This document shows positions 1 through 64,000 of a DNA stretch of 64,000 bases, in pieces (the first letter of the stretch is position 1; the number at the start of each line of letters is the position of its first letter). The DNA lies in assembly GCF_013167455.1 (NCBI RefSeq), contig NZ_CP038328.1. One strand, given 5' to 3'. The notes beneath the pieces were generated by a model. The model was not told where the DNA came from. It made no database searches and was given only the letters and a program-made list of their open reading frames with translations. Source of the DNA: Escherichia coli O157:H7. GTDB taxonomy: Bacteria; Pseudomonadota; Gammaproteobacteria; Enterobacterales; Enterobacteriaceae. A program made the translations under genes and the position numbers.

Positions 1-154
1 GTGGCTTAAGCGGGAGAAATAAAATTCAGCGGCGTCCTGACGCCAGGGTAAAGTAATCACAGCGGGAGATAACGTCTTCATCAGTCCTGACTCTACTGGC
101 TATGTGCCGGGTAGCATGAAATAATTAGCGCCAACAATTTAGCAGGAGTTAACA

Positions 155-334
155 ATGTTTGCAGGTTTACCTTCACTCACCCATGAACAGCAGCAAAAAG
201 CTGTCGAGCGGATCCAGGAACTGATGGCACAAGGGATGAGCAGCGGCCAGGCAATCGCGCTGGTGGCAGAAGAGCTGCGTGCCAACCACTCCGGCGAGCG
301 AATCGTGGCGCGTTTTGAGGATGAAGACGAGTAA
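155..334 (+). CDS. yoaH: UPF0181-family small protein YoaH (59 aa)
   Basis: ATG at 155, TAA at 332-334; translation [59 protein letters not shown] recognised as YoaH; below the 60-aa cutoff of the ORF track. Confidence 0.8.
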
Positions 335-390
335 CACACTAATCCGTATCGATTTCGTTATAGAAGCTGATGATTATTTGATTGTGAGAA

Positions 391-426
391 AAAGGACGCT
401 TTTTATATGTGATTAAAAGCGTCCTG
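391..426. terminator. Hairpin between convergent yoaH and yoaC (11-bp perfect stem aggacgctttt / aaaagcgtcct); likely bidirectional terminator
   Basis: Inverted repeat read directly; U-run follows on the minus-strand transcript. Confidence 0.5.
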
Positions 427-453
427 ACCCATTTATGCTGATATAAATTTAAC

Positions 454-753
454 TCAGACCAGTGCTTTTAGTTCTTCCTGCATATATGTTGAAAAGTACT
501 CAGGATTTTTAATCACAGAGCGTTCACCTGTCTCCATTTTTTTTGCCCATCCAACCATTTTTTCCGTGAACCCAGGGTTCCAGCCTTCCTGGTCAGCTCG
601 CGCCGTAATATCAGCGGCACTCGCGGGTACTCCCAGTTCTTTTAAATATTTAAAGATTCCCTTCGCCGTGCTTTCATTCATCGAACTTGGTGTTGGCGCT
701 GATACATCCATGGCACCAATGAAATCCAGGGCTTTATCTATTACAGCAGGCAT
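454..753 (-). CDS. yoaC: DUF1889 protein YoaC
   Basis: ORF 454..813; start taken at internal Met (MPAVIDKALDF...) to give 99 aa; sequence recognised. Confidence 0.7.
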   Translation of the reverse strand: MPAVIDKALDFIGAMDVSAPTPSSMNESTAKGIFKYLKELGVPASAADITARADQEGWNPGFTEKMVGWAKKMETGERSVIKNPEYFSTYMQEELKALV

Positions 754-1174
754 ATTCTTATCCTTAAAATTAACCATGTTATCGATAAGGCTATATATGA
801 CCTTAATTTGCATCTAATATCAAAGGGATTATAACGATATGGCACGAGTTAACCTGTTGATATTCAGGTGTTTTAAAGGTAGCAGCTCATGGTGTGTTAT
901 CCAGTAAGATGGAGAAAATTAACGGTCAGTCCGCACGCTATAACCAGATTGTTCAGCTAAGAAAGAAAACCAGAGTTGCTAATCAAAGGGCGAACACAAC
1001 GGCATGGTTATGTTTATTTATATAGTTAGTTTTATAGATAAAATTGAAATTATAAAAATAAATAATGAATTAGCAGAAGCATCAACAGTAATATCTTATT
1101 CTCTGGTCGATTTATGTATAACCGACCAGTATTATCGATAAATTATCGTCTGACTTATTTTGCTTCGATAAAGC

Positions 1175-1519
1175 TTACACCGCAGCCACAATCTTAATTT
1201 CAACTTTATACTTCGGGTTCATCAAACCCGCTTGTACCGTGCAGCGCACCGGCGCATGACCCGCGACAACCCAGGCATCCCACGCTTTATTCATCGCCGC
1301 GAAGTCGTTTTTATCGGCCAGGAAAATGGTGGCATCCAGAATGCTCGATTTATTGCTGCCCTGTTTTTCCAGCACGGCGTCAATCTGCGCCAGGGTGTTG
1401 GCGGTTTGCTCAAAGGCATCGGCGTCGAGGTTTTCCGGTACACCAGTGTAGTAGAGCGTGTTGTTGTGGATTACTACATCAGACCAGCGGGCTTCAGCAT
1501 CGATACGAACGATAGTCAT
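1175..1519 (-). CDS. yoaB: RidA/YjgF-family protein YoaB
   Basis: ORF 1175..1567; start at MTIVRIDAEARW gives 114 aa; RidA-like C-terminus (VRCTVQAGLMNPKYKVEIKIVAAV). Confidence 0.8.
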   Translation of the reverse strand: MTIVRIDAEARWSDVVIHNNTLYYTGVPENLDADAFEQTANTLAQIDAVLEKQGSNKSSILDATIFLADKNDFAAMNKAWDAWVVAGHAPVRCTVQAGLMNPKYKVEIKIVAAV

Positions 1520-1624
1520 CATTTTATCCTCATTATCCTTCCATTTTCGTGCTGCAAAGACTGCCACAATGTGAGGTCGCCGTCACCACTTCAACTGGCG
1601 AAAGCGCCCTCATCCTGACATAAT

Positions 1625-1644
1625 CCCTGTTCAAATCAACAGGG
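1625..1644 (+). promoter_or_regulatory. Putative LexA operator (CTGT-N8-ACAG palindrome) just upstream of yoaA
   Basis: ccCTGTtcaaatcaACAGgg ends 6 nt before the GTG start of yoaA; matches LexA box consensus spacing. Confidence 0.45.
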
Positions 1645-1650
1645 GGTAGT

Positions 1651-3561
1651 GTGACGGACGATTTTGCACCAGACGGTCAGCTGGCGAAAGCGATACCAGG
1701 CTTTAAGCCGCGAGAACCACAGCGACAGATGGCGGTAGCCGTCACCCAGGCGATAGAAAAAGGCCAGCCGCTGGTGGTGGAAGCAGGAACCGGTACGGGC
1801 AAAACCTACGCTTACCTGGCCCCTGCGCTGCGGGCGAAAAAGAAAGTCATTATCTCGACCGGCTCAAAAGCGTTGCAGGATCAGCTCTATAGCCGCGATT
1901 TGCCGACGGTCTCAAAGGCGTTGAAATACACGGGCAACGTGGCGTTGCTGAAAGGGCGCTCAAACTACCTCTGCCTCGAACGTCTCGAACAGCAGGCGCT
2001 GGCGGGGGGCGATCTTCCGGTACAAATATTAAGCGATGTGATCCTGCTGCGCTCCTGGTCTAATCAAACAGTCGATGGTGATATCAGCACCTGCGTCAGC
2101 GTGGCGGAAGATTCGCAGGCGTGGCCGCTGGTCACCAGCACCAACGACAACTGTCTTGGCAGCGACTGCCCGATGTATAAAGATTGCTTTGTGGTCAAAG
2201 CACGTAAAAAAGCGATGGACGCCGATGTGGTGGTGGTAAACCATCATCTCTTTCTGGCGGATATGGTGGTTAAAGAGAGTGGATTTGGCGAGTTGATCCC
2301 GGAAGCGGACGTCATGATCTTCGACGAAGCCCACCAGCTACCGGACATTGCCAGCCAGTATTTTGGTCAGTCACTCTCCAGTCGACAACTGCTCGACCTG
2401 GCAAAAGACATCACCATCGCCTACCGCACCGAATTAAAAGACACCCAGCAGTTACAAAAGTGCGCTGATCGTCTTGCCCAGAGTGCGCAGGATTTTCGTC
2501 TGCAACTCGGTGAACCAGGTTATCGCGGTAACCTGCGTGAGCTGTTAGCTAATCCGCAAATTCAGCGGGCATTTTTACTGCTCGATGACACCCTGGAACT
2601 TTGTTATGACGTGGCGAAACTGTCACTGGGGCGTTCCGCCTTGCTGGATGCGGCATTTGAGCGCGCCACGTTGTATCGCACACGGCTGAAGCGGCTAAAA
2701 GAGATCAATCAGCCGGGCTACAGCTACTGGTACGAATGCACTTCGCGCCATTTTACTCTGGCTCTCACGCCGCTCAGCGTGGCGGATAAATTCAAAGAGT
2801 TAATGGCGCAAAAGCCCGGTAGCTGGATCTTCACCTCAGCAACGCTGTCGGTAAACGACGATCTGCATCATTTCACCTCGCGGCTTGGGATAGAACAGGC
2901 GGAGTCGTTGCTATTGCCAAGCCCGTTTGATTACAGCCGCCAGGCGTTACTCTGTGTGCCGCGCAACCTGCCGCAAACCAATCAACCGGGTTCCGCGCGG
3001 CAACTGGCGGCTATGCTGCGCCCGATCATCGAAGCTAACAACGGTCGCTGTTTTATGCTTTGTACCTCGCACGCCATGATGCGCGATCTGGCCGAGCAGT
3101 TCCGCGCTACCATGACGCTTCCCGTATTATTGCAGGGGGAAACCAGCAAAGGGCAACTGTTGCAGCAATTTGTCAGTGCCGGTAACGCGCTTCTTGTGGC
3201 AACCAGTAGTTTCTGGGAGGGGGTGGACGTGCGTGGCGATACATTGTCATTGGTGATTATCGACAAATTGCCGTTTACCTCGCCTGATGATCCATTGTTA
3301 AAAGCGCGCATGGAAGATTGCCGTTTGCGCGGTGGCGACCCGTTCGATGAAGTACAACTGCCGGATGCGGTGATTACTCTCAAGCAGGGAGTCGGGCGAC
3401 TGATTCGCGACGCCGACGATCGCGGGGTTTTGGTAATTTGTGACAATCGGCTGGTGATGCGTCCTTACGGCGCGACGTTTCTCGCCAGTCTGCCGCCCGC
3501 GCCACGCACCCGTGACATTGCCCGTGCGGTTCGTTTCCTTGCGATACCATCCTCCAGGTAA
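1651..3561 (+). CDS. yoaA: DinG-family ATP-dependent DNA helicase YoaA
   Basis: 636-aa ORF, GTG start; Walker A GTGTGKT, DEAH motif (FDEAHQL), Fe-S cysteines; recognised as YoaA. Confidence 0.85.
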   Translation: MTDDFAPDGQLAKAIPGFKPREPQRQMAVAVTQAIEKGQPLVVEAGTGTGKTYAYLAPALRAKKKVIISTGSKALQDQLYSRDLPTVSKALKYTGNVALLKGRSNYLCLERLEQQALAGGDLPVQILSDVILLRSWSNQTVDGDISTCVSVAEDSQAWPLVTSTNDNCLGSDCPMYKDCFVVKARKKAMDADVVVVNHHLFLADMVVKESGFGELIPEADVMIFDEAHQLPDIASQYFGQSLSSRQLLDLAKDITIAYRTELKDTQQLQKCADRLAQSAQDFRLQLGEPGYRGNLRELLANPQIQRAFLLLDDTLELCYDVAKLSLGRSALLDAAFERATLYRTRLKRLKEINQPGYSYWYECTSRHFTLALTPLSVADKFKELMAQKPGSWIFTSATLSVNDDLHHFTSRLGIEQAESLLLPSPFDYSRQALLCVPRNLPQTNQPGSARQLAAMLRPIIEANNGRCFMLCTSHAMMRDLAEQFRATMTLPVLLQGETSKGQLLQQFVSAGNALLVATSSFWEGVDVRGDTLSLVIIDKLPFTSPDDPLLKARMEDCRLRGGDPFDEVQLPDAVITLKQGVGRLIRDADDRGVLVICDNRLVMRPYGATFLASLPPAPRTRDIARAVRFLAIPSSR

Positions 3562-3618
3562 TTTGTTACGGAGTATGGTATGATGCGCGCCTTTTTATTG
3601 ATCTAAGCACGAAGACCC

Positions 3619-4314
3619 ATGCGAATTCTGGCTATCGATACCGCGACAGAGGCCTGCTCTGTCGCCCTGTGGAACGACGGTACTGTCAACGCTCATTTTG
3701 AGCTTTGCCCTCGTGAACATACTCAACGAATCTTACCGATGGTGCAGGATATCCTGACCACCAGCGGAACTTCCCTGACTGATATTAACGCTCTGGCTTA
3801 CGGGCGCGGCCCCGGTAGCTTTACAGGCGTGCGCATTGGTATTGGCATCGCGCAAGGGCTGGCGCTTGGCGCGGAATTACCGATGATTGGCGTCTCCACG
3901 CTAATGACGATGGCGCAAGGGGCGTGGCGCAAAAACGGCGCAACACGCGTGCTGTCAGCCATTGACGCGCGAATGGGCGAAGTTTACTGGGCCGAATATC
4001 AGCGTGATGAAAACGGTATCTGGCACGGTGAAGAAACCGAAGCCGTACTCAAACCCGAACTCGTTCATGAACGAATGCAACAGCTTTCCGGGGAATGGGT
4101 GACGGTAGGTACAGGCTGGCAAGCCTGGCCGGATCTCGGTAAAGAGAGCGGACTGGTTTTGCGCGACGGAGAAGTTTTACTGCCCGCTGCAGAAGATATG
4201 CTGCCGATTGCTTGTCAGATGTTTGCCGAGGGTAAAACGGTGGCGGTGGAACATGCCGAACCGGTTTATTTACGTAACAACGTCGCATGGAAGAAACTTC
4301 CGGGCAAAGAATGA
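3619..4314 (+). CDS. tsaB: tRNA threonylcarbamoyladenosine biosynthesis protein TsaB (YeaZ)
   Basis: 231-aa [21 protein letters not shown]...; recognised. Confidence 0.85.
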
Positions 4315-4353
4315 ATCTTAAGAGTATGCCCTGAGAAAAAAAGGAGTCGCATC

Positions 4354-4935
4354 ATGGCGGTTCAAAAGAATGTTATCAAAGGCATACTGGCAGGTACGTT
4401 TGCGCTAATGCTGAGCGGTTGTGTCACTGTGCCGGACGCCATTAAAGGCAGCAGTCCCACGCCGCAACAAGATTTAGTTCGGGTGATGAGTGCGCCGCAG
4501 CTGTACGTTGGTCAGGAGGCACGCTTTGGTGGCAAAGTGGTTGCGGTACAAAACCAGCAAGGGAAAACCCGCCTGGAAATTGCTACCGTACCGCTGGACA
4601 GCGGAGCCAGACCGACGCTGGGAGAACCTTCTCGCGGTCGCATTTATGCCGATGTGAACGGTTTTCTGGACCCGGTGGATTTCCGTGGACAACTGGTTAC
4701 GGTAGTCGGGCCAATCACTGGTGCGGTTGACGGAAAAATCGGCAACACGCCCTATAAATTTATGGTGATGCAGGCAACAGGTTACAAACGTTGGCATTTA
4801 ACCCAGCAGGTGATTATGCCGCCTCAGCCGATTGATCCCTGGTTTTATGGCGGTCGTGGCTGGCCCTATGGCCACGGCGGATGGGGCTGGTATAATCCCG
4901 GCCCCGCGAGAGTACAAACAGTTGTAACTGAATAA
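4354..4935 (+). CDS. yeaY: Slp-family outer-membrane lipoprotein YeaY
   Basis: 193-aa ORF with signal peptide and lipobox (LSGC); recognised. Confidence 0.75.
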
Positions 4936-4957
4936 TTGCTTGTTTTTAAAGAAAAAG

Positions 4958-4985
4958 AAACAGCGGCTGGTCCGCTGTTTCTGCA
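4958..4985 (+). terminator. Intrinsic terminator after yeaY
   Basis: aaacagcgg-ctggt-ccgctgttt hairpin followed by T-rich tail. Confidence 0.5.
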
Positions 4986-5050
4986 TTCTTACGGTAAAGA
5001 TAAAAATAAATAGTGACGCGCTTCGCAACCTTTTCGTTGGGTAATTATCA

Positions 5051-5067
5051 AGCTGGTATGATGAGTT
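5051..5067 (+). promoter_or_regulatory. Putative FadR operator in fadD promoter region
   Basis: agctggtatgatgagtt resembles the FadR consensus (AnCTGGTCnGACCTnnT); position about 75 nt upstream of the fadD start. Confidence 0.4.
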
Positions 5068-5139
5068 AATATTATGTTAACGGCATGTATATCATTTGGG
5101 GTTGCGATGACGACGAACACGCATTTTAGAGGTGAAGAA

Positions 5140-6825
5140 TTGAAGAAGGTTTGGCTTAACCGTTATCCCGCGGACGTTCCGACGGAGATCAACCCTGACC
5201 GTTATCAATCTCTGGTAGATATGTTTGAGCAGTCGGTCGCGCGCTACGCCGATCAGCCTGCGTTTGTGAATATGGGGGAGGTGATGACCTTCCGCAAGCT
5301 GGAAGAACGCAGTCGCGCGTTTGCCGCTTATTTGCAACAAGGGTTGGGGCTGAAGAAAGGCGATCGCGTTGCGTTGATGATGCCTAATTTATTGCAATAT
5401 CCGGTGGCGCTGTTTGGCATTTTGCGTGCCGGGATGATCGTCGTAAACGTTAACCCGTTGTATACCCCGCGTGAGCTTGAGCATCAGCTTAACGATAGCG
5501 GCGCATCGGCGATTGTCATTGTGTCCAACTTTGCTCACACGCTGGAAAAAGTGGTCGATAAAACCGCAGTTCAGCACGTTATCCTGACCCGTATGGGCGA
5601 TCAGCTTTCCACAGCGAAAGGCACACTGGTTAACTTCGTTGTTAAATACATCAAACGTCTGGTGCCGAAATATCATCTGCCAGATGCCATTTCATTTCGT
5701 AGCGCCCTGCACAACGGCTACCGTATGCAGTATGTCAAACCTGAACTGGTGCCAGAAGATTTAGCCTTCCTGCAATACACTGGCGGCACCACAGGTGTGG
5801 CGAAAGGCGCGATGCTGACTCACCGCAATATGCTGGCGAACCTGGAACAAGTTAACGCTACGTATGGGCCTCTGCTGCATCCGGGCAAAGAGCTGGTGGT
5901 GACGGCGCTGCCGCTGTATCACATTTTTGCACTGACCATTAACTGCCTGCTGTTTATCGAACTGGGTGGGCAGAACCTGCTTATCACTAACCCGCGGGAT
6001 ATTCCGGGGCTGGTCAAAGAGCTGGCGAAATATCCGTTTACCGCTATCACCGGCGTAAACACCTTGTTCAACGCGTTGCTGAACAATAAAGAGTTTCAAC
6101 AACTGGATTTCTCCAGTCTGCACCTTTCTGCAGGCGGTGGGATGCCTGTTCAGCAAGTGGTGGCAGAACGCTGGGTGAAACTGACCGGACAGTATCTGCT
6201 GGAAGGTTATGGCCTGACCGAATGTGCGCCGCTGGTCAGCGTGAACCCCTATGATATTGATTATCATAGCGGTAGCATTGGTTTGCCGGTGCCGTCGACG
6301 GAAGCCAAACTGGTGGATGACGACGATAATGAAGTATCGCCAGGTCAGCCAGGTGAACTTTGCGTCAGAGGTCCACAGGTGATGCTGGGCTATTGGCAGC
6401 GTCCGGATGCTACCGATGAAATCATCAAAAACGGCTGGTTACACACTGGCGACATCGCGGTAATGGATGAAGAAGGATTCCTGCGCATTGTCGATCGTAA
6501 AAAAGACATGATTTTGGTTTCCGGTTTTAACGTCTATCCCAACGAGATTGAAGATGTCGTCATGCAGCATCCTGGCGTACAGGAAGTCGCGGCTGTTGGT
6601 GTACCTTCCGGCTCCAGTGGTGAAGCGGTGAAAATCTTCGTAGTGAAAAAAGATCCATCGCTTACCGAAGAGTCACTGGTGACCTTTTGCCGCCGTCAGC
6701 TCACGGGCTACAAAGTACCGAAGCTGGTGGAGTTTCGTGATGAGTTACCGAAATCTAACGTCGGAAAAATTTTGCGACGAGAATTACGTGACGAAGCGCG
6801 CGGCAAAGTGGACAATAAAGCCTGA
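5140..6825 (+). CDS. fadD: Long-chain-fatty-acid--CoA ligase FadD
   Basis: 561 codons from a TTG start ([14 protein letters not shown]...); AMP-binding motifs ([17 protein letters not shown]); ORF track extends to upstream ATG at 5074. Confidence 0.9.
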
Positions 6826-6843
6826 GCGTTAAGTCAGTCGTCA

Positions 6844-6870
6844 GACGCCGGTTAATCCGGCGTTTTTTTT
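6844..6870 (+). terminator. Intrinsic terminator after fadD
   Basis: acgccgg-ttaat-ccggcgt hairpin followed by T8 run; lies where the sRNA SroD is mapped in K-12 as I recall (not annotated here). Confidence 0.6.
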
Positions 6871-6894
6871 GACGCCCACTAAAGAGAAAACAAT

Positions 6895-8022
6895 TTGAAT
6901 TACCAAATGATTACCACGGACGATGCGCTGGCTTCTTTGTGTGAAGCCGTCCGTGCCTTTCCGGCGATAGCCCTGGATACTGAATTTGTTCGTACGCGCA
7001 CTTATTACCCGCAGCTGGGGTTGATTCAACTTTTCGATGGCGAGCATCTGGCGCTAATTGATCCTCTCGGGATCACCGACTGGTCACCGCTGAAAGCGAT
7101 CCTGCGCGATCCGTCCATCACAAAATTTCTCCATGCAGGCAGTGAAGATCTGGAAGTGTTCCTCAATGTCTTTGGCGAATTACCACAACCCCTGATTGAC
7201 ACGCAAATCCTTGCTGCCTTCTGCGGACGCCCGATGTCATGGGGTTTCGCTTCCATGGTGGAAGAGTATTCCGGCGTTACGCTGGACAAGAGTGAATCGC
7301 GCACCGACTGGCTGGCCAGACCGCTGACCGAACGTCAGTGTGAATATGCAGCGGCGGATGTCTGGTATCTGTTACCGATCACCGCCAAGCTTATGGTAGA
7401 AACGGAGGCCTCCGGCTGGCTACCAGCGGCGCTGGATGAATGTCGCCTGATGCAAATGCGTCGTCAGGAAGTCGTTGCGCCGGAAGATGCCTGGCGTGAT
7501 ATCACCAATGCCTGGCAATTACGCACACGCCAACTGGCCTGTCTGCAACTGTTAGCCGACTGGCGACTGCGCAAGGCGCGAGAGCGCGATCTGGCGGTGA
7601 ACTTTGTCGTGCGTGAAGAGCATTTGTGGTCGGTAGCGCGTTATATGCCGGGAAGTTTAGGCGAACTGGACAGCCTGGGTTTATCCGGTAGCGAAATCCG
7701 CTTTCACGGTAAAACGCTGCTGGCGCTGGTGGAAAAAGCGCAGACATTGCCGGAAGAGGCCTTACCGCAGCCGATGCTTAACCTGATGGACATGCCGGGT
7801 TATCGTAAAGCGTTTAAAGCGATTAAGTCGCTGATTACTGACGTGAGCGAAACGCACAAGATCAGCGCCGAATTGCTGGCATCGCGTCGGCAAATCAACC
7901 AACTGCTGAACTGGCACTGGAAACTGAAACCGCAGAACAATTTGCCGGAGCTGATTTCCGGCTGGCGTGGTGAGCTGATGGCGGAAGCATTACACAATTT
8001 ATTGCAGGAATATCCGCAGTAA
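6895..8022 (+). CDS. rnd: Ribonuclease D
   Basis: 375-aa ORF from a TTG start (MNYQMITTDDALASL...); DEDDy exonuclease and HRDC features; recognised. Confidence 0.85.
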   Translation: MNYQMITTDDALASLCEAVRAFPAIALDTEFVRTRTYYPQLGLIQLFDGEHLALIDPLGITDWSPLKAILRDPSITKFLHAGSEDLEVFLNVFGELPQPLIDTQILAAFCGRPMSWGFASMVEEYSGVTLDKSESRTDWLARPLTERQCEYAAADVWYLLPITAKLMVETEASGWLPAALDECRLMQMRRQEVVAPEDAWRDITNAWQLRTRQLACLQLLADWRLRKARERDLAVNFVVREEHLWSVARYMPGSLGELDSLGLSGSEIRFHGKTLLALVEKAQTLPEEALPQPMLNLMDMPGYRKAFKAIKSLITDVSETHKISAELLASRRQINQLLNWHWKLKPQNNLPELISGWRGELMAEALHNLLQEYPQ

Positions 8023-8028
8023 AATTTT

Positions 8029-8071
8029 CCGAAGCCGGACTGGGCGCGCTCAGCGCCACATCCGGCTTCGG
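8029..8071. repeat. REP-like extragenic palindrome between convergent rnd and yeaX
   Basis: ccgaagccgga...tccggcttcgg GC-rich palindrome read directly. Confidence 0.45.
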
Positions 8072-8075
8072 CAAA

Positions 8076-9041
8076 CTACAAATCCAACACCAGGCGTTTA
8101 CCCTTCGCACGCGAACAACAGATCAACATACTTTGCTGGCTGGCACGCTCTTCATCGCTAAAATACTGATCCCGATGGTCAGCTTCACCTTCCAGTATTG
8201 CCGTTTCGCAGGTTCCGCATACCCCTTCACGACATAAACATTCCACTTTCGCGGCTTTATTATTTTCAATAACCTGCAAAATAGTCATCTCTTCCGGCAC
8301 CACAAACTCTTTTCCGGAACGGGCAAGCACCAGGGTAAATGCATCGCCGGTTTTGTCTTCGATAGCAAATTGCTCAAAGTGCAGCGTATCGGCAGCGATG
8401 TCCAGACGCGCAGCTTCACTTCTTACCGCTTCAATTAGCGCCTCGGGGCCACAGGTATAAACGTGTGTGCCAGGTTCGATATCCGCCAATAATCGCGCTA
8501 ATTCCAGTCGTGTTCCGGTCGATGATTGATGCAAATGGACTTTCTCAGCCTGCGGATGCTGGACTAGCTCATCACGAAATGCGCAACTTTCTGGATTTCG
8601 CGAGCAGTAATGTAGCTGCCAGTCGACGTCGCTGTGTTGCAACTCTGCCATGTGCGACAGGAAAGGGGTGATACCAATACCGCCCGCGATAAACAGATGC
8701 TTTCTGGCTGAGGGAATTAGCGCAAACAGGTTATTAGGCGTTGAGATCGTTAACCGATCGCCCACTTTTACCTGCTGATGCAAAAAGCGGGAACCGCCGC
8801 GCGAGTTTTCTTCCAGTCGAACGGCAATCTGATAACTAGAGGTGTTATGCGGTGAACTCAGTAGTGAATACGCATTACTGTACTGGTTATCACCATCGCT
8901 CATCTGCACTATGATGTGACTTCCTCCGGTGAACGCAGGCAGCGGTTTGCCATCGGTTGCCACCGGCGTGAAGCGTTTCACCTGTTCGGTAAGCGGTTCC
9001 ACCTGACTCACCTGTACTTCAAACATTTGATAGTCTGACAT
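8076..9041 (-). CDS. yeaX: Carnitine monooxygenase reductase subunit (CntB/YeaX)
   Basis: 321-aa ORF; FNR-like reductase with C-terminal 2Fe-2S ferredoxin cysteines (CREGVCGTCE). Confidence 0.8.
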   Translation of the reverse strand: MSDYQMFEVQVSQVEPLTEQVKRFTPVATDGKPLPAFTGGSHIIVQMSDGDNQYSNAYSLLSSPHNTSSYQIAVRLEENSRGGSRFLHQQVKVGDRLTISTPNNLFALIPSARKHLFIAGGIGITPFLSHMAELQHSDVDWQLHYCSRNPESCAFRDELVQHPQAEKVHLHQSSTGTRLELARLLADIEPGTHVYTCGPEALIEAVRSEAARLDIAADTLHFEQFAIEDKTGDAFTLVLARSGKEFVVPEEMTILQVIENNKAAKVECLCREGVCGTCETAILEGEADHRDQYFSDEERASQQSMLICCSRAKGKRLVLDL

Positions 9042-9066
9042 TGCTGTACTCCATCAAAAATCAGCC

Positions 9067-9090
9067 CGGCGGCGGAAAATACCGCCGCCG
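9067..9090 (-). other. Intercistronic GC hairpin between cntA (yeaW) and cntB (yeaX)
   Basis: cggcggcgg-aaaata-ccgccgccg perfect 9-bp stem, followed on the minus-strand transcript by GGCUGAUUUUUG. Confidence 0.35.
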
Positions 9091-9096
9091 ATGTCA

Positions 9097-10221
9097 TTAG
9101 TCCTTAAATACCTGCGCCAGCAGATTATGGAAATGGGCGATACCATGTTCGGAAATGCCGCTACCGCTACTGTCGGCCATGATGCGCCCCTGACCACGAT
9201 AGCCACGCGATTTCAGCCCTTTCTGTACGCTTTCAACCAGACGTAAATCTTCCGGACGGAACACATCGCGATACCACTCAATCAGCGATTTTTGCTCGTC
9301 GGTTAACTCTTCATTGGTGAAGTAAATATCGTAGTTTTGCAGGGTAGTTTCAGAATCCACCGGGAATTCATAAATGACCGTCATCATCCCTTTGATCGGG
9401 GTGACATTCAGCATCGTGCACGGCCACAGCCAGAAACCGTGGAATGCCGCATCCGTACCCTCTTCAAATTTAAACGACTGTTCGGACGGTTTGGCGAAAC
9501 CGTATTGCAGCGTCCAGTTACCGTGCATGGTGTGCCAGTAACGATCAACCTGTACGGAGTCGGAGAAACCTGGATGCGCCGGACCACAGTGATAGCACTC
9601 GAGATAGTTATCGACAATGTTCTTCCAGTTGGCAGGCGTGCGGGTGGTAAAGCGGGCCGCCAGTTTCAGATCGTGGACTTCCGGGCAGGCTTCCAGCACT
9701 TTCGCGCCCAGACCGGGTAACTGATCTTCTACGCTGGTGGCGTTGGGGTCCATGTTGATGAAGACGAATCCGGCATATTCTTCCAGACGCACCGGAACCA
9801 GTTGCGCTTTGTCGCTATCGAAATTGGCGACGTTTTCGCAGTTACGTGCATGGGCCAGATTGCCATCGAGTTTGAATGCCCATGCGTGATATGGGCAGGT
9901 AATCACATTTTTTGCTTTTCCTTCACCGCTCAACAACTGATGACCACGGTGCGGACACACGTTATAGAACGCGCGCAAAACCTTATCACGACCGCGTACC
10001 AGCACGATGCTTTCGCCAATGATCTCACGCGTCACATAATCATTGGCATTCGCCAGTTCGCTGCTGTGAGCGACGCAAATCCAGCTTTTGGCGAAGACGT
10101 TCTCTTTTTCGTGTTCAAAGGCGTTCTGATCGGTATAAAAACGGGCAGGAATGGTCCACGCCTCTTGCGGGTTAGCGCAAAAATTTTCGGGTAGTACAAA
10201 GTCAGGGCTCAGATTGCTCAT
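9097..10221 (-). CDS. yeaW: Carnitine monooxygenase oxygenase subunit (CntA/YeaW), Rieske-type
   Basis: Start at MSNLSPDFVLPENF gives 374 aa; Rieske motif CPHRGH...CPYHAW; ORF track extends to an upstream in-frame start at 10341. Confidence 0.8.
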   Translation of the reverse strand: MSNLSPDFVLPENFCANPQEAWTIPARFYTDQNAFEHEKENVFAKSWICVAHSSELANANDYVTREIIGESIVLVRGRDKVLRAFYNVCPHRGHQLLSGEGKAKNVITCPYHAWAFKLDGNLAHARNCENVANFDSDKAQLVPVRLEEYAGFVFINMDPNATSVEDQLPGLGAKVLEACPEVHDLKLAARFTTRTPANWKNIVDNYLECYHCGPAHPGFSDSVQVDRYWHTMHGNWTLQYGFAKPSEQSFKFEEGTDAAFHGFWLWPCTMLNVTPIKGMMTVIYEFPVDSETTLQNYDIYFTNEELTDEQKSLIEWYRDVFRPEDLRLVESVQKGLKSRGYRGQGRIMADSSGSGISEHGIAHFHNLLAQVFKD

Positions 10222-10252
10222 AGGGATACCTTTATCGTTAGGATGATGGCGC

Positions 10253-11863
10253 TCAGTTGTCGCCTTTGAATACGGTTCCCGCAGGGAGCACTGGTGTTTT
10301 TTCCAGGGCTTCAACCGGTGTCTGCGGGAGATAATGTTCAACTTGATGAGCCGGAATGTCGGCGTAATCCTGTTTCAGCCAGCGAATAAATCCGCCGACT
10401 TTCACCAGTAAAATGACGAGGAAGGGAAGGGCTGTGAGCACGACGGTGGTTTTCATCGTTTCCAGCGAAGCACCGGTAAACAAGATGGAAAGCGGGATCA
10501 GAGTGATCACCACGCACCAGAAAAGACGCAGCCCACGGTCAGGATCGTCACCTTCCTGGAGATTACGCGTACTGGTCGCCGCCATGGTGTAGGCCACTGC
10601 ATCCATATGCGAGGCAAGGAAAATAATCATCACGCCCAGGTATGCGGCGAGGAACAATTTACCGGCTGGCAACGACATCAGAACTTGCTGTACAGCTGTT
10701 TCGCCGCCCAGAGTTTCCAGCACCTGTGGGACGTTGATTACGCCATTGATAAACTGATGAATGGCATAGCTTTCCATTACGCCGAAGAAGAACCAGCAAC
10801 CGACGGTGCTGCCGAGGATCAGTCCCCAGATAACTTCTTTAATCTTACGACCGCGGGAAACGCGGGTGACAAACATTGCTACGCCAGGGGTGTATGAGAT
10901 CCACCACAGCCAGTAGAAAACGGTCCAGTTGCGGGTAAATGAACCATCGCCAAGCGGATCGGTGAATAAGCTCATTTGCAGGAAGTTTTGCGTGGTCAGG
11001 CCGATGGCATTGATGATGCTGTTGGTAATAAATTCGGTTGGACCGACAATCAGCACCAGTAATGGCAGCAGGAACGCGCCCCAGCCAACCATTTTGCTCA
11101 GACGTTGCAAACCGTTGTTGATACCAATCCATGAGCTTAGGCAAAAAATGCCGCCGGAAAGCAGGATCACAAATGCCTGCACGGTGAAGTTATCGGGTAA
11201 ACCGGTCAGTGCGGAAAGTCCACGAGTAAAGGTTGCTGCGGTGACAACAAGGGAAATAGTCAGTGCGCCGACAGTGGCGATCAGGAACATCAAATCAACC
11301 AGTTTTCCCCATGGGCCTTGCGGGCGAACGCCGGTAATCGCGGCAATAATGCCGGAAAGACTCAGACCTTTGTTTTTCCGCACATGAAAGTGATAAGCCA
11401 TGATTAATGAGGCCAGCGTATAAGTTGCCCAGGCGCTGATGCCCCAGTGGAAGAAGGAGTAAGGGACGCTAAATTCGAGTGCCTGTTGTGAACGCGGTGC
11501 GATATTTAATCCAGGCGTTTGATAATAATAGGCCCATTCAGCAACCCCCCAATAAAGCGTAGAAGAACCTAAACCGGCACAAATAAACATAAACAGCCAG
11601 GAGAGCGTGCTGTATTCCGGTTTTCCTTCGCCAAGACGAATATTGCCGTATTTACTGGTGGCTAAATAAATCACTAGTCCCATTGCCAGCAAAACCAATA
11701 CCTGTACTGCGGAACCTAACGTACGCGTAACAAAAGTGTATATTGCGTTGGCCGCGTCGGCCGATTGTTGTGGGAAAAGGCTTAATGCAGCTGCGATGAA
11801 AAGAATGGCCACCAGGCTGATGCTTATCAGCGGCACATCTTTTTTCTTAACATTGCTCATCAT
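10253..11863 (-). CDS. yeaV: BCCT-family transporter YeaV
   Basis: 536-aa polytopic membrane ORF; true start may be further downstream. Confidence 0.75.
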
Positions 11864-12073
11864 GAGTCATCTCCTGGGCATAAAAGCCCGTCTCTGGCTT
11901 TTGCCAGTTGTAATTATTTGCAGGGTAATGAGTTGTATGTCGTGTTTAACGAATTGATTATTTGCATGTTACATAAATTAAACAATTAAGAATACGGAAA
12001 GCCATAAAACACGAAACGGAAACAATAAAAGGTGAAATGACGCAGGTTATTAACTGCAAAGAACGAATAACAA

Positions 12074-12094
12074 AACCGCGTCAGTGACGCGGTT
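12074..12094 (-). terminator. Hairpin after dmlA (yeaU) stop
   Basis: aaccgcgtcagtgacgcggtt inverted repeat 20 nt downstream of the stop. Confidence 0.4.
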
Positions 12095-12113
12095 CAAATA
12101 AACTGGTTTGACC

Positions 12114-13199
12114 TTAACGCAAAATAATTTTGCAAATCGCGTCGGCAACCTGTGGCGTGGTGGCACTGCCTTTCATATCCGGTGTTTTCGGCCCGTGAGC
12201 AATCACTTCTTCAATCGCTGCCAGAATACCGTTATGCGCTTGCTGGAAACGCTCATCGCCATTGCCGAGAAAATCGAGCATCATTGCCCCGGCCCAAATT
12301 GTGGCGATAGGGTTAGCAATATTTTTCCCGTAGATATCCGGCGCGGAACCGTGGACAGGCTCGAAGAGCGAGGGGAAAGTGCGTTCCGGATTCAGGTTGG
12401 CGGATGGGGCAATGCCAATGGTGCCGGTGCAGGCCGGGCCAAGATCGGAAAGGATATCGCCAAACAAATTGGACGCCACCACCACATCGAAGCGTTCCGG
12501 CTGCATCACAAAACGCGCGCAGAGAATATCAATATGCTGCTTGTCCCAGCGGATCTCCGGGTAATTCTCGGCCATTGCTTCCACTCGCTCATCCCAGTAC
12601 GGCATGCTGATGGCTAAACCGTTTGATTTAGTGGCAGAAGTTAGCGTCTTACGTGGGCGGCTTTGCGCAAGTTCGAAGGCATAACGCAAAATGCGATCGA
12701 CACCACGACGCGTAAATACCGATTCCTGAATGACGACTTCATGCTCTGTACCTTCATTCACTCTACCGCCGAGCGAGGAATATTCGCCTTCGGTGTTTTC
12801 CCTGACCACGTAAAAATCGATGTCGCCAGGCTGTTTTCCCGCCAGCGGGCAGGGAACGCCAGGAAAGAGACGAACCGGGCGCAGGTTGACGTACTGGTCG
12901 AATTCACGACGAAATTTCAGCAGCGAACCCCACAACGAAATATGGTCCGGAACGGTGTCCGGCCAGCCGACGGCACCAAAATAGATGGCGTCGAAACGGC
13001 TAAGTTGCTCATGCCAGTCGTCCGGCATCATTTTACCGTGATGGCTGTAATACTCGCAGCTCGCCCACTCCATTTGCTCAAAACTCAAGGCGAAGCCCCA
13101 GCGCTCAGCGGCAGCCTGTAACACGCGAATCCCTTCAGGAAGGACTTCTTTGCCAATCCCGTCTCCCGGGATCGCAGCAATACGCATCGTTTTCATCAT
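12114..13199 (-). CDS. dmlA: D-malate/tartrate dehydrogenase (decarboxylating) DmlA/YeaU
   Basis: 361-aa ORF; isocitrate/isopropylmalate dehydrogenase family (MKTMRIAAIPGDGIGKEV...). Confidence 0.8.
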   Translation of the reverse strand: MMKTMRIAAIPGDGIGKEVLPEGIRVLQAAAERWGFALSFEQMEWASCEYYSHHGKMMPDDWHEQLSRFDAIYFGAVGWPDTVPDHISLWGSLLKFRREFDQYVNLRPVRLFPGVPCPLAGKQPGDIDFYVVRENTEGEYSSLGGRVNEGTEHEVVIQESVFTRRGVDRILRYAFELAQSRPRKTLTSATKSNGLAISMPYWDERVEAMAENYPEIRWDKQHIDILCARFVMQPERFDVVVASNLFGDILSDLGPACTGTIGIAPSANLNPERTFPSLFEPVHGSAPDIYGKNIANPIATIWAGAMMLDFLGNGDERFQQAHNGILAAIEEVIAHGPKTPDMKGSATTPQVADAICKIILR

Positions 13200-13301
13200 T
13201 GGGTTCTCACTTCCTGACCATCAAAATTGACAACATCACCATCCTATAATTGACTGAAAAGGAATTAATCCCCGTAACTGGTGAAACATAAAACACGAAT
13301 C

Positions 13302-14225
13302 ATGAATAATTTACCGCTGCTGAATGATTTGCGCGTCTTTATGCTGGTGGCTCGCCGGGCTGGTTTTGCCGCCGTGGCGGAAGAACTGGGCGTTTCACCG
13401 GCGTTCGTCAGCAAGCGCATCGCCTTGCTGGAGCAAACGCTAAACGTGGTGTTGTTACACCGCACCACCCGCCGCGTCACCATTACCGAAGAAGGAGAGC
13501 GGATTTATGAATGGGCGCAGCGGATTTTGCAGGATGTCGGTCAGATGATGGACGAACTTTCTGACGTGCGTCAGGTGCCACAGGGGATGCTGCGTATTAT
13601 CAGCAGCTTTGGTTTTGGACGACAGGTGGTGGCTCCGGCGTTATCAGCGCTGGCGAAGGCGTATCCGCAACTGGAATTACGTTTTGATGTGGAAGACCGG
13701 CTGGTCGATTTGGTCAATGAAGGTGTCGATCTCGATATTCGCATTGGCGATGACATCGCCCCTAATTTAATCGCCCGCAAACTGGCGACCAATTACCGCG
13801 TTCTCTGCGCGTCGCCGGAATTTATTGCGCAACATGGCGCGCCGAAACATTTAACCGATCTTTCTGCATTGCCGTGCCTGGTCATTAAAGAGCGCGATCA
13901 TCCTTTTGGTGTCTGGCAATTACGCAATAAAGAAGGCCACCATGCGATTAAAGTCACCGGCCCACTGTCGTCTAATCATGGAGAAATTGTCCATCAGTGG
14001 TGTCTCGATGGGCAGGGGATTGCTCTGCGTTCCTGGTGGGATGTTAGCGAAAACATTGCCAGTGGTCATTTAGTGCAAGTGCTACCGGAATATTACCAGC
14101 CAGCGAACGTCTGGGCCGTTTATGTTTCAAGGCTGGCGACGTCAGCGAAAGTGCGGATAACGGTAGAATTTTTACGCCAGTATTTTGCCGAGCACTACCC
14201 GAATTTTTCACTGGAGCATGCCTGA
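13302..14225 (+). CDS. dmlR: LysR-family transcriptional regulator DmlR/YeaT
   Basis: Start at MNNLPLLNDLRVF gives 307 aa; LysR HTH; divergent from dmlA. Confidence 0.8.
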   Translation: MNNLPLLNDLRVFMLVARRAGFAAVAEELGVSPAFVSKRIALLEQTLNVVLLHRTTRRVTITEEGERIYEWAQRILQDVGQMMDELSDVRQVPQGMLRIISSFGFGRQVVAPALSALAKAYPQLELRFDVEDRLVDLVNEGVDLDIRIGDDIAPNLIARKLATNYRVLCASPEFIAQHGAPKHLTDLSALPCLVIKERDHPFGVWQLRNKEGHHAIKVTGPLSSNHGEIVHQWCLDGQGIALRSWWDVSENIASGHLVQVLPEYYQPANVWAVYVSRLATSAKVRITVEFLRQYFAEHYPNFSLEHA

Positions 14226-14282
14226 TTAATGATTCAATTATCGGGTTGATATCAGGTTAAAACCTGATTTTCTCCTTTCTAA

Positions 14283-14990
<708 letters not shown>

Positions 14991-15162
14991 TGCTTTCAGC
15001 CCGCGTTGTCGCGGGCTTCCCATCTATAATCCTCCCTGATTTTTCTCTGATATGGTGCTAAAAAGTAACCAATAAATGGTATTTAAAAAGCAAATTATCA
15101 GGCGTACCCTGAAACGGCTGGAATAAACCGTTTTCAGCGCATTCACCGAAGGAGGGAAAAGG

Positions 15163-15522
15163 ATGCTGCAAATCCCACAGAATTATATTCATACGCGCTC
15201 AACGCCTTTCTGGAATAAACAAACTGCGCCTGCCGGAATATTCGAACGTCATCTTGATAAAGGAACGCGCCCGGGGGTTTACCCACGCCTTTCCGTTATG
15301 CATGGGGCGGTCAAATATCTCGGCTACGCTGATGAACACAGTGCAGAGCCTGATCAGGTGATCCTTATCGAAGCGGGGCAGTTTGCGGTGTTCCCTCCAG
15401 AAAAGTGGCACAACATTGAAGCCATGACTGACGATACTTATTTCAACATTGACTTCTTCGTGGCTCCTGAAGTCCTGATGGAAGGTGCGCAACAACGGAA
15501 AGTCATTCATAACGGGAAATGA
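15163..15522 (+). CDS. yeaR: DUF1971 protein YeaR
   Basis: 119-aa ORF; recognised; followed 3 nt later by yoaG. Confidence 0.75.
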   Translation: MLQIPQNYIHTRSTPFWNKQTAPAGIFERHLDKGTRPGVYPRLSVMHGAVKYLGYADEHSAEPDQVILIEAGQFAVFPPEKWHNIEAMTDDTYFNIDFFVAPEVLMEGAQQRKVIHNGK

Positions 15523-15525
15523 ATC

Positions 15526-15708
15526 ATGGGCAAAGCAACGTATACCGTGACCGTCACCAATAACAGCAATGGCGTTTCTGTCGATTATGAAACAGAGACG
15601 CCGATGACTTTGCTGGTGCCAGAAGTGGCGGCTGAAGTGATAAAAGATCTGGTGAATACCGTGCGTTCTTATGACACGGAAAACGAACATGATGTTTGTG
15701 GTTGGTAA
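15526..15708 (+). CDS. yoaG: DUF1869 small protein YoaG
   Basis: 60-aa ORF MGKATYTVTVTNNSNGVSVDYE...; recognised. Confidence 0.7.
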   Translation: MGKATYTVTVTNNSNGVSVDYETETPMTLLVPEVAAEVIKDLVNTVRSYDTENEHDVCGW

Positions 15709-15854
15709 TTATCACTGATCGTTGATGGCGCAATTTCTGCGCCATCGCAAAAAAACCTCCGTGATGCTCGTCACAAATCTTGCCCTCCCGATGTTGTGCT
15801 ATGCTTTTTATCAGCGACTAACCCGCTAATGCAAAACAGATAAGTGAGGAAACA

Positions 15855-16103
15855 ATGGGCATTCTGTCATGGATTATTTTTGGGCTTATTGCCGGTATTC
15901 TGGCGAAGTGGATCATGCCAGGTAAAGATGGTGGTGGATTCTTTATGACTATCCTGCTGGGGATAGTCGGTGCCGTAGTCGGCGGTTGGATCAGCACGCT
16001 GTTTGGCTTTGGTAAAGTCGATGGCTTCAATTTTGGCAGCTTCGTGGTTGCCGTTATTGGTGCGATTGTCGTGCTATTTATCTACAGGAAGATTAAAAGT
16101 TAA
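15855..16103 (+). CDS. yeaQ: GlsB/YeaQ/YmgE-family small membrane protein
   Basis: 82-aa ORF with two glycine-rich TM helices. Confidence 0.75.
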   Translation: MGILSWIIFGLIAGILAKWIMPGKDGGGFFMTILLGIVGAVVGGWISTLFGFGKVDGFNFGSFVVAVIGAIVVLFIYRKIKS

Positions 16104-16117
16104 CGCGTAAATTGCAC

Positions 16118-16151
16118 AAAGGCTGCACACAGGCAGCCTTTGCTATTTTTT
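16118..16151. terminator. Intrinsic terminator after yeaQ (shared with convergent yoaJ)
   Basis: aaaggctgc-acacag-gcagccttt hairpin followed by T6. Confidence 0.55.
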
Positions 16152-16161
16152 AGATGTGACG

Positions 16162-16236
16162 TTACCACCATCCCAGCTCAGTGCCGAGTACGACAATAAT
16201 CGCCACACCCATCATAATGATCGTTGTTTTTTTCAT
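16162..16236 (-). CDS. yoaJ: Small membrane protein YoaJ (24 aa)
   Basis: Hand translation MKKTTIIMMGVAIIVVLGTELGWW; absent from the ORF track (below 60 aa). Confidence 0.6.
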   Translation of the reverse strand: MKKTTIIMMGVAIIVVLGTELGWW

Positions 16237-16238
16237 CT

Positions 16239-16337
16239 TTATGCTCCCGGGGCAGCATAGCCGCCAATAAAAAACCATGCTAAAAATACGACCGCTGTAA
16301 TGAAGATTACAACCGGAAAAATAATACCGATTCGCAT
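16239..16337 (-). CDS. yoaK: Small membrane protein YoaK (32 aa)
   Basis: Hand translation MRIGIIFPVVIFITAVVFLAWFFIGGYAAPGA; its stop abuts the yoaJ start. Confidence 0.6.
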   Translation of the reverse strand: MRIGIIFPVVIFITAVVFLAWFFIGGYAAPGA

Positions 16338-16546
16338 GTTATCACCAATCAAAAGGATGTGAATACGCCTCAGGAATGTGGCGCTGAATGCGCGACAAAA
16401 GGTGTTTTCTGTTTGTGTTTTTTCTCCTGATACATCGCGATATCGGCAGCATGTAGGGCACTGTCTGCATCGGTCGTTTCAGGATCGACTTCTACTATGC
16501 CAAGACTGGCACCAGGATAATACAAATCAACATCACCTAAGTGATA

Positions 16547-17524
16547 TTATCCGCGTATTTGCTGCTGAATGCGTTCTCGCAGCGACGAAATATCCGCATT
16601 CTCGTTGTTTAGTGAAACAACCAAAAACTCATCACCGCCGAGACGACCAATAACTTCGCCATTTTGCTGGAGCGTATTAAGGCGCTCGCCAACCTGAATG
16701 AGAAACAGATCGCCACTATTATGACCAAAACGATCATTGATTAATTTGAAGTTATCCAGATCGATAAACGCGATCATTATCTTTTGGTTAAGATGCCGGG
16801 CGAGGGAAAACAGCGTCGTCAGATTTTCAAAAATCGCCCGCCGATTCGGTAGCCCGGTTAACGAGTCGGTATACGATTGCGCAATCAGCGCAGCATTGGC
16901 TTCGCGCAGCTGTTCAACCAGTGCCTCTTTTTGAATATATTGTGCAATCAGTCCGGCGAATAACTGTAAAACCTGTTCCGCGCGTTCACTCCACTGGCGC
17001 TTCTCACTGCTGGCGGCGCAAAGCGTGCCATAGAATGATCCATCCGGTAAGTGAATTGGCGTGCTCAGAAATGTGGTGATGCCAAGATTGCGTGCCGCAA
17101 TACAGTCGCCCCAACGGTCAGGGACTTCATCGCTGAAAAAGCAGTTTTCATCAATGGCGCGTTTGCATAACGAGTAATCCCACGAGACGGTAAAATTCTC
17201 CGGGATGTGCATTTTCTGGCTGTTACGGGCAAACATAATATGCTGCAGGCGCGCTTCGACATCCACTTTGGTCAGGTAGGTTGATTCCATATCAGTGACC
17301 ATTTCCAGCATCTCCAGAAGCTGTCGGACCAGACTTTCCAGTGACTGTTCTTTGGCAAGGGATTGCGAGATGCGGGCGATAATCTGATCTGACACGAAAC
17401 AACTCCAGGATACGGCGGGTAAATGCTGATTATTTAATCTTTGCAGGCATGATAAAACATCATCAACAAAGATGAAACAAGACGTAATATGTTTTGAGTG
17501 AATGTAATAAAAATAGTGCTGCAA
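16547..17524 (-). CDS. dgcP: Diguanylate cyclase DgcP (YeaP), GAF-GGDEF
   Basis: 325-aa ORF from a TTG start; intact GGDEF active site (RLGGDEFLV); true start uncertain. Confidence 0.8.
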   Translation of the reverse strand: MQHYFYYIHSKHITSCFIFVDDVLSCLQRLNNQHLPAVSWSCFVSDQIIARISQSLAKEQSLESLVRQLLEMLEMVTDMESTYLTKVDVEARLQHIMFARNSQKMHIPENFTVSWDYSLCKRAIDENCFFSDEVPDRWGDCIAARNLGITTFLSTPIHLPDGSFYGTLCAASSEKRQWSERAEQVLQLFAGLIAQYIQKEALVEQLREANAALIAQSYTDSLTGLPNRRAIFENLTTLFSLARHLNQKIMIAFIDLDNFKLINDRFGHNSGDLFLIQVGERLNTLQQNGEVIGRLGGDEFLVVSLNNENADISSLRERIQQQIRG

Positions 17525-17577
17525 AACAAAACGATACCGCGATACTCTAAGCTTGGATACATATGTGAGATCAATAA

Positions 17578-17832
17578 ATGAAAATTATCAGTTTTGTTCT
17601 GCCTTGCTTGCTGGTCCTGGCTGGTTGTTCAACCCCTTCTCAGCCAGAAGCACCTAAACCGCCGCAGATTGGTATGGCAAATCCGGCGTCGGTCTATTGC
17701 CAGCAGAAGGGCGGGACGCTCATTCCAGTGCAGACAGCGCAAGGGGTCAGCAACAATTGCAAATTACCGGGCGGTGAAACGATTGATGAATGGGCATTGT
17801 GGCGACTGGACCATCCGGCTGGTGAAAAATAA
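17578..17832 (+). CDS. yoaF: DUF333 lipoprotein YoaF
   Basis: 84-aa ORF with lipobox LAGC. Confidence 0.7.
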   Translation: MKIISFVLPCLLVLAGCSTPSQPEAPKPPQIGMANPASVYCQQKGGTLIPVQTAQGVSNNCKLPGGETIDEWALWRLDHPAGEK

Positions 17833-17853
17833 CCGCCGGATGCTGTACTAAAA

Positions 17854-18201
17854 TCACAAGCTACGTAGCCAGTCGGCCAGCACCAGCGCATGGTTCTGCG
17901 TGGTGTTTTTTGCTGAGTAGAGCAGGGTCAGCGGCTGTTTTTTGGCGATGTCCGCCAGCCGCTTTCCTTCTTGCTCGTGTTGTGCCAGTTCTGCAAGATA
18001 TTGCTCGCGAAAGGTTGCAAAATCGACGACTTCGCCGTGAAAGGCTTTGCGCAGTTCCGTTGACGGCGTGATTTCTTTATCCCACTCATCAAGGGCTAAA
18101 TCGGTTTTTTTGATACCGCGTGGCCAGAGGCGGTCGACCAGTACGCGATAACCATCGCTCTGTTCTGCCGGATCATAAACGCGTTTGCACTGAATATTCA
18201 T
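17854..18201 (-). CDS. yeaO: DUF488 protein YeaO
   Basis: Start at MNIQCKRVYD gives 115 aa. Confidence 0.7.
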   Translation of the reverse strand: MNIQCKRVYDPAEQSDGYRVLVDRLWPRGIKKTDLALDEWDKEITPSTELRKAFHGEVVDFATFREQYLAELAQHEQEGKRLADIAKKQPLTLLYSAKNTTQNHALVLADWLRSL

Positions 18202-18255
18202 CGTGTTTGTTCTCCCTTTCACGCATGATTTGTCACGTCACTATAGTACCGGATA

Positions 18256-19437
18256 TTAGCGAATTTCTTTGTCTCTCCCGGCACAAAGTCCGAAAATCGC
18301 CATCAGTAGTGAAAGTATTGCAACACCCATTAGTGGTACGGACCAGTCACCGTTAGCATCGTGTATTTTACCCATCAGCGGCGGCCCACAGGCTGCCAAC
18401 AAATACCCGACGGATTGTGCCATCCCCGAGAGTGCCGCCGCCTGATGCGCAGAACTAGCCCGCAGACCAATGAACGTCAACCCCAGTATCATTGTTGCGC
18501 CGGAACCAAAACCGAAAAGCAGAGTCCAGGTGATCGCGTGCGCTGGCATGAAGCAGAGCCCAACCGCGCCCACTGCGCACATCAAGGCAACGAACGCTGC
18601 AATACCACGCTGGTCTTTCACATGATGTAAGAAAAGTGGGATCAGCAAACCGGGAGCTGCTGTGGCTAGTTGCAGCAAACCATGCAGTGAACCCGCCTGT
18701 GCTTCGCTATAGCCGTGACTGATGAGGATCGCCGGAAGCCAGCCAATAATCACGTAATAGACCAGTGAGTTGATCCCAAGAAACAATGTTACCTGCCAGG
18801 CAAGCGGCGAACGCCAGATACCCCGAGTATGTAAGGCGCGTGAAGTACTCAAATTTGCATGTTGTTGGCTTCGCCACTGTGGCAGCCATAAAAAAAGAGC
18901 CAGCAGAGGAAAACACATCAGCATGAGCAACGCGCCTTGCCAGCCAAAACCGTTCAAAGCCAGCGGCACTACCATAGCCGATCCCAGAGCCGCCGCAGCT
19001 CCCATTGTCAGGGAATATGCGCCGGTAAGTCTGGCGACGGAATGAGGGAAATCGCGTTTAATTAATCCTGGCAGTAAGACATTACCTAATGCAATCCCAC
19101 CGCCAATGACCGCTGTACCGCCAAATAATAAGTAAGGCGAAGGGAGAGAGCGAATTGCGATACCTGCACAGATCAAAAGTAACGCGGCAAACAGGCTACG
19201 TTCCATACCAAAACGTCGAGCCACCGGGGCAGCCAGAGGTGAGATTAGCGCAAAGGCCAATAATGGCAGGGTGGTCAATAAGCCGGTTTGCGCAGTCGTC
19301 AGCGAGTAAGCGGAACGAATCGTATCGAGTAACGGTGCTGCGCCGGTGAAGGTGACGCGTAATGTAGTGGCAATCATCAGAATGCCAGCGATAAGGACAA
19401 TCCTGTTTTTGCCGCTTAATGAAGTTGAACAGGTCAT
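18256..19437 (-). CDS. yeaN: MFS transporter YeaN (NimT)
   Basis: 393-aa 12-TM ORF. Confidence 0.75.
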   Translation of the reverse strand: MTCSTSLSGKNRIVLIAGILMIATTLRVTFTGAAPLLDTIRSAYSLTTAQTGLLTTLPLLAFALISPLAAPVARRFGMERSLFAALLLICAGIAIRSLPSPYLLFGGTAVIGGGIALGNVLLPGLIKRDFPHSVARLTGAYSLTMGAAAALGSAMVVPLALNGFGWQGALLMLMCFPLLALFLWLPQWRSQQHANLSTSRALHTRGIWRSPLAWQVTLFLGINSLVYYVIIGWLPAILISHGYSEAQAGSLHGLLQLATAAPGLLIPLFLHHVKDQRGIAAFVALMCAVGAVGLCFMPAHAITWTLLFGFGSGATMILGLTFIGLRASSAHQAAALSGMAQSVGYLLAACGPPLMGKIHDANGDWSVPLMGVAILSLLMAIFGLCAGRDKEIR

Positions 19438-19533
19438 ATGCTTCTCATTGTTACAAACGAGGCTGTACCTTACCGTTTTTATTGTTATGTTGAATCAAGC
19501 TAAAATGACAAATTATCGCTAAATTCGGACAAA

Positions 19534-20355
19534 ATGATGCACAGGTTGAATCTCAATGGCTATGAACCCGACCGACACCATGAAGCCGCGGTCGCATTTT
19601 GTATTCACGCCGGAACGGATGAGTTAACCAGTCCTGTACATCAGCACCGCAAAGGACAGCTGATACTGGCGCTACATGGTGCAATTACCTGTACGGTGGA
19701 AAATGCTTTGTGGATGGTGCCGCCACAATATGCGGTTTGGATACCGGGCGGGGTGGAACATAGCAATCAAGTGACAGCTAACGCTGAACTCTGTTTTCTG
19801 TTTATCGAACCCAGCGCAGTGACAATGCCGACAACATGTTACACATTGAAAATATCGCCCTTATGCCGGGAATTAATTTTAACTCTGGCAAACAGGACGA
19901 CGACTCAGCGTGCTGAGCCGATGACCCGCAGATTAATTCAGGTCCTGTTTGATGAACTCCCTCAGCAGCCACAACAACAGCTGCACCTACCCGTTTCTTC
20001 TCATCCTAAAATCCGCGCGATGGTGGAGATGATGGCGAAAGAGCCCGTCGAGTGGGGGGCATTGGGGCAATGGGCTGGCTTTTTTGCGATGAGTGAACGC
20101 AATCTTGCCCGACTGATAGTAAAAGAGACGGGGTTGAGTTTTCGCCAGTGGCGACAGCAGTTACAGCTGATTATGGCGCTTCAGGGATTAGTGAAAGGCG
20201 ATACTGTACAGAAAGTTGCTCATACGCTGGGGTATGATTCAACAACGGCCTTTATTACTATGTTTAAGAAAGGCCTGGGGCAAACGCCAGGCCGATATAT
20301 TGCGGGATTAACTACTGTTTCCCCACAATCAGCGAAACCAGACCCGTGGCAATAA
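19534..20355 (+). CDS. yeaM: AraC-family transcriptional regulator YeaM (NimR)
   Basis: 273-aa ORF with cupin N-terminus and AraC HTH C-terminus; divergent from yeaN. Confidence 0.75.
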
Positions 20356-20758
20356 GCGGGCCAACCGGTACGCCGCGAAACAGCGCTACGCCTAAAACAG
20401 TGCCCACCAGCAGCCCAGCAACCAGTTGCGGCTGGCTGCCCATTAACGTCACGCCGCGCCCACCCAGCCAGGAGACAATAACGCCTACTGCAATTGCCAC
20501 CAGCGATTTCCAGTTCAGAAACGAGTGAATCAAGGTTGAGGGCGGTAGCGTCCCGCTGGCGATGGGGGCCATAACGCCAATCGTCAGAATGATTATCCCG
20601 ATACTTAGCCCCTGTTTTTCAATCCACGGGAAAAAGGTGCTTAACGGTGTGACGCGGACAATGATCAACACCAGAATTGAAACGGCGACAGTGGTGTTAT
20701 GACTGATAAAGCCCAGCGCAGCTAACCCGAGCAGGATCAGCAAAGTGACATCAAACAT
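20312..20758 (-). CDS. yeaL: DUF441 membrane protein YeaL
   Basis: 148-aa hydrophobic ORF; 3' end overlaps yeaM by 44 bp (convergent). Confidence 0.7.
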
Positions 20759-20927
20759 CGTGGTTTCCTTGCCAAAAAATAATAAGCCTGCTTACTTTAC
20801 GCTTGCTGCAGGAAGGAAGTAGAAAATCTTTACGTTTTTTGCATAAAAAATCAGGCGAACTGTCATCAAACTGCCATTTGTGCACGCTAACAATAACGTG
20901 AAAACAGCTATCTCCCGGGGGTATGCT

Positions 20928-21032
20928 ATGAACGATCAAATGTTCGTCGAGACACTGATTATCACGTCATCGTTTTTTGCCATTGCTGTTGTGCTGGTTT
21001 TGTCCGTTCTGCTTATTGAACGGACAGGCTAG
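20928..21032 (+). CDS. yoaI: Small membrane protein YoaI (34 aa)
   Basis: Hand translation [34 protein letters not shown]; absent from the ORF track. Confidence 0.6.
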
Positions 21033-21536
21033 TTACGCAGTGCGGCGGAAATTGACCAGTTCTGGTTGCGCAATGCGCAAATAATCCGCGGTTTTCAAAA
21101 TAACGGATTTATCCAGCATCCCTGCATTGAAGGCGATTTCATCAAATCGTTCGAAGAGTAGAGGGTCGGCAACCAGTTTGAGTTTTGGATGGAAGCTGAA
21201 AGGGGGGATCGCGCCGAAGACACAGCCTGTGAGTTCATCGACTTCCGCCGGGCTGGCCAACGAAGCGCGTAATCCGCCTATATGGCTGGCGAGTTGGCTC
21301 AGATCGGCCTGTTGATCGGCTGCGAGGATCGCCAGAACATGTTGATTTACGCCATTGCCTTTGACTTTACATACCAGTGCCTTAGCACCCTGCCCTAGAG
21401 CGGTGCCACGAATTTCTGACACCGCTTCACATTTACCTACCGCTTCATGGGTAACGACGCGGAAATCAGCACCTTCTTGTGATAATAAAGCGATTAACCG
21501 CTGATGCGTCACGCTTCCTTTAGCCATTTCAGTCAT
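21033..21536 (-). CDS. yeaK: YbaK/ProX-like aminoacyl-tRNA deacylase YeaK
   Basis: 167-aa ORF. Confidence 0.75.
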   Translation of the reverse strand: MTEMAKGSVTHQRLIALLSQEGADFRVVTHEAVGKCEAVSEIRGTALGQGAKALVCKVKGNGVNQHVLAILAADQQADLSQLASHIGGLRASLASPAEVDELTGCVFGAIPPFSFHPKLKLVADPLLFERFDEIAFNAGMLDKSVILKTADYLRIAQPELVNFRRTA

Positions 21537-21578
21537 TTCACGCTCCTGAGATTACAAGCAAACAACCACAGAAGGTTA

Positions 21579-23069
21579 TCATGAACGGCTGTTTTTGTTC
21601 TGCTTATTGACATATAAACGCTCATCGGAAGCTTTATACGCATCATGTAACGTATCGTTTTCTTTCATCGCGTAAATACCGGAAGAGAAGCCGATCTCTT
21701 TCTGCGGCGCGATATGTTGCAGACGTTTTTCGATACGTTCAGGCAGTTGTGCTGCAATTTGCGGCGTCGAATCGACAAGAATGATGCAGAATTCATCGCC
21801 ACCGAGTCGGATGGCATAATCACTTTTACGAATCGATTGTTTAATCGCCTGAGCTAACAACGTAATCGCTAAATCCCCTTCCTGATGACCGAGGGTGTCA
21901 TTTATTAGCTTTAACTTGTCCATGTCAATTGCAATAAACATCACCGAAGAACCGGATTGCACCAGTTTCTGCAACCGCTGCTCCAGTTCAGGGGTTAAAA
22001 TTTTGCGATTATACAGTCCAGTCATCGCATCACTAATATTTTCTCGCGACACATTTTGGTATAAGCGGAAGTGCATCCGCACCATATTCAGCAAAATTAA
22101 CGCCGTCAAAATCCAGAACAGAACGCTTTTCCACGAAGACGTGATAAAGTAAAGAATATCAATGGATAACGAGACACGAATGCCGCCCGGTAAGTCATGG
22201 ACGTAACTGACATACTGGAACAGATTATCTTCGCTCTGGTTGATGATAATGTCGCGCCCCGAATCTGTATCGGTTAGCGTGACATTGAGAAAACGCCAGA
22301 GGAGAGGGCGGTCATGAGTGTAAAAGATATTCCGCAGATTGTTTTTGTTAATATCCAGCAGCACAATCCCTTTTAGCTGCCCTGCAACATACACCGGCGT
22401 CAGCAAACTCATCACGTTCTGTTTAGTACGCTGATCCTGGTAAATGCTCGACAATACGGTACGCCCGGTAAATACCTTTTCAATATCTTTGCGATCGATG
22501 CCAATACTTCCTGACTGCAGGATGGACCAGTTATTCATCGCAAAGTATTCAACATTAACCGGCTCATAAAAATAGACATAGCGGTCATTGAGATCGAGAT
22601 AATAGTGAAATTTCTCTTCGGCCATCCCAAGACCTGAACCGTAATCATCCTGGTGGCGGTTGCCTTCCACTGCCTGATCAAAAGCGGGTAATAGTGCTGC
22701 AGCTTCCACAATTGTGTCGCAGTCAGTGGATGCGGTTTGTAATGTGCCGCGTAAGCCCGGGTATTTATGGGCAGTCAGGTTTAAGCCATGGGTATTATTG
22801 GCAGACTCAAAAGCCTCGCAGATGGCGCGCCGCTGTTCTGGCGACACTTCCGACTGCTCAGCAGCGAGAGCGCGCATCACATGCGCGGCAATACTCTGAT
22901 TCTGATACTTATCATAAAGAAAGGAGGAGTCTGCTTTCTGCACGATATAGCGCAGATAGGCACTCATTGCTCTGTCGCTGGCGACAAGTTCAAAAATAAG
23001 GAAGGAAGATGTCAGCACAATGACACTTGCGGCGATAAAATGCCGGAGCATTCTATGGTGCAATTTCAT
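21579..23069 (-). CDS. dgcJ: Diguanylate cyclase DgcJ (YeaJ)
   Basis: Start at MKLHHRMLRHF gives 496 aa; GGDEF motif (RLGGDEFCI); ORF track extends 60 codons further upstream. Confidence 0.8.
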   Translation of the reverse strand: MKLHHRMLRHFIAASVIVLTSSFLIFELVASDRAMSAYLRYIVQKADSSFLYDKYQNQSIAAHVMRALAAEQSEVSPEQRRAICEAFESANNTHGLNLTAHKYPGLRGTLQTASTDCDTIVEAAALLPAFDQAVEGNRHQDDYGSGLGMAEEKFHYYLDLNDRYVYFYEPVNVEYFAMNNWSILQSGSIGIDRKDIEKVFTGRTVLSSIYQDQRTKQNVMSLLTPVYVAGQLKGIVLLDINKNNLRNIFYTHDRPLLWRFLNVTLTDTDSGRDIIINQSEDNLFQYVSYVHDLPGGIRVSLSIDILYFITSSWKSVLFWILTALILLNMVRMHFRLYQNVSRENISDAMTGLYNRKILTPELEQRLQKLVQSGSSVMFIAIDMDKLKLINDTLGHQEGDLAITLLAQAIKQSIRKSDYAIRLGGDEFCIILVDSTPQIAAQLPERIEKRLQHIAPQKEIGFSSGIYAMKENDTLHDAYKASDERLYVNKQNKNSRS

Positions 23070-23249
23070 GATAAATGGCACTCCTTCGGTTAGTGAAACG
23101 AGAAAACCAGATAAAGTTCGATTGCGGCCTGGCACAGGGGCGCTAATTATACTCATCTCTGCGCCGCTGGGGAGGGGAAATTTAGGGGTAATAGTAATAA
23201 ATTGTATGCAAAAGCCACGCAAAAAGCATGGCTCTGAATATTTTTGCAC

Positions 23250-24593
23250 TTAAATATGATGAATAATCACTTTGTTGCCCCCCTCGCTTTTCGCTTCGCG
23301 TAAGGCTTTATCTGCTTCCGTCATGACAAGCGAGATATTACGCGTGTCACCCGTTGAAAAAACTGTGCCAATACTGATGGTCATTTGTTCAGGAACATCA
23401 TATCTGTTACTAAAGCCGGTCAGGAGTTCGACATTTTTACGCATACGTTCCGCAATGATTTTTGCCTGGGCACTATTGAGTTCGGTAAATAGCAAGCCAA
23501 ACACCTCACCCTCCAGTCGCGCTAAAATATCATCGGGGCGGATGCTTTGCTGGATAATATCGACAATTGAAACCAGCACTTTATCACCCACACGATGTCC
23601 CCATTGGGCATTGATGCGTTTGAACTGATTAATATCAACCAGCATGACACAGAAGTCCTTAACAACAGGTCGCGACAATAATGACTCTACGCTGTTGAAA
23701 AAGTAGCGCCGATTATAAATATTGGTCAGCACATCATGAACTGCCAGTTTGCTGGAGAGTTGCAGCTCCTGAAAAATGTTATAAATCAGAAAAGACACAA
23801 CAAACAGTTTACTGGAGACTTCAATCCCGCGACTGATATACCAGATGGTATAATTATACTCATCCAGAGTCAGTAGAAGTAAGTTGCAGCATAGCGATGC
23901 CAGACATAATAATGCTATTAACGGCCATAGTTCGCTGGCTAATCGTGTACGCATGATAATAAAGAACAGTAAAAATGCCCACAGACAAACCAATATTTTT
24001 GTATAGTTGATTCCCCAGGTCGCAGTATGATTGTCCGGACAGTAATCGACGACATACAAAGAATAGTCAGCGTTATAACTGCTCAGATTGTGTGCCAGAA
24101 GGGGAAAAACTAAAAAAGGGATCAGCGCCAGCAACAGAATGCCAGTTTTTTTCTTATTGTTGTCAAGGATGTTGTCTTTTCCATAACAAAAGAGCGCCAG
24201 CGAGGTTAAACAAATAAAACTGAGTTGGCGGAAAATATAGAAAATAGAAACATCATTCGACTTTGTCTGGATCAGTGTACTGCCGTTAATTGGTTTATGG
24301 ATAATTACAATGGTTTCAACTAAATAGATAAGGCCACTTAAAAATGCAAGGCTTAAAATGAGTGTTGGTAAAATTTGTTTGTTAGTGAAATATTTCATTA
24401 ACATGAAAAGAAAAATGACGGCGTTAAGGAAAAACAAAGCCACAACAACCATCAGGTAATTCATCTGTGGGATGAGTTTTACATTTGTGTTTTCGTTATA
24501 TAAGGTAGTAATGCAAAATAAAATTAACGTCAGCAATAAACTGAAAATAAAAAAGCTTTGAGCTTTTAATTTTTGTGTACCCATAGAAACCAT
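23250..24593 (-). CDS. cdgI: Degenerate GGDEF-domain membrane protein CdgI (YeaI)
   Basis: 447-aa ORF; multi-TM N-terminus; GGDEF signature replaced by EGEVF (RLEGEVFGLLF); very AT-rich coding sequence. Confidence 0.75.
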   Translation of the reverse strand: MVSMGTQKLKAQSFFIFSLLLTLILFCITTLYNENTNVKLIPQMNYLMVVVALFFLNAVIFLFMLMKYFTNKQILPTLILSLAFLSGLIYLVETIVIIHKPINGSTLIQTKSNDVSIFYIFRQLSFICLTSLALFCYGKDNILDNNKKKTGILLLALIPFLVFPLLAHNLSSYNADYSLYVVDYCPDNHTATWGINYTKILVCLWAFLLFFIIMRTRLASELWPLIALLCLASLCCNLLLLTLDEYNYTIWYISRGIEVSSKLFVVSFLIYNIFQELQLSSKLAVHDVLTNIYNRRYFFNSVESLLSRPVVKDFCVMLVDINQFKRINAQWGHRVGDKVLVSIVDIIQQSIRPDDILARLEGEVFGLLFTELNSAQAKIIAERMRKNVELLTGFSNRYDVPEQMTISIGTVFSTGDTRNISLVMTEADKALREAKSEGGNKVIIHHI

Positions 24594-24871
24594 AAAAAGG
24601 AGAGCAATGTGAGTGCTGGATTTTATTGATGGCAGAGATATATAGTTTTGACCAGGATCAATTTTCGTTAACGATAAAAAATATTTAAAGAATAACCCCA
24701 GGGAAATACGTGTTGACAGAATAATTTTTCCGAATGATTGTTTTCTGGAACTAAATTGTGTAAAGGTTATGCTGTCATATTTAAAGCGATTGTAAGCTAA
24801 TGTATGTAATAAATGAGATAACTTACAGTGAGCTAAAAATCAGCCAGGCGATAATGACCCGGCTGATAGTT

Positions 24872-26167
<1,296 letters not shown>

Positions 26168-26267
26168 CTACATTTGCCAACTGTATGCTACGCCTGTGTT
26201 GCCATTTCTCTGGCCCACGGTTCGCTGTCGTTGTAGGCCCGGTAGCATGTGTACCGGGCCAGGGTTG

Positions 26268-28202
26268 TTAAGACGATTTACGTACGCGCAAATACCATTC
26301 GCACAGTAAACGCACCTGTTTACGGGTGTAGCCTTTTTCCATCATACGGTCGACAAAGTCGTCGTGTTTCTTCTGCTCGTCGGTTGACGTTTTGGCGTTA
26401 AACGAGATAACCGGCAACAGCTCCTCGGTATTGGAGAACATTTTCTTCTCGATAACCGTGCGCAGTTTTTCATAGCTGGTCCAGTTCGGATTGCGTCCGC
26501 TGTTATTGGCTCTGGCGCGCAGTACGAAGTTAACAATCTCGTTGCGGAAATCTTTTGGATTACTGATCCCCGCCGGTTTCTCGATTTTCTCCAGCTCGGC
26601 GTTAAGAGACTCGCGGTCAAACAGCTGCCCGGTATCCGGATCGCGATACTCCTGATCCTGAATCCAGAAATCCGCGTAGGTAACATAACGGTCGAAAATG
26701 TTTTGCCCATATTCGGAATAGGATTCAAGGTAGGCCGTCTGGATCTCTTTGCCAATAAACTCGGCATATTTCGGGATCAGATAACCTTTCAGGAACTCCA
26801 GATAGCGTTCTGCCTGCTCTTGTGGGAACTGCTCGCGCTCGATCTGCTGTTCCAGGACGTAGAACAGATGGACCGGGTTTGCCGCCACTTCTACATGATC
26901 GAAGTTGAACACGCGGGAGAGGATCTTAAACGCAAAACGCGTCGACAGACCGTTCATACCTTCATCGACACCGGCGTAGTCACGATATTCCTGATACGAC
27001 TTGGCTTTGGGATCGGTGTCTTTCAGACTTTCGCCATCATAAACCCGCATCTTTGAATAAATGCTGGAGTTTTCTGGCTCTTTCAGGCGCGAAAGAATGG
27101 AAAAACGTGACAGTGTTTCGAGAGTGCCAGGGGCGCATGGGGCGTGAGTCAATTCACTGTGATTAAGCAATTTCTCGTAGATTTTGATCTCTTCGGAAAT
27201 GCGCAAGCAATACGGCACCTTCACGATGTAAACACGATCGAGGAAGGCTTCGTTGTTTTTGTTATTACGGAAAGTGACCCATTCGGACTCGTTCGAGTGG
27301 GCAAGAATAATCCCGTTGAACGGCAGGGCGGAGATACCTTCCGTCCCGTTGTAGTTACCTTCCTGAGTGGCGGTTAACAAGGGATGCAGCACTTTTATCG
27401 GTGCTTTAAACATCTCGACAAATTCCATGATCCCTTGGTTGGCGCGGCACAGCGCACCGGAATAGCCGTAGGCGTCCGGGTCATTCTGCGCGTAATGTTC
27501 GAGTTTACGAATATCGACTTTCCCAACCAGCGCGGAGATGTCCTGGTTGTTCTCATCACCGGGTTCCGTTTTGGCGATAGCAATTTGTTGCAGAATTGAC
27601 GGCCAGACCTTCACTACCCGGAACTTAGTGATATCGCCACCAAATTCATGCAGGCGTTTTGCCGCCCACGGCGACATGATGGTGCCGAGATAACGGCGAG
27701 GAATGCCATACTCTTTTTCCAGAATCTGCGCATCTTCCTGCGGATTGAAAAGACAGAACGGATGATCGTTGACCGGGCTACGCTCACCGTTGGCGCTCAA
27801 TACATAAATCGGTACGAGCTGCATTAATGATTTCAGTCGCTCAGCAAGCGATGATTTACCCCCACCCACAGGCCCCAGCAGATACAGGATTTGTTTCTTC
27901 TCTTCCAGCCCCTGAGCCGCGTGTTTCAGATAAGAGACAATCTGTTCAATCGCGTCTTCCATGCCGTAAAACTCTTCAAACGCCGGATAACGTGCAATGA
28001 CCCGGTTAGAAAAGAGTCGAGAAAGTCTGGGTTCCTGGGCTGTATCGACCATGACAGGCTCACCGATAGCCATCAATAGCCGCTCAGCCGCGTTGGCATA
28101 AGCACTGCGATCTTGCCGACAAGTGGTAAGAAACTCCTGCAGTGTGAACTCTTCGTCCTTGGCAGCTTCATATCGCTGGCGATAGTGATCGAATATATTC
28201 AT
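26268..28202 (-). CDS. yeaG: PrkA-family serine protein kinase YeaG
   Basis: 644-aa ORF; Walker A (GPVGGGKSS). Confidence 0.85.
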   Translation of the reverse strand: MNIFDHYRQRYEAAKDEEFTLQEFLTTCRQDRSAYANAAERLLMAIGEPVMVDTAQEPRLSRLFSNRVIARYPAFEEFYGMEDAIEQIVSYLKHAAQGLEEKKQILYLLGPVGGGKSSLAERLKSLMQLVPIYVLSANGERSPVNDHPFCLFNPQEDAQILEKEYGIPRRYLGTIMSPWAAKRLHEFGGDITKFRVVKVWPSILQQIAIAKTEPGDENNQDISALVGKVDIRKLEHYAQNDPDAYGYSGALCRANQGIMEFVEMFKAPIKVLHPLLTATQEGNYNGTEGISALPFNGIILAHSNESEWVTFRNNKNNEAFLDRVYIVKVPYCLRISEEIKIYEKLLNHSELTHAPCAPGTLETLSRFSILSRLKEPENSSIYSKMRVYDGESLKDTDPKAKSYQEYRDYAGVDEGMNGLSTRFAFKILSRVFNFDHVEVAANPVHLFYVLEQQIEREQFPQEQAERYLEFLKGYLIPKYAEFIGKEIQTAYLESYSEYGQNIFDRYVTYADFWIQDQEYRDPDTGQLFDRESLNAELEKIEKPAGISNPKDFRNEIVNFVLRARANNSGRNPNWTSYEKLRTVIEKKMFSNTEELLPVISFNAKTSTDEQKKHDDFVDRMMEKGYTRKQVRLLCEWYLRVRKSS

Positions 28203-28637
28203 GGTATGCCGTCCTTTCGTTTTTTAGCACAGGTTAAGAGCCGTTCATATGAATAGTAGAGGCTCCCGGAAGAGGTAAACTGAACGACGTCTCTTGCTAA
28301 AACACAGCAACTCTCATGCCATTTTATCGACGATGAGAACAACGTGCCCGGTGATACACCTTCAAAATTAAGCGTAGATGGCAAATGGAAAACTTGCCTA
28401 CACGGCTTTCTTAATTTCAATGGCATATCAACAACTCATCCATAAATTTTGCATAATTAATGTAAAGACCAGGCTCGCCAGTAACGCTAAATTCATTTGG
28501 CTGTAAGCGCGGTGTCATCCGCGTCAGGAAAATTAAACAGTTACTTTAAAAAATGAAAACGTAAAAAGGTTGGGTTTCGATGTATTGACGGGTAAACTTT
28601 GTCGCCCGCTAAACATTTGTTTAAGGAATGATTAATT

Positions 28638-29384
28638 GTGACCAAACTCAAACTTCTGGCACTTGGAGTGCTTATCGCAACGTCTGCAGGCGTAGCGCAC
28701 GCTGAAGGTAAATTTTCCCTGGGCGCAGGCGTAGGTGTCGTTGAACACCCATATAAAGATTACGATACCGATGTTTACCCAGTACCGGTAATCAACTATG
28801 AAGGCGATAACTTCTGGTTCCGTGGCTTAGGTGGTGGTTACTACCTGTGGAATGACGCAACGGATAAACTTTCAATTACCGCTTACTGGTCGCCGCTTTA
28901 CTTCAAAGCTAAAGACAGTGGCGATCACCAAATGCGTCACCTGGATGACCGTAAGAGCACCATGATGGCTGGTCTGTCTTATGCTCACTTTACCCAGTAC
29001 GGTTACCTGCGTACCACCCTGGCTGGCGATACCCTGGATAACAGCAACGGCATCGTCTGGGATATGGCCTGGTTGTATCGTTACACCAACGGTGGCCTGA
29101 CCGTGACTCCGGGTATTGGTGTGCAGTGGAACAGCGAAAACCAGAACGAATACTATTATGGCGTATCGCGCAAAGAGTCCGCTCGCAGCGGTCTGCGTGG
29201 CTATAACTCGAACGACAGCTGGAGCCCTTACCTGGAGCTGAGCGCCAGCTACAACTTCCTCGGCGACTGGAGTGTTTACGGTACCGCGCGCTACACCCGT
29301 CTGTCTGATGAAGTTACTGACAGCCCGATTGTGGATAAATCCTGGACTGGCCTGATTTCTACCGGGATCACCTACAAATTCTGA
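28638..29384 (+). CDS. mipA: MltA-interacting protein MipA (YeaF)
   Basis: 248-aa ORF, GTG start; signal peptide; beta-rich OMP-like sequence. Confidence 0.8.
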   Translation: MTKLKLLALGVLIATSAGVAHAEGKFSLGAGVGVVEHPYKDYDTDVYPVPVINYEGDNFWFRGLGGGYYLWNDATDKLSITAYWSPLYFKAKDSGDHQMRHLDDRKSTMMAGLSYAHFTQYGYLRTTLAGDTLDNSNGIVWDMAWLYRYTNGGLTVTPGIGVQWNSENQNEYYYGVSRKESARSGLRGYNSNDSWSPYLELSASYNFLGDWSVYGTARYTRLSDEVTDSPIVDKSWTGLISTGITYKF

Positions 29385-29415
29385 TAATGCATCTTTCCAG
29401 GGCATTTTGTGCATA

Positions 29416-29440
29416 AAAACAGGGCGTCACGCCCTGTTTT
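29416..29440 (+). terminator. Intrinsic terminator after mipA
   Basis: aaaacagggcg-tca-cgccctgtttt hairpin with T-run. Confidence 0.6.
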
Positions 29441-29473
29441 GCATTACGGTGGTGCAATACCTGGGAGGAAACA

Positions 29474-30328
29474 ATGCAACAAAAAATGATTCAATTTAGT
29501 GGCGATGTCTCACTGCCAGCCATAGGGCAGGGAACATGGTATATGGGCGAAGATGCCAGTCAGCGCAAAACAGAAGTTGCTGCACTACGCGCGGGCATTG
29601 AACTCGGTTTAACCCTCATTGATACCGCCGAAATGTATGCCGATGGCGGTGCCGAAAAGGTGGTTGGGGAAGCATTAACCGGTCTGCGAGAGAAGGTCTT
29701 TCTCGTCTCTAAAGTCTATCCGTGGAATGCTGGCGGGCAAAAAGCGATAAATGCATGCGAAGCCAGTTTACGCCGTCTCAATACTGATTATCTCGATCTC
29801 TACTTATTACACTGGTCTGGCAGTTTCGCTTTTGAAGAGACTGTTGCAGTGATGGAAAAATTGATCGCCCAGGGAAAAATCCGCCGCTGGGGCGTTTCGA
29901 ACCTTGATTATGCTGATATGCAGGAACTCTGGCAGCTGCCGGGGGGAAATCAGTGTGCCACTAATCAGGTGCTTTACCATCTCGGTTCACGAGGGATTGA
30001 GTACGATCTACTCCCCTGGTGCCAGCAACAGCAGATGCCGGTGATGGCTTACAGTCCGTTAGCCCAGGCCGGGCGGTTGCGCAATGGACTGTTAAAAAAC
30101 GCGGTAGTCAACGAAATTGCACATGCTCACAATATCAGCGCGGCGCAAGTATTGTTGGCGTGGGTAATCAGCCATCAGGGTGTGATGGCGATTCCAAAAG
30201 CGGCCACGATTGCCCATGTCCAACAGAATGCGGCTGTGCTTGAGGTCGAACTTTCGTCAGCGGAATTAGCCATGCTGGACAAAGCGTATCCGGCACCAAA
30301 AGGAAAAACTGCGCTGGATATGGTGTGA
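29474..30328 (+). CDS. yeaE: Aldo-keto reductase YeaE
   Basis: 284-aa ORF; AKR family. Confidence 0.8.
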   Translation: MQQKMIQFSGDVSLPAIGQGTWYMGEDASQRKTEVAALRAGIELGLTLIDTAEMYADGGAEKVVGEALTGLREKVFLVSKVYPWNAGGQKAINACEASLRRLNTDYLDLYLLHWSGSFAFEETVAVMEKLIAQGKIRRWGVSNLDYADMQELWQLPGGNQCATNQVLYHLGSRGIEYDLLPWCQQQQMPVMAYSPLAQAGRLRNGLLKNAVVNEIAHAHNISAAQVLLAWVISHQGVMAIPKAATIAHVQQNAAVLEVELSSAELAMLDKAYPAPKGKTALDMV

Positions 30329-30378
30329 TGTTGATACGTGCCGGATGCATCGCACCCGGCACACAACATTGACGCAAA

Positions 30379-31263
30379 TTAACGTTTGGCAACGCGAATG
30401 GATTGCGCCAGATGTGCAGGTTTTTCTTTGGTCACTTTTTGCATTTCTGAGGCGTAAGCTGTTTCTACACAAACAAAGGTCTTGTAGCCATCGTCCGGCA
30501 TGTCGCCCATGCTAACTGAAAGCGCCGGTCCCGGGTTCCAGCCTACAACGTTCAGATGATGCTGGTGGCCTACGGCGATAATACGATTCAGCGCTTCATC
30601 ATTAATCACGCTGCAATCTTGCGGATTCAGATACACGCGATCGGTACGGTCAGGGAAGGTCTGAATACCGTCGGTCAGTACATCTTCTTTCGCGTCATTT
30701 ACTTTATCAATGAAGCGATCGCCCAGCCCACTGACGCTTACCTTAGCGATATCACCCACGTTAAAGTAGGTATGCAGGGCAGAGGTGGTTTCAAATTCGC
30801 CGTGTGCTTCAAGATCGATTTCACAGTTTTTATCCACGCGGAAATGCGCTAACAGAGTAAAGTCGTGCAGCCAGAATTTTTTCGTCTCTTCGCTTTGTGT
30901 CAATTCAAAAGTCAGCGCTACGCCATTAGCATCTTCACGATGTGATTTCAGCGTCCACGGCAGGTTGCGGGCAAAACCGTGCGCAGGCAGGCCTTGTTGT
31001 GCCGCCGGACCAAACCACGGCCAGCAAACCGGTACGCCACCGCGAATAGCAACGCCATTTTTGAACGGTGTGTTGTTGCTCAACCACAGAACTTCTTCTT
31101 CACCTGCAGGTTTCCACGAGAGAAGGTGTGCGCCCTGTAATGCAAAAGAGGCTTTTACCTGGGGATGATCGACTACAATGAGGTCCAGTTCATCCAGTTT
31201 ACGACGGGAGAGGACAGGGGAGATTTGTTCGATGACCGGAAGGGCAAAAATTTTCTTAATCAT
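30379..31263 (-). CDS. yeaD: Glucose-6-phosphate 1-epimerase-like protein YeaD
   Basis: Start at MIKKIFALPV gives 294 aa; aldose-1-epimerase family. Confidence 0.8.
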   Translation of the reverse strand: MIKKIFALPVIEQISPVLSRRKLDELDLIVVDHPQVKASFALQGAHLLSWKPAGEEEVLWLSNNTPFKNGVAIRGGVPVCWPWFGPAAQQGLPAHGFARNLPWTLKSHREDANGVALTFELTQSEETKKFWLHDFTLLAHFRVDKNCEIDLEAHGEFETTSALHTYFNVGDIAKVSVSGLGDRFIDKVNDAKEDVLTDGIQTFPDRTDRVYLNPQDCSVINDEALNRIIAVGHQHHLNVVGWNPGPALSVSMGDMPDDGYKTFVCVETAYASEMQKVTKEKPAHLAQSIRVAKR

Positions 31264-31294
31264 GACGCAGTCCTTTAACTTCATTTTATCAGGT

Positions 31295-31327
31295 AAAAAA
31301 AAGAGCGACCGAAGTCGCTCTTTTTAG
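31295..31327. terminator. Terminator hairpin between gapA and yeaD
   Basis: A8-gagcgac-cgaa-gtcgctc-T5 with A-run and T-run flanks. Confidence 0.6.
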
Positions 31328-31346
31328 ATCACAGTGTCATCTCAAC

Positions 31347-32354
<1,008 letters not shown>

Positions 32355-32683
32355 CTATTTGTTAGTGAATAAAAGGTTGCCTGTAAAATTACAAAAACCT
32401 TACGCAGCGTCAAGCGGAATCGTGTCAATCATTGCGACAAATCAATCCTGTGCCTAAGCATTACGCGACTGACTCGCCTCACTCTTCCTTTGGGCTTGAG
32501 ACCACATGGGGTCGGCGCCCCGAATTTTAAAGGGCAATTACGATAAAAATGTGATTTTCATCACGATTTAGGTGCAGCCATTTCGTCGAGATCAAGTTTA
32601 GGACAAAATTTTGCCAGTTGGTGTTAATGTTTTGTTAGAATCAGTCACGTAATGTGAGCACGATTAAAGTGAGATGTGAGCAA

Positions 32684-33097
32684 ATGGCTAATAAACCTTC
32701 GGCAGAAGAACTGAAAAAAAATTTGTCCGAGATGCAGTTTTACGTGACGCAGAATCATGGGACAGAGCCGCCATTTACGGGTCGTTTACTGCATAACAAG
32801 CGTGACGGCGTATATCACTGTTTGATCTGCGATGCCCCGCTGTTTCATTCCCAAACCAAGTATGATTCCGGCTGTGGCTGGCCCAGTTTCTACGAACCGG
32901 TGAGTGAAGAATCCATTCGTTATATCAAAGACTTGTCACATGGAATGCAGCGCATAGAAATTCGTTGCGGTAACTGTGATGCCCATCTGGGGCATGTCTT
33001 CCCTGACGGGCCGCAGCCAACGGGCGAACGTTATTGTGTTAACTCTGCTTCTTTACGCTTCACTGATGGTGAAAACGGCGAAGAAATCAACGGTTGA
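32684..33097 (+). CDS. msrB: Peptide methionine sulfoxide reductase MsrB
   Basis: Start at [12 protein letters not shown] gives 137 aa; zinc-binding CxxC pairs. Confidence 0.85.
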
Positions 33098-33138
33098 AAA
33101 AACGATTCAGCAACTTATTCCACAGGAGCGGAAAAATT

Positions 33139-33411
33139 ATGAATCTTGATGACATTATCAACAGCATGACGCCTGAGGTATACCAGCGTTTGTCGACCGC
33201 CGTTGAACTGGGGAAATGGCCTGATGGCGTTGCGTTGACCGAGGAACAAAAAGAGAACTGCCTGCAACTGGTGATGCTGTGGCAAGCCCGCAATAATACC
33301 GAAGCACAGCATATGACAATTGACACAAATGGTCAGATGGTCATGAAGAGCAAACAGCAGTTAAAAGAAGATTTTGGTATCTCAGCAAAGCCTATTGCCA
33401 TGTTTAAGTAA
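33139..33411 (+). CDS. yeaC: DUF1315 protein YeaC
   Basis: Start at MNLDDIINSMTPEVYQ gives 90 aa. Confidence 0.7.
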   Translation: MNLDDIINSMTPEVYQRLSTAVELGKWPDGVALTEEQKENCLQLVMLWQARNNTEAQHMTIDTNGQMVMKSKQQLKEDFGISAKPIAMFK

Positions 33412-33670
33412 GTGGTTCATCCCCTTTTTGCCGCGGCTATGAAGGGGATAGCCAACAATGACCCCACGACTCATCTCAATTATCTCGCCATGACCTGGCT
33501 AAGTCCCAGTCCGATCTCTTGCCGTCGCGTTCACGCCTGAATGACTTCTCCTGAACTTAAGTCTCAGACCTATTTGGCCGGTAATCCCTCTCAAATTTGC
33601 TCCTTTTGCGTTCCGCCTTACATCAACCTGTAACAGAACCAGCCATTTTCTGCGTAATTGTGATCTGAGT

Positions 33671-33702
33671 TGTAAAACGCAGATTATTATCTGTGTTTTA
33701 CA
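33671..33702. promoter_or_regulatory. 12-bp inverted repeat upstream of ydjL, candidate operator
   Basis: tgtaaaacgcag-attattat-ctgtgttttaca (one mismatch), about 80 bp upstream of the ydjL start. Confidence 0.3.
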
Positions 33703-33780
33703 TGTTTAATGTTGACCTCAAAAATCATGTGGGTAAGTATGATGACCATCTAAGCAAAACAAAACACAGAGGATGACGCA

Positions 33781-34857
33781 ATGAAAGCACTGGCTCGGTT
33801 TGGCAAAGCCTTTGGCGGCTACAAGATGATCGATGTGCCACAACCCATTTGTGGCCCGGAAGATGTAGTGATTGAAATTAAAGCCGCGGCAATCTGCGGC
33901 GCAGACATGAAGCACTACAATGTCGATAGCGGTTCTGATGAGTTTAACTCTATCCGCGGCCATGAGTTCGCAGGTTGTATTGCGCAGGTTGGTGAAAAAG
34001 TCAAAGACTGGAAAGTGGGGCAACGCGTCGTGTCGGATAACAGCGGTCACGTCTGCGGCGTTTGTCCGGCCTGTGAACAAGGTGATTTTCTGTGTTGTAC
34101 AGAAAAAGTAAACCTTGGTCTGGATAACAATACCTGGGGCGGTGGTTTTTCCAAATATTGTCTGGTTCCTGGTGAAATTCTCAAAATTCATCGTCATGCG
34201 TTGTGGGAAATCCCTGATGGTGTTGATTATGAGGACGCAGCCGTACTTGACCCTATCTGTAATGCCTACAAATCCATCGCGCAGCAATCGAAATTCCTCC
34301 CTGGTCAGGATGTGGTCGTCATCGGCACTGGCCCACTCGGGCTGTTCTCCGTACAAATGGCGCGAATTATGGGGGCGGTAAATATCGTCGTCGTTGGTCT
34401 GCAAGAAGATGTGGCGGTCCGCTTCCCGGTTGCAAAAGAACTGGGTGCGACGGCAGTAGTAAATGGTTCTACCGAAGATGTGGTGGCGCGCTGCCAGCAA
34501 ATTTGTGGCAAAGACAATCTGGGACTGGTGATTGAATGCTCCGGTGCCAATATCGCACTGAAACAAGCCATCGAAATGCTCCGTCCGAACGGGGAAGTGG
34601 TACGCGTTGGAATGGGCTTCAAACCTCTTGATTTCTCGATTAATGACATTACCGCCTGGAACAAAAGCATCATTGGGCATATGGCCTATGACTCCACCTC
34701 ATGGCGTAACGCTATCAGGCTATTAGCCAGCGGCGCTATCAAAGTCAAACCGATGATCACGCATCGTATCGGCCTGTCGCAATGGCGCGAAGGGTTTGAT
34801 GCGATGGTCGATAAAACCGCAATCAAAGTGATCATGACTTACGACTTTGATGAATAA
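33781..34857 (+). CDS. ydjL: Zn-dependent alcohol/polyol dehydrogenase YdjL
   Basis: 358-aa ORF; MDR-family zinc dehydrogenase. Confidence 0.8.
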   Translation: MKALARFGKAFGGYKMIDVPQPICGPEDVVIEIKAAAICGADMKHYNVDSGSDEFNSIRGHEFAGCIAQVGEKVKDWKVGQRVVSDNSGHVCGVCPACEQGDFLCCTEKVNLGLDNNTWGGGFSKYCLVPGEILKIHRHALWEIPDGVDYEDAAVLDPICNAYKSIAQQSKFLPGQDVVVIGTGPLGLFSVQMARIMGAVNIVVVGLQEDVAVRFPVAKELGATAVVNGSTEDVVARCQQICGKDNLGLVIECSGANIALKQAIEMLRPNGEVVRVGMGFKPLDFSINDITAWNKSIIGHMAYDSTSWRNAIRLLASGAIKVKPMITHRIGLSQWREGFDAMVDKTAIKVIMTYDFDE

Positions 34858-34883
34858 CCACTCTCCTGAAGGAACGTTATCGC

Positions 34884-36263
34884 ATGGATCAGATAACAAA
34901 ACCGCATTGTGGTGCACGGCTGGATCGCTTACCGGATTGCCGCTGGCATTCATCAATGTTTGCCATCGTCGCGTTTGGCTTGCTTGTCTGCTGGAGTAAT
35001 GCCGTTGGTGGCTTGATCCTCGCGCAGCTGAAAGCGTTGGGCTGGACAGATAATTCCACCACAGCCACATTCTCAGCAATCACGACCGCCGGAATGTTTC
35101 TCGGTGCGCTGGTGGGCGGCATCATTGGCGACAAAACCGGTCGCAGAAATGCGTTCATCCTCTATGAGGCCATTCATATTGCCTCGATGGTTGTCGGTGC
35201 TTTCTCACCGAATATGGATTTCCTTATTGCCTGCCGTTTTGTGATGGGAGTTGGGCTGGGAGCTTTACTGGTTACGCTGTTTGCTGGTTTCACCGAATAT
35301 ATGCCCGGTAGAAATCGTGGAACGTGGTCAAGTCGGGTTTCCTTTATTGGCAACTGGTCATATCCGCTCTGTTCATTGATAGCGATGGGACTCACGCCGC
35401 TGATTAGTGCAGAGTGGAACTGGCGGGTACAACTGCTTATCCCTGCAATATTGTCGCTTATCGCTACGGCGCTGGCCTGGCGCTACTTTCCTGAATCCCC
35501 GCGCTGGCTGGAATCGCGCGGACGGTATCAGGAAGCCGAGAAAGTCATGCGGAGTATAGAAGAAGGCGTCATACGCCATACAGGTAAACCTTTGCCGCCC
35601 GTGGTTATTGCTGATGACGGTAAAGCACCACAAGCGGTGCCATATTCAGCCTTACTGACAGGAGTATTACTGAAACGCGTGATATTAGGCTCTTGTGTGC
35701 TGATTGCCATGAACGTTGTGCAGTACACACTAATTAACTGGTTGCCAACGATATTCATGACCCAGGGGATTAATTTAAAAGACTCGATTGTTTTAAATAC
35801 CATGAGTATGTTTGGCACGCCATTTGGCATTTTTATTGCCATGCTGGTGATGGATAAAATTCCGCGTAAAACAATGGGTGTGGGGCTATTAATCCTGATT
35901 GCGGTGCTCGGATATATCTATTCACTGCAAACCAGCATGTTGCTCATAACGTTGATTGGTTTCTTCCTGATTACTTTCGTCTATATGTACGTTTGCTATG
36001 CCTCGGCAGTGTATGTCCCTGAGATCTGGCCGACAGAGGCCAAACTCCGTGGCTCCGGTCTGGCGAATGCGGTAGGGCGAATCAGTGGTATTGCCGCACC
36101 TTATGCCGTTGCAGTGCTGCTCAGTAGTTATGGCGTTACGGGAGTCTTTATTCTTCTGGGGGCGGTTTCAATTATTGTCGCAATTGCTATCGCCACCATT
36201 GGAATCGAAACCAAAGGTGTCTCCGTTGAAAGTTTAAGTATTGATGCAGTAGCCAATAAATAA
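34884..36263 (+). CDS. ydjK: MFS sugar transporter YdjK
   Basis: 459-aa 12-TM ORF. Confidence 0.8.
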   Translation: MDQITKPHCGARLDRLPDCRWHSSMFAIVAFGLLVCWSNAVGGLILAQLKALGWTDNSTTATFSAITTAGMFLGALVGGIIGDKTGRRNAFILYEAIHIASMVVGAFSPNMDFLIACRFVMGVGLGALLVTLFAGFTEYMPGRNRGTWSSRVSFIGNWSYPLCSLIAMGLTPLISAEWNWRVQLLIPAILSLIATALAWRYFPESPRWLESRGRYQEAEKVMRSIEEGVIRHTGKPLPPVVIADDGKAPQAVPYSALLTGVLLKRVILGSCVLIAMNVVQYTLINWLPTIFMTQGINLKDSIVLNTMSMFGTPFGIFIAMLVMDKIPRKTMGVGLLILIAVLGYIYSLQTSMLLITLIGFFLITFVYMYVCYASAVYVPEIWPTEAKLRGSGLANAVGRISGIAAPYAVAVLLSSYGVTGVFILLGAVSIIVAIAIATIGIETKGVSVESLSIDAVANK

Positions 36264-36279
36264 TACGGGTGGATTCAAA

Positions 36280-37323
36280 ATGAAAAATTCAAAAGCAATA
36301 TTGCAGGTGCCGGGCACAATGAAAATTATTTCAGCAGAAATACCAGTGCCTAAAGAAGATGAAGTTTTGATTAAAGTAGAATATGTCGGTATTTGTGGTT
36401 CAGATGTACATGGTTTTGAATCAGGTCCGTTTATTCCGCCTAAAGACCCAAATCAAGAAATTGGCCTGGGTCATGAATGCGCCGGGACGGTTGTGGCTGT
36501 GGGAAGCCGTGTGCGCAAATTTAAACCGGGGGATCGGGTAAATATCGAACCTGGCGTTCCTTGCGGTCACTGTCGTTACTGTCTGGAAGGCAAATATAAC
36601 ATCTGCCCGGACGTTGATTTTATGGCGACACAACCCAACTACCGCGGCGCATTAACGCACTATCTGTGTCATCCGGAGAGCTTTACTTACAAACTGCCCG
36701 ACAATATGGACACGATGGAAGGGACGCTGGTGGAGCCTGCCGCAGTCGGGATGCATGCCGCGATGCTGGCAGATGTTAAACCGGGTAAGAAGATAATTAT
36801 TCTGGGAGCAGGTTGTATTGGTTTGATGACGTTGCAAGCGTGCAAATGCCTGGGAGCAACGGAAATTGCCGTCGTTGATGTGCTGGAAAAACGTCTGGCA
36901 ATGGCGGAACAGCTTGGTGCGACAGTGGTTATTAACGGCGCAAAAGAAGACACTATTGCACGCTGTCAGCAATTTACCGAAGACATGGGCGCAGATATTG
37001 TTTTCGAAACAGCGGGTTCTGCGGTCACCGTTAAACAGGCACCTTATCTGGTAATGCGTGGCGGTAAAATTATGATTGTTGGTACTGTACCCGGCGCTTC
37101 GGCAATCAATTTCCTCAAAATCAATCGCGAAGTCACTATCCAGACGGTATTCCGCTATGCCAATCGTTATCCGGTCACGATTGAAGCAATTTCTTCAGGG
37201 CGATTCGATGTGAAATCGATGGTGACGCATATTTACGATTATCGGGATGTACAACAGGCATTTGAAGAGTCAGTTAACAACAAACGCGACATTATTAAAG
37301 GCGTTATTAAGATTAGCGATTAA
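36280..37323 (+). CDS. ydjJ: Zn-dependent dehydrogenase YdjJ
   Basis: 347-aa ORF; sorbitol-dehydrogenase-like. Confidence 0.8.
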   Translation: MKNSKAILQVPGTMKIISAEIPVPKEDEVLIKVEYVGICGSDVHGFESGPFIPPKDPNQEIGLGHECAGTVVAVGSRVRKFKPGDRVNIEPGVPCGHCRYCLEGKYNICPDVDFMATQPNYRGALTHYLCHPESFTYKLPDNMDTMEGTLVEPAAVGMHAAMLADVKPGKKIIILGAGCIGLMTLQACKCLGATEIAVVDVLEKRLAMAEQLGATVVINGAKEDTIARCQQFTEDMGADIVFETAGSAVTVKQAPYLVMRGGKIMIVGTVPGASAINFLKINREVTIQTVFRYANRYPVTIEAISSGRFDVKSMVTHIYDYRDVQQAFEESVNNKRDIIKGVIKISD

Positions 37324-37343
37324 TTAATACGGGAGAACAGAAC

Positions 37344-38180
37344 ATGCTCGCAGATATCAGATATTGGGAAAACGATGCCACAAATAAACGTTATGCTATT
37401 GCCCATTTTAATGTATGGAATGCAGAAATGTTGATGGGCGTTATCGACGCAGCCGAAGAAGCGAAATCACCGGTTATTATTTCTTTTGGCACAGGTTTTG
37501 TCGGCAACACCTCATTTGAAGATTTCTCTCACATGATGGTATCTATGGCACAAAAAGCAACGGTGCCGGTAATAACTCATTGGGATCATGGTCGGAGTAT
37601 GGAGATTATTCATAACGCCTGGACTCATGGTATGAATTCATTAATGCGTGATGCTTCCGCATTTGATTTCGAAGAAAATATTCGTTTAACCAAAGAGGCT
37701 GTTGATTTCTTCCATCCGCTGGGTATTCCGGTAGAGGCGGAATTAGGGCATGTCGGTAATGAAACCGTTTATGAGGAAGCGCTGGCGGGCTATCACTATA
37801 CCGATCCTGACCAGGCGGCTGAATTTGTTGAACGTACGGGCTGTGACTCATTGGCTGTCGCCATCGGCAACCAGCATGGGGTTTATACGTCAGAGCCACA
37901 ATTGAACTTTGAGGTCGTCAAACGCGTACGCGATGCAGTGTCTGTTCCGCTGGTTTTGCATGGCGCATCGGGGATCAGTGATGCCGACATTAAAACTGCA
38001 ATTTCGTTGGGTATCGCGAAAATCAACATCCATACGGAGCTCTGTCAGGCCGCAATGGTCGCAGTGAAAGAAAACCAGGATCAGCCTTTCCTGCATTTAG
38101 AACGTGAAGTACGTAAAGCTGTAAAAGAACGGGCATTGGAAAAAATTAAACTGTTCGGTTCTGATGGCAAAGCGGAATAA
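37344..38180 (+). CDS. ydjI: Class II aldolase YdjI
   Basis: 278-aa ORF; tagatose/fructose-bisphosphate aldolase family. Confidence 0.8.
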   Translation: MLADIRYWENDATNKRYAIAHFNVWNAEMLMGVIDAAEEAKSPVIISFGTGFVGNTSFEDFSHMMVSMAQKATVPVITHWDHGRSMEIIHNAWTHGMNSLMRDASAFDFEENIRLTKEAVDFFHPLGIPVEAELGHVGNETVYEEALAGYHYTDPDQAAEFVERTGCDSLAVAIGNQHGVYTSEPQLNFEVVKRVRDAVSVPLVLHGASGISDADIKTAISLGIAKINIHTELCQAAMVAVKENQDQPFLHLEREVRKAVKERALEKIKLFGSDGKAE

Positions 38181-39117
38181 TGATATGGATAATCTCGACG
38201 TTATTTGTATAGGTGCCGCTATTGTTGATATTCCATTGCAACCGGTCAGTAAAAATATCTTTGATGTGGATTCTTATCCTCTTGAAAGAATCGCAATGAC
38301 CACCGGGGGTGATGCAATAAATGAAGCAACAATTATTTCTCGTCTGGGCCATTGTACAGCATTAATGAGCCGTATTGGTAAAGATGCCGCAGGGCAGTTT
38401 ATTCTCGACCATTGCCGCAAAGAGAATATTGATATTCAAAGCCTGAAGCAGGACGTCAACATAGATACCTCTATTAATGTTGGACTGGTGACGGAGGATG
38501 GCGAGCGGACGTTTGTCACAAACCGTAACGGCAGTCTGTGGAAATTGAATATTGACGATGTTGATTTTGCGCGGTTTTCCCAGGCGAAATTATTATCACT
38601 GGCCAGTATTTTCAACAGTCCACTATTGGATGGTAAAGCGCTAACAGAAATTTTTACGCAAGCTAAAGCCCGGCAGATGAATATCTGTGCCGATATGATT
38701 AAACCGCGGTTGAATGAAACGCTGGATGATATTTGCGAAGCATTGAGTTATGTCAATTATGCCGAGGCAAAATTACTCACCGGGAAAGAGACACTGGATG
38801 AAATTGCTGACAGCTTTCTTGCGTGCGGCGTAAAAACGGTGGTGATTAAAACGGGTAAAGACGGCTGCTTTATCAAGCGTGGTGACATGACGATGAAGGT
38901 GCCGGCGGTCGCAGGAATAACCGCCATCGACACCATTGGCGCGGGCGATAACTTTGCTTCAGGTTTTATTGCGGCACTGTTAGAAGGAAAAAATCTGCGT
39001 GAATGCGCACGCTTTGCCAATGCAACGGCGGCTATCTCGGTTCTAAGCGTCGGTGCCACCACCGGCGTAAAAAACAGAAAGCTGGTCGAACAATTGCTGG
39101 AAGAATACGAAGGATAA
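38164..39117 (+). CDS. ydjH: PfkB-family sugar kinase YdjH
   Basis: 317-aa ORF overlapping the ydjI 3' end; GAGD motif (IGAGDNFASGF). Confidence 0.8.
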   Translation: MAKRNNDMDNLDVICIGAAIVDIPLQPVSKNIFDVDSYPLERIAMTTGGDAINEATIISRLGHCTALMSRIGKDAAGQFILDHCRKENIDIQSLKQDVNIDTSINVGLVTEDGERTFVTNRNGSLWKLNIDDVDFARFSQAKLLSLASIFNSPLLDGKALTEIFTQAKARQMNICADMIKPRLNETLDDICEALSYVNYAEAKLLTGKETLDEIADSFLACGVKTVVIKTGKDGCFIKRGDMTMKVPAVAGITAIDTIGAGDNFASGFIAALLEGKNLRECARFANATAAISVLSVGATTGVKNRKLVEQLLEEYEG

Positions 39118-39126
39118 TGAAGGCAA

Positions 39127-40107
39127 ATGAAAAAGATACCTTTAGGCACAACGGATATTACGCTTTCGCGAATGGGGTTGGGGACATGGGCCATTGGCGG
39201 CGGTCCTGCATGGAATGGCGATCTCGATCGGCAAATATGTATTGATACGATTCTTGAAGCCCATCGTTGCGGCATTAACCTGATTGATACTGCACCAGGA
39301 TATAACTTTGGCAATAGTGAAGTTATCGTCGGTCAGGCGTTAAAAAAACTGCCCCGTGAACAGGTTGTAGTAGAAACCAAATGCGGCATTGTCTGGGAAC
39401 GAAAAGGAAGTTTATTCAACAAAGTTGGCGATCGGCAGTTGTATAAAAACCTTTCCCCGGAATCTATCCGCGAAGAGGTAGAAGCCAGCTTGCAACGTCT
39501 GGGTTTTGATTACATCGATATCTACATGACGCACTGGCAGTCGGTGCCGCCATTTTATACGCCGATCGCTGAAACTGTCGCAGTGCTTAATGAGTTAAAG
39601 GCTGAAGGGAAAATTCGCGCTATAGGCGCTGCTAACGTCGATGCTGACCATATCCGCGAGTATCTGCAATATGGTGAACTGGATATTATTCAGGCGAAAT
39701 ACAGTATCCTCGACCGGGCAATGGAAAACGAACTGCTGCCGCTATGTCGTGATAATGGCATTGTGGTTCAGGTTTATTCCCCGCTAGAGCAGGGATTGTT
39801 GACCGGCACCATCACTCGTGATTACGTTCCGGGCGGCGCTCGGGCAAATAAAGTCTGGTTCCAGCGTGAAAACATGCTGAAAGTGATTGATATGCTTGAA
39901 CAGTGGCAGCCACTTTGTGCTCGTTATCAGTGCACAATTCCCACTCTGGCACTGGCGTGGATATTAAAACAGAGTGATTTAATCTCCATTCTTAGTGGGG
40001 CTACTGCACCGGAACAGGTACGCGAAAATGTCGCGGCACTGAATATCAACTTATCGGATGCAGACGCAACATTGATGAGGGAAATGGCAGAGGTCTTGGG
40101 GCGTTAA
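39127..40107 (+). CDS. ydjG: Aldo-keto reductase YdjG
   Basis: 326-aa ORF. Confidence 0.8.
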   Translation: MKKIPLGTTDITLSRMGLGTWAIGGGPAWNGDLDRQICIDTILEAHRCGINLIDTAPGYNFGNSEVIVGQALKKLPREQVVVETKCGIVWERKGSLFNKVGDRQLYKNLSPESIREEVEASLQRLGFDYIDIYMTHWQSVPPFYTPIAETVAVLNELKAEGKIRAIGAANVDADHIREYLQYGELDIIQAKYSILDRAMENELLPLCRDNGIVVQVYSPLEQGLLTGTITRDYVPGGARANKVWFQRENMLKVIDMLEQWQPLCARYQCTIPTLALAWILKQSDLISILSGATAPEQVRENVAALNINLSDADATLMREMAEVLGR

Positions 40108-40125
40108 ATACTCAACACGATTCAC

Positions 40126-40172
40126 CTCTGTTTCTGTGAAAACTGTGATGAAAATCTGTGATTCAAACAGGT
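40126..40172. promoter_or_regulatory. Repeated CTGTGA motifs with flanking inverted repeat upstream of ydjF, candidate DeoR-type operator
   Basis: Three CTGTGA copies at 40134, 40143 and 40156, bracketed by ctgttt / aaacag. Confidence 0.3.
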
Positions 40173-40243
40173 TATTTTGAAAGTAAACATCGGTTATGCG
40201 ATAATCGCGCTAATGTGATGTAAAAAGATACAGGGGTGTAATC

Positions 40244-41002
40244 GTGGCGGCAAAAGACAGGATTCAGGCAATTAAGCAAATGGTTGCCAACGATAAAAAG
40301 GTGACAGTCTCAAATTTGAGTGGGATTTTTCAGGTAACCGAAGAAACCATTCGCCGCGATCTTGAGAAGCTGGAAGATGAAGGCTTTTTGACCAGAACCT
40401 ATGGTGGTGCTGTTTTAAATACAGCGATGTTGACGGAGAATATCCATTTTTATAAGCGCGCTTCATCGTTTTATGAAGAGAAGCAGCTTATTGCACGCAA
40501 GGCACTACCCTTTATCGACAATAAAACCACCATGGCAGCCGATTCCAGTAGTACCGTAATGGAATTGCTCAAATTGTTACAGGACCGTAGTGACCTGACG
40601 TTGCTAACCAACTCGGCGGAAGCGATTCATGTTCTGGCTCAGTCAGAAATTAAAGTCGTTTCAACGGGTGGGGAACTAAACAAAAATACACTTTCACTGC
40701 AAGGAAGAATTACTAAAGAGATCATCAGCCGCTATCATGTCGATATCATGGTAATGAGTTGTAAAGGTCTTGATATTAACAGCGGCGCGCTGGACTCTAA
40801 TGAAGCGGAAGCTGAAATCAAAAAGACAATGATCCGTCAGGCGACAGAAGTTGCGTTATTGGTTGATCACTCTAAGTTTGATCGCAAAGCTTTTGTCCAG
40901 TTAGCCGACTTTAGTCATATTAATTACATAATAACTGATAAATCACCGGGTGCAGAGTGGATAGCATTTTGCAAAGACAATAATATCCAGCTGGTGTGGT
41001 AA
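40244..41002 (+). CDS. ydjF: DeoR-family transcriptional regulator YdjF
   Basis: 252-aa ORF, GTG start; N-terminal HTH and DeoR C-terminal domain. Confidence 0.8.
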   Translation: MAAKDRIQAIKQMVANDKKVTVSNLSGIFQVTEETIRRDLEKLEDEGFLTRTYGGAVLNTAMLTENIHFYKRASSFYEEKQLIARKALPFIDNKTTMAADSSSTVMELLKLLQDRSDLTLLTNSAEAIHVLAQSEIKVVSTGGELNKNTLSLQGRITKEIISRYHVDIMVMSCKGLDINSGALDSNEAEAEIKKTMIRQATEVALLVDHSKFDRKAFVQLADFSHINYIITDKSPGAEWIAFCKDNNIQLVW

Positions 41003-41119
41003 TTTAAGCACGCGTTGTCAATATTATTTGTTCCTGCGCCTGGAAATAAAATGATGATAAAGATGCGGCAAGTGAATTTGCCGCAATTGCTACCTTTTTT
41101 AGCAAATCCGAGGCACCCA

Positions 41120-42478
41120 ATGGAACAATATGATCAAATTGGCGCAAGACTGGACCGCTTGCCTTTGGCCCGGTTTCATTATCGTATATTTGGTATTATA
41201 AGCTTTAGTCTGTTATTAACAGGGTTTTTGAGTTACTCCGGTAATGTCGTCTTAGCAAAGCTGGTAAGCAATGGATGGTCAAATAATTTCCTCAATGCCG
41301 CCTTTACCTCGGCATTAATGTTTGGTTATTTCATCGGCTCTCTTACCGGTGGGTTCATCGGTGATTACTTTGGGCGGCGCAGGGCGTTTCGCATAAATCT
41401 TCTCATCGTCGGTATTGCTGCAACAGGGGCCGCTTTTGTCCCTGATATGTACTGGCTTATCTTCTTTCGCTTCCTGATGGGAACAGGAATGGGGGCGCTG
41501 ATTATGGTTGGCTATGCCTCATTTACGGAGTTTATCCCCGCGACGGTGCGTGGAAAATGGTCCGCGCGGCTCTCATTTGTTGGTAACTGGTCGCCCATGC
41601 TGTCTGCGGCGATAGGTGTGGTGGTTATCGCTTTTTTTAGTTGGCGGATAATGTTTCTGTTGGGTGGTATTGGCATACTGTTAGCCTGGTTTCTCTCAGG
41701 TAAATACTTTATTGAGTCGCCACGATGGCTGGCAGGGAAAGGGCAAATCGCAGGTGCAGAATGCCAACTTCGTGAAGTAGAGCAGCAAATTGAAAGAGAG
41801 AAGAGTATTCGTTTACCCCCGCTTACTTCGTATCAGAGCAACAGCAAGGTTAAAGTAATCAAGGGTACTTTCTGGCTCCTGTTTAAAGGTGAAATGTTAC
41901 GACGTACATTAGTCGCGATTACTGTTTTAATTGCAATGAACATTTCGCTTTATACCATCACCGTATGGATACCGACCATATTTGTTAACTCCGGCATTGA
42001 TGTCGATAAATCAATATTAATGACCGCTGTTATTATGATTGGCGCTCCGGTAGGAATATTTATTGCGGCATTAATTATTGATCATTTTCCTCGTCGGTTA
42101 TTTGGCTCCACCTTACTTATTATTATTGCAGTGTTAGGCTATATCTATTCAATTCAGACTACAGAGTGGGCGATTTTAATCTATGGCCTGGTGATGATCT
42201 TCTTTTTATACATGTATGTTTGCTTCGCGTCGGCGGTTTATATCCCGGAGCTTTGGCCAACGCATTTACGCCTGCGCGGTTCGGGTTTCGTTAATGCCGT
42301 CGGACGGATCGTCGCAGTCTTCACGCCCTATGGCGTTGCGGCATTATTAACACATTATGGGTCGATCACGGTGTTTATGGTACTTGGTGTCATGTTATTG
42401 CTCTGTGCGCTGGTTCTCTCCATTTTTGGCATCGAAACGCGGAAGGTGTCGTTGGAAGAGATTTCTGAGGTAAATTAA
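41120..42478 (+). CDS. ydjE: MFS transporter YdjE
   Basis: Start at MEQYDQIGARLDRL gives 452 aa; paralogous to ydjK. Confidence 0.75.
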   Translation: MEQYDQIGARLDRLPLARFHYRIFGIISFSLLLTGFLSYSGNVVLAKLVSNGWSNNFLNAAFTSALMFGYFIGSLTGGFIGDYFGRRRAFRINLLIVGIAATGAAFVPDMYWLIFFRFLMGTGMGALIMVGYASFTEFIPATVRGKWSARLSFVGNWSPMLSAAIGVVVIAFFSWRIMFLLGGIGILLAWFLSGKYFIESPRWLAGKGQIAGAECQLREVEQQIEREKSIRLPPLTSYQSNSKVKVIKGTFWLLFKGEMLRRTLVAITVLIAMNISLYTITVWIPTIFVNSGIDVDKSILMTAVIMIGAPVGIFIAALIIDHFPRRLFGSTLLIIIAVLGYIYSIQTTEWAILIYGLVMIFFLYMYVCFASAVYIPELWPTHLRLRGSGFVNAVGRIVAVFTPYGVAALLTHYGSITVFMVLGVMLLLCALVLSIFGIETRKVSLEEISEVN

Positions 42479-42530
42479 ATCTTTCGTTGATGGCATCAAT
42501 TGCCAGATGTGCCACTGACGTGTTTTATTT

Positions 42531-42561
42531 GGCCTACAATGCCAGTACAGAATTGTAGGCC
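42531..42561. repeat. REP-like palindrome between ydjE and pncA
   Basis: ggcctacaat...attgtaggcc inverted repeat. Confidence 0.35.
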
Positions 42562-42570
42562 AGCGTAAAA

Positions 42571-43212
42571 TTACCCCTGCGTCTCTTCCCAGTCTGCCAG
42601 CGTATATAGCGTTGCCCCAGCTGCTGACATCTCCATAAACGCGTGCGCACTGTCCTGGGGCTGGATATTCACGCCACGACAACCATCGGTAATCACGTTT
42701 ACCTTATAACCTAACTGTAACGCGTCCAGCACGGTAAACTTCACGCAATAGTCAGTAGCCAGGCCCATAACGATCAATTCATCGATTTCATGATCGCGTA
42801 ACCAGTCATCGAGAGAGGTTTTCTGCCGACGGCCGTTATCAAAAAAGGCACTGTAACTGTCAACTAAAGGATTTTCGCCTTTATGGAACACCGCTGCGAT
42901 CGCTTTTTGGTTCAGTAACGGATGTAATTGTGCGCCTTCACTGTTCTGCACACAGTGATCTGGCCAGAAGGTTTGTGGCAAACCGTCGAGTTGGCCTGGC
43001 GTATAAGGCTCTACACCGTGCTGGCTGGCAAAACTGCCGTGATTCGCCGGGTGCCAGTCCTGACTGGCGATAACCGCTTCACCGCGCGACTGGCACCAGT
43101 CAATCAGGCGGTTAGCGACATCCACCGTACTGTCACCTTCCGGCACGGCGAGCGCGCCACCAGCACAGAAATCATTTTGTAAATCGACCAGTAACAGGGC
43201 GCGAGGGGGCAT
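42571..43212 (-). CDS. pncA: Nicotinamidase/pyrazinamidase PncA
   Basis: Start at MPPRALLLVDLQNDFC gives 213 aa; isochorismatase-fold. Confidence 0.85.
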   Translation of the reverse strand: MPPRALLLVDLQNDFCAGGALAVPEGDSTVDVANRLIDWCQSRGEAVIASQDWHPANHGSFASQHGVEPYTPGQLDGLPQTFWPDHCVQNSEGAQLHPLLNQKAIAAVFHKGENPLVDSYSAFFDNGRRQKTSLDDWLRDHEIDELIVMGLATDYCVKFTVLDALQLGYKVNVITDGCRGVNIQPQDSAHAFMEMSAAGATLYTLADWEETQG

Positions 43213-43222
43213 TGCAGTCTCC

Positions 43223-44239
43223 TTAATCATCCGGCGTCAGTTCGCCGCGCAGGTTTTGGCTCATGGCCTTGCGAATGGTTTCAGTATCCAGTTCCTGGCT
43301 AAGCAGGTAATGCAGTTTGGTTAGCGTGGCTTCTACAGTCATATCTGCACCGCCAATAACGCCAGCATGGGCGAGGGCGTTACCGGTGGCATAACCACCC
43401 ATATTCACTTTACCGGACATACATTGTGTCAGGTTGACCACCACAATACCGCGATCGCTGGCTTCTTGTAATTCCTGCAGGAAGGCTTTGTTTTGTGGCG
43501 CATTACCCACGCCATAGGAGCGCAGAATCAATGCTTTCACCGGTTGGCGCAGAAAATTGCGCACGACGTCAGCAGAAATCCCTGGATAAATCGTCACTAC
43601 GCCAATTGGTTGTGGGGTGATTGGATGTACGATCAATTCCCCTTCACCGTGCGGGGCGGGTGGCGTATTCAAACGACGAATATGGATACCTGCTTCCAGT
43701 AACGGAGGAAGGTTTGGAGAGGCAAACGCATCAAAACCATCGGCATGGGCTTTGGTAGTGCGGTTGCCGCGATACAGTCGGTTATTAAAAAAGAGTGTTA
43801 CTTCGTTGATCGGATAATTCGCCGCAACGTACAACGCATTCAGCAGATTAATTTGTCCGTCAGAGCGTAACTCAGCCAGCGGGATTTGTGACCCTGTCAC
43901 AATGACCGGTTTACCGAGATTTTCGAGCATGAACGACAGCGCAGAGGCGGTATACGCCATCGTGTCGGTGCCGTGCAGAATGACAAAACCATCATAGTCG
44001 TCATAGTGCGCTTTAATATCTTCAGCAATATGCTGCCAGTCTTCCGGCGTCATATCTGAAGAATCCATCAGCGGCGTATATTCATGAATGGTGAAATCTG
44101 GCATCTCCGGGCGATGGAATTCCGGCATCAGCGCCAGTTGGCGTTGTAGATGACCTGACACCGGTATATAACCCTGCTCGGAACGCTGCATCCCGATGGT
44201 CCCGCCCGTGTAGGCAACGTAAATTGATTTCTTTTGCAT
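43223..44239 (-). CDS. ansA: Cytoplasmic L-asparaginase I
   Basis: 338-aa ORF MQKKSIYVAYTGGTIGMQRS...; recognised. Confidence 0.9.
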   Translation of the reverse strand: MQKKSIYVAYTGGTIGMQRSEQGYIPVSGHLQRQLALMPEFHRPEMPDFTIHEYTPLMDSSDMTPEDWQHIAEDIKAHYDDYDGFVILHGTDTMAYTASALSFMLENLGKPVIVTGSQIPLAELRSDGQINLLNALYVAANYPINEVTLFFNNRLYRGNRTTKAHADGFDAFASPNLPPLLEAGIHIRRLNTPPAPHGEGELIVHPITPQPIGVVTIYPGISADVVRNFLRQPVKALILRSYGVGNAPQNKAFLQELQEASDRGIVVVNLTQCMSGKVNMGGYATGNALAHAGVIGGADMTVEATLTKLHYLLSQELDTETIRKAMSQNLRGELTPDD

Positions 44240-44328
44240 GATATTGATATGAATGATATCGAAAGAGCAAAAGTATATACGTGAGGGGCAGCGAGCGCAC
44301 CTGGATACTCTGTGGATATGAGAAAAGT

Positions 44329-44360
44329 CCGGCAGGACGGAGGGATTAGTGTCCCGCCGG
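44329..44360 (-). terminator. Intrinsic terminator immediately downstream of the extra ORF (44371..45093)
   Basis: ccggcaggac-ggagggattagt-gtcccgccgg stem (one G-U pair) followed on the minus-strand transcript by ACUUUUCU; the same 8-mer also precedes the hairpin. Confidence 0.5.
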
Positions 44361-55115: not shown

Positions 55116-56423
55116 TTATTTGCTGCTGTCCGGGCCGCGTTCACCGGTTGCTACCGGATTTTTTGGATCGCTGCTCCATTCGTACCAGCCGCCGTCGTAA
55201 ACGGAGACGTTATTCCAGCCCATTGCTCGTGCGTACATAAAGGTTTCGGACGCGCGCCAGCCGGTGCCGCAGTAGAATGAAACTTGCTGATCTGGTTTGA
55301 TATTCCATGCTTTCCACATAGCGGTAATATCATCGGCGCTACGCATGGTGCCATCCGGATTATGGAAATCTTCCATATGCGTCGAGTCGCTACCAGCGTG
55401 TCCCCAACGTGCTCCGGCTATTTCACCTTTTGGTTTAATATAGCTGTAACCGCTGGTCGTACCGATAAATTCTGGCCACGAACGAATGCTCACCAGCGAT
55501 GCATCCTGGCGATGCAGCAGTCCACGGGCCTGTTCCATATCGAGCATCAACTGCGGTTGTGCCGGGATCTTCACGCCGAAATCCGGTTCCGCTTTCACTT
55601 TCGGTGGCGTACCGCGCTCAACGGGCAGACCCGCGTCGGACCAGGTTTGCCAGCCGCCATCCAGCAGGCGCACATCTTTCACGCCGGCATAAAGCATAAT
55701 CTGCGCCACACGCGCTGCAGCGTATACGTCACGCCCGTACAGAATGACCGTGGTGTCATGGCGAATGCCGTGTTTTGCCAGCATCGCTTTTAGTTGTTCA
55801 TCAGAAACTTTGTTCCACAGCGGTTCGCTTTCCACTTCGTTGGTATCGATGTAGTCAGCACCGGGAATATGGCTGATAAGGTAAAGCTTAGGAGCGCCCC
55901 TGGCCGCTTCAATGACTTTCCAGTCACCGGCAGGTTTCGCCGTAACCTCTTTACCTTGTTGCAGGTCGTGCAGCCATTGCGGATAAACCAGCTGCTCAAA
56001 GTGCGGCAGTTTTTGTAGACGGGAAGGTTCGCTTAGCGCGTCACTCAGAATGGAGATATGCGTAAAACCTGCTTTTTGCAGTCGCGTTTTGACGGCGTCG
56101 ACATCTTTGCCATTACCGTACAGCGCCACCGGGGCATCGGCTTTCAGGTTATGTTGCTTGATCCACGCGTTGAGCTGTTCGGTGCTCATTTTGTCAAGCC
56201 AGCTAGCAGAGAGGTTTAAGGCGGCAGGTTCATGACCAGAAGGGCCATTTAAGGTTTGTGGCCAGCCGTTATAAAACGCGCTGGAGCGAGTATCTATCGC
56301 TTTGCCATTTTGTTGTTGAAGCTGGTCAAGTGTAAGAGGCTTCGCCAGTTCAGCGGCCCACGAAGAAGCGCAAGCCAGCCCTAAAGCCATTGCCAGCGCG
56401 GTCATTTGAGAAACACGTTTCAT
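55116..56423 (-). CDS. ynjE: Rhodanese-domain thiosulfate sulfurtransferase YnjE
   Basis: Start at MKRVSQMTALAMA gives 435 aa; signal peptide; active-site CGTGWR. Confidence 0.75.
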   Translation of the reverse strand: MKRVSQMTALAMALGLACASSWAAELAKPLTLDQLQQQNGKAIDTRSSAFYNGWPQTLNGPSGHEPAALNLSASWLDKMSTEQLNAWIKQHNLKADAPVALYGNGKDVDAVKTRLQKAGFTHISILSDALSEPSRLQKLPHFEQLVYPQWLHDLQQGKEVTAKPAGDWKVIEAARGAPKLYLISHIPGADYIDTNEVESEPLWNKVSDEQLKAMLAKHGIRHDTTVILYGRDVYAAARVAQIMLYAGVKDVRLLDGGWQTWSDAGLPVERGTPPKVKAEPDFGVKIPAQPQLMLDMEQARGLLHRQDASLVSIRSWPEFIGTTSGYSYIKPKGEIAGARWGHAGSDSTHMEDFHNPDGTMRSADDITAMWKAWNIKPDQQVSFYCGTGWRASETFMYARAMGWNNVSVYDGGWYEWSSDPKNPVATGERGPDSSK

Positions 56424-56489
56424 CGAAAATCCCGACATTGTAGTTTTGAGTGCGCCATTCTGAACTGACGCATTGAGAAAAACTTTGCG

Positions 56490-57143
56490 TTATCGCAGTT
56501 TGTTGTAATTTTCTGACCACTGCGCCATATCCAGAACAGAACTATCAGCAGGAACATCCTGGAGATCGTGCGTTACCTGAACGACGGGGATCGCCAGTTC
56601 GCGAACTTCGCTGAACACCCACTGGCGAAAATTATCGCGCAGAGCCACATCAAGACGGCTGAATGGCTCATCCAGTAGCAACGCTTTTGGCTGAGCGAGA
56701 AGGGCGCGAAGCAGAGCAACGCGCGCTCGCTGACCGCCAGACAAAGTAGCAGGATCCTGATGGAAAGCTCCGTCAAGGCCTGAACGCTCAAGTGCATCAT
56801 TCACGGCATTACGTCGGGCATTCCCCTTAAGTGTCGCCGGTAGCGCCAGCAGTAAATTTTGCCCGACACTGAACTGGTCAAATAACAGTGCATCCTGAAA
56901 AAGAATGCCAATCTGACGCTGTGCGGTGGGTAGCATGTCAATCCGTTGCTCATTGAGCCATAGCTCACCTGTACAAGAAAACTGTCCGGCCAGTGCACCA
57001 ATCATCCATGAAAACAGAGTGGATTTTCCACAGCCAGACGGCCCCATTAACGTGACAATGTCACCTTTATCCACCGTAAAGTTAACGTTTGTCAGCAAGC
57101 AACTTTCTGGTAAACGTAGCGAAACATTTTTCACGCAGAGCAT
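56490..57143 (-). CDS. ynjD: ABC transporter ATP-binding protein YnjD
   Basis: Start at MLCVKNVSLRL gives 217 aa; Walker A GPSGCGKST and ABC signature LSGGQ. Confidence 0.75.
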   Translation of the reverse strand: MLCVKNVSLRLPESCLLTNVNFTVDKGDIVTLMGPSGCGKSTLFSWMIGALAGQFSCTGELWLNEQRIDMLPTAQRQIGILFQDALLFDQFSVGQNLLLALPATLKGNARRNAVNDALERSGLDGAFHQDPATLSGGQRARVALLRALLAQPKALLLDEPFSRLDVALRDNFRQWVFSEVRELAIPVVQVTHDLQDVPADSSVLDMAQWSENYNKLR

Positions 57144-58678
57144 TAGCGGAGTCCTTGTCTGACATAACCTACCCATTTTGCGACTAACGCGGTCAGGGCA
57201 AAAATAATAAGCGGTAATAGCAGTTGCCATAAAGCCAGGGCGGCGAGAATACCGTTGCTGCCGCCGCTGCTTAATGCCACCGCCTCAGTGGTGAGCGTCG
57301 GAAAACGCCCCGCGCCCAGCCACAGCGTCGGCATATACTGCGCAATACTGACTGAAAATCCCACCGCGAAGGCAATCAGCGTAGGGCGTAGCATAAGCGG
57401 ACATTTCACGTAAAAGAAGATTTTGGCCCGCGACCAGCCCAGTGTTTGTGCAATCAAAATTAACCGTGAATCAATGCGCTGCCAGGCGGGTTGCAGGATA
57501 AACAGCATCCACGGCATTACCCACAGCAGATGCCCCCAGACCACCGCCGTCCAGCTTCCATCCATGTTCAGCCATAGCGCCAGCGTGTACTGGCCCGCCA
57601 CCAGCGGCAGTGCCGGTAATAAAATCGGCAACCATAGCCACAACTGGCGACGCTGTGGCCCCCATTCCAGCCACAGCAGTAACAGGAGCAAAGCGATGAA
57701 TGTCGCCACCAGCCCCATTGTCAGGCTGTTGATGAGCGCTTCACTATTGATCGTCGACTGATCCGCGAGGATCGCCAGCAGAACCACACACAGCACACTG
57801 GTCAAGGGTAAAAAACTCGCCAGCGTAATGCCTGGCAATAAAGGCGTGGCAGGCTTACGAACGCCATCTACGCGGGGAATAGTACGCCGCCAGGTACACC
57901 ATAGCAGATAGCCCAGCAAAACGTAGGCGGCGAGTAACAACATCAGCAGCAGGCTGGCGAGTGCGCCTTTCGTTTGTTGATCGGCGTCGCCCTGAGTTAA
58001 CCACTGCCAGCTAATTACTGCCAGCGTCGGTGGATTACCTGGCCCAAGAATAATCGCCACATCTACGACCGACAGCGACCAGGCAACAATCGCCAGCATC
58101 GCCATTGCCAGCGCAGGCGCGACGGAGGGCAACAGCAGCCAGTTCAGGCATTGCCAGCGGCTGTAGCCCAGCGAATCCAGCACGATGACTTGCTGTAAAA
58201 GCCGTTTTTCACTCAATACCGCTGCTAAGATCCACAGCAGAAATGCGCTTTCTTTCACCGCCAGCGTGAAGCCCAGCCCAATACCCAATTTGTCCATTGG
58301 CGGAGTGAAATACGGGAAATAGTCATAAAGCAGCCCTCCGTCAGCAAAGAGCAGAAGGGCGCTGGTGGCAAAAGCCACATGGGGAATGGCGAGCAGCCAC
58401 GGCAGACGGGTGCACATACGCTGCCATTTCGGCCCAGGCCACAGCGCCACAATCACCAGTAGGGCAATCAACAACGCCCCGACCGCCGCGATGGTTGTCG
58501 ACACCAGCGTTGCCAGTAATGCCTGCGGTAACTGTGGATCGGCAAATAACGCCTGCCAGTGTGTCAACGACAAAGCAGGCGATATCAGCGTGAGAGCTGC
58601 CGGGATCAGCGGTGCATAAATCACCGCCACCATCGCCCACAGCAAAAAGATTAATGCGTACCGTAACGGTGTAGCCAT
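57143..58678 (-). CDS. ynjC: ABC transporter permease YnjC
   Basis: Start at MATPLRYALIF gives 511 aa; duplicated permease domains. Confidence 0.75.
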   Translation of the reverse strand: MATPLRYALIFLLWAMVAVIYAPLIPAALTLISPALSLTHWQALFADPQLPQALLATLVSTTIAAVGALLIALLVIVALWPGPKWQRMCTRLPWLLAIPHVAFATSALLLFADGGLLYDYFPYFTPPMDKLGIGLGFTLAVKESAFLLWILAAVLSEKRLLQQVIVLDSLGYSRWQCLNWLLLPSVAPALAMAMLAIVAWSLSVVDVAIILGPGNPPTLAVISWQWLTQGDADQQTKGALASLLLMLLLAAYVLLGYLLWCTWRRTIPRVDGVRKPATPLLPGITLASFLPLTSVLCVVLLAILADQSTINSEALINSLTMGLVATFIALLLLLLWLEWGPQRRQLWLWLPILLPALPLVAGQYTLALWLNMDGSWTAVVWGHLLWVMPWMLFILQPAWQRIDSRLILIAQTLGWSRAKIFFYVKCPLMLRPTLIAFAVGFSVSIAQYMPTLWLGAGRFPTLTTEAVALSSGGSNGILAALALWQLLLPLIIFALTALVAKWVGYVRQGLR

Positions 58679-59817
58679 TCTTGTTCCAGCGCATTTACCC
58701 AACCTGCGTGCGGTTCAGCCAGTACCGGCGGCAGATCTTGCGGCATTCTTGATTGCAATGTTTCGCGCTGCCCATCAGGCAGTTTTTGCGGATCGAGAAC
58801 AGAAGGATCGCCCCAGACAGCGGGATCTGCTTTACGCAATTGCGCATCGGGTGAGAGCAAGAAATTGGCAACTACCTTCGCCGCAGCACTGGCATTCGCG
58901 TTGGCAGGAATGGTGACGAAATGCACGTTGCCAATCATCCCCTCGCGAAAGCCAAAACTGTAACTGCTTGCAGGCAAATCGCCGCTGGCGATTTTTTGCT
59001 GCGCATGCGCGGGGTTAAAGGTCAGCGACAGGCGAAATGTTCCGGCTTTCAGCAGAGCATCCATCCGCGCGGGCGAAGGCGGGAAATCCTTTCCTTCGCG
59101 CCACAAATACGGATGCAGCGCATCAAGATATTGCCACAAGGGAGCAGTGACACGGGCGAAAGTCGCATCGTTCGGCGCTTCATTTAATGCGGCGGGATCG
59201 GGCGTCAGCATAATCAGCAACTGTTCAAGAAACGCCGTGCCGGTAAAGTCCGGTGGGCGCGGATAGGTAACCGTGCCGGGATTGGCTTTAGCAAACTCCA
59301 GTAAGGCTTGCGGCGTTTGTGGTGGCTGTGGCGTAACATCGCGGCGGGCGATAAATGTCAGTTGTGCGCCCCCCCAGGGCGATTCAGCCCCTTCTGTAGG
59401 CACTGAAAAATCTTCCCGCACCGGCAGCTGTGTGTCGACATAGCGCCAGTTGGGCAGAGTCTCTGCCCAGTCGGTTTGCAGTAAATTGGCCTCTTTTAAG
59501 GTGCGGAAGTTTTCGCCGTTCACCCAGAGCAGATCCACCGAGCCGCCCGTTTTACGTCCGGCAGCAGCTTCGGTCTGAATGCGCTTCACCGCGTCTGCGG
59601 CATCCGCCAGACGAACAATCTTCAGGTTTATAGCGTAATGGGTTTTCATCTCGCCGCTAACCCAGTCGAGATAGCGGTTAATTGCGGTATCGCCGCCCCA
59701 GGCGTTAAACCAGACAGTTTGCCCTTTGGCCTCATTTTTAATTTCTTGCCAGTCACTGGCATGTGTTGCCAGAGAAAACAGCGATAACAATCCCAGCAAC
59801 CACCCACAATGGCGCAT
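58651..59817 (-). CDS. ynjB: ABC transporter periplasmic binding protein YnjB
   Basis: About 388 aa with signal peptide; overlaps ynjC start by 28 bp. Confidence 0.75.
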   Translation of the reverse strand: MRHCGWLLGLLSLFSLATHASDWQEIKNEAKGQTVWFNAWGGDTAINRYLDWVSGEMKTHYAINLKIVRLADAADAVKRIQTEAAAGRKTGGSVDLLWVNGENFRTLKEANLLQTDWAETLPNWRYVDTQLPVREDFSVPTEGAESPWGGAQLTFIARRDVTPQPPQTPQALLEFAKANPGTVTYPRPPDFTGTAFLEQLLIMLTPDPAALNEAPNDATFARVTAPLWQYLDALHPYLWREGKDFPPSPARMDALLKAGTFRLSLTFNPAHAQQKIASGDLPASSYSFGFREGMIGNVHFVTIPANANASAAAKVVANFLLSPDAQLRKADPAVWGDPSVLDPQKLPDGQRETLQSRMPQDLPPVLAEPHAGWVNALEQEWLHRYGTH

Positions 59818-59826
59818 CATCTCTCC

Positions 59827-60375
59827 TTAAGAACGTTTTTCCGGAATACGGCACAGCCCCTGAGCGGGAATGTCCATGGCAGAATTAAAACGGGCTGACA
59901 GATTTTGCAGGCCGATCAATGCCGTCAGTTCGGTGAGCTCCTGAGCGTCAAAATGCGCAGCCAGTCGGGTACGCAGGGCATCATCGACCGTTGGCGGCGT
60001 TACGCTTGCGGCTTCGGCGTACTCCAGCGCCAGCCGTTCTTCATCGCTAAAGAGCGGGCTTTGCCGCCAGTCAGCCACTGCCAGCAGTTTATCGCTGCTG
60101 CCGGTGCGCTCGGCGACTTTCATACTGGTGATATCCACACAAAACTCACACAGGCACATTTGCGCAATGCGCGCGCTGACAAGCGATCGTACTACCGGAT
60201 CGAGCGGTGAGCGTTTGCGCTCCAGCCAGCCAACAAACATCGACACCAGATAAAAGATAAACGGGATCCGCCCCCACCAGCGAATGGGGCTTAGCACCTC
60301 GCCGTAATGGCGACGATGCAGCCACGCCTGCGGACGTAAAATGAAAGGAATTTTGCTAAGCGGCGGTAAACCCAT
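59827..60375 (-). CDS. ynjA: AhpD/carboxymuconolactone-decarboxylase-like protein YnjA
   Basis: 182-aa ORF with CxxC (CLCEFCVD). Confidence 0.7.
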   Translation of the reverse strand: MGLPPLSKIPFILRPQAWLHRRHYGEVLSPIRWWGRIPFIFYLVSMFVGWLERKRSPLDPVVRSLVSARIAQMCLCEFCVDITSMKVAERTGSSDKLLAVADWRQSPLFSDEERLALEYAEAASVTPPTVDDALRTRLAAHFDAQELTELTALIGLQNLSARFNSAMDIPAQGLCRIPEKRS

Positions 60376-61082
60376 CAGGCATTCCTCTTCTGGCGCTCAA
60401 GCCATATTTTCTTCGCCATAAAAATCACCACGGTCAGGGCAAACAGAATAAACAGTCCGGTGACAAACCAGAAGGTACCGCCTGTTAACATGCTGCCCGC
60501 CCAGGAATAAACAATAGTCGCCGGTAACTGACCAAGCCCGGTGGCGATAAAAAACGAGCGAAAACGTATTGAAGTCAAACCGGCAGCATAGCTGATTGGA
60601 TCGAAAGGGACAAAAGGCAATAACCGACAGACCAGGATGGTGTGTTTGCCGTAGCGAGTGAAAAAGCCGTCCATACTGTCAAGTACGGTTTTGCCGGTTA
60701 ATTTTTCCACCACTTCGCGGCCCATCACTCTGGCGATAAAAAAGCACAGTGCCGCGCCGGCCATCGAACTGGTCCACGACAGCGAGCCGCCCCAGAACGC
60801 GCCAAACAGCGACGCATTGGCAAAGGTGATCAAAAACGCAGGTAGCGGTGCAGCAATGGCCTGTAAAATCATCAACAAGAACGAGACAACTGCCGCCAGT
60901 GCGCCGTAAGACTGAATAAAGCGTTCTATACCCTGTTGGTCCACGGCGGCAAACGCCGCAACGCTGCGATTGATAAACTCATGGACGCCGGGAAGCAGCG
61001 CCCATGCCAGCAGCATAGCGAACAACAGGATGATGAGGGTTATACGGTAGTACCAGATTTTACGCGATTGCATCTTCATCAT
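60375..61082 (-). CDS. ydjZ: DedA/TVP38-family membrane protein YdjZ
   Basis: 235-aa ORF; start abuts the ynjA stop. Confidence 0.75.
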   Translation of the reverse strand: MMKMQSRKIWYYRITLIILLFAMLLAWALLPGVHEFINRSVAAFAAVDQQGIERFIQSYGALAAVVSFLLMILQAIAAPLPAFLITFANASLFGAFWGGSLSWTSSMAGAALCFFIARVMGREVVEKLTGKTVLDSMDGFFTRYGKHTILVCRLLPFVPFDPISYAAGLTSIRFRSFFIATGLGQLPATIVYSWAGSMLTGGTFWFVTGLFILFALTVVIFMAKKIWLERQKRNA

Positions 61083-61096
61083 CCTTTATCCTGGCT

Positions 61097-61774
61097 TTAT
61101 TCGGTGATTTTAAAGGTAACCGTTGCCAGCGTGTTATTCGCCGGGAGAACCGAGGCATTGCCTTTGAATTTAACTTCACCTCGTTTTTCAACCGCACCAT
61201 AAGTGTATGTTGCATTGCTGACGATGCCGACCGGGCAGCTATCCAGACACACCAGGCAACCCGTTTTCTTCTCTTCTGCTGCCGTTAAATTACCGCCAAA
61301 GCGCATGTCCAGTTTCTTGCCATTACTGTCAACAATCACTTCATCGAAGGAATACGTTTTTGCCGCCCCTTGCCAGTTGACCGAAATATCCAGTTTGCTG
61401 CCTGTGACATGAGTCGTTTCTTTATTATCCATCGTCATGTTTTCGCCCGGTGTACCACCTGCCTCTTTCAGGGCTTCATAAAATGCTTTCGGGGTCGCAT
61501 AACCCATAAACAGCGATTTATGTCCGTTGGAGCCATCTTTAAACACAATACCGTGACGAGTGTCGTCGGTGAGGAAACGACCATTAATTTGCACCAGCAT
61601 GGTTACCGTATGGTTATTGGCATCGACGCGCAGCGGTTGGCTGTTCGAAAGTCCGTCGTATTCCACTTTTGCCGCCGCATTCTCTTTTTGATCGCAGCCG
61701 CTAAGCCCAGCAACAGCCAGTAAGCAGAGTGCAGTCAGTCCTTTTTTCCATGACACTGAATAATGTTGCAACAT
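61097..61774 (-). CDS. ydjY: Cysteine-rich exported protein YdjY
   Basis: Start at MLQHYSVSWKKGL gives 225 aa; lipobox LSGC; C-terminal CLVCLDSCP. Confidence 0.7.
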   Translation of the reverse strand: MLQHYSVSWKKGLTALCLLAVAGLSGCDQKENAAAKVEYDGLSNSQPLRVDANNHTVTMLVQINGRFLTDDTRHGIVFKDGSNGHKSLFMGYATPKAFYEALKEAGGTPGENMTMDNKETTHVTGSKLDISVNWQGAAKTYSFDEVIVDSNGKKLDMRFGGNLTAAEEKKTGCLVCLDSCPVGIVSNATYTYGAVEKRGEVKFKGNASVLPANNTLATVTFKITE

Positions 61775-61778
61775 CGTT

Positions 61779-62489
61779 CTATCCTTCATTTTTTGGGTGA
61801 GTAAGTGGGTTGCGGCGCGAAGCAGACAGATCCACATGTTTGTGTCGGGCGTAGAGTTTTGCGAGCTGGACGAGAATAAACAGCGCCAGGCCCGCCAGAC
61901 AGAGTTGTAAAATAAAGCGCAGCGTAATGCCTTCATTGGCGAGATCGCTTGCCATCACGGTATAAATAACAATACCGGGCAGGGTCGTGAGTGCCGAAAT
62001 AAGGGTATAAGGCCAGAAGGCGATTGTGGTTAATCCGTAAGCGTAATTTTGAATATTGTAAGGAAACAACGGGATTAAGCGGGTCAGAATAAGAAAATCA
62101 ATACCGTTACGCGCAATGCCTTTTTCAATGGCCTGGAAGGTATGGCTATGGCCAACGTATTTCAGCAGTAAATCACGTCCCATCCAGCGCGCCAGCAGGA
62201 ATGAGCACGAGGAGGCCAGCGTGGCGGCAATTAATGAGAGTAGTGTCCCTAAGAACGGGCCAAAAACTATTCCTCCCGCGATCACCAATATGCTTCCTGG
62301 TAACAGAAAGAGGGTGGCAATGATGAATAACAGAATATAGAGGCTATAACCGAACAATCCGCTCTGGCGAATGAGTGTCTGTAAGTGGGGTAAATCGGTG
62401 AGCAGATCGAATAAACCGAAAGCGTGGATAGCGTAAATGGCCAGCGCAAAAATAAGACAGGCAAAAAGAAATTTACGCTCAGCGTTCAT
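61779..62489 (-). CDS. ydjX: DedA/TVP38-family membrane protein YdjX
   Basis: Start at MNAERKFLFACL gives 236 aa. Confidence 0.75.
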   Translation of the reverse strand: MNAERKFLFACLIFALAIYAIHAFGLFDLLTDLPHLQTLIRQSGLFGYSLYILLFIIATLFLLPGSILVIAGGIVFGPFLGTLLSLIAATLASSCSFLLARWMGRDLLLKYVGHSHTFQAIEKGIARNGIDFLILTRLIPLFPYNIQNYAYGLTTIAFWPYTLISALTTLPGIVIYTVMASDLANEGITLRFILQLCLAGLALFILVQLAKLYARHKHVDLSASRRNPLTHPKNEG

Positions 62490-62655
62490 CGTGGAGTTTC
62501 CTATATCAAACTTGATAATAGAGAAGTGGTCAGACAACTAAAAACGCAGTGACGGTATAACAAAGGACGGCAGGCAACAAATCATTACTGACAGTTTGTT
62601 GATTTTTCTCAAGGTTAATTCTCCTGACCCAGTTTGAGCCAGGAGAGCTGCTAAA

Positions 62656-63462
62656 TTAGCGGCGGAAGGTCGCCCAGACGGGGGCGTGATCGGACGGTTT
62701 TTCCATGCTGCGGATTTCATAGTCGATGCCGGTTTCTACGCAACATTCTGCCAGCGGTTGGCTGGCGAGCAGCAGGTCGATGCGCAGACCACGGTTATCG
62801 TCAAAACCTTTTGAGCGGTAATCAAACCATGAGAAACGATCTGCTGTTTGCGGATTCGCATGGCGGAAGGTATCAACCAATCCCCAGCTCATCAGTCTCT
62901 CCATCCATTCGCGTTCCTCCGGAAGGAAAGAACATTTTCCGGTACGCAGCCAGCGCTTACGGTTCTCTTCGCCAATGCCAATATCCAGGTCGCCAGGACT
63001 GATATTCATATCGCCCATAATCAGCACCGGATTTTCACGCTTGAGTTCGGTTTCCAGGTAGTTTTGCAGATTCTGATAAAACTGCGCCTTTGCCGGGAAT
63101 TTTATCGGATGGTCGCGGCTTTCACCCTGCGGGAAGTAACCGTTGATCACGGTGACATTGCCCAGCGGCGAGGGGATTTCCGCCATAATAATCCGCCGCT
63201 GCGCCTCTTCTTCGTCACCGGGAAAGCCGCGACGCACGGCAATCGGCGTCTCTTTGGTCAGCAGCGCCACGCCATAATGGCCTTTCTGCCCGTGATAAAA
63301 CACGTTGTAGCCGAGCTTCGCCACCTCTTCGAGGGGAAACATATCGTCATGAACTTTTGTCTCCTGCAGGCCAATCACATCCGGTTGGTGCTTTTCGACG
63401 ATGGCTTCAAGCTGGTGGGGTCTGGCGCGCAGGCCATTGATATTAAAAGAGACAAATTTCAT
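62656..63462 (-). CDS. xthA: Exodeoxyribonuclease III
   Basis: 268 aa from [22 protein letters not shown]; recognised. Confidence 0.9.
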
Positions 63463-63819
63463 AGTCGCTGCCATTTATTCAGATAAAGAGTGCGTGGATG
63501 GTAGCAGAATTTCGCTTTGCTTACCGCCTGTTGTTAAGTGATTTGATCGATGGTTGTTAATGATGTCAACGATGGCGCAAAAAATGCCCGCTTTTGGTGC
63601 GCGCTGCGTCAGAATGGCGCAGTAATTTCCAGTAAATTTCGTCAATGATCACAATTCCAGAATTATATTTTACTTCTGCATAACATTGCGTTTTTTATTC
63701 TTTTTATTCACCCACATCGCAAACGTATTCACTTAATATGCACTTTAAATGCATATGGTTTGGTTATAACTCCTTGATTTCCAGTTAGCCTCCGCCGTTT
63801 ATGCACTTTCATCACTGGC

Positions 63820-63835
63820 TGGCACGAACCCTGCA
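63820..63835 (+). promoter_or_regulatory. Putative sigma-54 promoter (TGGCAC-N5-CTGCA) upstream of astC
   Basis: tggcacgaaccctgca about 70 bp upstream of the astC ATG; AT-rich ARG-box-like repeats lie further upstream. Confidence 0.5.
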
Positions 63836-63907
63836 ATCTACATTTACAGCGAAAACATTACTTATTATTAACATATAAATAACGAGCTATTTACTGTAGA
63901 GGTCGCT

Positions 63908-64000
63908 ATGTCTCAGCCAATTACGCGTGAAAACTTTGATGAATGGATGATACCTGTTTACGCTCCGGCACCGTTTATACCGGTACGTGGCGAAGGTTCG
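63908..64000 (+). CDS. astC: Succinylornithine transaminase AstC, 5' fragment (runs off the window)
   Basis: [31 protein letters not shown] recognised as the AstC N-terminus. Confidence 0.8.

Follow-up and report, generated by a model that had tools for sequence, protein, structure and literature searches.

A candidate operator of the DeoR-family regulator YdjF and a CRP-like partner site upstream of the ydjLKJIHG operon in Escherichia coli O157:H7

A 17-bp pseudo-palindrome, ATCTGTG-N3-CACAGAT with an (A/T)3 spacer, was found to be the conserved unit upstream of ydjL in orthologous loci, and this box is probably the operator of YdjF, the cluster's own DeoR/GlpR-family regulator. The 12-bp inverted repeat at 33671–33702, which the first-pass annotation had credited with a core shared with the ydjF promoter, is most likely not the binding unit itself but the junction of two such boxes lying in mirror orientation. 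The result, drawn from comparative evidence only, is a candidate operator of an uncharacterised DeoR-family regulator together with a CRP-like partner site. All positions refer to the window, the whole stretch of 64,000 nucleotides (64 kb) from E. coli O157:H7 (GCF_013167455.1, NZ_CP038328.1) that was analysed. On its plus strand the gene order is msrB, yeaC (ending at 33411), ydjL, ydjK, ydjJ, ydjI, ydjH, ydjG, ydjF, and ydjE. The proposed regulated operon, ydjLKJIHG, occupies 33781–40107 on the plus strand (ydjL at 33781–34857, ydjG ending at 40107), and the gene of the proposed binder, ydjF, lies at 40244–41002 on the same strand.

The inverted repeat was present as described, with 12-nt arms tgtaaaacgcag and ctgtgttttaca that are complementary at 11 of 12 positions and contain one G:T pair, and it could be extended to 14-nt arms complementary at 13 of 14 positions around a 4-nt spacer. 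The left arm (TGTAAAACGCAGAT) lies at 33671–33684 and the right arm (ATCTGTGTTTTACA) at 33689–33702. Its placement about 80 bp upstream of ydjL also held, with 79 nt separating the end of the repeat from the ATG at 33781. When the 369-nt intergenic region was shuffled 2000 times with its dinucleotides preserved, one shuffle produced a repeat this good (13/14 or better, spacer up to 12 nt), and the 64-kb window contained two repeats of at least 13/14 with 14-nt arms, including the one at ydjL. The repeat is real and non-random. The second such repeat (AGGACGCTTTTTATATGTGATTAAAAGCGTCCT) was located at 393–425. Two further repeats were observed in the intergenic region, a perfect 8-bp stem just past the yeaC stop codon (33419–33449, ATCCCCTT...AAGGGGAT, loop of 15 nt) and a 16-nt direct repeat (33500–33573, TAAGTCCCAGTCCGAT and TAAGTCTCAGACCTAT, copies 58 nt apart); the part of the spacer that holds them is Escherichia-specific.

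The TGTnAAAAC core that had been proposed as common to both promoters did not survive inspection. Its single match in the window falls within the ydjF promoter, at 40135, and the repeat has none; the literal motif TGTNAAAAC is absent there because the repeat reads TGTAAAAC, which is one base shorter, and it was rejected as a shared element. The Watson–Crick repeat was near-perfect in Escherichia only. In Citrobacter and Klebsiella, about 10 of the 14 positions were retained, the other four being mismatched or G:T; Serratia and Enterobacillus lack the repeat and have a different left arm.

Alignment of the region upstream of ydjL from 24 Enterobacterales showed no similarity before about −125 from the ATG (about −95 from the predicted transcription start). 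Downstream of that point the conserved blocks were, in order, TTTGTGATCT, GTTGTGAAAT.CAGAT, ATCTGTGTTTTAAAGATTT, TTGAC(C), and (T)AAGTAT. The last two are read as the −35 and −10 hexamers of a sigma-70 promoter on the plus strand, TTGACC at 33712–33717 and the weak AAGTAT at 33735–33740, 17 nt after the −35, with a putative start near 33747. Within this alignment TTGA was invariant and the following C nearly so, while the −10 had an invariant A at position 5 and at least 90% conservation elsewhere except for the G at position 3. The consensus promoter scan did not pick up this conserved ydjL promoter. Two other hexamer pairs that it returned, one of them on the minus strand, were discarded because their −10 was not conserved.

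Two candidate YdjF boxes were delimited upstream of this promoter. The promoter-proximal box B (33689–33705) reads ATCTGTGTTTTACATGT in the window strain, which is of the O157 type, and its left 14 nt form the right arm of the inverted repeat. It starts 23 nt upstream of the −35, so that its centre falls at about −50, and it ends 6 bp upstream of the −35. Box B reads ATCTGTGTTTTACAGAT in K-12 and ATCTGTGTTTCACAGAT in Serratia and Enterobacillus, where it is the perfect palindrome ATCTGTG-TTT-CACAGAT; K-12, E. whittamii, and Symbiopectobacterium carry it with one mismatch. Three of its seven pairs had changed on both sides, for example from G..C to T..A, a result matched by 5 of 500 shuffles. 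The distal box A (33668–33684, AGTTGTAAAACGCAGAT), whose right 14 nt form the left arm of the repeat, is centred at about −71 and is a weak match with four mismatches to ATCTGTGNNNCACAGAT; the block GTTGTGAAAT.CAGAT within it was kept in most Enterobacterales. The two boxes are 21 bp apart, equal to two helical turns, and lie in mirror orientation, with the spacers AAA in box A and TTT in box B.

Several other box-like sequences were noted around ydjL. A half-box at 33762–33771 (AAACACAGAG), adjoining the ydjL ribosome-binding site, agrees with 9 of the 10 positions of the consensus spacer and right half, and together with the preceding A (33761–33770) it is complementary at 10 of 10 positions to 33690–33699 of box B; it could be a downstream auxiliary half-site or a chance match. 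A sequence found in Escherichia only, at 33648–33664 (TTCTGCGTAATTGTGAT), lies 20 bp upstream of box A and has a box-like left half (TTCTGCG), and it could be a third, genus-specific box or equally a product of chance. Inside ydjL, box-like palindromes conserved in Enterobacterales occur at 33892–33908 (ATCTGCGGCGCAGACAT) and 34088–34104 (TTCTGTGTTGTACAGAA), the latter being the perfect TCTGTG-TTG-CACAGA in Budvicia and Serratia. Since these two lie in conserved codons, where coding constraint may equally account for them, they were not counted as operator evidence.

The ydjF promoter was found to be organised in the same way. Its hexamers, TTGAAA-17-GATAAT at 40177–40205 on the plus strand, are conserved in Enterobacterales and correspond to a constitutive sigma-70 promoter identified by genomic SELEX with RNA polymerase (PMC3946193). 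Box B' (40154–40170) reads ATCTGTGATTCAAACAG in the window and ATCTGTGATTCAGACAT in most other genera, and is centred at about −50. Box A' (40132–40148, TTCTGTGAAAACTGTGA) contains the TGTGAAAAC quoted in the first-pass annotation, and the repeat string given there for this promoter, ctgtgaaaactgtga, is indeed present at 40134–40148. The left half and spacer of box A' are good and its right half is poor, with at least four mismatches in all; its centre lies at about −72, 22 bp upstream of that of box B', and the CTCTGTTTCTGTGTAAAA block of this region is conserved. An alignment of the ydjG–ydjF spacer from 23 Enterobacterales gave the blocks CCTCTGTTTCTGTGTAAAA, AAATCTGTGATTCAGACATGTT, TTTTGAAA (the −35), and GATACT/GATAAT (the −10). 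Directly after ydjG, the sequence ACCTCTGTTTC at 40120–40131 was almost invariant across Enterobacterales, more so than the boxes.

The heptamer ATCTGTG, which occurs six times in the 64 kb on both strands, starts at 33689 in the ydjL promoter and at 40154 in the ydjF promoter, in each case exactly 23 nt ahead of the −35, and in E. coli both promoters have AAAAC at −15 to −11 from it, within boxes A and A'. The idea of a motif common to the operon and regulator promoters was thus right in substance, as a shared box at the same distance from the −35, and wrong in the core that had been quoted for it. A palindromic matrix was trained on enterobacterial ydjL box B sequences only. With this matrix the ydjF box ranked first to third in 17 of 23 loci of about 21 kb, a count over mutually related enterobacterial loci that are not independent of one another. 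Within the 64-kb window, box B ranked second, box B' third, and box A fifth; the top match (25763–25779, ATCTTCAAAGAGCAGAT, 16.0 bits) lies outside the ydj cluster. In Enterobacterales, the expected conservation of a motif upstream of both ydjL and ydjF was therefore found in the form of a box at about −50 of both promoters. A (pseudo)palindromic site in the promoters of both operon and regulator, often with several copies about two helical turns apart, is the arrangement of a DeoR/GlpR-type operator.

This conservation extends beyond Enterobacterales. Scanning species-representative genomes for YdjL yielded 58 loci. The ydjLKJIHGF(E) order was syntenic in Escherichia, Citrobacter, Klebsiella, Raoultella, Yokenella, Intestinirhabdus, Budvicia, Symbiopectobacterium, and Enterobacillus, while the Serratia contig ends within ydjK. 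With small rearrangements, the cluster including ydjF was also syntenic in Lachnospiraceae, Eubacteriaceae, Clostridiaceae, Enterococcus, Anaerococcus, Megamonas, and an Atopobiaceae genome. The YdjL orthologues of the distant loci (L022–L045) are 76–85% identical to the E. coli protein, and this high identity together with the synteny suggests that gut phyla have exchanged the entire cluster horizontally.

When the enterobacterial matrix was applied to 14 non-enterobacterial loci, the top match of the whole locus lay within 320 nt upstream of the ydjL orthologue in eight. Among 1000 column-permuted control matrices, which were palindromic and kept the A+T preference, the mean was 1.1 loci and the maximum seven, so that none of the 1000 reached eight. 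The box reads TTCTGTGAAACACAGAA in Atopobiaceae, where two more copies flank it 20 and 21 bp away, ATCTTTGAATCAAAGAA in Lachnospiraceae, and ATCTTTGTTTCAAAGAA in Enterococcus, where it lies upstream of a ydjE-like transporter gene; in Eubacteriaceae, a pair of copies is separated by 20 bp. Changes from G..C to T..A left the palindrome intact. Tandem boxes at 20–21 bp were present in L023, L026, L036, and L037, and the box starts 24–25 nt upstream of a TTGnnn-17-TAnnnT promoter in L022, L023, L024, L026, L035, and L037 and, for the middle box, in L036. An additional box overlaps the −35 in L036 and L028. De novo 7-mer enrichment in the non-enterobacterial upstream regions was dominated by A-rich words, and the box words were not significant after correction for 1889 words; ATCTTTG, TGTGAAA, ACAGAAA, and CTGTGAA stood near the top of the list, in 5–6 of 12 regions, with uncorrected p values of about 1e-3. 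Outside Enterobacterales, too, the box is found ahead of ydjL orthologues whose cluster includes ydjF.

The proposed binder, YdjF, has an N-terminal helix-turn-helix and a C-terminal sensor domain (Pfam HTH_DeoR, 2.9e-17, and DeoRC, 2.4e-49). Its gene follows ydjLKJIHG in all complete enterobacterial loci and lies inside the cluster in Firmicutes, Atopobiaceae, and Megamonas. Against the NCBIfam equivalog models for GlpR, AgaR, SrlR, FucR, DeoR, UlaR, and YgbI, YdjF did not reach any curated cut-off, the best scores relative to cut-off being 171.6/300 bits for GlpR_Halo, 152.8/260 for AgaR, 138.1/350 for SrlR, and 137.7/259 for FucR. The helix-turn-helix (VTEETIRRDLEKL) is very conserved in all loci across phyla, and as this holds with or without a detectable box, it does not discriminate. 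In the literature searched, we found neither binding or genetic data on YdjF nor a described YdjF operator. Because the box travels with the cluster and ydjF across phyla and has the wrong spacing for CRP, YdjF is the best candidate for the binder of these boxes, an assignment that we infer from the comparison of loci. The earlier suggestion of a YdjF operator with autoregulation accordingly gains comparative support, with the corrections that the unit is the 17-bp box and not the 12-bp repeat and that the quoted core was off by one base.

CRP is also involved, and a CRP-like site was delimited at each of the two promoters. Upstream of ydjL, a CRP-like site, TGTGA-TCTGAG-TTGTA, lies at 33659–33674, sharing bases with the left half of box A. 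The left half of this CRP-like site, TGTGATCT (33659–33666), agrees with the consensus at 5 of 5 positions and with the extended consensus at 8 of 8, and it was invariant in the 24 Enterobacterales (alignment positions T20 G21 T22 G23 A24 C26), while the right half TTGTA is poor, with 2 of 5. The left half is the obvious candidate for a CRP half-site upstream of ydjL. The centre of the full site would lie at about −80.5 from the predicted start; class I CRP sites were defined here as TGTGA-N6-TCACA centred near −61.5, −71.5, or −82.5. A published study reports a CRP gel shift and CRP-dependent expression, with activation in vivo, of ydjLKJIHG (PMC8085971), and ydjF is among the targets found by genomic SELEX with CRP (PMC3105977). 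At ydjF, an Escherichia-specific CRP-like site, TGTGA-TGAAAA-TCTGT, lies at 40144–40159, centred at about −60.5, and overlaps box B'. In E. coli, the TGTGA repeats of this promoter are thus to some extent Escherichia-specific and CRP-like (PMC3105977).

These sites invite the reading that CRP or some other global factor, rather than YdjF, occupies the boxes, their TGTG and CACA words being CRP half-sites; the activation and gel shift at the ydjL promoter (PMC8085971) and the SELEX recovery of the ydjF region (PMC3105977) would agree with it. We consider it very improbable. The boxes space their words as TGTG-N3-CACA, whereas CRP needs TGTGA-N6-TCACA, and the separate, invariant TGTGATCT upstream is a better CRP candidate than the boxes. 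Moreover, the cluster has retained the box in Firmicutes and Atopobiaceae, where, to our knowledge, a CRP of the enterobacterial type is not expected. Even less credence is given to the repeat acting as RNA, that is, as a hairpin in a read-through transcript from yeaC that serves as a terminator or as a 5'-UTR switch, in the latter form with the right arm pairing alternatively beside the ydjL ribosome-binding site. The ydjL '5' UTR' cloned by Adams et al. begins inside yeaC (primer at window position 33304, 477 nt upstream of the ATG), and the repeat region can therefore be transcribed in a read-through RNA. The same authors described a region of strong Rho-dependent termination that lies about 144 nt inside ydjL (window position about 33925), so that read-through RNA is apparently made and then aborted while the operon is off. 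The palindrome at 33892 lies about 20–30 nt upstream of the Rho-termination region, which was reported at K-12 position 1861188.

The repeat does have the appearance of an RNA element in several respects. It was flagged as terminator-like at 33671–33702 by the consensus scan (in the permissive scan only), its predicted RNA fold is −17.8 kcal/mol (z −5.4), its non-Watson–Crick positions across species are mostly G–U on the plus strand, with 84.5% of cells able to pair, and its right arm is complementary at 10 of 10 positions to 33761–33770. Against this, covariation was seen at none of the 14 pairs, only one pair having changed on both sides, and all measures equalled those of shuffles. Hairpin stability collapsed outside Escherichia (−9.0 kcal/mol and z −1.9 in Citrobacter), and Serratia and Enterobacillus do not retain the left arm. 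With no covariation and no stability outside Escherichia, the RNA hairpin or terminator was rejected. The pairing of the right arm with 33761–33770 was likewise set aside, as it was not conserved and slid controls were equally good. As a terminator the element is poor, with 4 of 14 G–C pairs in the stem and a weak T tail (TGTTTAATGT), and no Term-seq 3' end was reported for ydjL. An Rfam scan of 33300–33900 returned a meaningless match only (E = 0.67). The repeat lies upstream of the conserved −35 and −10 and is therefore outside the operon's own transcript; its minus strand folds equally well, as expected of any DNA palindrome; and the tandem, non-palindromic copies at 20–21 bp in Firmicutes argue for protein binding rather than for RNA.

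For the preferred reading of the boxes as YdjF operators, the following mechanism is proposed. A YdjF oligomer would place one dimer on each of boxes A and B and occupy about −79 to −42. The covered stretch would overlap the promoter-proximal half of the CRP site and the DNA between CRP and RNA polymerase, and YdjF on both boxes would exclude CRP and the polymerase alpha subunit from the ydjL promoter. With its weak −10, this CRP-dependent promoter would depend on an activator and would stay off under YdjF. YdjF would come off once a phosphorylated intermediate of the pathway bound its DeoRC domain, and the equivalent box pair at about −72 and −50 of the ydjF promoter would provide negative autoregulation. 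That YdjF represses rather than activates, and what kind of molecule the inducer is, are points that we infer. Most characterised DeoR-family members are repressors, a background which the scheme fits. It also fits the reported behaviour of the ydjL promoter, which was off in vitro in culture and on in the mouse gut, and whose regulation was termed uncharacterised (PMC6561318).

In Enterobacterales the boxes leave the core promoter uncovered, an unusual arrangement for a simple repressor, and the fixed position at −50 suits an activator equally well. The same boxes might thus be used by YdjF as an activator, which when loaded with its effector would sit at about −50 and recruit RNA polymerase together with CRP. 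We regard this as unlikely, though clearly less so than the CRP and RNA readings. A fixed spacing from box to −35 is typical of activators, and here Enterobacterales and six distant loci all keep 23–25 nt between box start and −35 despite diverged intervening sequence. The weak −10 of ydjL (AAGTAT) and a core promoter free of boxes in Enterobacterales would also be in keeping with activation. The fucose regulator FucR of E. coli is an activating member of the DeoR family, and YdjF scores the NCBIfam 'L-fucose operon activator' model as well as the SrlR repressor model. Against activation stand the predominance of repressors among characterised family members and the box over the −35 in L036 and L028, a repressor-like position. 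The ydjF promoter, moreover, is near-consensus and constitutive for RNA polymerase alone (PMC3946193), and a box there is therefore more easily read as a site of negative autoregulation.

Comparison with known systems places the candidate YdjF operator close to, and yet apart from, that of GlpR in the glp regulon. YdjF shares the HTH_DeoR and DeoRC architecture of GlpR, a phosphorylated metabolite would be the expected inducer in both, and the candidate sites at ydj resemble the tandem pseudo-palindromic operators, about 20–22 bp apart, at a CRP-dependent sugar-catabolic promoter. GlpR operators, however, have half-sites of the TGTTCG type and boxes over the core promoter, whereas the ydj box ATCTGTG-N3-CACAGAT is unrelated to that half-site and the enterobacterial boxes lie upstream of the −35; YdjF also falls below the cut-off of every characterised equivalog model. 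At the deo and cdd promoters, DeoR and CytR provide examples of a repressor that interferes with CRP activation (anti-activation), and box A similarly overlaps the proximal half of a CRP-like site that precedes a weak, CRP-dependent promoter. CytR, however, is a LacI-family protein that has to contact CRP, and DeoR works through distant operators and looping; in these features the known systems differ from what is described for ydj. FucR belongs to the same family as YdjF, and FucR-like activation would agree with a site held at a constant distance from the −35, immediately before it, but at 137.7 bits against a cut-off of 259, YdjF is not its equivalog.

Within E. coli, the region 33300–33900 was 100% identical to that of strain 2017C-4109. 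The window form of a 60-mer around the repeat was found exactly in 297 complete genomes, with several O157:H7 strains among the matches listed, and the K-12 form exactly in 2103 of 5426 complete genomes. An alignment of nine Escherichia sequences showed no change in the left arm; the right half of box B read TACAGAT, TGCAGAT, or TAAAGAT, with TACATGT in the O157 type only. The O157:H7-type lineage has the change from CAGAT to CATGT at 33703–33704, in addition to a C to T change at 33685 in the spacer between the boxes. With two right-half substitutions in its box B, the O157-type strain shows that the site tolerates change, which counts against an operator role. About 20% of complete E. coli genomes matched the yeaC part of the query only. 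In strain A8 (L060, 4113–4272), yeaC is followed directly by pncA, and the whole ydjLKJIHGFE island is therefore absent. This island (33412–42478, about 9 kb) is a presence/absence polymorphism, and its absence from some E. coli agrees with an earlier report (PMC9602453).

A more far-reaching reading, which we consider doubtful, is that the ydj cluster passes, complete with its regulator, operator sequence, and −50 geometry, between Enterobacterales and gut Firmicutes or Actinobacteria as a self-contained unit, with YdjF as an effector-dependent activator or a dual regulator acting with CRP, and with altered regulation in O157:H7. If it were true, the O157:H7 lineage, in which the right half of box B is lost (CAGAT to CATGT), would regulate the operon unlike other E. 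coli. YdjF is among the remaining uncharacterised transcription factors of E. coli, and ydjLKJIHG encodes a sugar-acid pathway whose promoter has already been used as a biosensor trigger (PMC6561318). A candidate operator with coordinates, a consensus, a CRP partner, and an O157:H7 variant offers a handle for finding the inducer and the true substrate of this pathway, and the same box in gut Firmicutes suggests that its regulatory logic is portable across phyla.

Follow-up and report, generated by a model that had tools for sequence, protein, structure and literature searches.

The three CTGTGA copies that lie between ydjG and ydjF in Escherichia coli O157:H7 are real as sequence, but the array that they had been described as forming is not the biological unit. 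We give about an even chance to the view that the copies arise where several promoter-region signals overlap (conserved blocks, a CRP box, and an RNA pairing) rather than from one array. The repeats overlap a CRP box, two conserved blocks at which the local regulator probably binds, and a stretch predicted to mask the ydjF ribosome-binding site, and the region is on this view an ordinary, though layered, promoter. Two of the components are already known, namely, the CRP box of the middle repeat (PMC3105977) and the hexamers of the ydjF promoter (PMC3946193).

The window analyzed here, a 64,000-nucleotide stretch of E. coli O157:H7 DNA, matched NZ_AP018488 at 100%, and the identities of ydjG and ydjF were likewise given by 100% matches to E. 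coli O157:H7. Its orientation is opposite to that of the K-12 map, and ydjL, ydjK, ydjJ, ydjI, ydjH, ydjG, ydjF, and ydjE are all on its plus strand, as are the features described below. The ydjG stop codon occupies positions 40105-40107, and ydjF runs from a GTG start at 40244 to 41002, which leaves a spacer of 136 bp with all of the repeat elements inside it. The first-pass annotation had thus correctly placed the repeats between the end of ydjG and the GTG start of ydjF, and its proposal that they sit upstream of a DeoR-type regulator gene was borne out by the domain matches of YdjF, a DeoR/GlpR-family regulator (HTH_DeoR, 2.9e-17; DeoRC, 2.4e-49). No terminator-like site between ydjG and ydjF was predicted in positions 39900-40400, and no Rfam match at E ≤ 1 was obtained in positions 39800-40500. 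The regulation of ydjLKJIHG was called uncharacterized in 2019 in a study that found the ydjL promoter to be turned on in the mouse gut (PMC6561318), and our search for literature on YdjF binding, ChIP, or SELEX found none.

The elements were exactly where they had been reported to be, with CTGTGA at 40134, 40143, and 40156, ctgttt at 40128-40133, and aaacag at 40165-40170. The accompanying description of their spacing as roughly helical was correct in one respect only. Because the start-to-start distances are 9 and 13 bp, the triple is not regularly helical; the description does hold for repeats 1 and 3, whose TCTGTGA copies (TCTGTG cores at 40133-38 and 40155-60) are 22 bp, or two helical turns, apart. 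Three CTGTGA copies within 28 nt were obtained in none of 300 shuffles, and three TGTGA copies within 28 nt were obtained in 3 of 300. This hexamer was picked post hoc, a choice that is allowed for by counting triples of any hexamer, and the window contained 2 such triples, versus 0.3 per shuffle. Given this count, the triple is suggestive rather than decisive, and the analysis suggests that it is only moderately unusual. The inverted repeat said to bracket the copies is coincidental, since the spacer contains 2 inverted pairs of 6 nt, versus 1.6 expected, a number that 44% of the shuffles equaled.

We next to these counts set the conservation of the region, based on a scan of one genome per species that yielded 22 enterobacterial loci with ydjLKJIHG-ydjF synteny in Escherichia, Citrobacter, Klebsiella, Raoultella, Yokenella, Budvicia, Intestinirhabdus, Symbiopectobacterium, and Serratia. 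The synteny is kept in at least 20 species, and the spacer was aligned across 20 Enterobacterales species, with the figures given below being majority identities. The 3' coding end of ydjG (40060-40107) was 79% identical, and the segment past its stop codon (40108-40123) was 52% identical. Two blocks stood out from these values. Block 1, ACCTCTGTTTCTGTG(T/A)AA at 40124-40141, was 95% identical (ACCTCTGTTTCTGTGTAA in the alignment), and block 2, AAATCTGTGATTCA(A/G)ACA(G/T)GTTnTTTTGAAAGTAAACAT at 40153-40190, was 92% identical (AAATCTGTGATTCAGACATGTTnTTTTGAAAATAAACAT in the alignment) and begins at -59, takes in the -35 hexamer, and ends within the promoter spacer. The 11-nt gap between the blocks (40142-40152) was 65% identical, and its length is constant across species.

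The three repeats fared very differently in this alignment. Repeat 1 (40134-40139) lies in block 1 and was 92% identical; it reads CTGTGT in all species except E. coli, with position 40139 being T in 95% of species. Repeat 3 (40156-40161) is the core of a conserved motif, ATCTGTGATT (40154-40163), and was 97% identical. Repeat 2 (40143-40148) falls in the gap and is specific to E. coli, with the E. coli bases being present in 27% of species; its counterpart is CTATGA in Escherichia whittamii and CGATGA in Escherichia sp. E1V33. Owing to repeat 2, conservation of every repeat across the orthologous loci was not observed. Within E. coli, 3,705 of 4,329 genomes were at least 99% identical across the region, and strain LZYWN_4 carries a 12-bp deletion (AAAACTGTGATG) that takes out exactly repeat 2. 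As for the proposed inverted repeat, its left arm, ctgttt, lies within conserved block 1, and its right arm, aaacag (40165-40170), is AGACAT in most species, with 67% having the E. coli base, so aaacag is not a conserved partner of ctgttt.

A strong sigma-70 match, just 3' of the repeats, was predicted to be the ydjF promoter at 40177-40205, with a -35 hexamer, TTGAAA (40177-82), a 17-nt spacer, a TG extension (40197-98), and a -10 hexamer, GATAAT (40200-05). In the promoter scan, TTGAAA-17-GATAAT matched at 10 of 12 positions in addition to the TG extension, and the two hexamers were 96% (-35) and 90% (-10) conserved across species. Identical hexamers were reported by Shimada et al. in 2014 for a "constitutive promoter" that was recovered from the ydjG–ydjF spacer by genomic SELEX with RNA polymerase (PMC3946193). 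Placed from the -10 hexamer at 40200-05, the predicted transcription start is at approximately 40212-40213. The CTGTGA repeats would then lie at about -79 to -51, i.e., upstream of the core promoter, a location that is atypical for a simple steric operator. Just 3' of the predicted start is a fourth copy, TGTGAT (40214-40219), which is present in Escherichia only.

TGTGA is the core of CRP sites, and class I CRP sites are centered near -61.5 (or -72.5, -82.5, or -92.5). The TGTGA of repeat 2 forms the strong half of a CRP box, TGTGATGAAAATCTGT, that consists of repeat 2 and the first four bases of repeat 3 (40144-40159). The box is centered at 40151.5, which is -60.5 or -61.5 depending on whether the predicted start is taken as 40212 or 40213. 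Relative to TGTGA-N6-TCACA, its left half is perfect, and its right half matches at 2 of 5 positions (TCTGT versus TCACA). A cAMP-CRP site between ydjF and ydjG is listed in Table S3 of the SELEX-chip study of Shimada et al. (2011), with ACAGATTTTCATCACA as its box (PMC3105977); the reverse complement of ACAGATTTTCATCACA is TGTGATGAAAATCTGT, at 40144-40159 of our window. The same study includes ydjF among its newly identified targets (Table 2A; cutoff, 4.0), having used fragments of ~300 bp in vitro and having observed no signal in the absence of cAMP, and we did not find ydjL in its Table S3 (PMC3105977). The published in vitro peak, with its resolution of ~300 bp, covers the spacer; that it is due to this box and that the box has an effect in vivo are points that we infer.

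On a CRP matrix built from the 149 other boxes of Table S3 (PMC3105977), the ydjF box scored 8.4 bits, which corresponds to the 26th percentile of these 149 SELEX boxes and exceeds the score of the known manX site (6.8 bits). The box ranked 28th of ~64,000 window positions, and since the 27 higher-scoring positions amount to about one per 2.3 kb, the score by itself carries little weight. In the repeat zone, the two remaining registers scored less than 3 bits. No comparable CRP-like site was present at the orthologous position in any orthologue examined, where E. whittamii scored 5.1 bits and Escherichia sp. E1V33 scored 2.6 bits. Judging from this sequence comparison, E. coli acquired the CRP box recently, on top of an older architecture.

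The conserved motif around repeat 3 recurs at a second promoter of the cluster. In the 64-kb window, ATCTGTGWTT has exactly two copies, at 33689 and 40154, with the former (33689-33698) located 23 nt upstream of the predicted -35 hexamer of ydjL, TTGACC (33712-17). The distance from the start of a copy to the -35 hexamer is 23 nt in both cases (to TTGACC at 33712 and to TTGAAA at 40177), with the ydjL -35 and -10 elements being our manual reading of a conserved TTGACC-17-AAGTAT that the promoter scan did not call. A 14-nt inverted repeat, a palindrome spanning 33671-33702, has the 33689 copy as its right arm; it lies in a conserved upstream region, TATTTGTGATCTGAGTTGTGAAATGCAGATCAATATCTGTGTTTTAAAGATTT..TGTTGACC, that contains three conserved YTGTGW copies, spaced 12 and 21 bp apart and some of them inverted. 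Across 17 orthologous loci (282 kb), all 30 copies of TCTGTGWTT fell in the two promoter zones, at about -91 from the start codons, and none fell elsewhere, versus 4.3 expected. When the ydjF and ydjL upstream regions were compared in register, 5 of 3,000 shuffles reached the observed similarity; when any offset was permitted, the P value was about 0.03 to 0.05. In matrix form, the candidate shared motif is AWATCTGTGWTT.

Comparative analyses typically recognize the operator of a cluster's sole regulator by a motif that is limited to the promoters of that cluster. Given that ATCTGTGWTT is found at both promoters of the ydj cluster and nowhere else in it, the motif is most likely a YdjF site; on these comparative grounds, we consider it to be probably a cluster-specific site for the DeoR-type YdjF. 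Block 2 would then be a candidate YdjF operator zone, although the actual operator may sit in the part of block 2 that covers the -35 hexamer and promoter spacer, outside the CTGTGA cores. The orthologous loci are all syntenic, and they therefore provide no independent evidence for a regulon; an independent context was sought in Serratia sp. H1w, whose degenerate cluster retains a fragment of ydjH but lacks ydjL and hence is uninformative in this regard. The earlier suggestion of a DeoR-type operator array accordingly remains plausible for conserved repeats 1 and 3 and the recurring motif and fails for repeat 2 and for the inverted repeat.

Block 1 has a second property, in that it contains CACCTCTGTTT, which is reverse complementary to the ribosome-binding region of ydjF (consensus, AAACAGAGGTG). 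The Shine-Dalgarno arm spans 40226-40246, within which AGATACAGGGGT (40226-37) pairs with 40124-35. The latter positions, 40124-40135, form the core of the anti-Shine-Dalgarno arm; in E. coli, this arm is lengthened outward to 40116 by pairing of CACGATT (40116-22) with AATCGTG (40240-46), a segment that includes the GTG start codon. The 12-bp helix between 40124-35 and 40226-37 (alignment columns 71 to 82 and 177 to 188) is the main consensus structure predicted by RNAalifold. The E. coli RNA from 40108 to 40262 has a predicted folding energy of -44.8 kcal/mol (z = -4.35), which none of 200 shuffles equaled, and in this fold 40116-31 pairs with 40230-46, such that the Shine-Dalgarno sequence and the GTG start both lie within 16 + 3 pairs. 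In the minimum-energy folds, the Shine-Dalgarno region was paired with block 1 in all 20 species, and the helices predicted for Citrobacter and Klebsiella continue inward into repeat 1.

The core pairs show almost no variation and hence little true covariation, and they prove little. The variable positions beyond the core give outer extensions of the helix that are specific to lineages: those of Escherichia, Symbiopectobacterium, Serratia, and, marginally, Budvicia beat both shuffled and cross-species-swapped controls (Fisher P = 5.6e-5 over 8 clades), and the groups of Citrobacter freundii and Klebsiella oxytoca had no such extensions. The outer extension is strongest in E. coli and Serratia, where the core is weakest. 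Given that the predicted ydjF transcription start (~40212) lies between the two arms (40116-35 and 40226-46), only read-through RNA would contain both of them. In E. coli, the ribosome-binding region had a predicted unpaired probability of 0.07 in the read-through RNA versus 0.39 in the short transcript, and in 14 of 14 species, the long RNA gave the lower value.

We tentatively propose, at somewhat less than even probability, that the block containing the left arm acts as an anti-Shine-Dalgarno element and that ydjF translation depends on the promoter from which the transcript originates, a proposal that rests on folding predictions and species comparisons. If it is true, read-through from the induced ydjLKJIHG operon would hide the ydjF ribosome-binding site, and transcripts from the internal promoter alone would be translated; synthesis of the repressor would thereby be insulated when its operon is induced, which would make this a chromosomal analog of IS10-type fold-back inhibition. 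A genuine alternative exists at the DNA level, as two inverted copies of a protein half-site, CCTCTGT, flanking the promoter would produce an identical complementarity, and a similar inverted pair surrounds the ydjL promoter (TCTGTGTTTT / AAAACACAGA).

Several other explanations for the repeats can be weighed against a layered promoter region. One is that all three CTGTGA copies and the ctgttt/aaacag pair constitute a single operator array bound by YdjF. This is consistent with the DeoR-family assignment of YdjF, the conservation of repeats 1 and 3, the three conserved YTGTGW copies upstream of ydjL, and the tandem direct repeats of 10- to 11-bp periodicity predicted for DeoR-type regulators (PMC3870299). 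We nevertheless regard it as improbable, because repeat 2 is absent outside E. coli and is deleted in a natural E. coli strain, the spacing is irregular, the inverted repeat occurs at chance level with an unconserved right arm, and the left arm is better accounted for by the 12-nt block complementary to the ribosome-binding site. It is similarly unlikely that the TGTGA copies are simply half-sites of one or more overlapping, weak CRP sites, with no YdjF binding involved. The SELEX-chip peak whose box lies in the spacer, the identity of TGTGA with the CRP core, a score in the range of accepted sites, and the center near -61 all speak for CRP, but just one of the three registers exceeds 3 bits, and the conserved blocks of the other species are devoid of CRP-like sites. 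The ATCTGTGWTT copy at the ydjL promoter also lacks a partner CRP half-site, and the near-motif positions upstream of ydjL, a gene that we did not find among the SELEX-chip entries, score at most 5.2 bits.

Another possibility is that the blocks are constrained by RNA structure, by a bending or UP-like element, or by an unlinked factor, with the repeats being a by-product. The pairing of block 1 with the Shine-Dalgarno region in every species, the inward extension of the Citrobacter and Klebsiella helices into repeat 1, and a LexA ChIP-chip signal reported at ydjF (PMC3542263) are in keeping with this idea. We assign it a low probability, however, since the consensus fold leaves repeat 3 and block 2 unpaired, block 2 contains G/C, unlike an UP element, no Rfam family was matched in the region searched, and the motif is found at just the two promoters of a cluster in which only one regulator is encoded. 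Much the least likely explanation is that the repeat is a functionless coincidence. Roughly 0.3 any-hexamer triples are expected by chance per 64-kb window, and the inverted repeat is no more frequent than chance, but the blocks that carry repeats 1 and 3 are 92 to 97% conserved, compared to 79% for the adjoining coding sequence, a published CRP SELEX peak spans the spacer, and the motif recurs at the ydjL promoter.

Three further regulators were considered as candidates, by manual comparison, and rejected. For Cra (FruR), the reverse strand of block 2, which reads TCTGAATCACAGAT in most species, fits the TGAAWC half and matches at ~10 of 14 positions overall; E. coli matches at ~9 of 14 positions, and the ydjL copy has no match. 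For TyrR, other species have a TGTAAA in block 1 that lacks a good partner, and the E. coli sequence differs from TGTAAA there. For LexA, whose sites require a spacing of N8, the CTGT-N7-ACAG at 40156-40170 is one position too short, and the degenerate LexA-like site that has been published for ydjF is a different one, at 40216-40235 (PMC3542263).

Returning to the preferred explanation, in which the CTGTGA copies reflect layered signals in one promoter region, the parts could operate as follows. The sigma-70 promoter TTGAAA-17-TGcGATAAT would initiate ydjF transcription at ~40212, as indicated by the prediction and the published in vitro selection with RNA polymerase. Upstream of and across its -35 hexamer, the blocks at 40124-40141 and 40153-40190 would present TCTGTG cores, and binding of YdjF at both promoters would produce autoregulation together with control of the operon. 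In E. coli only, the variable 11-nt gap would have become a third copy that creates the CRP box together with the start of repeat 3, and this box, near -61 in a position suited to class I activation, could add catabolite control to ydjF. On read-through mRNA from ydjG, the block 1 helix would hide the ribosome-binding site and, in E. coli, also the GTG start, whereas transcripts from the ydjF promoter, which start between the arms, would be translatable, as the folding and comparative data imply.

These elements would leave general principles unchanged, but the regulation of an orphan pathway would become directly testable. An orphan sugar pathway gains specific cis elements on which such tests can be performed: the shared motif, the E. 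coli CRP box, and the conserved RNA pairing. The restriction of the CRP box to E. coli points, in addition, to the regulator gene having come under catabolite control recently.

Each of these layers has a known counterpart. The CRP box resembles class I cAMP-CRP sites such as that of lac P1 (centered at -61.5) in being a 16-bp box with a perfect TGTGA half, in its center at ~-60.5/-61.5, and in its position upstream of a promoter in a sugar-catabolic cluster. It differs from them in its poor right half, TCTGT, and its restriction to E. coli, and its position is counted from a predicted start.

For the candidate YdjF site, the comparison is with operators of the DeoR/GlpR family, whose regulators release their sites in response to sugar-phosphate effectors and include GlpR and AgaR of E. 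coli. The ydj locus is similar to these in having a gene with HTH_DeoR and DeoRC domains adjoining short TCTGTG cores that are 22 bp apart and in carrying one motif that, within the cluster, is found solely before each of its two transcription units. In contrast, the ydj cores are mostly upstream of the -35 hexamer, which is odd for a simple repressor, and the half-sites are direct upstream of ydjF but mixed, direct and inverted, upstream of ydjL. With the predicted DeoR-type RhaR motifs (PMC3870299) also serving as comparison operators for the ydj cores, the ydj motif resembles none of the characterized DeoR-family operators that could be verified.

The predicted RNA pairing, finally, recalls fold-back inhibition of translation on read-through transcripts, which was reportedly described for the IS10 transposase by Davis, Simons, and Kleckner in 1985 and which also occurs with the IS50 transposase and, through the fbi element, in hok mRNA. 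As in those systems, a sequence 5' of the ydjF promoter is complementary to the gene's own ribosome-binding site, and both arms would be present only on transcripts that originate further upstream. Unlike them, ydjF belongs to no mobile element but is a regulator gene on the chromosome, the last of a catabolic operon; its loop of ~90 nt holds the promoter and regulator sites, and the effect on its translation is a predicted one.

In E. coli LZYWN_4 (NZ_CP046416.1), the spacer between ydjG and ydjF carries a natural 12-bp deletion, AAAACTGTGATG, that is equivalent to window positions 40139-40150. The deletion, which lies between direct repeats, takes out exactly the middle of the three CTGTGA copies. 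Since the TGTGA half-site of the CRP box (40144-40159, plus strand) comes from this copy, LZYWN_4 therefore lacks the CRP box, and its allele provides a ready-made natural variant for studying CRP control of ydjF. The three top scores of the CRP matrix in the window fell at 32550-32565, 15760-15775, and 28637-28652, which are the SELEX sites of gapA/msrB, yeaQ, and mipA/yeaG, respectively. Because these boxes belonged to the set on which the matrix was trained, their recovery serves only as a check on coordinate consistency.

The ydjG-ydjF region was present in 4,329 of the 5,426 complete E. coli genomes, with one copy being plasmid borne; ~20% of the genomes thus lack the region. Serratia sp. 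H1w has a degenerate ydj cluster (5900-8800 of its locus) in which a ydjH fragment, ydjG, ydjF, and ydjE are left. Despite this decay, the upstream block is still complementary to the ydjF ribosome-binding site, via different bases (TTTACC/GGTAAA).

Within the window, the ydjF 5' leader at 40216-40235 (TGATGTAAAAAGATACAGGG) reads as the reverse complement of the degenerate LexA-like site that has been assigned, at K-12 positions 1852887-1852906, to the "unconventional" LexA ChIP-chip target ydjF,ydjK (PMC3542263). In the predicted helix, the Shine-Dalgarno arm (40226-40246) overlaps this stretch. A fourth copy of TGTGAT (TGTGATGTAAA) was also observed at 40214-40219, where it directly follows the predicted ydjF start; this copy, which was found in Escherichia only, shares 91% identity with the middle repeat and its flank. 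Downstream of the gene, the ydjF-ydjE spacer contains a GC-rich hairpin (GCGGCAAGTGAATTTGCCGC, 41064-41085) with a terminator-like call on the minus strand. This hairpin could either terminate ydjF transcripts or be part of ydjE control.

The sole further hexamer triple in the window consists of three TGATAT copies within 21 nt (TGATATTGATATGAATGATAT, 44239-44259). This triple sits at the 5' end of a minus-strand open reading frame (43223-44239) that corresponds to ansA by K-12 annotation position.

Two inverted repeats were found at the predicted ydjL promoter. The first, a near-perfect repeat of 14 nt (33671-33702; arms TGTAAAACGCAGAT and ATCTGTGTTTTACA), lies a short distance upstream of the predicted -35 element, and only its CAGAT-N4-ATCTG core is conserved in other species. 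The second, a perfect repeat of 10 nt that is weaker in other species, places its arms, TCTGTGTTTT (33690-33699) and AAAACACAGA (33761-33770), on either side of the predicted promoter. Its second arm adjoins the ydjL Shine-Dalgarno sequence, and the layout of this 10-nt repeat parallels the arrangement at ydjF.
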